Shown in pieces: positions 1 to 64,000 of a stretch of 64,000 nt of DNA. The notes under the pieces were generated by a model that worked only from the letters and a program-made list of their open reading frames with translations, did no database searches and was not told where the DNA came from. Position 1 is the stretch's first letter; every line of letters starts with the position of its first letter. The position numbers were made by a program, and so were the translations under genes. Source of the stretch: Raillietiella orientalis (Eukaryota); assembly GCA_036172245.1 (NCBI GenBank), contig JAYWIR010000020.1, positions 1,736,001 to 1,800,000 on the forward strand. Direction: 5' to 3'.

Positions 1-13439: not shown

Positions 13440-14238
13440 ATGGGATTGTTTGGAAGCAGAGTTGAACTATCAGCAGAAGAACTGGATGAATATGAGGTAT
13501 GTCGTTCTCAGAATTATTTAGTTCAGTCAAATGCACTTTTATAGGAGCTAACGAATTTACGTAAGTGGGAGATCATAAAGTAAGAAATACTTGGGGGATG
13601 CTGCCACTTTTTCGTATTCATCATTTATAGGGCCTATGAGAAGTTTTACCATTTGTCCCCAGCAGTTGTTCGAGAAAGCCGTCAAGCATTACTACCTTAT
13701 GAATCCGTTTGCACCCTAGAAGAAATAGCATCGAATCCATTATGCCATTCAATTTGTTGTGTGAGATTGTAGGGTTTGCTGGTAGAACATTTTTGCTTTG
13801 TAGACGTTTAGTTCATCTCAGGATGGTCAGCTCAGTTTTGATGACTACTTAGACATGTTATCAGCTTTCTCGATGCATGCTCCACTGCTTCTTAAACAAG
13901 AGTATGCGTTTCGTATTTATGGTAATTTGTTAATTTTTACCATGTTGGTAAAAAATCTGTTGTTTATCAGACATGGATAAAGATGGAGTTATAGGAGAAG
14001 ATGATCTCATCCAGTTAATTAATAAGCTGATTTTCCCAGATAAAATGGACATTTCAGACATAAAGTCAGTTCTGCAAATCATTTGGAAAACAGCAGACCT
14101 AAATGAGGATGGGAAAATTTCGTCTTTGGAATTTGAGCATCTTCTTAACAGTATTCCGGAGTTCTCAGAGTAAGAAAGCATTGAGCTAAATGTTCAAAAG
14201 CTGACCAAAATATTTACAGATTGTTTAAATTTTGCTGA
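13440..14238 (+). CDS. CIB: Calcium- and integrin-binding (CIB) family EF-hand protein, 6 exons: 13440-13496, 13545-13579, 13631-13760, 13804-13921, 13971-14169, 14220-14238
   Basis: MG start (possible myristoylation), LSAEELDEYEELTNLRKWEI, NPLCHSICCTFS...DGQLSFDDYLDMLSAFS, YAFRIYDMDKDGVIGEDDL, DLNEDGKISSLEF. GT-AG introns of 43-51 nt. Confidence 0.9.
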
Positions 14239-15199
14239 TATTGACGTTTTCTATTAGTATTATACTTCGAATGCCTGCAACTCTGCAGCTTTGTGGAAAT
14301 GATGCCATTTTGTATTTTAATTTTAGCTTCATTTGATATACATTCGGATGAAATGCATAAGTGGTAACATGATTGGTAACACTTCATGGTAATTGATCAT
14401 AAATGCTGAATGGAATCTGAGTAAATTTGTATTCGCGTATTCCCAAAGCTTTTTGTTTTGTTCTTTTCAGCTTCCCTCCATCAAAGTTGATTAGTTTTAA
14501 ATTGTATCGTAATTACAGTAACGTTCGTTTAATTAGTGCCATTAGAATTCATTCTCTGAAGCACTGTAGACGTGAATATCATGGAACTGTTCAGTATTTA
14601 TTCAGAACGTACTGAAAAGTCAAATCGGTGAATGAAAACTGTGCGTAGTTTTGTGTAAGTCATTGCTTATTGAAGCATTCAGGCCTTGAAATTCCATGTA
14701 AAGGAATCGAAATTTTTTCCTCCATGTAAGAATGCTACATCTGGGATATGTATATGTTCAGGCAATACATAGTGCATTGATTTATCATGATCAATGAATT
14801 TGCTGCTATTCGACTCTCTTTATTTGCTTTGTTCCAATGATAATCTCTGTTGCATTTTCCATTTACGACGTCCAAAGAAGAAATAACAGAAAATAAATAT
14901 TACTTTGCTTAGCATCCAGGAAGAAAAAGTCCATGATCAGTTTATTTTTCATAATGACTACTCCCGATTTTTTTACAAAATCTTTGAACAAATAGTGTAT
15001 GCTTGCATCGGAAGTGTTTTAATCACGGCTACATTTTAATTGGCATATTTCCCATCCAATTACTGTATTTCAATACGGATTTCATCTTGAGGATTTTTTC
15101 CGTTTTTTCTCACTTAATTAGTAGTGCTTTCAATAATTAGGTATAAAAATCATGCTCGATCCTTGGCATAACATCAAAAATAACTCGAGCTTGAGCTGC

Positions 15200-18100
15200 A
15201 TCTGAGGGGGATGGGGTCCCCAATAGATGTGTAAAGCTCTTCTGGAATTGGCTCAGCCATCCGGAAGCCGCAGAGCAACTCTGTACCTTCCTAAATAGTA
15301 GGAATTCTTTTTAAAAGTGGTCAGACCCACCCCGTCCACAACAGCTTTGTGAAAATGCCGATGCGAGCCAGTCGTCCGGTAAGGTCCGCTTTGGGAACTG
15401 TGGAGGGAAGCAAAAAATAAAAATCAATAGACCGTGTTGTCTGTTGGGAGTGGATTGAGGAAGGGGTCCCAAGTTGTTCCATGGCCGTCCTCTGCATCCT
15501 TCGAACGATGCGGGCAAGTTGCTCTGTTGCTACAAAAGGTAAGCACATCTCGTCGCCATCCTGATGAAGCAGGTCGCAAAGTGGATGGCAGCCCTGTCAT
15601 TCTCGCCTCTTTTGGAGGATCTTTAGGGCGTTAATATCTCGTTGAGGCAACATGCGGTTGCTGTCGATGCGGAGAGGGGCACTGCATCCCTCACGAAGAG
15701 GCGCATAACATTGCCTTTGGGGTTGTCCACTGGGTGCTGGAGGGCCGTTGCAAAACGTTGCCATGCTGGCCCTCAGCACAGCATGGCAACGTTTACAATC
15801 CACTAGCAGATGCAGGGAAGATTGTACCGCTCTTGGCACAGTCCGGGACCATGCTTTTGACTCAGTGATGCCAGATCGCGCCAAAGACCGTGAACAGAAC
15901 GGTATTGAAGGTAGTTCCTGTCGGTGCACCCGCTCGGGCAGGGCATCCGGACAAGATCCGCTTGAGGATCCTCGTGGACAGCATGGTGAAATACCTTAAT
16001 GTGGCTTTAGGAGAAATTCTGCCCTGCAGAAGATGGAGACTTGCTTCTGAAGAGATGCTCCCCCTCGTAACGTGGTGCATATGTTGATTGCAAGGGAAAC
16101 TCCAGTCCGGGAAAAGCACCACGTCTTGTTGCCATTTGAGGCGAGCACAAAAGTGTCAAAGCGCTTTTTACGGGGACACACTCGAGGCTTCGGCCCACCG
16201 GCAAAGCTCCTTCGCTTGAGTGCAGGGCAGAGCCATTTTGAGCAGCTCTTTGGATCATGATCCGCCAAGGAGTTTTTTCACTTCTGCAATACTACATCTA
16301 CGGTTGTTTTGTCATGAAGAACCCAGCACTCCTTCCAAAGGTATGGCGGACACGCGCGTCCACCTCGTTGGCTTTGCAACGATCTGGAGGAAGATCCTAC
16401 CAAAATGCTGAACGGGGATGAAGTTTTTCCGGCTCATACTGGTCAGGTGTCTACGGAATCGTGTGGCCAGACGACAGAGTTCAGGGGGGAGCAAGAGATC
16501 CATTCATCGATTCTAGCACGGAAGCAAGCTGTTTCAAGAAAATTCCAAGAGCTGCAGCCATTTGCAGTTGCGTGATAAAGAACTCCAGTCTCGCAACGGG
16601 CCGTCCGCTGCGGAATGTAGCAAGTCGAAAGGCATCGCTACTGGATCGAAGTCCTCCATCAGGGCGAATCTTTTAAAGTGGAATTGCAATTCTACCCTTC
16701 CTCACGTTGAGATATCCGATTCAGCATCCCTTCGAGGAACATCAATGTCCTTGATGCATATCCGAGGTCTCAAGATTTCACAAAGGGCCTTAACAATCTG
16801 TCGGGTCTTTACCTCGTCTCAGCGAGAGGGGAACAACGAGAAAAAGACGCGGTTGAAGGAGAAAAGCCAAGAATTCCAGATCGAGACCCATCAAGATGAA
16901 TTTGCCATAAACGAACGGCCCAAGAGCTTTCTCTGCTTTTTGAAGACAATCACTTAACGCTTGTCGAGAACAAATGTAGCCCACTGGCACGCCGAGGTGT
17001 TTAAAGTACCTGCGCATGGTAATCTCCAAGCGAATACAGTCCGACTGACCCTTTGACGATGCTGCAACAGCAACGATCGCGGACCTCACTCTGTTAACGC
17101 TCTCGCTCCAGTAATCCTGCTTTTTCTTCTCTCTACTTCAAGTGAAACGGAAGAGAAAACAGCCGAGAACCCACTGAGAAAAACCTTTTGGGGCTTCGGG
17201 AGGTCCCCAGTACGCTTGAAAGGCGTTTGCTGCGTTTCGTGATAATGAACATGGCGTCCTGAGACTGGAGAGGATAGTGCATCAGCTCCGTTCCCGAAGA
17301 CTGACCCTGGAATCCAAGTATTGATTGATGGACGCACCGGTGCGTCCTGCGCGACTCCTGGCCAAGCAAGCAGCCGTCTGTTACGTCTTCACTCAAGCTT
17401 GCCCGATGCGGGTATCACCTTCAGCAGATGGTTGCCTTCGATTAGGACCACGCTTGGATCTTCTGCTCGTCCAAGAACTGAAGTGCCTGGAAACAGGATG
17501 CAGCTCAGAGATGGACAAAAATCAACGGTGCGATTTCAGAGCAATCGCAACGTCTGCGGTACGCCAACTACGCCCGCTGCTCATTGCAGAAGATATAGGA
17601 AAACACCCGGAAGAACGCGTGGGTTGAAGGAGCCTCACTTGCAGCCACACCGTCTTCCCTTCGCGTGAACAGTGCAAGTGACCACCTAACAACTGACAAG
17701 TCGGGGTGTGTTCTGTGAAATCGCAGGAAGGATACAATTATTGGGATGTTGAGCGGCACATAAGGTTGTTCCACCCTCACTTGCTATCCCAGGAAGGTAT
17801 GGCCACCGCCCTGCGTTTTTTTTACCGCAGTTCACTGGGCTCGTCTTCTGGAAATTCCCTCGGGAGACGTAGAAATCCTCGAGGTCTTCCCGGGCAGTTC
17901 CATGCTCCCCTTGAAGTGGCAGGACTTGGCACTGGATTGCACTTTCCCATGCGGCGCACAGCGTCATCACTGGACCAGGAGGAGTGTGGTCCCAAACTAC
18001 GTCAAATGCAATGAAAGGGTGACCTCTCCGCACTTGTACTCGAGTGTGTTGCCCTACGTAAGCGACAATCGAACGGCACACTGTGTCACCTTTTCAGACG

Positions 18101-18300
18101 TGACTCAATATTGCCGCTTCGTAGCCTTCTGCGGCTCCCGTGGGGACGTGGCAACAAGCAGTTGCAGCGGACCGGAGATGCGATGCCGATCGTGTTCTTA
18201 CTTTTCAGGATGACCATTAGGTGAACGTGTCTCCGAAACAGCAGGAGTAATTTGCCTGCATCCTGGAAAAAACGATGAGGATGCCATGGAGGAATCTCAA
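15200..18300 (-). mobile_element. Highly degenerate L1/Tx1-like LINE ORF2 remnant, a different family from 1-3300
   Basis: Minus-strand remnants of RT motifs: PG.. (~17790), GVAQDAPVRP resembling motif B (~17350), FKHLGVPVG (~17000), and a C-terminal CP..G..TFNTVLF..FGAIW (~15900). Many stops and frameshifts; ends approximate. Confidence 0.65.
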
Positions 18301-18699
18301 ACCTTTTGAACCTCTTGTTGTTGTTTTTATTTGTTAATTTAATGTTTACACCCTCCTTTTTACCTTTCTCTGCTTGGATTCTGTCGGCAAGCTGTTCCCG
18401 AGCAGTACATCCTCCTAGACTTTGGCGGAGTAGTGTGTTTGCAACCCCGCTACTAGGAAGGACCTTTTTCTTTACTTTAGGATTTATTGTAAATATGTAA
18501 CTTTTTAACAACGAGGGCCTTCGGTTCTTCGCTGGTTTCTGATTCCCCGACATAGGGAGCGAACGTGTTTTGTCGGCATTCCGCAGACTTATGCTAGTGG
18601 TTGTCGGCACAATTTGGTTGTGCCGTAGGATTTAGGAATTCATTGATGGAGTGGCATAAATGCCAGGGACCCCTACCCACGAAGACATGGACTTCAGCC

Positions 18700-20200
18700 C
18701 TCAGGGTATGAGTGTCCGGGAAAGGTTTAACCTGTAGTTAGGAGGCTGCTACGAAGTGGAAGCCAGGACTTATATGTCCCAAAGATAGCTGCCATCCTTG
18801 CACTACAAGATTGGCCGCTTTGGTATTGCTCCGGCTGTGCACTCCTTTTCGGAAGGGCTGAGCAGCCTCAGTGTAAAAAAACAAAGGAAGAGTGAGAAGG
18901 CCTGCCGGTGGTGAGCGGTGGACCAGGTGTTGAACTAAGCTGTAAGGATGCAGGACTCTTTCAAGGACTATTAAATATGCCCATCATTGTCCAGAGTGGA
19001 AACCTCTTTTCCTTCATGACGGGACATTTGGTGGGTGCTTCACATAACTGGGATCAGGATGCTGATGAACAAGCAATAAGTCCTCCGTCTTCATTTCACC
19101 GTTCGTGAAGGTGCACACTTCCCGGGTGAAGCGCAACATGTTCCTCGGATTCGAGCGGCTGTTCAGTGCATGTCATCGTGCCCGAACAGAAGCAGCTCCT
19201 TGCAGAATGCAGGTCGACACTGAATGGTTTGGCCTGCGGTTTCCAGGTAAGCCGAAAATGCGAGTCGCAGTTGCATTACGGCGAAGAGAAACCTGACGAA
19301 GAGCTGTCCCGAGGTAAGTGGTCACCGCTGCGAACATTTGGATCACACGACGGATGCGTGTACAAAAAGAACTCGCCCGCAATACTCCGGCAGCGAAATC
19401 CTCTCCCTTTCCCCCAAAAAGAACCACGGGATGAGCGAATTGCCAAAAGGTAACCAAAACTTCAAGAGATAACAAACCGACAGTCACCAAGCCAACCCTC
19501 ACTTTAGCGGAAAGTTCTTCCGAAAAACCAGAAGGAAAAACCGGCGAACAGGGTTGGGACAAATTGGTGATAAACAAAAAAAATAATAATAAGGAAAGTA
19601 TATCAAATAGAGCTGTTAGGATAATGAACAAGCGAAAAAGAAACAAAGTTGATCTCTGAGTAATTGAGCTAACTCCTATTGCGACGCCCGAAGCCATGCA
19701 ACAAAACGTGAAGAACCACGCTCCGTTGCATGGCCACCGAATCCTCGATCCATACGTTCCAAGGTCGCGAGGCTAACGTGCCCTCCGAGTTAGCAAGGTG
19801 GTGAGAGCACCACCTTGCTAACGAAAAGGCTAAGAAAAACAGGAGACCCTCAGGCGTCCCGCAGAGGGAAGCCGTCGCGAGCCTTCCGACATGCTCTCGG
19901 AGGCGGAAGCGCAGCCGGGAACACAGCAGCCCTGCGAACCACCCACATGATGCCAAGGCGAGAGAGGTGAAGAAAGGAGAGTCCGTTCTTCTCCGTAGGT
20001 CTCCCCGCCTGCAAGCGTCTCTCTCGAACAAGCGGTAGAGAAACGTTACAACGCGGAGAATCGCCTCCTGCCATCAATTGAGCGTGGTCTGCTGGAACAT
20101 CAGCAGGCTGCACGACGACCGCAGGAGACGATGCATGGCCATCTCCCTGCATCCGTTCGATTTGGTAACTTCGCGAGAGACTCACCGGGTCCCTGCGGTA
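18700..20200 (+). mobile_element. LINE fragment: gag-like ORF1 with zinc-knuckle remnant, followed by the start of an APE ORF2
   Basis: RFPGKPKM...KSCPEVSGHRCEHLDHTTDAC, a decayed CCHC knuckle (~19240-19365). LSVVCWNISRL...FDLVTSRETH (20078-20187) resembles APE motifs WN..GL / D...LQETH. Confidence 0.65.
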
Positions 20201-20520
20201 GAAAGCGCCGGGATTTTTATCCGGTCATGTCACCGGCGTGACCGGTTGAAAAATTTGTTTAAAAGGTAAGCAAGCATCTTGGGAACGCGATTGCCAACTG
20301 AAAACAAAAATAAGTTGATCTGGAGAGTAAATCGACACGAAGGTCGGCCACTCTAAAGTTTTGGAACACGTGGTAAGGAACAATAAATCATCAAAAAAAA
20401 AAAAAAAAAAGGTAGGAGAGAAGGTACAGGGTTCTTTGGTACTTGGGCTCCATCCATCCTAGAACTAGAACCGACACTGGATGCCAACGACCTCTGTCTT
20501 GACTCCTTTTTGGCGGGGCT

Positions 20521-22100
20521 ATCACGCATCCGTGCTCATGCGGGTGGTACGCTGCCAAGCAGGTGACCTCTCTTCGCTGCTACCCTGACCCCAGCACAGG
20601 GGCCAACTGTGACGATGGCGAGGGTGCACCGCGGCGCCTGCCGGGAGTTTGCCGCGCGCAAAGAATCGCCGCAGCAGGTTCCTTGGCGGGGTCCTCCTTG
20701 TGAAGGAACGCTGAAGATGCAGCCTCTGCTACCGCTCGTAGAGGGCAGCTCAATTCAACCACAACGATTGTAGCAGCAACCGTTTGGTCGCTCCTCACCC
20801 AAACAGGGATTGGGGGTGCAACTTCCCCAGAAAAGCGAGTTGCCGACGCCGATTGCTGCGGAGGCCCCAGCGCACAAGCGGTGGTGCTTTTCGCGCTTCC
20901 AGTTCGAGAGGCTCCTGCATGCAAAGGAGTTCTTCGGGATCAAGGTGAAGGAGTTCGCTCCCCTGACGTGGTCACATCTCCCGAGAAATGTGAGGCGACG
21001 GCATCCGCTGGCTCGCTTGTCTTCCAGCTGCCCAGGAGTTTGGTCGCTCCTGCAGTGATCCAGAGGAACTCCCACCCTGCTGGTTGATAGCTGTCTCTGT
21101 TTGCCCTTACTTAAACCATGCGGCAAGGAGTGCAGCAGCCAGGTGAGATCGCTTCGTCGAGTCCTGCAGAAGGCGTCCCAGAGAAAGAAGCTGCAAAGGG
21201 AACAGTCAAGGGACAAAGTACTTCTGGGGACAATTCCAGGTCACAACCGCCTTCTTTCGCCAAGAACTTGAGTTCCTAGGACGATGGGAGATTGATTATT
21301 GAAATTCAGAAAACGAGGCGAGTTGCCTCAGCTGTAAACCGAATCCTCGCAACCCGAATCGGAAGCGCGGCAACAGCGATGAAAGTACTCCGCTGTCTAA
21401 GGGCGAGGAGTGCAGGCGCGCAACGCGGGAAAGTCCCCAATTTGACAGAGAGTGCTCGGAGGTCTTTTCCAAGTAGAAGAGTGGGCAAGCCAAAAAGCAA
21501 GAGGCAGAGCAGAGGGACAGTGGAGGTGTTCCAGATGGTGGCCTGCTCCGGAAAGTGCCAAATTGCCTTCGAGGAACGGGCCAGAGGTCGAGGAATTCGA
21601 GGGGCGGGGGGACGTTAGCGGAGGACGGGACTGCACACTCGCGCGGAGAAGAATGGAAGAGGGAGCGGCCTTCTGTTTCAAGCAGACGTTCAACGTGCCG
21701 TGCTCGGGGCGCGATCCTCGACAAGGACGGCTGGGTGGAGCAGCTTTCTCTGGATCAGCTCAGACGACTCGAGAACTGCGTCAGCTCTTGCGATGCTTCC
21801 GCGGACAGGACCTAAGCAACTCGAAAAATCAAAGCAGTCTCTGAACCAGAAAACCGGAATGCAAGAATGCACTTGAAATGCACACGATGTGACTCTTTAC
21901 ATCTTGATACGGACTCTGCAGCAGATCATTTCATGGAAGTAGATCTAATAGGTGCCCTAGGTGCCCAATCACAGGAGCACCTGCAGCATCTACAACTCCT
22001 ACGTGACGTGCAGGCATTCAAGGCGTTTGTAAGCCTCATAATAATAAGGAAAAGCAATAAACAGAATGCTCTGGGCAACCCTGCTGCAGCATAAAGAGTG
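20521..22100 (+). mobile_element. 5' fragment of an R2-like (RLE) non-LTR element with several decayed C2H2 zinc fingers
   Basis: QPFGRSSPKQGLGVQ (cf. CxxCGRSFxSKxGLGVH), PCGKECSSQVRSLRR, ESARRSFPSRRVG, CTRCDSLHLDTDSAADHF. The first 360 nt recur at 22621-22981. Confidence 0.5.
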
Positions 22101-22384
22101 GTTTCCATGCAACTCACAGCAGGTGGCATTGTGGGAAACTCAGGCACCCTAAGGGGCGTTGTTGATCCAACCTGTGTGCACAGGTTTGCCTCCTGAGGAA
22201 GCGAAAGCGCGGTTTCGAAGGTAAACGGAGAAGGCACGAGACGAGCGCGTGTCAAGTGGATGCTGCGAAGAGATAATCCTGCAAAACTCTCTTGGACAGA
22301 AGTGAGAAGGCGATCCTGAGCTTCACTTCTCCTTCCTCCTCAGGAGAAACGGAAGCGCTAAAATAATTAAATTGAGTAGTTCAT

Positions 22385-22498
22385 GTTAGGTTAGGTTGAG
22401 TAGGTTAGTTTAGGCTAGGTTAGGTGAATTAGGTTAGGTTATGCTAGGTTAGGTTAGACAAGGTTAGGTAGATTAGGGTATGCAAGTTAGGTTAGGTT
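22385..22498 (+). repeat. Degenerate (TTAGG)n tract, arthropod telomere-type motif at an interstitial site
   Basis: gttaggttaggttgagtaggttagtttaggctaggttaggtgaattaggttaggtt... Confidence 0.85.
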
Positions 22499-22532
22499 GA
22501 TAATAAATGGATGAATTTGGATTGGGTGAACA

Positions 22533-22565
22533 CAGGGGGAGATCCATGGCATGGATCTCCCCCTG
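22533..22565. repeat. Perfect 15-bp inverted repeat (hairpin)
   Basis: cagggggagatccat-ggc-atggatctccccctg. Confidence 0.95.
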
Positions 22566-22620
22566 CTAACTCAGTACCGGCGGCGATCTCCATCTCGACG
22601 TCAGATTAGAAGGCAGAGCC

Positions 22621-22981
22621 ATCTCGCATCCGTGCTTATGCGGGTGGTACGCTGACACACGATTGATCTCCCTTCGCTTCTCCCGAGACCCCAGCACAGG
22701 GGCCAACTGTGATGATGGCGAGGGTGCACCGCGGCGCCTGCCGGGAGTCCGCCGCGCGCGAAGAATCGCCGCAGCAGGTTCCTTGGCGGGGTCCTCCTTG
22801 TGAAGGAACGCTGAAGATGCAGCCTCTGCTGCCGCTCGTAGAGGGCAGCTCAATTCAACCACAACGATTGTAGCAGCAACCGTTTGGTCGCTCCTCACCC
22901 AAACAGGGATTGGGGGTGCAACTTCCTCAGAAAAGCGAGTTGTCGACGCCGATTTCTGAGGAAGCCTCCGTGCAGATGCGG
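22621..22981 (+). repeat. Second copy of 20521-20881 (R2-like 5' zinc-finger region), offset exactly 2100 nt
   Basis: Near-identical ungapped sequence, e.g. gaccccagcacaggggccaactgtga...cccaaacagggattgggggtgcaacttcc. Confidence 0.93.
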
Positions 22982-22984
22982 TAG

Positions 22985-23900
22985 CATGTGGGCAGCTGCC
23001 TCTGCTTGTTCTTGTGCTCTGAGGAAACGGTGAGGCCACAAACGGGAGCGACTCCGTCGAGTCCTGAGGGACTTCTTTAAGCTGGTGGCGGAGGAGGATG
23101 CCTACTTGATCAAGTCTTCCCGGGCGCTCCTCCTATGATGGCAGCTGCCCTACTCGCCGTCTCTTGCCTCCATGCTCCGAGAGAAGGTAGGAGTTTCCTA
23201 GCTTTGAAAGTCCGAACTGGACTTCGTCCATCTTTGACGATTTCTCGATGCGCGCCGATGCCTATTCTGCGTCCGAGTGTTGGTATCGTGTGGTTTACGC
23301 TGAGAAAATGCCCACCTTCTGCATGATGTCGACCCGGAAGCAACCCAGGGTGAACGCAATAGCAGCTTCCGTCGAGGTCCCGATTTGCACGAGCTCCGAG
23401 TTCCGAGCAAATCGCTGCCCTCGAAGTCACGGAACGTGTACTCTCGGGAGTTTGCCTCTCCAGAGTTTCAGAAGCACGCTGCTCCCTTCGGAGGGAGTAT
23501 CTTCAGAGAAATCAGGAAGCGTTCTTTTGTGGTTCTCTTCAGAGGAAGAAACCAGGAGCGGATCCTTTCTGGGGGGTCCTTCTGGAGAGAATGAGCAAAA
23601 AGTTCGGAAAAAGCCAGAGCGATGGTTTCTTTCAGGGTGAACCGAAATGGCAGGGACGCCATCCACTGGGCACAAATCTTCCTTAAGACCACCTCGAGAT
23701 GGCACCACTTAGCCGCTATACGGACAAAACTTGCTTGTATCCTTAACAGAATGCACAAGACGTGATCCCTTCCTCGATTCTCCTCCCCATCTTCCCCGTG
23801 TTTAAGTCCCCCACCTCTGTTTCGTGTGTCTATTTAGTTTTTTGGGTGTTCTTGTTTTTATTTTCTCTTTCCCCACGCTGCTCAAGGGGACCTCGCCGCT
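22985..23900 (-). mobile_element. Decayed gag-like ORF1 of an L1/Tx1-like LINE (5' fragment)
   Basis: Minus-strand VSSEHKNKQRQLPTCYRIC, resembling the Y.GQP.TCY.C knuckle lead-in, lies at the junction with the duplicated segment. GC-rich with many frameshifts. Confidence 0.45.
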
Positions 23901-25289
23901 TAGTGTGCCGGTCTTCCGCAGGTCCATTGCGCATGCGGAACCATCGGTTCTGCCACACCAATGTATTTTTATTACTTTATGTAATGAATGCCCCGACATA
24001 ATCGGGCGACAATCATCCTATGGGGGAGTTTCTGTGATACCAGGCAGGTCTGTACGTTACGACTGCTTTTCGACTGTGCTCTCTGACTCCTTCTTGAGAT
24101 GCATGTCGCGGCTGCAAACCCGGTGGTGAAACTCACTCTACGGAAAGGGCTCGGTCCTGTGCTCCGGACGGCTCCACCAAGCTGGCTCGCATCTCACACC
24201 TGACATCCTTTTCGTGCGGAAGGGCAATCCAAATTCTCAACAGCAAAGAAGAACGCGACAAAGACGTCAGGCCTGAGGCACTTTCAGGCGCTTCGCTACT
24301 CGTGGGTAAGGTTGCACCCACCTCCAGCTCCAGTGCAGATGATGGTTTCCGGCACGATGATGTCCTGCAATCTTACCGCGACGTGCGCGTTTCCTAGAAA
24401 GCTCACAGAACGCATAAGGGGAATCTGGAAACCTTTCAGGGTCCATCCGCGGCTCTTACGCCAATTATTACGGATCCCTGCCTCAAGTGATGAATCAGGA
24501 AATGATCTCAGTCGTGGCTGTGTGCAAACGCTTTATCGCACGTGCTCTCCAAAGAGTGTTCTCGTGTCTCTACGAGTTTCCTCTCATCTTGCTGGCAGTG
24601 TGAAAGCGAGGGAATGAGTCCTAAGTGCTACCAACAAGAAATGGTTGCTGCTACTCAGAGGACACTCAAACTGAAATCTGAAACCTTGCTCATTTCTGCA
24701 GAAGAACTCGGCCTTCTTTTCGCTCTCTGTCTCTCGTCCTCTCTGAAGAGAACGGAATCGACCAGCTGACCCGAAACTGATCCCGAGCAAATGTCGTAAA
24801 CATGGAAAATTGAATTGAGGGCTTTTCCTTGTTACGTCGAGAATGCGTGCCCTGTGGGCGAACCACTCATATAGCATGTTCGTTTTATTTTTGAATAACG
24901 AAGACTTCTTGGTACTCGCCTGCCTATTTTCATCAAGAATTTCTGCTGAACGTCACTTTGCAATTACTAGCACTGAAAGCGCAATTCACTCTGAATGGTG
25001 TGGGCGCTAATATTACTCGATTATCATTCACGTACCTGAAATGAAAGCCTCATTAATACAGAAATCGCACCGTTTTCTGCATTTTGTTGCCGTTTGTTTT
25101 TGTTTTTCGAATTCCACGAAGAGAGTGGATAACCCCTTGATGGAAACTTCCTAGTTGCATATTTGCTACCTCTGTAGCAGCGGTAGAAAAATTCAAGGCG
25201 TGTGCCCTCCAAGAGTTAAGAAAGATTCAGTGGCTTTAGGTTTTTGTTTTTGTTTTTGAAAAAAAAAAAATATTGTCTCAAGAAGATGC

Positions 25290-25800
25290 ATGAGCGAAGT
25301 AGGAAAGCTTTAACCATTGGGTATATGATGGGAACGGGAAAACAATGCTTCCCTCCTTATCACATCCTTACTAGTAACAAACCCCAATCTGCTGTGATAA
25401 AGACTCCCCAGGTTCGTAGGTTAGTGAGAAAAAATCATAAAAATGACTTACAGTGGATCATGGTGCTTGCATTCAAAGGAGCACGCGCAACTCCTCCGAC
25501 TCCCGTGTATGTTGACGGTGATGTTTTCATATTTTTGTGTAGATATCTAGAAGCGAAAGTCTCAGGTGTTCCCAAGCGTCTTTGCACAGTACCATGACAT
25601 CGACCGAACACATCTGCGGCAAAGGGTATTGAGCATTCGGCCCCCACGCTTCCGAGCACGGATGGGTGGCATTCGTAAGCTTCTTTGGATCAACGAGGTC
25701 AAAATAACAAGGTCCTCCTAATGGTACGAATCTCAAATGGTCAGGTGGAGGTTTCTTATGGCTTCCGAAGATGCTGAAACGCAAGTCTGTGGCGTGCACG
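25290..25800 (+). pseudogene. Possible decayed tyrosine recombinase (Crypton-like or viral-type)
   Basis: Ordered motif remnants across frameshifts: LTSNKPQSAVI, MVLAFKGARATPPTPVYVDGDVFIFLCRYL, GGIRKLL, FLMASEDAETQ. Several catalytic residues are not intact. Confidence 0.35.
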
Positions 25801-27770
25801 TTGATTGCGAGAACGAAGACCACCAGATGAAGGAGCTGCAAAAAAGGAAGCGCGCCATTTCAGAATCGGATACAGGGAAGAGGAAGATGGAAATTGCTGC
25901 TCTAAGAATCAAGAAGAGCAGAAAACTCAAGCCTTTCCTCTGCTCATCTCAATTCTCACCATGATAACCGTATAGTCCCATGAATGGCCATCGGCGATGA
26001 TTAGGATGGCAACACTTCGCGCAGAACGTAAACAAGTGAGACATTGAAGAGAAGCAGTGGAAATCAAAGCAAAATATTCCTGCCGGCGCTTGCATGAACT
26101 TACCGATGATGGTCCTCTAAAATTGATTTTCGCCCTAACATTTCTCCTCAACTACGTACGAGTCGAGTTGGATTTCTGAACATCCATTTCCCCTTACGGT
26201 CGAAGAGTAGTAGGAGATGCATTGGAAATGACGGATGGCGATATTGCATCCGTTTTCAGCGGATGTGTGGGGCAGGTGCGAATAGCAAGCGCAAAGTTCA
26301 GACACCGAAGAGATGAGCGCGGCCCTGGCAGCACGAGAACTGGCGTCATGGTGGGAGGCTTCCCATGGGAATCGGTCTGGATGCCCAGGGCAACTGACCA
26401 TGTTCCTGAGGCAACTTGAAGAAGCTCCGTCCTCATCCCCAATGTAGTACCAAGGTGGACAAAGCAGGTTTTCGGATAGACGCCAACGGAGACGCGTCCA
26501 GCTTTGCTCCTTCGTACAGGTTCAAATGCTTAAAACTTTCACACAGAAAAAGAAACGAAAAGAAAGGCAGTTATCGGAATTAACTCGGCCATCTTTCTAT
26601 CGACGCCGGGTAAGATAAAAGCGCTTTATTAGCTGTCAACTCTGCATGGAGTCTCAGCATTCGAAAAAAGGCTGCACGCGTGCACCGACCTTCGACTGCC
26701 GTTGCAACTCCCAGGTTTGCTTCAGCTTGCCCGACTGACCGAGTGCCTTCTTCCGAAAAGCAGCTTGTCATCTCTCGCGGCATCTGTCAGAGAGGACAAC
26801 TTCCTGCGAAACCCCGTTCACTGAAAATTTTGAACAGCAAGCTAACCACGTCGAAGTCAGGCGCTAGGTGGCAATTTCGATGTGGTTCCTCGCATGCAGA
26901 ATTAAGAAAACACACACAAATAACGCACAGACACCTATGCGGTCAGTTTGAGAAGGAAAGTGCAAGCATCCCGTTTCACTCTGTAGCACACGATTCTGCA
27001 CGAGACGCCGTATCGCAGACTATCAACTCCGACAAATGGAACTCAAACAACATTTCCGATCCATCCTGAACAAAGACTTTTTACCATGTTTGGTAACAGC
27101 ATCCCGCTCCACTTCCTGGAGACTGAATCTCTGTGGAGAAAAGCCAACACGGTTCCTTGAGAGCAACTGCTCGGAGACTTCATGAAGATCTTATTGACGC
27201 TCGCAAGTGTTGCAGTGTTGAAGGCTTTGCCAAAGAGTGCGTGCTTATTAGAAGTCGAAAACATGTTCATGTTTCACACAAGGTCAGAGCCAAGGATATT
27301 TCAGATCTTCGCACTCCCATACTACGCAGGCATGATTATTCTGCTAAATTTGTTCAGTGCCGTCCTAATTGCATCTTCCTTAGCTCTCATACCCTAATTG
27401 CCTCGTCTGCAAGAAAAGAAGAGAAGCGGCGATGACCATATAGGCATGGACGCACGCAGCATCGATGCCGGACGGCATTTCGGGCATCTAAGAATTCCGG
27501 GATTACCGACACGAGCATTGCAAATGCAATCGGCTGCATCGCTTGGAAACCACCAAACCCCCAACTTCAAAAATCCTTATGAACCTTAAAACTGAAGACA
27601 TCTCGTCAAATTCCTGTCCATCCCCAGCTTCCATCTTCCAAGAATTCAACGCAGGCGGAGCAAAAATCGCTCTCCTAACACAGGTAAGGGTTCTTTTCGA
27701 GACATCGTGTAAACGATTCCCTTGCAATCCTCTCTGAGCAAACAACGGATCCAGCATCATGAAAACAAAA

Positions 27771-27792
27771 CACACACACACACACACACACA
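27771..27792. repeat. (CA)n microsatellite
   Basis: cacacacacacacacacacaca. Confidence 0.9.
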
Positions 27793-28439
27793 TCTGTAAC
27801 CCCGCACAGTTTTATTTTCAGAACGTTTGCGGTTTTCACTATTCAAGAAAGAGATTATGATCATCACCATAATCACTCAATTATATCATTACAGCAATTA
27901 ATTTTGGTTTTCCCAGTCTCGCTGCCTTTCAGTGGTGCACCGTACGAAACCCAAATTTCTGCGCATTTTTCTTTCTAACCACGGAGTGTGCGCCAAGTTC
28001 AGTTCTCTCGTGGACTCCACTCGGGTACAGATCGCCTGCATGCGGTCCCTCGCACGCTCTCTGAGACAGTCGCTCGGTTGAGAAAAGGTACGACGGCTGT
28101 TCGAGGTTCTGTGAGAGGGCTTAGCAGAAGAGGCAACGTTTGGATTGAAGTTGCCTGTCGGAAACACCTGGAGATCTCTTTCACGCGTGGTCCACATTTT
28201 CGACGCTCTTGCACCATATCTTTCTTCCTTCCAAAAGGTGATTGATTCACTCTTGTCACAGTTTCCCAGTGTGCCTCGCAACATCGCAGCGCGGTTGTGG
28301 TGATGGTTCTCAACTCAAAGCCTAATTCTACAGAGCCGATTCTCATAAACAAATCTCCTTCGAATGGAATATCAGGAGGAAAAAAAAAAAGAAAAGAATT
28401 GTTTGTTTTTCATGCTGAAATACCAAAAAATATATATGC

Positions 28440-30750
28440 CACCCGTCTCCAGAGATACTGCTTCCAAAGAGCATGACATTTCTTCCAAACAGGTCCACAA
28501 CAGAGGTGAATACGAAAAAGGTACAGCATCGGGGTGAGATTCCTATACAGCATTATCTACGTATCCGTTTAGCAAAGAGTACAGCAATGCAAAATAGGAA
28601 CATGCAAAGCATTCTGATCACCTCTTGAAGCAGAGCATTTGCTGGACCATGATCAAGGAATTACCTTCCTCTGCCAATGGTGAAATTTCTGAGGTATTAT
28701 TGGAATCCACTAAAGTTTTGTTGTTGTCCTGGGCGATGATGGAGTCCATGAATCATGCCTCGTCCCTTTACAAACGTAGATTTATTGTACATCTCATTGG
28801 GTTTGAAGAAACCAGACCTTTTTCAGAGATAACGGAATCGGATACTAAATTGCATTCCATCAAGAAGTGCGCCAACGTCGCAAGTTGAAGCTAACCATTT
28901 ATTGGCACAGCTGTGCAGGCACCGTACCTAAGTTCAGCAACAGAAAAAATAGTTGACCAGTGCATGTGACAGCTTGGTCTGAGAAAACATTTGGAAGACA
29001 AGCTCCATACAATATCTGTGTCACAGATGGGATGAAAACTGATCTCGATACGAGATGGAATATCAATTTGTTTAAGAGCTATCACTCGTTTCGATCGATC
29101 TCCTAAGGTTTCACAGAATTTATCTTCAGAAGAGATTCAGAATGTCTTTTAGAAACTTCCTTTATTGTATCCTAGTGCTTTTGGTTCAGCAAACAGGTTC
29201 ACTGAAATTTTTAAAGCATTCTGATTGAAGATGCGAAGCTGGGGAAATGCGAATTGCTGTGCTCTTGCATGATGAAGTTCATTTGATGTGTGAAACCTCT
29301 TTGTGAAGATCTCTCTTCGTTAAGGTCTGTCTCTTCCCTGGAATGCAGCCTACAACAAAGGGAGGTTCATGTGACGCCTGTCGAACACACTTCTTGATGG
29401 AATGCAAAGGGATTCCGGAAATTGGGGACCAGGAAGTCAGGTATAATCCTTGCGCCAGTTACAAAGAAACCCGATAAAGTTTTTTGTTCCTTTCTTCTTC
29501 CTCTCTGCACCTCCTCTAGTACACCATGGAATCGTCAGCAGGCTTTGACGACATCAAGTGAGATGCCTAGTTCCCTGTTCCGTAAAGATGCAAAGTATCT
29601 CTTCGGAAAAGCATGGAGACACAGAACTCACTCGAGCACCACATGCCTTCATTCTACCGGCAGAAAGATGCTCTATGAAAGTACCAGGTTTCTTTTTTCA
29701 CGAAAAGGCGTCCGTTACGGAAGGACGCCAACGTCGGGATGTCTTTAAGTGCTGCATGATAAGTGGAAAAGATTCCTTCACTGAGCTTCAGACGATAAGA
29801 GGTGCGATGCTATTATGTCTACGAGTTCCTTTGAAGTCAGAAAAGTGTCTTTAGAATGAGGTGATACTTTTATAAGTTTCTGTCTTCATGTTACTTTGTG
29901 ATCGATGCATCTTCTCGGAATAGTTGCAGCAGTTGACGAACTGTCACTGTTTCCATCCCTAAGAGGCTTCAACAACCACTTGCTTGCAAAGATCAGCGTT
30001 CCATCAAGGAACGTGGAACCCCTGCAGAAGTGGCAGCTGAAATTTCGAATGCAAAACTTCCAACTACCTACACCATCGAGCGAGAGAACGAAGTTGTTCC
30101 TGCCCTTGATGATTGTTCATTGTTCACTGATGATTGTTCGTTGAGCTGGCAAGTTGCAGCACTCAAGCAACGATTCCTTCACCATTGTCAGGAGTGCAGG
30201 AACACCTAGGGCACAGTCGATCAGTGTTTGTGGCCAATCAAGAGCAATCGTGTAATTCTTGCACCACGTTTTCACACCGAATGGTGCAGCTCTGGGAAGA
30301 ACCCTTTCTTGGTATACGATTACAAACCAGACAGTGCATCCTATTGTCACCTTCTCACCGTCATTAGCACGCCAAAGAGTCTCCATTTTCAGCATTCTCG
30401 TCTTCTGGAGCTCAATACTGCTATCTGGAAGAACGTTCTTCCTGCAACAAACAAGTGGCTTTCCTGCATGCAAGTGTAAACAGTTTGCCAACAGATTTCC
30501 GTCTGCTCTGGATAACTTCCCACAGACGTCTATGGCCCTGAAATTGAGGCAAAAAATATCACGGTGAGGGAGTGCATCAAGTGTTTTCCTGCTGAGAAGA
30601 TGGATCGAAGTCAAGATAGCAGATCTTTCGTGATACGTGCGGACCGATGGGCAAGTCGTCAGATGGATATACATAGTGGAAGAGTGGAAAAGCAGTGACA
30701 GCCACAGTAGGAGAACAGATTCACTAGCATGGTGAGAACCACTTGCCACT
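28440..30750 (-). pseudogene. Long, apparently intronless decayed ORF of unknown family
   Basis: 210-aa ORF at 30117-30749. The frame of the 28891-29085 ORF continues past single stops (LQLATLAHFLMECN...MDSIIAQDNNK...YFALLYSLLNGY...PLLWTCLEE). No motif recognised. Confidence 0.35.
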
Positions 30751-32094
30751 TACAACAGACGAAAGCAATACAAAAAAAGAAAAAATGTGCACAGCTCATT
30801 CACAAGGATTCTCCAGCAGCTGGTGCAATTTGCAATTTTCAGAAACTTGAATGCGCTATTAACGAAGTCCAAAATTAAAGCGACAAATCTTGGAAACTAA
30901 GGTAATAGTGGACTTTTGTTCTCATACTGGAATCGCAGAGTACCTTTTCAGATAGGAGGAGTGGAGGGGGGGGAAGAACAAACATCTCCCTACTGGGAGC
31001 ACACTTTCGGAACTCGGTCACTTTCCGAAACGCTTCATCGGGGAGTGCAGCAGCAGCCGCACGATCCATCTGTCTGGCGAGCTGTGTGTGCACAGTTGAT
31101 CACCATGCAAGCCTCCGCGGTGATTATGGAGTTCATTTACATGCAAAAAGTCTGGAAAAAAAAAAAAAAGAGGGGTAAAAGAAGGAATCGGAGTAGGTTT
31201 TTTAATGTCTTCTGCGTTTTTCTGAATTTCTCGTTCCTTTTCGCCTCTGCATAGCAGACGCAGCCATCTTGTGGGCATTCTGAGTAAAGACACGCTATCC
31301 CTGTTTGTTGATATCTATAAAAAAAAATGCATGCAACTCTCAACTATCTGCTAGGAATCGCTGAAAACCTCAAGAAGGAGAAACTTCCTCTAGGATCCGA
31401 AAAACAGCATCTTCCGCTCCCCAATGAACAGATGGTTCAGTTCAGAATAGAGGACGTATCGTAACCGAAACGTGCAGCTCACCTCCAGCGAAAGCGGAGG
31501 GTCTCATCATGGGTGATCGCTCTTTACTATGCCTGGCCATGAATCAAACGTTTCGGAAAACAAGCAGAAACAGACAACCCGTTGACGCTTCTAAACAGCA
31601 AGATCACCATGTATCACTGTATTCTGATTTGATTCGAAACATCCGAAAGAACCCAGAACATCGTCTCCTGAATGCCAATCGGCACTCGACAAAGTATGCT
31701 CATCCCATATACCATCCGTGGTGGTGATAACTGCCTCCTGCCATTGCCTGCGTCGACAAGATGAAAACTATGCTGTGCAATGATTGAAAATATTTGATGG
31801 AAATGCAATTGGTAATTCTGACTACCCTCTAAGACATGCGAGCCAACCCCGCATCTGCTGATGGAAGAATGAAGACGTGGTGGGGACGTCATGACTGTTG
31901 GTCCGACTTCTTTCGACGTGGCTCCTTCCCACACGAGTCCGGGAATTGATTGCGAATGGCACACCTTCGCCTGCCAAAAATCCGGCGAGCCGGAGGGCTG
32001 CGGTCAGACGTTTGCACGCACGAGGAAGGGAAGGAGAGGGCTCGACGAACAGATGAGCTAGGCGCTCGAAAGTTCAGCGTACCCGCCAGCCTCT

Positions 32095-32357
32095 TCTTCC
32101 AAACAGGTCCACAACAAGGGCGAATACGAAAAAGGTACAGCATCGGGGTGAGATTCCTATACAGCATTATCTACGTATCCGTTTAGCAAAGAGTACAGCA
32201 ATGCAAAATAGGAACATGCAAAGCATTCTAATCACCTCTTGAAGCAGAGCATTTGCTGGACCATGATCAAGGAACCAATTTCCTTTGCCACTGGTGAAAT
32301 TTCTGAAGTATCATTGGAAGCCACTTAAGTTTTGTTGTTGTTCTGGGCGATGATGGA
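32095..32357 (+). repeat. Direct duplicate of 28481-28743
   Basis: tcttccaaacaggtccacaaca...gggcgatgatgga is near-identical at both sites. Confidence 0.95.
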
Positions 32358-32359
32358 AC

Positions 32360-33800
32360 GACGGTGTTGGGGCGTTCTGCAAGGCAGTGGGTCGCAACGC
32401 AGTCCTGCCAATTCAAGAAAAGCGCGCCGAAGCCGTCCGTTAGAACTGCAAGCATATTGGCACCTTTCGGAGAGCATGCCGGGAAGATCTGTCATCCTTG
32501 GAAAATTCCTGTCACGTGGGAGGCAGAGATGCCTCAGCCTGTGAACGCGCTGTTCGGCATCCCAGATGTTTCCCTGCAGATTCTTAGGTGGAGCAGCTTC
32601 CCGCTTGGTAGACCGTGGTTTCTCCCGTGAGGCTGCGGCGAGTGAGGGTGCCTTATGCCCACCTCTCCCTTCCTGGAGTTTTCCAACACCTCCTGCGACG
32701 AGGATAAAGAACGCGCTTGAAGAACCACAGGCCACTGCGATCGCTCTGGGCACTGTGTCGCGCCGTTGACTTTTGAATCCCTCTCGTCGCTTGTTTCCTG
32801 AACCGTTTGTCCTGTTCCAAAGGTAATCACCTGCGCACCGGGACGAGCTTGGGGGAGGACGAATTCTCCCCTGGCCAGCTGCTCGCTTGGCCAGGGGAAT
32901 CGCGCAGCAACGCGTCCACCAACACCAGGGTCAGTTCTTCGGAAGTGGGAACCGAAATGCTCCACCCGCTCCGGTGCCAGGAGGCCAAGACGTTCACCCC
33001 CGACGAGGAGCGCAGGAATCTTTCAGGCTAAAGCGGGGCCTCCTTGTGCCCCCTCTCCTCTCATCCCCATGGCTTTTCGTAGGAGGGCGATCTCGACCCT
33101 CTTAACCGAACTGCGAGCTGGGCAAACAAAAGCAGAGACGCCCTGGGCTGTGGATGCCCTCCCTTCCTCCCTTCTTATGTATTCATTTATTGACCCCTCT
33201 TACACCCTTCTTGCCCTTCCGTGTAGCCGTCCTGAGAGTCGGTGACACTTCTCCTCCCTGCCCTTTGAGATTTCAGAACATTTGCTGATCCTGGCCTGCT
33301 TGTTTTCCTCTTGGGGGAAATCAAGTCTCCGGCACAACCCCACCTGAGGAGAAGGAGAGAGCTGTCCGACATCACGAGGGCCAACTCCAGCCCTTAGGGA
33401 GGAACGTCGAAGAGATCAGCCCGGTGGAGGAGGCCTGTGGGAGACCGTCGCGAGTGTTGCTGAGTCGGCGGGCTGGCACGCGCGGCCCAGCCACCAAGGG
33501 GGTTTCCTGCGACCCGAGACCTTTTCGCGGAAATGATCTTTCCAGAGGGCAGGTGTCGTGTGCCTTGGCGAGGGGCAGGTCCACAACAGCAGCTCACTAC
33601 CCTCACTGAGACATCCTGACTGTTTGAGGGTGAATTGCAAGCAGTCAGTTTCTTCAGACGTGGCCTGGGTGACCCCGACCCACCCCGGCCTCACTGCCTC
33701 CTGCCGCCGAGAGTGGACCGCAGACCTGCGACCCGAGACCTCGACCTTCCTCTCCGCAGGAAGGTCGAGGTCTGGTTCGAAGCCCCGAACGACCATAAAA
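32360..33800 (-). mobile_element. 5' fragment of an R2-like element: zinc finger plus Myb DNA-binding region
   Basis: CPLERSFPRKGLGSQ (C2H2 remnant, ~33500-33555). Frameshifted Myb W.SEQLARGEFVLPQARPGAQVI...DKRFR..REGFKSQRR (~32760-32900). 16-bp hairpin at 33736-33773 near the 5' end. Confidence 0.65.
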
Positions 33801-33929
33801 CAGAAACTCATGTGCTTGTTTTGCACAGATTTATGAGCAGAGTTATTTTCACGTACGTTCTTATTAACACGCATATTTTTTTTTTATTGACAACAATATT
33901 ATTCGAAGAGATATATTCATTCAGATTCA

Positions 33930-34350
33930 GTGACATGCATTTTATTAATAAAATTAATAAGTCGTTGATTATATTATTCATATATACATCAAAGATTATG
34001 TAAAATAAATAGATTGATAGATATATTGATATAAAGATTAATATATGGATTACTATATATTACAAAGATCACAATCCATAAATACACATGCTTTTACATA
34101 TACTTTTATTCATACCTACATTTATGAAGGTATGTAGATGATATGTATATATATGAATATAAATATGTGCATATATGTATATATGTATGCATGAATATGC
34201 GCATATATATATATGTGCACACATGTATAGGTATGTATACATTTATGTTATCCAAAAACACTGATATATTAATCCATATATAAATATACATATCAATACA
34301 TTTAATAAGCATCAATATTTATTTTTTAGAGTACCTCATATATATGTCAA
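33930..34350. repeat. AT-rich low-complexity / degenerate TA microsatellite
   Basis: Runs of atatatat and tatgtatatatatg. Confidence 0.8.
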
Positions 34351-34519
34351 CAATGGTTCCATCAATTACATTAATAAAATCTATGTTAATCAATCTTAAG
34401 AACATGTTAAAATAGCATCACCAATATTAACATATACGTTAACAAATGCTAACTATATGCGTCAAACTCAATTTGTATATCCCACTGTGTAGAATAAGTA
34501 TACGCGTTTCTTCTTCACG

Positions 34520-35940
34520 ATGCTTCGTGATTTCGATCCGCACCAGGCAGAAACGGGAGATCCACATCCATGGGTGACGATTTGTGGGAGCGGGAAGTCA
34601 TTGGGAGATACATAACGGAGGCTGAGAGAAAGCAGGGTTGCCAGTTCATCGCAGTCGGAGGCTCAGTTTGGGAGCAGACGCGCCAGTGCATGGTCTAATA
34701 CTTTGTCATCCAGGCCAGTCTCTTAAACCGGAGCTGCTGCTCCATTCTCTCCAGAGTCAGGTCAAGTCCTCCATCCCGACGTGGAGGGGCTCAGGGAGAC
34801 CTCCAGGTCTTAACTGTACTGTGGGCGGCACAAACAAAAAGTTGAAGGAAATGTTCCCCAGGAATTCCCACATCGAGACTTCTTGAAACGCCCCATGGGT
34901 ATCTCCGATGCTTGGAGATGACAGTCCGCGCCCCGCCAAAGGGAACCACCCACGACTTTTTCCTGTCGACTCACCCGCTCGCTTCCCGACTCATGAACTC
35001 GAAGAATTCCTCGAATGAAACTGCTCGGCAAGGTCGAAGGCTGCCACCAATGCTCAAGAACTAAAGTTCTTCCTACTCCTTGCTGCTTTCCCCTCCCCCT
35101 AGCCTGAGCCGGGACAGGGCTTCAGTCTAGAGACTGCTGAACACGACGCAATGTTAATACGCTCGCCTACGTAATATCCCACTGCCCCGCTCACATGAGT
35201 TCAAAAATCACGCCGCGGCATAACTGAGTAGTGGATGCTCTTGAGCCAAAGATGGCTCATTGCAACGAAAGATAGAAGAGTCGATGCTGACAACTCAACC
35301 TTGCAGCCCGACATCCTGCAAAACCTCACGACTGCGATTATCCTGGACGTGGTGATCCCCTATGAAAATAGACGCTCTTCGTTCGTGCACGGGAAGAGAA
35401 AATAACTAAATACGCCGAACTCGCAACCCGACTACGTGGACAAGGTCTCACCACAATTAACGAAGCCACTGTAGTTGGAGCCCTCGGTTCATGGGATCCG
35501 GAAAACGACAAAGTGCTTGAACTTGTCGGGCTCTCTCCCCATATCATTAAATCCCTCTCGGGACATATGTGTCGGGAGATGGTGAAGTTTTACTATGACA
35601 TCTACATCTCTCACATATCTGTGCCGAACGGTGTAGATGGTCATACCCAAGAATATGATCCCTCCCCGGAGCAATTTTTCCAAAGTAGGCACACTACCGT
35701 CACTGCTCCAGAGAGCCCATGTTCAGAAGGCGAAACGAATACACCCTCAACTGCAACAGCACTCTCAAATGACCCTGTGAACACCTGTACCCTTGAATCT
35801 AGAAATCCCCCATTCATAGCAGAAGCCATCTCCATACTAACATCACTGTAACCCTACGATATGTAACCCTCCAAAAGAGTTTGATGACCCTTTCCCTTCG
35901 CATTCATGCGATACTCCGTGTGATATCAAAATAAACGACC
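34520..35940 (+). mobile_element. 3' fragment of an R2/NeSL/Utopia-type non-LTR element with CCHC knuckle and restriction-like endonuclease
   Basis: TLAYVISHC...PRHN.VV, LQPDIL...IILDVVIPYEN, FVRAREEKITKY, VVGALGSWDPEND, ending with AATAAA at ~35930. Confidence 0.85.
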
Positions 35941-36429
35941 CAGGGAGCCCCAACTAATGGACCAGAAAACTTCCTTTATCCCATTTTCCTAACTACTCAA
36001 AAGGCGGAAACAAATGTAATGGAATATATATGAATGACGTGATAAAATCCTGCAGAATAAATTAGTCTTTATGCTTTTCCCCATCCCCATCCACCGCAGT
36101 CGTGCAGTCTTCACCTCGAGAAGAAAAAATTGATGTCCGAATCCACAACCAAACTCGGATGCCAGCTGCTTAGACTGCGCAAGTCTTTCAGTTTGGGGGA
36201 GAAGGTGAACCCTTGCCGACGGAAGGAAGGCCGACAGGTCACCCTTCTTCCAGATCGTCTCTGTCAGCTGATCAACACCAAGAGACTGCGTCAGGCACGG
36301 AGCACTAATGAAGCTCCGCGGTCAGGTGAAGACGTGTAGTGTTTCCAAAAAAGCAGAGCCCGATTACAAAAAAACAGTGCCACTCCTCGTAATTGGAGAA
36401 AGAAACTCCTTAGGTGAACTGTCGAGTTT

Positions 36430-39400
36430 GCCCCTCGAAAAACTTGTGGCTTCTCTTTTGTATTTGAAAATTTCTGTGTTTCCTTTTTGTCGGGAGCAGG
36501 ACGCGCTACTGCTGTTCGTTCCATTGCAATCAGCGCGCCGACTTCGTTTCTGGGGGATTTGCCTTCTGGAACTGTGGAAGGTGCGGAGCAGTGGAGTCGC
36601 TCCCGCCCGCGACCTGCTCTTCGACTGCGGTGCCCTCCAAGGACTGTGGCGGAGGTGCCTTCAGCGCTCCTGCACCAGGACAACCCCACCGAAGCCATTT
36701 GGCGGTTCTTCGAGAGTTGCGGCCTCTCGCTAGGCGCGGTCATCGCAGCGACCTGCTGCATCCGCGCCATCATCATTACGCACCAACTTTTGGAGTCGCG
36801 AGCAGTCCCAACAGAGGTCACCAGGATTGCAAGCGCCAAGATGACAACGGTTGCTCGGTGGCCTTATCTCAACGAAGAAGTGAGGAAGGACATCGCCGGC
36901 ATTCAACGCCGGTTCTGAAAAGAAGGAACGACCTAAAGCAAAGACCCCTGTCCCCTCCCCCCACCCCATTTCTCTCCAGGAAGAACTTTCCTTGCCGCAG
37001 CGCTGCCCTCTCTGAGGGAACAAATGAGCAGCAGTCATGAGGCTGGATGGGAGGTCTCCGTGGACTTCTCCACAAGGACTAAAGGGACTGAGTGGACAAG
37101 TGCCCAGTTTACGGACGCTGCGACCCCGAGTGCCCCACCTCGTGGACTTTTGCGTACTACTGAGTATTCCGGGAAAAGACTTGCAGTGACCTCCGGTGCT
37201 CTTAAACGGCAGCACCCTCTTCATGAAGTGGCAGGAGTCAGGAGGTTGCTGCTGCTGCACTGGAATCTCCCGTGCCACGCCCGCAGGCAACACTGGACAA
37301 GGGGGGGGGGGGTGAGCTCGAATTGTGCCAGGTTGTGGATTGTGTTGTCCTCCGTCCCCTCTGAAAACGCTTCGACGCGATCCTAGAAAATACCGGTAGT
37401 AACTCCAGGGACGCTTTACGACCCCTCCTCCTACGCGACGCCCTTCGACCGGCAGACTCGCCAGCAGCCCTCTGCTGCCTGCGCGGGATCGTTTCTACAT
37501 GGAGCGATACGCAAGAGGAAGACCGAGCGACAGGGATGTCACACATCCACTTCGCCGTCCGCTTCATGAGAATGGCAACAAGATGGCCCACCTGAAGAAC
37601 AGCATGCAGAAAGAGCTTGCCAGCATCCTCCAAAGGGTGCAGAGGATTTCCCCCAGCTGAACGTCAATGATAGTCCTCTCCCAGGCAGAAGAACAAGAAG
37701 GGAAGAGATCAAAAATATCCCTCTCTCCATTACCTCCTTTCCATCCCCCTCCAGGAGCATCAAAATCGTTCCCTGGAATGCGGACGCAATGTCGGAACAG
37801 GAGAAGAGCAAGCGAATTACCCAGACCACCCAGCGTCCCAGACGATGTCTTGCGTCTACAGAATACCCACGAGACGGAGGCAAGGCATCTGCCTGGCACT
37901 CGAAAGACGACTGGACGCCCAGCTGTTGCTGAGCGCCGGCGGCACGGAGACGGAGGGGGGTGACGATCCTCGTGAAGAATGAGATCGTCCACATCATCTT
38001 GGAGTTCCTTCTTTCCGTGGCCCGACTGCATTGTCGGAGTTCGGATGTCATGGTCCGGAAATGTGCTCCCGTTCCTGTTGAACGTGTACGGATCCACACC
38101 GTGGGAAACACCGGTGCAAGGGGAATGCCTGCAGGCACTTCTGCGCAGCAAAGCTGCACCGAAGGAGGTCATCGTGGGAGACTTCAACATTCTGGAGAAC
38201 ATTACTCAGACAAGAAATGTTCGAGGGAGGAAGGCGTACCAGCAGCTGTGCGACCAGTTCGGACTGCAGTGACTAACAGTCAGCCGCAAGCCAATCGACC
38301 GCGTCCTCTACAGCATAATGATCGGGAACCGCATCCAGGGGTTCCAGTACACGCAGGCTCTGCTCTCGGACCATCCACTGGTACAGTTTACTTTGAAGAC
38401 GGAGAGTCTCTGGAAGAAGGATTCGAACACGAGGGCAGAGCTCACTGGCATGCCTGCCTGGTTCCAGACGCTTCTCCACCACCAGCTGCCCGTCGAAACG
38501 ATCCTGCGGAATACCACCATCCGCAGAGTCAGCGACTGGGACAGATTGGAGCACGCCGTCCACCTGTTCTGCAGCATGCAGTACGGTGGCTGAAAGATGA
38601 GTCAGGAAGCATACCGCGAGCAGAGCATCAAAGATCACTCCCTCTTGGAGCACTGGGACCAGCATGAGAGACGATACGTCTTCAGCAACATCAAGGGGGG
38701 GAGTTGGAGTTCTGGAGAAGGAAAACCGATGTCATCTGCATCCAGTACCAAGATAAATTAAGGCAAACTCTGGAAGGCATCGTAGAGGCGTTCGAGCAGC
38801 ACTACACATCCCACCCCGGGCTCATCTGCGCTCAAGAGAAATGAAAGACAAAACTGCGCCCCCATTTGCATCAAAATGTCAGCAAGGTCGGAGAAAGCTC
38901 GACTCGGAGAAAAAATGCTCATGGAAGAAATCAAGAGCACACTCGCGGGATTCTGCAAGGACGTAGCGGAAGGTCCTGATAGCGTGCCCAGCTCCAACTA
39001 TCAGCGGTGCTTGCACATCTGCCTGCGTCCCTTTCGCGAGCTGACGCTCTACATTCCTTGAGAGGGGGATGAGGATGAGGAGGCGACCTTACGAAGGTCA
39101 CCTAGTAACGGCCAATCGCCATCCTCAACTCGGACAACAAATGGTTGGCGAAGACCTGGGCTAACTCCTGAACGAGGTCATGTCAACGGTCGTCTTTCCG
39201 ATTCAGACGTGCGCTGTGCCCGACCACCGCATGTCTGATAGCGTGAAGTGCTCCCAGGTCACAGTCGGTCACAGCCTTTACATTGGCTGTGCTTCACAGA
39301 AATAAAGAAAACACCGTGGACCACGGGATGCAGCTGATTCTGCGGAAACTAGACTTCCCTGGATACTTAGCGAGTACACAGAGAAAACCCTCGATGAGCA

Positions 39401-40665
39401 ATACTTCAAGATCCGTATCAACGGTAGGAAGACGAATGCAATCCGATGGAGTGGGGAGTGCGGCAAGGCGGCGCCCTCGGTCCCATGCTGTTGGCCATCC
39501 ACATGGAGGCTCTGTCGTCGCTGGTAGAAAAAGACGGCCACCACCGAGGAATCCAAATTGACGACGGCAGACTCACCCACCTTACCTACGCGAATCATCT
39601 TCTGTTAGCCTTAAAAGGCGAGAAGGATCAGCATGCGTTCTTGGGTGTGCTGGAGTCGATGGAGAAAGGCATGGATCCAAGATCAACGCTCAGAAGTCCC
39701 ATCTCTTGCTCATTGGAATTCTAGACTCCTCCACAATAACAGAGCAAGGATTTTGGGTGGTTGATTAAGTGAAGTACCACCTAGGAATCCATATCAGCAA
39801 AGCCTCAGCATCGCACACTCTGTGGAGAAAAATTTTAGGAAAGACCAAGCAGTAGGCTGCGAAGTATGGCGGTGACAATGAAAATCTTGAAAAGTCTTCT
39901 ATATACCGGAAGGCAACAGACTGATGCCCTCGCCAGCGCTGCCCAGCAGCTACGAATGTCACGATGTGAGTCTGCGTGCGGTTAGAGAAACCGTATGGAG
40001 CAGCGCTTTGCCACCAGACACTCAGGATGACCCCTGGTGTTCTACGATGGTGTGGCATCCTGAGCGGTCCCAGAATCGCACGTTGGACAGGTGACAACCA
40101 AGATGAGCTCTGCAAAGCATGTGGAAACAGGGAAAACCAGCTCCACGTGCCTATCTGCCCGAGGCTGCGTCAGGATTGGACAACGCTGAAGGCCGGTGAC
40201 CGATCTGCAGACGCAGACCAACCTGGCGATCTTGGCAGGAATGCTTGAAAGGGACGCCTACGTCCCCCGATACAATTCCTTAGTTCGCACCACCATTTCC
40301 CTCTTCATCTAGAGCATCGTGATAAGAACAAAGATGACAAACACCAAGCACCAGCTATCAACATTAAGGAGTAATTAGGAGAAATAAGCATCCGGAACTG
40401 CGGCAGGATACCTGCCTGGATGTACCGCTACATCCTGAGGAAGGTGGCGTACGCTGCCCAAGCGAGGGAACTGTCCTGCAGCCCCCAGTGACCCTATCCA
40501 AAGAAAAACCTCGGTAGTGACACTACCTGTAGAAAACACTGGAAAAAAAAGGTGCGTGTGATTAGAAAGATGAAGCTGACAGAATGAGTGTGACTTAGAG
40601 AGATTGATATAACTATAAAGTTGTTGTTTTATTAAATTCATTCCTCCGCTGGTCAGACTGGGGGC
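36430..40665 (+). mobile_element. Near full-length degenerate copy of the 1-3300 L1/Tx1-like family (ORF1 plus ORF2, with an internal deletion near 39.9 kb)
   Basis: ORF1 remnant at 36480-37730. ORF2: IKIVPWNA..DVLRLQNTH, LNVYGS, VGDFN, SDHP, GPDSVP, GVRQGGALGP, LTHLTYAN, CKACGNRENQLH, GRIPAWMYRYILR. Related 3' motif at 40631-40664. Confidence 0.9.
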
Positions 40666-40837
40666 AAGGTGCTTTCAGATTTCCTGTAATTACCGCATTG
40701 GGCGCTTTTACATCTAGGGTCTTACCTGTTCTACCAAGCAAATAAAATTGGTGAGATCGGATATTATTAATATATCCATATTCTTGAGGATTAAAAAAAT
40801 TCCAAACTACAGAGTGAAATGAACTGGGAATTTATTT

Positions 40838-43800
40838 TCAAAGTATGCATTGAAGAGCAAACTTTTGCTCAATAACTTGACATAACATAAAAGGATGACT
40901 ACAATTAGAACTGTTCATTAATTTCAATTGCTCATCATTTCGCATTTTTGCTATTTCTAATTTACCAAAATCCCAATAAAATTCGGCTCCCCAGTAAAGA
41001 ATTTCGATGTAAGGTGGGAGCATACCTTTGCTCAAATCTGAGTATTTCCTAAAATACCGATCTCCGAGTTTGAAGGATTCTAATGCATCAGTGTTATAGC
41101 GTAATTGATGATAGGTTCTGCCATATAAGCAGTATGCTGACAAGTACAAAACATGGAATCCATAAGAAGAGCACATATCACAAACACAAAAATCACTGTG
41201 TGTAAAATGTTCTGGTAAGGATAATTGGGGCTGCCTTAAAATAGATGCAGTTGGACTCTTTGGATCTGGGGAGTCCTGGAAAATGTTCAGTTTTTTGGGT
41301 CTAACTTTTGTAGAAGCATTTGATGCAGGTTGCTCTTGAGTGGTCTCATTTGGTAGAATTTTAGATATTTTGCTTTTTCCTACTTTTCTTGCCGTTTTTC
41401 TCTGTGCTTGCGATTGCTTTGAGTTAAAACGTGTCCTTAACCTGTTTATAAGTGGTGTAGCGGATTTCTCGGGACTTCCAGGTACAACATCCTCACACCT
41501 TAATATCTCATTCAGGCAAATTCGTGTTTTACTGCGCAATTTAATTGCACTGGGTTTTAGTGGAGTATTTTCTTTGCAAATAAAAGATTTGTGGAAATCT
41601 GTTTGAACTGGTCCACTAAGAACATGCTGAACACCAGCCATCTTAGTTGCAGAATCCCATGCTTTATCTAATAAAAGATCACAGGAGGCTAACAATAATA
41701 AAACTTGAACAGTACGACAGGAAAGCAAATTAAGTTGTGCAAGTTCAACTTCCTGCTTGAGATAACAACGTGCTTGACGGGGAGCACCAGTTCTGTACAA
41801 CAGCATACCTAGCCACAAAGAACTTTCAAATAAAAGCCACAGAAGATGATAATGCTCCTTCCAATCTGACAGGCAGATTTTGTTTTACATTCCTAAATCT
41901 TGCCTCTTACCTTGGCAACATAATTCACCTTTCAATAAACTGCGTGCAAGTCGATGACTCTCAACTGCTAAAAATTCAGCACTAGACTGGAAGCGCAGAG
42001 GCTCAGGTAACATAGATTTCGGTAGAGTCATATACTGGCTGGCTAATAAAAGTGCTTCGCATCGTATCAGCCATTTTTTGTGAGCAGTACTGACTGACAA
42101 GCATTCCCATAAAGCTCTTACACCTTTGCTGAACTATGCAACAAATAATTTTCCTTTCAGTCACTTAGCTCACCTGATGAGTTCTATAATAAAACCAAGA
42201 CTTAGCAAGGAGCATCTGTTCTTGATTACTGTTTGTTTCCTCAATAACATTTGATGGAAACAATTTATGAGAAATCATTTTTGACATAGCTATGTAGCGA
42301 ACGATCTTTCAGTCACTTGTAAAGTAAGGTAAAACCAACCTTCTTGCTGAATGTCCCCAGATGCAACTTCGCTAAGTAGCTTCCAGCAACGAAACTCATA
42401 GGATTCCTGAGAAGATCCATGAGCAGCCAAAATCCAAGCCATATGATACAACATCTGAATGCAGAACTCCCATTCAGCACCATGCAGTTCTTTGAGAGAC
42501 AATTCCCACAGCTCCAGCGCCCTGATTAGGAAACCTAACAAATGCTGTTCTTGGTGTAAAGTAAGATGCAAGTAAGAGGGAGTAATGTGGCATTCCTCTT
42601 CCTCTTGACATTCTTCTCCAGGTGAAGGTTCTTTCTTAGTCAATGGAATAAATCGGCATTGTTCCATCTCTTCCTAAACAGCATAAACCCAGTACTCATT
42701 TTCCCCATACATTCTCATTTACTTCAGTGATTCCTTGGAACTGTAATACTTCTGCCATGTAATGCCAAAAAAGAAGAGCTGCTTTCAGATTTGAATCATT
42801 GCCGAGCTACAAGGTACTTGTTAGTACAACAGCATAATGGATGTTACATTACTTGCAATAAGTATTCTTCGCCTTTCTGAACAGAAGTCATGACTTCATT
42901 TTCTTTACTACTTTTATGGTGCCTACAATACTCAAACTGGGCCTTCCACACACATATCCATGCTTTGTCTTTGGCAGAATCCGAGCAACATTGTAATTCT
43001 TCCAAAACATTGTAAATATGAAGAGACAATTGTTCCCTACAAAATCCACTATAACATGTTGAAAAAGAATAAAAATGCTCACGGATGCTCCAAATAAAGG
43101 TGTAATTCTTTTTTTTTAATGTATATTTCTGGATGCCAGGTTTTCCCTGCTTCTCCTGATGCAAGCATTTGGTTCCACAGCATAGTAACAGTCAACACCT
43201 TTACAAAAGTTTACCACCCCTATTCTCAATCTCACTCATTAATACAGTACTTGTTCACCTCCAGCGGTTTTAAGCTGTTGCATCTTCACTTTGAGCCATT
43301 CTTCTAAAATACTGCAACAATCTGCCTGATGATAAGCTAAACACAACAGACAGCATTGTAAGGCCTTCTTCCACTCTTGAAGTTTTCGGTATATTCTAAT
43401 CAGGGGTCGAAATCTCTTCCATATATCCTGCTATTTACACCAATATTAAATTGCACTCAAGTTCTTTGCTTTCCTACTTTATTCCCACAAACTGATGATA
43501 GTAACTGCCAATTACTTAAAGCAGTGGACATGAGAAAGGCAGCTTCTTGATAGCAGGTTTGATTCATGAGGATACCTGCCAAATTGAATAACCATGCATC
43601 TGTATAAATACATTGCCGTCTGAATTATTGGAATCTTGTTGTGTATTCACCCAGATGAGAACGGCTTGTGTTGCATTCCTGACAAACTTCCTCTTTTGCT
43701 TCTTGTATTTTGGAAAACAAAAAATTCACTGCATTTTTCATCATAACAAGCAAAACTTTTTGGTGGACATCAGGTAACTTGTAATAAGTAGTACTGGCCA

Positions 43801-45272
43801 GATTGAGCAACAAATCTGCATAACAACAACCACAGAAACAATTATTTTTTCTAATTGAAGAACAATGTTCATTGCAATCCAAAAATTGCACATAACTCCA
43901 CAGTAACTCACACAAGCATATGACTGTGTCAGCCGAATTCTACAAAAACAGAAAGCAGAAATACGTCAATTTGTTTGGAATTTTCAAGAAATATCACTTA
44001 CCGCTTCGAAAGATACTTTTATTTTCGCTGTTTCTTGAAAGCAACTAATTTTTATAATCTTTTCTATGATCACACCAACAGTATCGATTAGATCATCAGT
44101 AGCAGCTACTTTCAAGTCTTTTTTTAGTTGAACAACTTTGTTGTAATCTGTCTGCATCCGAAATTTCCCATTTTTCGCATCTTGTACAGAAGAAATCAAG
44201 TTCATGAATACACAAATGGCATCTCGCCAAATCTTGGAAACATCAGCTTCTACTTCAGAAATGCAGTGTAGAACATACTGCAAAGCTTGATATATGTTTT
44301 GCAATGAATACACATAAACGTTCTGGAGAATGCATTCAAGATGGAAGTGCATAACCATATTGAAAATTGAAATATCTTTCTCAGTGAATAATGAATGACC
44401 AAGGTGGACTACCATTCTGTTGTGCAACAATGTTGTCAACTTTTTGTAGAAACCAAGAGAGTCTTCTTTCATTGTTTCGTAATTTTTGAGCAATGCACTA
44501 TAAATTTTGGATCCTTTTGTGCAACATTCCATAAATCCACTGATATCTTTTCTACTCAAAATGCTAAGAGTATAAAATGCCATGTTTTCTACAATTTCTG
44601 CTAATTCAATGCTTGTTTCCTTTTTGATTACAACGCATAGTTTATTCCATAATAAATAATAAATGGATCGAAGAATGTCTTTATCGTTATTAGTCAAGTT
44701 ATGATTGTTACAGTCTTCTATGATATCATGGATAGTTGCACATATCTTGCATGCCAAATGAAAATAGTCCTGAAAATCAGTTATCACGAAAACGAAAATG
44801 AGATATTTTATCAAAATAAATGAAATATTCATATTCACTGAAAACATAACATACTTCTTTAAATAATATTTCATTCAAGCAAATGTTGATAACACTGCTT
44901 ACTGTTTCCAAGCACAGTTTCAGCTGAGCATGCAAAACATTTAACATTAGAGTCCTCCATGACAATTTCTTGCTACCATTAGTTTTTAACCAGTGATAAA
45001 CCTTATTAGTTATTTTTTCAATCTGAATCAAACACTCTTCTGTTATGGGCTTTGTTTCAATAAACTCCAAACACATCTTCACAATCCCTGTAATTTCATT
45101 CATTGATGCATCTTTGGATAGAACAACGGACTGAAATATTTTTGAAATGTTGAATTAACAAAATCTTTCGTTGAACTAGCCTGGAACTGAGTACTACCTC
45201 TATGTGTCTATCCAACTGCACTAAGAGGCCATAATCTGCAATTGAAGTATCCTCTTTAATGATGAATTCCAT
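40838..45272 (-). CDS. ESPL1: Separase (ESPL1)-like N-terminal helical region only; multi-exon, roughly 1200 aa; no C50 protease domain seen
   Basis: Spliced exons with short GT-AG introns from MEFIIKED (45272, inferred start) to a ~1030-nt terminal exon (40838-41867). That exon carries GAPRQARCYLKQEVELAQLNLLSCR...LLLLASCDL and LPEHFTHSDFCVCDMC, matching the separase middle region. TGA is followed at once by AATAAA. Confidence 0.72.
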
Positions 45273-47595
45273 TTTGTCATCAGAAACAAATACACTGGAA
45301 TTAGTACGCAAGCAATTCTAATTGCGGTTGATCTACGATCGAAAACTAATTTTGTAAAAATGGAAGATCAAGTACCTTAACAAATGTTTGCGAAAGTGAA
45401 ACAGCACGACTTTCTAGAATAACTTCATGATGAATCCTAAAAATTTTAACTGGTTCCCAAATTTGTGTGAACTTTGCATCAGTAAGCAATTAATTCATTT
45501 ACATAATAAGCCATCTACCAACACACATATACTTGAACACATGGGTTCTCAATTGAGACATTAATTTCAAATTCATATAAATCCCACCATTTCATGACTA
45601 CCAAGTTATGAGCAGTAACTTTATTCGTTCATTAGCTTTATTGAGTAGTTATCGTTTAACTATCATTACAGAAATTCAAGAACACATAATTTAAAAAATC
45701 ACTTTCTTTTCTTAGGAAAAAATTCACTGAAGATTTTAAATGGCTAAATCCTAATCTGGATTAACGATAAGTCATTAAGAACGCGTCCATCGCGAATTAT
45801 CATGATTTAAATCCTGTTTATAGAGTTCAGTAGAATTTCATCTTTGAATGAGTCAAAAATACAAAGCGGTTGACAAAGAAGGAATCTGTCTATAACAAGA
45901 GCTTCAGGAAATATTTCTTTTTTCCAGTTAAGGAGCAGTTACTCGAATCCATATACATTTTGGTTAATATCTGTAATTGTATAGTTAACGCATAAATCAC
46001 TTTGCTTAATGAGATTTTCTGATAACAAAGAACTAAGATGTTTTTAAGTCTGTCTATTAGTATTTGTTGATTGCATTTACTGTAATTTAGTCTATCTATT
46101 AGTCCCTCACAATATTTGGCAGCTAAAAAAATCATGTCGAAAGTTTATATGGAGATGGAACGGGAAGAATCTCCACTCTTACGAGTTTAAGAAATTGGCT
46201 TAATAAACTACAAAATTAATGCCAATGATACCTAAAGAAGCTCGAGTTGAAAGATAGTTTAAATGTGAAAGCTCCACTTCCAGTTTAAAGCTTAAATCTA
46301 ATGTATTTGAATTAAACAAAAGTTCCCTCGCGAATAGTAATCTGTAATAATCCTTTTTCCTCCTGGAGGTGATACATAATTGGCGTTGACTCCAGTTTGC
46401 TCCCAGCCAAAGCAAATTGTTTTAAATGTCTTCAATGGCTTGACTTTCAAATTGTACTTGCCTCAAAGTATCTCCTGGTATATGGTTTTTTATTTCTATA
46501 ATGATGTGTCAACTTTTCTTCTCCTTTTTTTTGACGACGAGGATATTCAATCAAAATATGAACTATATTCTTAGAGTATCGTGTTGATTTCGAGTTTCGT
46601 TTGGGACTGCATTATCATGTCAGCCACCTGAAATATGAACCAATTCTTTCTTTAAGATGGACACATATTGAAGTCTATAATTTCAAAATATGACTGTTTT
46701 TACTCTTTCTATATCACGTTTTTTTGAATTTTTATGAAAGTCATAACGAAATTTGTCATCAGAGGCCTTTTTTCCTCCTCCCCTTCCAATCACAAGGAAT
46801 TATCACTACATTTGGAAATGATCACTATCAGGAAATATCAAGTCACATAATAAAATAGTAATACAGTAGAAATTGGGGTGAACTGCAGATGATATGAAAG
46901 TGAATAAATATAATTCATGGATAGTGACATAGACATACGACAGTCTGGAACAGAATCATAAGGGTTATTTTAAGATAGCTAGTTTTTCTTCAGAGAACAT
47001 GTTTCCGAAACTATTCGTTGATTCTTGCACAAGTTTATTATCGATTGTAAAATTTCTTTTCTCCAAAATAAGTTTTGTGAAGTAGCGAGATCATTTGAAC
47101 TGTCTGATTACTCAGTCGGAGGTCCAACTTTAAGCATATTAAGCTATGGTGGTTTTATGGGACACACATAGTTTGCATGCTTTATGTGTTTTTGATGCGT
47201 TCTGTTTTTGAGCAGAGCAAAAACGGAAAACTTATTCGAATCGATGCAAACACCGTAGGTGCTCGCAGCTGAAGGGAAATCAAAAAAGGAAGGAAGGAAT
47301 CTGTTCCATTTTTGCCGTAAGCAGGTGGTCCTCGGGAACGCGGACCTGCAGAGCGTTCGTGCGCAGCATGAAACCTGCAGCGCAGCGTTGAGGGAATTCG
47401 TACGACCGTTGATGGAGGCTCCCAGGTGCAGTAGAGGTTTCATTCGCCGGCATTTTTTCCCCCCCCCCTAGAAAAAAGCACATTATTTGGAATCACTGAA
47501 ATTGATTTTCGTTTTAGTCAGAAGCTAGTCACGTGTTTAGCTTCATGATTAGAAATTACGAGCATAGGATGGTAAACATTGCGTTATGAGTAACC

Positions 47596-48743
47596 ATGTC
47601 AAGTGATATAAATTTAAAATCGTTTGTTTCTGAAAATGAACTGGAAGAACGACGAAAGAAGCGCCAGATGGAATGGGATAAAGTTCGTAAACCGGACGAT
47701 CCCAAAGGTTAAGTGTACCTTTATCCAAATAGCTGTTATCTGGCATTCTGACTATGATTCCAGAGGCTCCTGAAGAACCATATGATCATCGTTCTTTGTA
47801 TGAACGACTTCAGGAACAAAAAGAGAAAAAGGAAGCAGAATGGGAAGAAACGCATCGATTGAGTAAGTTCATGTGTATTTTTATGCCACAGTTTTAAATA
47901 GCCAATGGTTCCCCTTTAAACTGTACTTAACATAAATGTTCATAATTTATTTTTATTTTTTTTTTCTTAATAAACTTGAAGCACAATGCTTCAACTCTAT
48001 CTGAAGGAGTTTGACCCCAGAGAGGTTTAAGAATGGTTTCCTGCAAGTTTTTTAACTTTATTTTAAAAAAATGTAAATCAAGAAGCAAAAAGTATTCAGG
48101 GAGATAAATATAATCAGGGTTTCAAATATTCCATGAAAAACTTAAAACTTTTGTGGTGTTGCCCTAACATTCAGAGAATATGGTGCGAGGACTGGATGAC
48201 GATGAGGTTGGATTCCTTGATCTGGTGGACAAAACAAAGGCTGAATTAGAGTACAAGAAAGAACTAGAAGAAAGAAAAGCTTTGTCTGAATATCGGCAAG
48301 CAGTTGCAGAACTGCAGGAACAGGCTGCAGATGATAAGCTCCGTATTGACTTAAGCAAATCCACTACCAAACAATCAAGTAAAGAAACCGTACAGAAACA
48401 GTTACTTAAGAATGCTGTGAAAAGAAAATGTAGAGAAGGGAGTGATTGTGAGCCAAAGCAGAGTTTAGAAGGTTAGTTCTTTTCATGATTTCTGTATTGG
48501 GTCTGTGTAAATTTTTTAGCAGTCAAAGAACAAAAAATTCCTGTTGTAACCCAACTGATTATGCCTTCTGCTTTGATTTACTGTGGAATGCTCCCTGGTT
48601 TGAATGCATATTCAGACTCTTCCTCAATTGATAGTAGCCATTCTTCTTCTTCTGATAGTGATGATGGATTTAGAAATGAAGACTCACATAAGCCTATGCC
48701 TGAAAATAGAACAAAAGAGATCAAACAAGTGAATCAAGAGTAG
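47596..48743 (+). CDS. PSME3IP1: FAM192A / PSME3IP1 (NIP30), exons 47596-47707, 47764-47862, 48175-48471, 48520(or 48523)-48743
   Basis: [66 protein letters not shown]-terminal [13 protein letters not shown] acidic/Ser tract. Introns are phase-compatible. Confidence 0.95.
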
Positions 48744-49299
48744 CCATTTTTTTTTTTTTTTTTTTTTTCTTCATTGTTTTTTCTAAAATGCATTATTTTT
48801 CTGGTATTTCTTAGTGCATTCATTCTTCATTTGTATTTGATTTTGCAACTCCTAGCAAAATGGTCTTAAAGTAATGCAACACTTATGTATCATGTATCTG
48901 TAATACATTTTTCAGCTACAGCTCTGTTCATACATATATTATATTGAAACCCTGGTTGCTTTTGATGAAATATACTCGCAGATTTTCGTTGTTTGTGATG
49001 ATTCTTGTACATGAATAATGACTTATGTTTAAAGTAAAGTCACAAACGGTATTTCTAAATCTCCATATGAAAGGAACACAGCTAAGATCATACTTTTATG
49101 TAGCTTCACGAAATTTACCAGTTTGCAGTTCCTGAAATTTTTATTGATGGAAATAGCAGTTTTGCTGCAAGCAAGTGTGTACTTGCATCTAGATTTGGCC
49201 AAATACCCCCAGAAAAACCCGGTGTGTAATACTTCACAGGGGTAAAAATTCACAGGGGTTTCTAGTACAAAATCACCTTTCCCGAATTTTCTCTATCCA

Positions 49300-50300
49300 T
49301 GATCGTTTCGCGAATGCAAGGAATCGAAAGCATTTCAGATGTTTGGGATAGTGGATCCAGAAGGCATCTGCATGTGATTTTGGAACTGCTACCTCCTGCG
49401 TATGAAACATTCTAAAAGGTGCACGCTCTCTAAATCTTAGTGTGGTTTTGTTTCGAGCATCCTTTGAAGCATCTTTTCGGTACTTTGTCAGGACAGTGAA
49501 ATTCCAACCATTCGCTAATTAGGAGACATTGGCTCGGCATGTTGGAGTTCAGACGCAATTTGGGAGACCAAACGTTCGTGGTCCTCATTCTTAAGATTCT
49601 TGAGTGTTTATAGACATACATTCTAAGAACTGATCTCGGTCGGTCACATTCCTTGGGATTTCAAAATTTTCCCAGTATGCCATTTGTCGCTGAATTTAAG
49701 ACGTTCTGTAGATCAAAGAGAGGCATTTTGTCCATCACCGGTATCGGGAGTGACATGTGTAAAGATCATTCTTCCATCACACTTCCGAACGATCCTCCGC
49801 CAATCTGCAAGGCTTGGAGTCAAACTGTCTGCTGGACGCCGGAACTCGTTCGGCCGAGGTTTTCTTTGGGACCTCTCCAAAAGTGATCTCTTTCACATCA
49901 AGGAGTCTGGGTCACGTGAGGAAGCGAACTTTCGGCAGTGTTTCCATTCAATCTGAGGGACTCCTGGCCTCCTGAAAGTCACAAGAATAAGCTTCCAGCT
50001 TTATCGTGAGTTTTGGATCCATTTTCTTAGATAGCACAGTCCCCCGTATCAGAACACTCGAGTGTTTTTCGTCTCTAGACGCACGGTAATCAGCATAATT
50101 TGGCAGTCTCCGCCAGGCGTTTGTTCCTTAACCCATAAACTCATTTTTGGTTCCGTAAAAATCCATCCGCGATTTTTGTTTTTTCAATTTTTGATCCTGA
50201 TTTTGTTAAATGCAATTCTTTGAGCAAGCCTGCACCCTGCCCAAGAAGTACAAATTTTGCTAACATGCCTTTTCGGGTCTTCAAACGGAGAGATGTGCAA
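49300..50300 (-). mobile_element. Decayed L1-like ORF2 3' fragment
   Basis: YGGLCYL (~50040, GGLG-like) and KRCFKGCSKQNH...HLLEC (~49410-49480, zf-RVT-like). Heavily disrupted. Confidence 0.4.
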
Positions 50301-51149
50301 ATTAAAAGTCATGGCCTGCTAAAAACTCCTTTTTGCTGCGTCGTGTTGATTAATTGAAGTGTGTTGGTAGTTCTGGAAAAACGGATATACGTTCCCACGT
50401 ACAAAGGAGCGAGCAGTTTTTTTCTCCTTTTTGGTGACCGTGAAAACAACAGAGCGTTTTCGTGAATGCACTGCCGAGTTGTGCGTGAAGGTGACGAAAA
50501 AGTGCAGTCTACACTGTGTGTACGTACTCTCTGGTTGCTGACACTCTCACAGTGCATTCATGGATTCATTCGTGTCTTTTTTTTTCTCTCGTGGTTTGCA
50601 GCGTGCCCCAAACGCCTTTTGACTGAAAAAAATTCAAGGAAAGAAGCTCTCTTAGCAGCGGCACTAGTGGGACTGAAAGGGTCGGGAATTCGTGCACCTC
50701 TATTGGACCAGTATTTCATTCAATACTACTTTTAGTGTTTTGAGAAGTGTGCTGTCTACACAAATCCTGCCCTCCTTCGAAACGGTTTGAGGCGGCGTAA
50801 TTAGTCGAATTGGTCTCGAAAGCATTAGTTGGGTTGCTTGCTTGAGATCTAACAACCACTCGATTCATTCATACCTAAGCATAAGCATATTTCGGAAAGA
50901 GGGGGAAAAAAGCAGACAAAAAAAAAAAGTAAGCGATAAGTAAGGAAGCGAGTTTCCTTCCAAAACAAGTGCAGACAGGGAAGTTCCATCCGGGGGCTGC
51001 CTGTGCAAAGATGAAGGGACAACAAATAAATAAATAGGACACGATTGGTGAGAGGATTCCGAGGAAAGCTCTGAGAGGACATCAGTTGGATGCGAGATGA
51101 ATTGCAGCTAGGCTTTAGTACCCAGGCAAAAAGGCGTGGGGTCATCCCC

Positions 51150-52050
51150 ATGCAAACAGATGTAACATGGTTTGAGGAGCCGGAAGCAACATCACCTGTA
51201 GGTCTGTAGTTCTTCCTCGAACTCTTACAGGCCCACTGGTGATGCTGCTGATTTCATGGTAGCCTGCCGGCTCAAAAGCGGAATCGCCAATTGCTGCAAT
51301 GTGAGTGGCTGGGGGCTATTCTCACATTCCGAGTGCCACCAGTCCTTCCACAGGGAGCTCCCAAAGTGGTTCCGCAGGGTACAGGATTTCATCATCTGGT
51401 TCAAACAAGAACGCCTCGTGGAAGTCTACATGAAATGCTCCGCAGTGACTATGCTGAAAGCGGAATTGTGGTGCCTCTTCGGATCTGTAATCCAGGACTT
51501 CTACGCTGGAACATTCATACCTCAGCTGGTGGCACTCGGGCTCTACAAAAGGGGCCAGGATATTTAGAGTAGTCAAGGAAGGAGGGATGCCCGCTGAGTT
51601 TTTCCAACATAGCCAAAGAACTCATCTGCACAAGCCAGCAGACAATAAGAGGACCTTCTTGGCCTACGCGGATGAGTCAGAAGAAGAATTAACGGCACAC
51701 CTCAAGATGCTCGATGACCTATGCAGCAAGGCGGGACTCACTTCTACCCCGACAAATGCACTTCATTTGACAGCAGCACCTACAAGTGCCAGGGGCACCA
51801 TGTTCATACAACCTTCTTGAGCAGCCGTTTCAGGCTGTTTGCGTCGCCGGATTCTAATGGTATTCCCCGCTACAAGACACGCGCAGCGGTTAAGAGAAGG
51901 TGCAAATGGGGCTGATGATAGGAGATCCAAGAAGATCAATGCCTGGCTCACCCACTGTGGAATTTTCCAGTCCAGTAGCGACATCAGGAGTTCGCAGACA
52001 GTGAGGCGACAAACCCCAGCTGACTCAAAGGAGCTTGGAACCTCGAAGGC
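51150..52050 (+). mobile_element. RT fragment of an RLE-type non-LTR element
   Basis: GCPLS motif B remnant (~51585), FLAYADESEEEL...LDDLCSKAGL.FYPDKC. Confidence 0.65.
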
Positions 52051-52329
52051 AGATAGCTCAGAATCATTACAGAAAGGCTAACCTTCGCTCAGTAAATGCA
52101 GAGGAAAGCTCGCCGCTTGTTCGGGTACCTCCAGCACAGGAAAACACATAAAGCATATCGACCAAAGGAAAGCCGTGTCCTACGGAGGTTTTACACCCGG
52201 TCGCGCAGGGGCGTTTATTTATAAAAATAAAAAAAAGTGGCAGGGCTCTTGGTCCTGCCACGTTACATGTATATACAAGAAGGAACCTGTCGGGAACTGG
52301 CACACAGGCCGGCGAGATTCGCTTCGGCT

Positions 52330-52680
52330 GCAGAGAGAAAGGGGAAGTATCAAAAAAGAAAAATGAAACAAAATATATATACGAAAAAAATTGGGAGGTT
52401 TCGGGAAGGGATCACCGGGTGCTGGAGGGCGTCCTCTGTATCCTCGTAAGGATGCCGGCAAGTTCCAAGATGGGGGCATCTTGACGCTATCCTCATGAGG
52501 ACAACAAAATACACGATGGTGTCCCTGTGATCGTGGCCTCCTCTGGCATTGCGCCATGCAGTCACGATCCCGCGTAGGCAGCAGAGTACTGCTGGGGATT
52601 CGGCCGGCGTGACGCCGTCGCGCAGGAAGAGTTGCTTTAGAATGTCTCTAGCTATTTTTTTCTCGTAAGTTACCAAGAAG
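52330..52680 (-). mobile_element. ORF1 C-terminal fragment related to the LINE at 36430-40665
   Basis: LFLRDGVTPAESPAVLCCLRGIVTAW...YFVVLMRIASRCP aligns by eye with LLLRDALRPADSPAALCCLRGIVSTW...HFAVRFMRMATRWP at 37420-37600. Confidence 0.75.
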
Positions 52681-52979
52681 AATTAAATCGTTTTGCTTTC
52701 TTATTCTCTGTAAACATGCTTGACATCCTCTTCAATCTCTGCTATCAGAGGTTCTCCTAATAGAAAAAAAAAAAAATCACTATGAAGCTAAGAATAGATC
52801 GAGAAAAATCTTCCCAAAACAGAGAGCACCTAGAAGAAAACACAGACATAATTATAGAAAGTTCCTCAATGTTATTCTTACTGGTTTGCAAGGTAACAGG
52901 AGTAAAGAGGTAGCAAAAATAAAGTAAAGGAAAAAAAAAGTTTGGTCTCGGAAAGGAATGGAAATGGCTTGGAAGAATT

Positions 52980-55100
52980 CTCACTTGAGATCGAAGATTT
53001 GGATTCCAAGCACTCCTTGAAGCAACGTTGAAGTTACTCATTCGGTAACATTCTTTGATGCATCACTCACAACAGCCAAGAAGACTACTAATCGACCTAC
53101 ATCCTCAAGCTAAGAAAATTTGTTCTCAGTTGTTGGTTCTCAGTTGTTCTTGTTCTCATCTCTCTGGGATTGCTACCGGGGTTTCACAGGGACGGTGTTG
53201 GTCAGCATAACCCTCTCGGCCAGTTCCTCAAGCACCGTTTCGTGTGTGCGGAAGCTCTGGTAACACATCGAAAGATTCAGACATTCATACACCTGCACGA
53301 AACTAGCATTTCACACTGGCTCAGTGACACTTTTGAGATTTCAGAAACGCCATCCATCCCACTTCTGAAAGGGTTTGCAGCAGGCGTGGCCACTCTGGAC
53401 TCAAAAGCTGTTAGCCGAGAGTAATCAGTTGTTGCCCAGTACTCCAAATAAAACAGGGGAGGGGCAAAAACCGTAGGCAGGAGATGGCAATCAATAACAT
53501 TTCACACTCAATCATTTCACACTTTCGGGAATGTGCGGGAACCATCGGATGGGAAATAGCACATGTGAGCAATATGAAGATAGAAAATGGGGAGCTACCA
53601 CTGCTAGAAGAGAAGGACCGTAGGAACTGTAAAAAGCGGTGGTAAATCCCCCCCGTCTGGTATTCCGTGTATCTCCCACCGCAAAAAATTTCCCGTTGTC
53701 ATCAGTGCTATGAGGATAAGTAAGAGACCTCACAAGAATGTCGGGGATTCCTTGGTTCATCTCCACCTCGGCAAAGAAAACCTCGATGACAAAAACTAGA
53801 TGAACCTCGCTTCACGTCTTCCAGTAGAGAATTCCGTCGAGAATGAGTAGCCACGGCTTTCTCCAGCCACGCGTTGTGGTAGAATCAGGGACGGCAAGAG
53901 ATCCGAGAACGCCCCTCCAGAAAGGAGACCATTAGATTCAGCGGGAAGCCGAAGCCTTTTCGCCCTGCGGTGGTTGCGCGCAAGCAGGGACGCCAATTCC
54001 TCCCAGCCTCGCGAGGATGTGGCTCTGAAGATGAGCTCCAGTCACGAAACTTCATGGGATCAAGATTTGGAACAAGCATTTTTGGCATTCCCGGTTGAGT
54101 TGTTGACTGTCTGATGACTGTCTCTGGTTGCTTTCTTTTCCATGGACTCGAGGTTCATTCTTTCCTCATGCTTCCTTCTTTCCTGAATATCTAAGATGTT
54201 TCTTGTAAGGTTGCAAGTCCAAAGTACTTGGAATAGAGAGTGACCATCATCCTAGAGGTTTCAAGCTTTGATTTAGGTGGTTTTCGACTGAGGTGGCTTA
54301 CGGGTTCTAATAGGTTGATGTTTCTGCTTGTTGTACGGTAACTTCAGTTCTCAAAATCTGCCAGTGTTTGATGTAAGCCCTTCTAGAGTTCCTCCACTCT
54401 AGGAATCCTCACATTACATTTTTATTCCTGAATATCATGGTATAAAGCAGTCAGAATGGACTCTTTCCGGGTACATTAGGTTCTTTGAGATCTGTACTGT
54501 GTACAGTTTACAGGCCAGAAAACGAGGTGCAAGTCACCGTTGCTTCTTGCTACCATTCTTCAAAACCTCTGAAGCGTTCACATCTACTTCTTTTCTATCC
54601 ATGGCTATTTCATCATAGATCAACGCTATTACAATCTGCGGAACGATTATCCTGAGGTTTCCAGAAACTCAGGATAGGGCGAGGTCAGTCTACAGCATAA
54701 GCGAATTAAATGCCGTAGAGTACCGAACAAATGGATAACGAGTAGCAAGCCCAAGTGTGAACTGATAACTCACTGATGCCAAACGCCTACTTGGCGAACT
54801 TTCCCGGCGCCAACTGCATCCCGAGCACCCAGACAAGGAATGAGCTGTCTTCCACTTGCCCCGTGCGAGACGCCCGGACGTTTCATTACAGAAATCAGGA
54901 TGCAAGCGTTAATTAGTTTTTCCGATACTGTATGTCGAATCTTGGAATGTTCCTCAAATCTAAGGTTCCTATTTTTTTTTTTTTCCTCCGATCCCGAGAT
55001 GGCTTCCTTTGGGCCCCGATGCCTTTCGTTAACATGGTAACGAAAGCAAGCAGCAATTTTCTGTCTGTGTGCTAGCAAATGATGGAGGTGATGATGAAGT
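52980..55100 (-). mobile_element. Highly decayed L1-like ORF2 remnant
   Basis: TRRGGFTTAFY (cf. PGPDGFTAEFY, ~53650), TTDYSRLT (cf. NTDYKIL), A*GCRSISSLL (cf. QGCPLSP). Confidence 0.45.
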
Positions 55101-58100
55101 GCAGATTGACGTGATGTGAAGTTGGGAATCTCCTGGCCAACTTTCTTTCGTCCAAAACCGAACCTCATGATGAGCTTTCCAGCATTTTGTGACGAGGCAG
55201 GGCGTCCGTTTCGGAAATTCGAAATTTCCAAGCCGACAGAGCACTCCCCACTTCCATGTTGATGCCGAGCCCTTCGCAGTGGAGTCTGGGGGCAATCTTT
55301 TATTGAGACTGACTCAACATGCAGGTGTGGAAGGAACACCTTCTGAGAGCCGTCAGACTGAGGGTGCAGCGGCAGCAGCAGACTGAAGCCCAAACGGGAT
55401 GGAACGAACGAAAATGAGAATTCGGTTCATTCCAGCAGTCTGTTGCGTGGTTGCAGATGTCAAAGTGTGATTGACGTCACGTCCACCTGAAGACGCAACG
55501 CCTCACAAAGGTCAACGCCTCCACGTGTATACACAGTGCTACGGGAAACTGGGTTAAGTTTTCTTGTGTCATGAAATCAATATCACTTAGTACTACTTGT
55601 TTAATTACGAAATTCTTTTCTCGTAGGGGTTTCGAGAGCATTACAAAGGCAGACGTAAACTCTTGGACAAAAATTTTCGAACTGCATCTTCTCAGCCACT
55701 CTTTCTAGAAAATGCCTTCATATTTGTCGAAGAAAAGATAAGGATACAGATCTTTGCTTCCGTTTCCATAGTACAAACTACCTAATCCATTTGCATCATA
55801 ATAAGAATAGCGGCTGAAATGAAGAACTGATAATTTCGTGTAAATGGACGACTATCTTATTTTTGTGATACAAAATTAACATAATTACCTATTTCCCAAT
55901 CTACTTAAAAATATGTGTATACTCTTGGGCATAGCATCACCGAATACCAAAGGCGTCAAAGCATAGGATAAAATCTTATTAACACAAAAAACTAAAATAA
56001 CACCAACGTATAAAGCTCTCATTTTCGCAAGAAAAGTCGTCAACTGGAGAATGATCTTGTGGTACTTTTGGGCTAAAAAGAAACTTTCGTTAAAAAAAAA
56101 AAAAAAAACTCACAACTAAAGCAGGTTCTAGTTCTTAGAACTGAAATTTTAGATCCTGGGACAGTCTGGATGAAACAAGCACCCATTGTGGAATCTCTAA
56201 TCATCCCCCAAGGTATCACCAGGGTGAGGCTTTAATAGAGGAATTTCAATACAGGCATGAAAACAATAGCCACCTTCTGGAAAGTGGGTTTACCCACTGA
56301 AACTCATGGGCACGGGGGCTCTTGGAAAGGAACAGCTAATCAGAGGTTATCAGGGGAACTTTTCAAAGGTTCCACAATAATCTTCAGATTTACTTTGTGG
56401 AAAAGCCCGAAGAAGGAAGGTAGGTTTTAGGATTTCTTTGCCTGTTCCGCGAACAACTGACTGACAAAGTTTCCGAGCTCAAGTAGTACGCAAGAGGACA
56501 ACCAATGGTGGCAGAAACGAATTCTGATTTAACTCTGGACAAAGTAACACAGTTGCAAAGTGGATGTCGACAAACTGCACAGCATACTTCACTCAATTAC
56601 AATACGTTACTACACAAATGGGAAGAAACGAAACACCGACAACTGAAGTGGCAAATGGAAAAAAAAAATATATAAGGAAATTGGTTTCCGACTAGACAGT
56701 TTTCAAAGCACCGCATAACCTTTTCGGCAAACCACTCGAACCGGAAGTTCTCAAACTGATCCTGCTAACTTAAAAACTCTGTTCCAAAGGCGAATCCAGA
56801 CTTTCAGAGGGGGGCCTTTGAACCATTCCCGAATTCGTTGAAACGAAAAGTCCTGCTCGAAACATGGAATCAAATAAATATTCTAAATCATTACATGGCT
56901 TATTGGATTCAAATGCGCGGCTGGGGCGACCGTTTTCAAACCCGAAGCGCCACAAAAAGCCCCCCATTGAGTAAAGAATAAATAAGTTAAAACTTAACAA
57001 ACACCGAAAACTACGAAATCAATACGAATGCATTTTTTGCCTTTTCCAAAATCGGAGGGCCTGACTCTTAGAAGATAATTGCATAAATAGATGACAGAAG
57101 AATATTTATTCAAAGAAAGGAAAATATCCAGTTGTTGATTTTTAAAAGCAATTTCTTAAAGTCTTGATGCTGTGTTGATGTTTATAAGTTGCCATTCCGC
57201 TATACTTCATTTAGATGTTTGCATAATAGAAAAATATGGAATCTTTATCCCCAAAGGGAAACGTTCATATTACAAAGTGCATGAGAAATCTAAAATACTG
57301 CAAGCATTCAAAAATGCATTGAAAATGCTCTTCACACGAAAACAAAAATAAAATCGGAAAATCCTGACCATCCCTTTCCATATGTTTAAAATTTTTGTTG
57401 TTCACTTATTATTATGTATATATTCACTTATTATTTGAGTAATGTTTGAGATTGAATAAAAAGGTGATTTCCAGGAATAAACAAAACTGCAACCACATCT
57501 TACAATAAACAACAAAGGTACAGATGAGAATTACCATTAGATATTCTCTTCAAGACAGTGTTGAGTATCATTAGAAATGCACAATGATGAAGGTGTTGGC
57601 ATATCTCGGAATTTTGTCGCTTATGCAATTTACTGTGTGATTCACATTCTACATACTACAAGATGCACTTCATCGAGCCTCTCCAAAGGATCCAACGACG
57701 TGAACAAGCATTTGATTTACAAGAAAGAGACTACTTCAGCCTATTTCTTATGTTTATGTGTTTTTCGTCTCAGTTCAAAAGTGTCGCAAATAATGATAAA
57801 TCATTTGAAATTCCGTAATTATTCATTCAAAATGCATGAAAGGAACAACTTCATCAACACTGACACATTTATGCTGTACACAGTTTCACCCACAGCATCA
57901 GGATCACTCTAGTTTTTCGACGAAAACTTAAATTCGGACTCAAAAACTTAGGAGTTTTCCGTCAAGAAAATTAATTAAAACACCTTTCGCTATTACATTA
58001 TCATATTTTTTCTTTGCTTGCGTGATACATTAGAAATCTAATGTAAAAAGAAAAACAAACAATCAAAGAGTCTTCCACTGCTATTTCATGTTGTTTCATG

Positions 58101-58478
58101 TCGACCATAGATTTAGGAATGCATAACTCGAATAAGTGTGGTATTGCGTGTAAAAATGTTTGATTCTGAGTATTACAAGAAAATTCACAGTTGCCTTATT
58201 TTCTGTTATATATTCCTCTAATCCTAGTTTTCACACTTTGATGTTTCTCAAATGCAAATCTGACTAAATTTGATTTTTGAAAAGGTTTTAGCAATGTATA
58301 ATTTAATTTGCATAATGTACCTTCTTAATTCCTTCCTCTATTCATATTTTTAAGGATATCAGTATGCATGTATAAAATTCTGCCTATTTAACACGTTATC
58401 CGCATGTATGTGAAGCAACTTCCTGTTCATTCTGTAAAAGAGAACTATCACCCATCGATCAGAGATTTTCAGATCAGA

Positions 58479-58513
58479 TTAAAATTTCATCGAAACATTC
58501 GATGAAATTTTAA
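58479..58513. repeat. Perfect 16-bp inverted repeat
   Basis: ttaaaatttcatcgaa-aca-ttcgatgaaattttaa. Confidence 0.92.
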
Positions 58514-58829
58514 GCATCGGAGCTCGTAAATGATCTTTCGATTGATTTAATTATTCACAATATTGAAATGGTGTCGTATCATTCCAGTCTTTCTAGAACA
58601 GTAATCGGAAAATCTCGGGTTTCTGCAACAGGCCTGCTGAATATTGACAAAATGATTGGAACAGTTACTCTTAAAATGCTTCAAAAAGAAAAGTGCAAAT
58701 ACTGATGTGTGTAAATATCACGTCCATCTCACGGCAAACTTAGGGATACCGAGAGTTGAAAAAAGTAAAGTGAAGCATACGGCTGAGGAAACGTCTTCTT
58801 AGCACAAGCAGTTTTGTTCCATTGCAGTT

Positions 58830-59420
58830 TGATGCATGCAATCCACGGCCATGCACATCCGCGATAAGGTCAACCTTCTTGTTGAACCCCAGTGCTAAGA
58901 ACACCCACCGGCGCAGTGGCGGGGTCACAAGCTGCAAGCGAGGAAGAAAGGGTAAAAGGAGATCTCGCACACAACGCTGGTTGCGCTTGAGGTAGGCTTT
59001 TCTCCGTGCGGTAAGGAGAAGGAGACTCAGCCCGGATCCCCAAACCTTCCCGATTGATCTCGCCAATTCGCCCTCACCAGCCGAGGAGGAAGTGGGAACA
59101 CCGCGGATGTCGACACCTGTGGGGGTCTCTGGCGGAGCGAGCGCGCGCTCCGCCGCCATGGAGATTTCCGTTTTCCCGTCCGGCTGTCTGGGAATCACCC
59201 GGAGTCTAACGTAAAGTTGGCCGTAGGGGGGAGGGTTTCCCTTCGGAAAAAATGACGATGACTTGTGTTTTCTGCTCGTGCGTGTGGTTCCTGGATGATG
59301 GGAAATGCTTGCGGGGCATTCTGATCCTGTTTTGGAAATCAGCATGGGGGGGAGGGGGGGACCTGTAGGCTCTTCGGTGACAGTCGTGCTGTTGCTGACC
59401 CGTGTGTTTGACTTGCAGAG
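58830..59420 (-). mobile_element. GC-rich insert, probably a LINE 5' UTR/ORF1 start fragment
   Basis: Sharp GC shift against AT-rich flanks. ORF MAAERALAPP..GVDIRGVP resembles an ORF1 N-terminus. Confidence 0.35.
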
Positions 59421-59443
59421 ATGAACTTGGATTGGATGTTAGA

Positions 59444-59704
59444 ATGGATGAAGCAACGAAATTCCCCAAAGTAGATTTTGCAAAAGAAGTGCCGAAAATT
59501 AAAAATGCCGAGTTATTTTATATGAAGAAGTTCGAAAAAGAAAACATGCAGAGAGTTGCCAATCTTAAGCAGTTGAGGAAAAGGAATACTATTATGGCTG
59601 GCAGCCTTTTGGCTTTTGTGGCAGGCGTATTCGTGTACTCTATTGTTCGTACAAAACAAGAGTATTTTTTGGATGATTCTAAGGAACCTGATTTTAAAAA
59701 TTAG
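59444..59704 (+). CDS. COA3: Cytochrome c oxidase assembly factor 3 (CCDC56), 86 aa, intronless CDS
   Basis: YMKKFEKENMQRVANLKQLRKRN, a transmembrane segment (IMAGSLLAFVAGVFVYSI), then KQEYFLDD. Confidence 0.9.
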   Translation: MDEATKFPKVDFAKEVPKIKNAELFYMKKFEKENMQRVANLKQLRKRNTIMAGSLLAFVAGVFVYSIVRTKQEYFLDDSKEPDFKN

Positions 59705-59790
59705 CTGTTGAAATTTTTCCAAGTTCCATGTAGTACCACATATTTCAGTAAATTCTAAATAGATATAGCTTTCAGATTGTAGTTTTTTGA

Positions 59791-61009
<1,219 letters not shown>

Positions 61010-61534
61010 GAGACATTTTAAAAAAAATCATGGTGGAATGGTTTTTTTTTTAATACCTCACTTTGCAATGTAGCCTTTTCAGATAGTACTCATATCTAAC
61101 TTCACAGTGGTTGAAATACTTACGTTTTTAAAAACGTTTTAGAGAATTACGTTTTAGAAACGTTTTGCTTTTAATAACATTAAATGGAGCTTATACTTTT
61201 AGGGCTAGAAACCATTTTGGGGGCTTGTTTTATTGCAAGCTATAATGTGTTGATTCTCCCAAAGTTGTATATAGTTATGAAAGATATGTCCCTTTCTTCA
61301 AAGCTGAGTCTTCATCTCAGATTTCAGGTTTTGTGTAACCAAAAGCCTGAATTCCGTAAAACTTGAAATAAATACCTATGCTCAAGGTTATTAAGGATTG
61401 GAATTTAATGCAAATATGCTGCTGTAACAAATCAAAACAAATCGGCTTTAAGAAAAAGTTGTGTAGAAATACTAATGTGGTGTATGATATATTTTAAAAT
61501 AGGGTATCTTTGACAAGTACGTTTGGTATTTTTT

Positions 61535-61870
61535 GACAGGAATGCAATGCGCGTGCTTTACGGCCATCAGGCATCAACATTGAAACATTGGCACAGAAAT
61601 CACAGGGCAGTAACGCCTGTTCACAGGGTGCCATTATGGTTTTCCTCCAAAATCAGTTGTCATGCATGTAATCGTGAACATAACTGCGTGCATTGGAATG
61701 AATCGTGAGGAAAAAAATTCCAGAGAATATGTAATCCAAAATTTTAGGAAGGAAGAAAGGCAGTGTGTTTCCAGTAGAGTATTGGGGAGAGATGCTGCAG
61801 TGCATCAGTCAACTGAATCACCACACAAAGAGATATGGAGAAATTGAGTGATGAGTACAGGAGAGCAGGA
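61535..61870 (+). mobile_element. Possible L1-like ORF2 C-terminal fragment
   Basis: VIVNITACIGMNRE...KEIW resembles the W..RN C-terminal segment. Weak. Confidence 0.25.
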
Positions 61871-62279
61871 ATTTTCCGTTTACACTTGCGACTTGAAGAA
61901 ATCCTTGGTTACATTTCCGTACTTTCAACTTCCTGGTGCATTTCTCAAGTCGGGCTATTGGGCTTGAACTCTGTTCGAACGTGAGCCCCAAATTTAATGC
62001 AGAGAGCACAAACCTACAGGCTCTAAAGTGTAGAGGCATTTCGTACACCCTGAGGATTACACGAAAACTTTTCTACAGATGAAAAGTGTATTCTTAATTA
62101 CTCCAAGTTTCTTTTCCCGTATTCTGGCGGTTCCTTCGGAGCATCCGTTGCCGAATGAATCTGAACAGAGGACAACTCCAGCTGTGAAGTTATCATCGGG
62201 TGGGCCGTCGGGAAGTTTTCGGACGAAAACGCCTTTGACGATCGCCCCAACCAAATGACCGTCTTGTTTCGCTGACCAA

Positions 62280-63080
62280 GTTACCTTGTCTCATCCTTTT
62301 TTTCCCTTTTTGTCTTTCCCCACTCCCTGCGTCTCCGCCTCGGACCACAAGTGGCGCGTTCCTTTGAACCGAAGCACGTGGTAGGGTCAAGAGTGCTACC
62401 AAAACTGTAAGTTCTTTTTTTTTTACATAAACACCCAGACGCAACGTGGTGGAGAACTTTGTCTCGAACCTTGAAAAACCTCTCTTGGCTTTGCGCAACC
62501 ACCGGAACACTGCAAAAATGGAGAAGCACTTCTGCAGAAGGGGGTCTAGAAGACATGGATCCTCCGTTTCGAGCCCGAAGCTAGTGGCAGCGGACCGTGT
62601 GGAAACTGTGACCATCTCTGCAGAGGTTCGACCGAAAGCGGACCAGTGTGTCGTGTCGACCGACCCCTGGGGTCCGGACGGGCATCATCGGAAAGACACT
62701 GCGGGCGGTGTACGGTGCAACGAGAGGCTACGGGGCAAGCTGAAGCAAAAGCAGAAGAGCCCCCTCCGGGGGAGTGACTTTCTTGCAAGGCAGCGCACGC
62801 CTCGCCCATCCCGACACGCAGCTCGCACGCTGGACCAATTAAAGTATTGCACCCACGTGGTCTTCCTGGGTCGCGGATCTGACGTTTGTGCCAACGCAAG
62901 GTGAGGTAAGAGCCAGACACTTTTGCGAGTGTACCGGAACAGTGTAGACAGAGCGTGCGAGTGCCCGGGGTGCTCGAGACGAAATTCCCCTGAGGGCATA
63001 CAGGAGTTGGTGGGACCGCGCCGGCAAGGACGGCGGGTGAACAGATAAGTACAATCATCGTACGGTAACAAGAGAAGTGT
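62280..63080 (-). mobile_element. 5' zinc-finger region of an RLE-type (R2/NeSL-like) element
   Basis: PTPVCPQGNF, LCLHCSGTL...WHKR, SRFETKFSTTLRLGVYVKK (cf. C..C..KF.T..GLGVH). GC-rich island. Confidence 0.45.
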
Positions 63081-64000
63081 AACTCTTGTGTGTTTCGATT
63101 TACGCAGTTTCGATCCTTTTTTCTTTTTCTTTTTTTTTTTACGACCGACCTTGTTTCCTTACCATGTCCTGCAAAGATTGGGGAAAAGCGAAGGTTGGGG
63201 AACATCCGTTCTGGTTCTTCTTCAAGAAATTAGCAGGATGTATAGGCTCGTGTTCAGCGTTGTGAGGATGGTAGAAGAAGATCCTGGTTGCTTTCACATG
63301 CTCTTCTATTTCAACACATTGAACAACAACGGTTTGATTATTCTTTTTTTACCACAGCTGTTTTGAAAACCTACCCTTGATGAATGGAGGTCTGTTTGCG
63401 AAGGTGGTTTATTATATACTTTCTTGCATTAGGAACTTGACTATTAGCATAGGAGTAGGAGGTTGGCTCAATTCTGTCCGAAGTCGGTCATTAGCTGTGG
63501 GCTTTTTCGTTAAAACAGCCTGAAAGCTTGGTCACCAAATCCTGACCACACATGCATCCAAAGTAAAACCAAAGCAAACGAATGCACATCAAGAGAAATA
63601 GTGAGAAGGTTCTTATGGAATTCTCAGTGAAGGTGCGAGCGAAGGGCTTTCAAAAGTCTGCTTTTTTTTTCTTTTTTTTTGTAAAAAAAAAAAAAAAAAA
63701 AAAAAATCAGTTCATGTTCATTTCCACAGTAAGCTGATTTGTTTGCTATTGCGAGAGTTTGGTATGCTTAATTCCTGATTTCTCCTCGCTGGGATGATCA
63801 TTCTCTCTACAATATTTGTATTTGAGGGAACTAACCGACATCCATTTTTTCTGGACTCTATTCTTGATGATCCAGCCATTCCACTCATCCTTCGCGCAAC
63901 TGCTACATTATAAAATAATCAGCGGCCGAGGCAAACGTTGCACTACTCCCATCTACCAATGGAAATGTGTACTGTAGCTCATACACGTTTCCATAGGTAC

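Follow-up and report, generated by a model that had tools for sequence, protein, structure and literature searches.

A predicted separase regulatory-subunit gene and a separate protease-only gene in a likely pentastomid genome

Results

The window, a 64,000-nucleotide stretch of DNA analysed as a whole, carries on its minus strand, at 40838..45272, a gene predicted to encode the regulatory (N-terminal) subunit of separase, the protease of chromosome separation. The model has 13 exons and a product of 1263 aa, and was predicted from the DNA, with the splice sites of its 12 GT-AG introns (40-85 nt) picked by eye from three-frame translations. Exons 1-5 lie at 45272-45198, 45130-44855, 44769-44002, 43939-43651 and 43599-43478, exons 6-10 at 43427-43251, 43198-43083, 43036-42853, 42806-42723 and 42673-42340, and exons 11-13 at 42289-42174, 42133-41911 and 41865-40838, all on the minus strand. 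With this predicted splicing the frame comprises 3792 nt and 1263 codons with no internal stop, and runs from an ATG at 45272 to a TGA at 40838-40840. An earlier description of this DNA, made without database searches (the sequence-only reading), had given the gene the same two ends and short introns, and was correct on both counts. Across this gene and the protease gene described below, the 18 modelled introns are very short (40-85 nt), with weakly conserved donors.

The last exon does contain both motifs by which that reading had recognized the middle region of separase. The conserved TPR-like helix motif GAPRQARCYLKQEVELAQ (residues 948-965; 41735-41788, minus strand) aligns in all seven relatives compared, and the segment that holds it, residues 923-1005, scores 81.6 bits, a value reached by none of 138 shuffles. 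It is followed by insert 1 (residues 1006-1140; 41210..41614, minus strand), a basic stretch of 135 aa with five S/T-P sites, which is the longest among 16 aligned rows, the other 15 having 28-106 aa; its composition and its human counterpart (PMC10317155) suggest that it is disordered. Insert 1 includes E-I-L-R (residues 1041-1044; 41498..41509, minus strand), one of five matches to the ExxR separase cleavage consensus in the whole subunit and the only one in the insert, by itself not significant and a motif match only. Further on, the motif LNIFQDSP (residues 1114-1121) precedes the S-P site S1125 (41252..41290, minus strand), which aligns with the cyclin-B-binding S-P of the relatives and with human S1126, where pS1126 has the role described in PMC10317155. 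At the end of insert 1 sits the H-x3-C-x-C-x2-C motif defined in PMC5921967 (H1144, C1148, C1150 and C1153; 41171-41200, minus strand), the cysteines of which all show a conservation of at least 90% in alignment A1. Beyond its last cysteine the protein continues for 110 residues, not the 120 or so first estimated, and after the last conserved helix only 9 residues remain to the C-terminus.

An HMM was built from the first 1230 residues of each of seven relatives, with the query protein left out, and residues 33-1199 aligned to it collinearly (E 2.7e-58), so the claimed homology to separase holds. When segments were tested singly, five of the seven beat every scored shuffle and segment 374-510 was reached by one of 182, while residues 1-117 alone were not significant (11/177 shuffles scored as high). 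A full HMMER scan of 1.84 billion representatives retrieved 16 proteins at E <=0.001. Compared with 53 proteins (P0001-P0053, the taxa of most of them inferred), the spliced regulatory protein matched P0044 (E 4e-24) and the N-parts of two full-length separases, P0047 (2175 aa; E 3e-22) and P0045 (2103 aa; E 2e-18). Furthermore, human separase was matched by the profile of alignment A1 (E 1.7e-57), and both the cysteine motif and the S-P site before it are in register; this link is indirect because A1 includes full-length relatives. Judged from these alignments, the regulatory half is homologous, beyond chance and by way of intermediate relatives, to the N-terminal two-thirds of separase. The last exon alone did not bring up separase in Pfam (a weak TPR match only), in a phmmer search of the PDB or in a word-based search (0/1499 candidates). 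The Atlas yielded no more than TPR/MAU2-like look-alikes, with a low recognition score.

At the 3' end of the gene (40831..40840, minus strand), the TGA stop is followed by a lysine codon and an in-frame TAA, overlapped by an AATAAA at 40831-40836. The AATAAA noted earlier is thus present, but it does not follow the TGA directly, one base lying in between. A U/GU-rich stretch comes after it, and the AATAAA probably serves as the poly(A) signal, with a predicted poly(A) site near 40815. Past the double stop the minus-strand frame stays open for 72 codons (40614-40831), which was matched by 23 of 5000 shuffles. This open frame, together with the possibility that a 39-nt intron removes both stops, and with donors at 40862 (possible, score 3.5) and at 40725 (strong, 8.9, opening a 42-nt intron-like stretch), would allow the subunit one or two further short exons and a tail of about 60 residues, still without a protease domain. 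However, the acceptor at 40824 scores only -0.2, and codon use in the open stretch (-0.21 per codon) is below that of all 25 coding blocks, themselves scored in-sample, and inside the non-coding range. The final 20 codons of the stretch derive from repeat sequence, the DNA downstream gave no tail-like frame, and 170 donor-acceptor pairs near the stop gained at most 86 residues, the longest of them out of repeat sequence. Because of the weak acceptor and the non-coding-like codon use, we regard such a short extension as unlikely. A hidden tail exon past the repeat block was also sought downstream with tail-HMM and codon-use scans, and none was found.

The repeat that contributes these codons is the 3' end of a dispersed, decayed non-LTR-retrotransposon-like element (39871..40672, plus strand), convergent with the gene and outside its coding region. 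It has 41 matches at 67-83% identity, itself included; copies elsewhere match 39871-40525 of the window, and two reach about 40672. Its CCHC-type motif is one that we take to mark a LINE, and ORFs near it gave no match in Pfam. The sequence-only reading had put the end of a LINE about 170 nt downstream of the gene and had considered truncation by it. The position stands, the repeat ending some 165 nt from the stop codon, but the coding region is untouched, and truncation is unsupported because the repeat ends short of the stop, with about 165 nt of unique sequence between them. Apart from this proximity, little would suggest a gene truncated by the LINE or a decaying duplicate: the repeat does not overlap the coding region, the frame and the splice sites of 12 introns are intact, the last conserved helix is followed almost at once by the end of the protein, there is no second copy, and no protease remnant lies beyond the repeat block. 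We consider this explanation extremely improbable.

The rest of the window holds several other features. The region 15300-40670 is a GC-rich, repeat-like block of about 25 kb, with no Pfam match in the ORFs tested, and beyond it lie convergent plus-strand genes, with no protease or tail remnant. Among them, in an AT-rich block at 12742-14170 (plus strand, convergent), a Cyclin-N-like exon (Pfam E 2e-4) is followed by EF-hand-like exons recognized by eye. A reverse transcriptase fragment is found at 1089-1766, a FAM192A/Fyv6 exon at 48168-48473 and rRNA adenine dimethylase exons at 59791-60719.

No match to the protease half was obtained in the window and 10 kb on each side of it, either by tblastn with 11 relatives or by HMM on 5030 six-frame pieces, in agreement with the earlier failure to see C50 exons downstream. 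In the whole assembly the C50 protease domain PF03568 has a single site, at C15:3591481-3592030 (two matches; all three candidates scored). This site belongs to a protease-only separase gene of 7 exons with its own ATG (G000:C15:3591310-3593210; ATG 3593210, TAG 3591310), predicted to encode 540 aa, so the search for a separate protease gene proposed with the sequence-only reading located one. The catalytic dyad of the protein (H417, C443) is intact, and it matches the C-parts of the two full-length relatives, P0047 over residues 1661-2171 (E 2e-60) and P0045 (E 7e-59). With one exon of each gene as query, both halves are single-copy, at one locus each, and no intact full-length separase was found elsewhere in the assembly. 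Over the 84 kb that include the window and the 40 kb that include the C15 gene, N-part sequences match the window only and C-part sequences C15 only, with the one exception of a 38-residue match at E 0.016.

Both genes lie deep inside multi-Mb contigs, and these contigs are different. In-frame stops close the frame ahead of the C15 ATG, and 148 GT positions within 2.6 kb, each joined to the acceptor before the ATG, gave no upstream frame longer than 58 codons. The protease gene and an ETF-alpha gene on the other strand are arranged head-to-head, within some 2.3-2.9 kb of each other. Separate starts and ends for the two transcripts are supported at the DNA level, for the models as predicted. 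A full-length separase broken by misassembly, or an mRNA that gains the C15 exons through long-range or trans-splicing, might be suspected from the 25-kb repeat-rich block that follows the regulatory gene and from an in-phase acceptor-like site 26 nt before the C15 ATG. Yet the sequence around the stop codon is unique, with the repeat about 165 nt away, the genes next to each half on its own contig are unrelated, and the two-gene layout is shared by relatives, and we find either event very unlikely. The acceptor-like site itself (C15:3593237) probably belongs to a 5' UTR intron. The interval G000:C15:3595400-3601517 contains the ETF-alpha gene and, further upstream, a malate-dehydrogenase-like frame (Pfam E 0.038).

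The break between the two genes had been expected near the autocleavage region of separase, and it falls at the disordered insert 2. In the human protein insert 2 comprises aa 1278-1572 and carries the autocleavage sites R1486/R1506/R1535, a CDC6-like motif and a PP2A site (PMC10317155, PMC12609080), and the last motif cysteine is C1151 (PMC5921967). From this cysteine to insert 2 there are 127 residues in human separase, compared with 110 to the C-terminus of the regulatory subunit here. On the other side, residue 13 of the C15 protein corresponds in the alignment to residue 1623 of P0047, whose residue 1610 corresponds to residue 1578 of human separase; the C15 protein starts with the first helix after insert 2. 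Given this start and the similar lengths before the break (110 and 127 residues), the two genes cover separase minus insert 2, which, with its autocleavage sites, is absent from both predicted proteins. Jointly, two intact single-copy frames amount to separase minus insert 2, with the His/Cys pair kept. These results bear out the proposal of a two-gene separase, on two intact predicted frames. We consider it quite probable that the window holds the regulatory half only and C15 the protease, that the two proteins assemble into one enzyme, and that the split comes from an early pancrustacean ancestor.

The lineage was approached through contig C282, which looks mitochondrial. Among the best 120 of 8000 sequences scored, those nearest to its COX1 come from Armillifer (77%, 76%) and Linguatula (75%), and it groups with pentastomids at SH-aLRT 100 in a 14-row quick tree without other crustaceans. 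On this COX1 evidence the lineage is likely a pentastomid (tongue worm), and Pentastomida are placed in Pancrustacea, within Oligostraca. A trnL(taa) follows cox1 on C282 (at a relaxed threshold), an order that we take to be a mark of Pancrustacea. In C282:1-9200, moreover, trnL(taa) and cox2 are separated by a gap of about 490 bp, cox3 is followed by a cluster of tRNA genes and then nad3, and nad5 is preceded by a minus-strand trnK. The assembly has 54 COX1 matches, most of them broken and in large contigs, which suggests that mitochondrial DNA has many nuclear copies.

The C15 exon has its best matches mostly among proteases of 540-650 aa, one of which is a mealybug separin (567 aa). A careful tree of 15 rows separates C15 and six other proteases of 567-654 aa from the remaining eight rows, which hold the full-length proteins and two partial ones, at 100/99; 9 of 23 database rows were left out of this tree (7 long branches and 2 near-duplicates), and a first tree of the 23 database rows was run in quick mode only. 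The regulatory subunit groups with five N-only relatives at a support of only 80, and both halves are on long branches. These groupings fit a single split but do not prove it, because species relationships would give them too.

Discussion

Separases that consist of the N-terminal part only have been described across insect orders, together with a copepod pair of 1440 aa and 509 aa from Eurytemora (Melesse, Bembenek and Zhulin 2018, additional files 2 and 3; PMC5921967). The regulatory subunit here is like the insect and Eurytemora N-terminal proteins in having its own gene, in keeping the H-x3-CxCxxC motif and in length (1214-1725 aa for the Hymenoptera listed in that source), and a separate protease-only gene is found in both systems, of 509 aa in the copepod and 540 aa here. 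It differs in having 110 residues after the cysteine motif, compared with 377 in the copepod row, with the basic tail missing and insert 1 enlarged. The insect and copepod rows compared from PMC5921967 include no pentastomid. No paper on a pentastomid separase was found among those listed in a search of mostly non-subscription literature. Since the split as such is already published (PMC5921967), the gain is one of range and detail, not of kind: what is added is a likely pentastomid, an N-terminal subunit without the tail of 220-530 residues, and the longest insert 1. For annotators, such N-terminal genes are neither pseudogenes nor orphans, a warning that is called for because the last exon brought up no separase in Pfam, PDB or word searches.

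The flies have SSE, THR and PIM, and the split of their separase has been worded as occurring "during Drosophila evolution" (PMC4847790); the present two-gene case, from a lineage that is probably the deepest branch of Pancrustacea, corrects this wording. THR is an essential activator, and most ExxR matches are not substrates (PMC7529252). According to PMC5921967, fly THR has no CxCxxC motif and little detectable similarity to separase, and its homology has been doubted. The likeness to Three rows proposed in the sequence-only reading is accordingly a loose one. It is good as regards two genes; the subunit here keeps the motif and aligns well, unlike THR, and what it resembles is an ordinary insect or crustacean N-terminal subunit. 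With Drosophila THR, SSE and PIM the present pair would share two genes, a protease without a large N-terminal region and an expected need for the partner. Work on the fly proteins attributed to Jäger (2001/2004) and Herzig (2002) reportedly has THR cut by SSE in anaphase. The anaphase cut of THR lies in its tail, and the tail where this cut is placed is absent from the regulatory subunit here.

Human ESPL1 (PDB 7NJ1, 7NJ0) shares the helical-repeat core, the S-P site of insert 1, the cysteine motif and the His/Cys dyad (PMC10317155, PMC12609080). It is a single chain, whereas here there are two polypeptides encoded on different contigs and not in one frame, and human insert 2, including AIL3, has no counterpart in either predicted protein. 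Human autocleaved separase fragments remain attached (PMC10317155) and fly SSE binds THR (PMC4847790); because of these two precedents, the halves here may also pair non-covalently. The helices that flank insert 2 would pack together without a covalent link and form a heterodimer. Securin would hold this complex inactive, and its release at anaphase would allow the cohesin kleisin to be cut. As neither half has insert 2, the remaining cyclin/CDK-type control might reside in the enlarged insert 1, a weaker suggestion than the others. If the tail-less model is true, the gene pair is a natural test of the need for insert 2.

With regard to its origin, the split is most likely an inherited pancrustacean arrangement and not a new invention, because it has already been published for insects and a copepod (PMC5921967). 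A real split of separate origin in pentastomids, at the weak point (insert 2) where insects and copepods also have it, would agree with the differing ends of the proteins, the N-terminal subunit having a tail of 9 rather than 222-529 residues and the protease having no leader, and with insert 2 being a natural hot spot. On the other hand, every apparently complete pancrustacean-type protease retrieved (taxa mostly inferred) stands alone, the start of the mealybug protein is almost identical in position, and one origin is simpler. We judge independent fission improbable. If the inherited split arose only once, a pentastomid case would date it to the base of Pancrustacea.

A fuller account can be put forward tentatively, as a possibility well short of probable: one split in the ancestor of all Pancrustacea was followed in pentastomids by deletion of insert 2, with its control moved into an enlarged insert 1 that holds a hydrophobic-x-hydrophobic-[FY]-x-[DE] motif, present in the tails of relatives, and a candidate self-cleavage site. 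A search of mostly non-subscription literature found no paper on a single early split combined with loss or relocation of insert 2 in pentastomids. If the single ancestral split is true, the fission would be a rare genomic marker extending to Oligostraca, the lineage that branched off first, and if the loss of insert 2 is true, this would be a natural minimal separase, in which the whole autocleavage loop can be lost or relocated.

Several observations on tails and inserts bear on this account. Five apparently complete N-only relatives have 222-529 residues after the last conserved helix, compared with 9 here; P0041 also ends at that helix and looks like a partial model. Copepod-like proteases have about 60 extra leader residues, and the C15 protease has no such leader. 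A hydrophobic-x-hydrophobic-[FY]-x-[DE] motif, a pattern defined after inspection of the sequences, is found in insert 1 here; of the 15 other rows, 7 have it in the tail and one has it in insert 1. Relocation of the tail into insert 1 is a lead and not a result, because the tests were mixed. A tail HMM run over 5030 frames gave a best E-value of 0.53, and one of five pairwise comparisons of tails with insert 1 was notable (5/300 shuffles). On insert 1 itself the tail HMM beat all but 3 of 499 shuffles, and the insert 1 of one relative aligned better than the tails did (0/300 shuffles).
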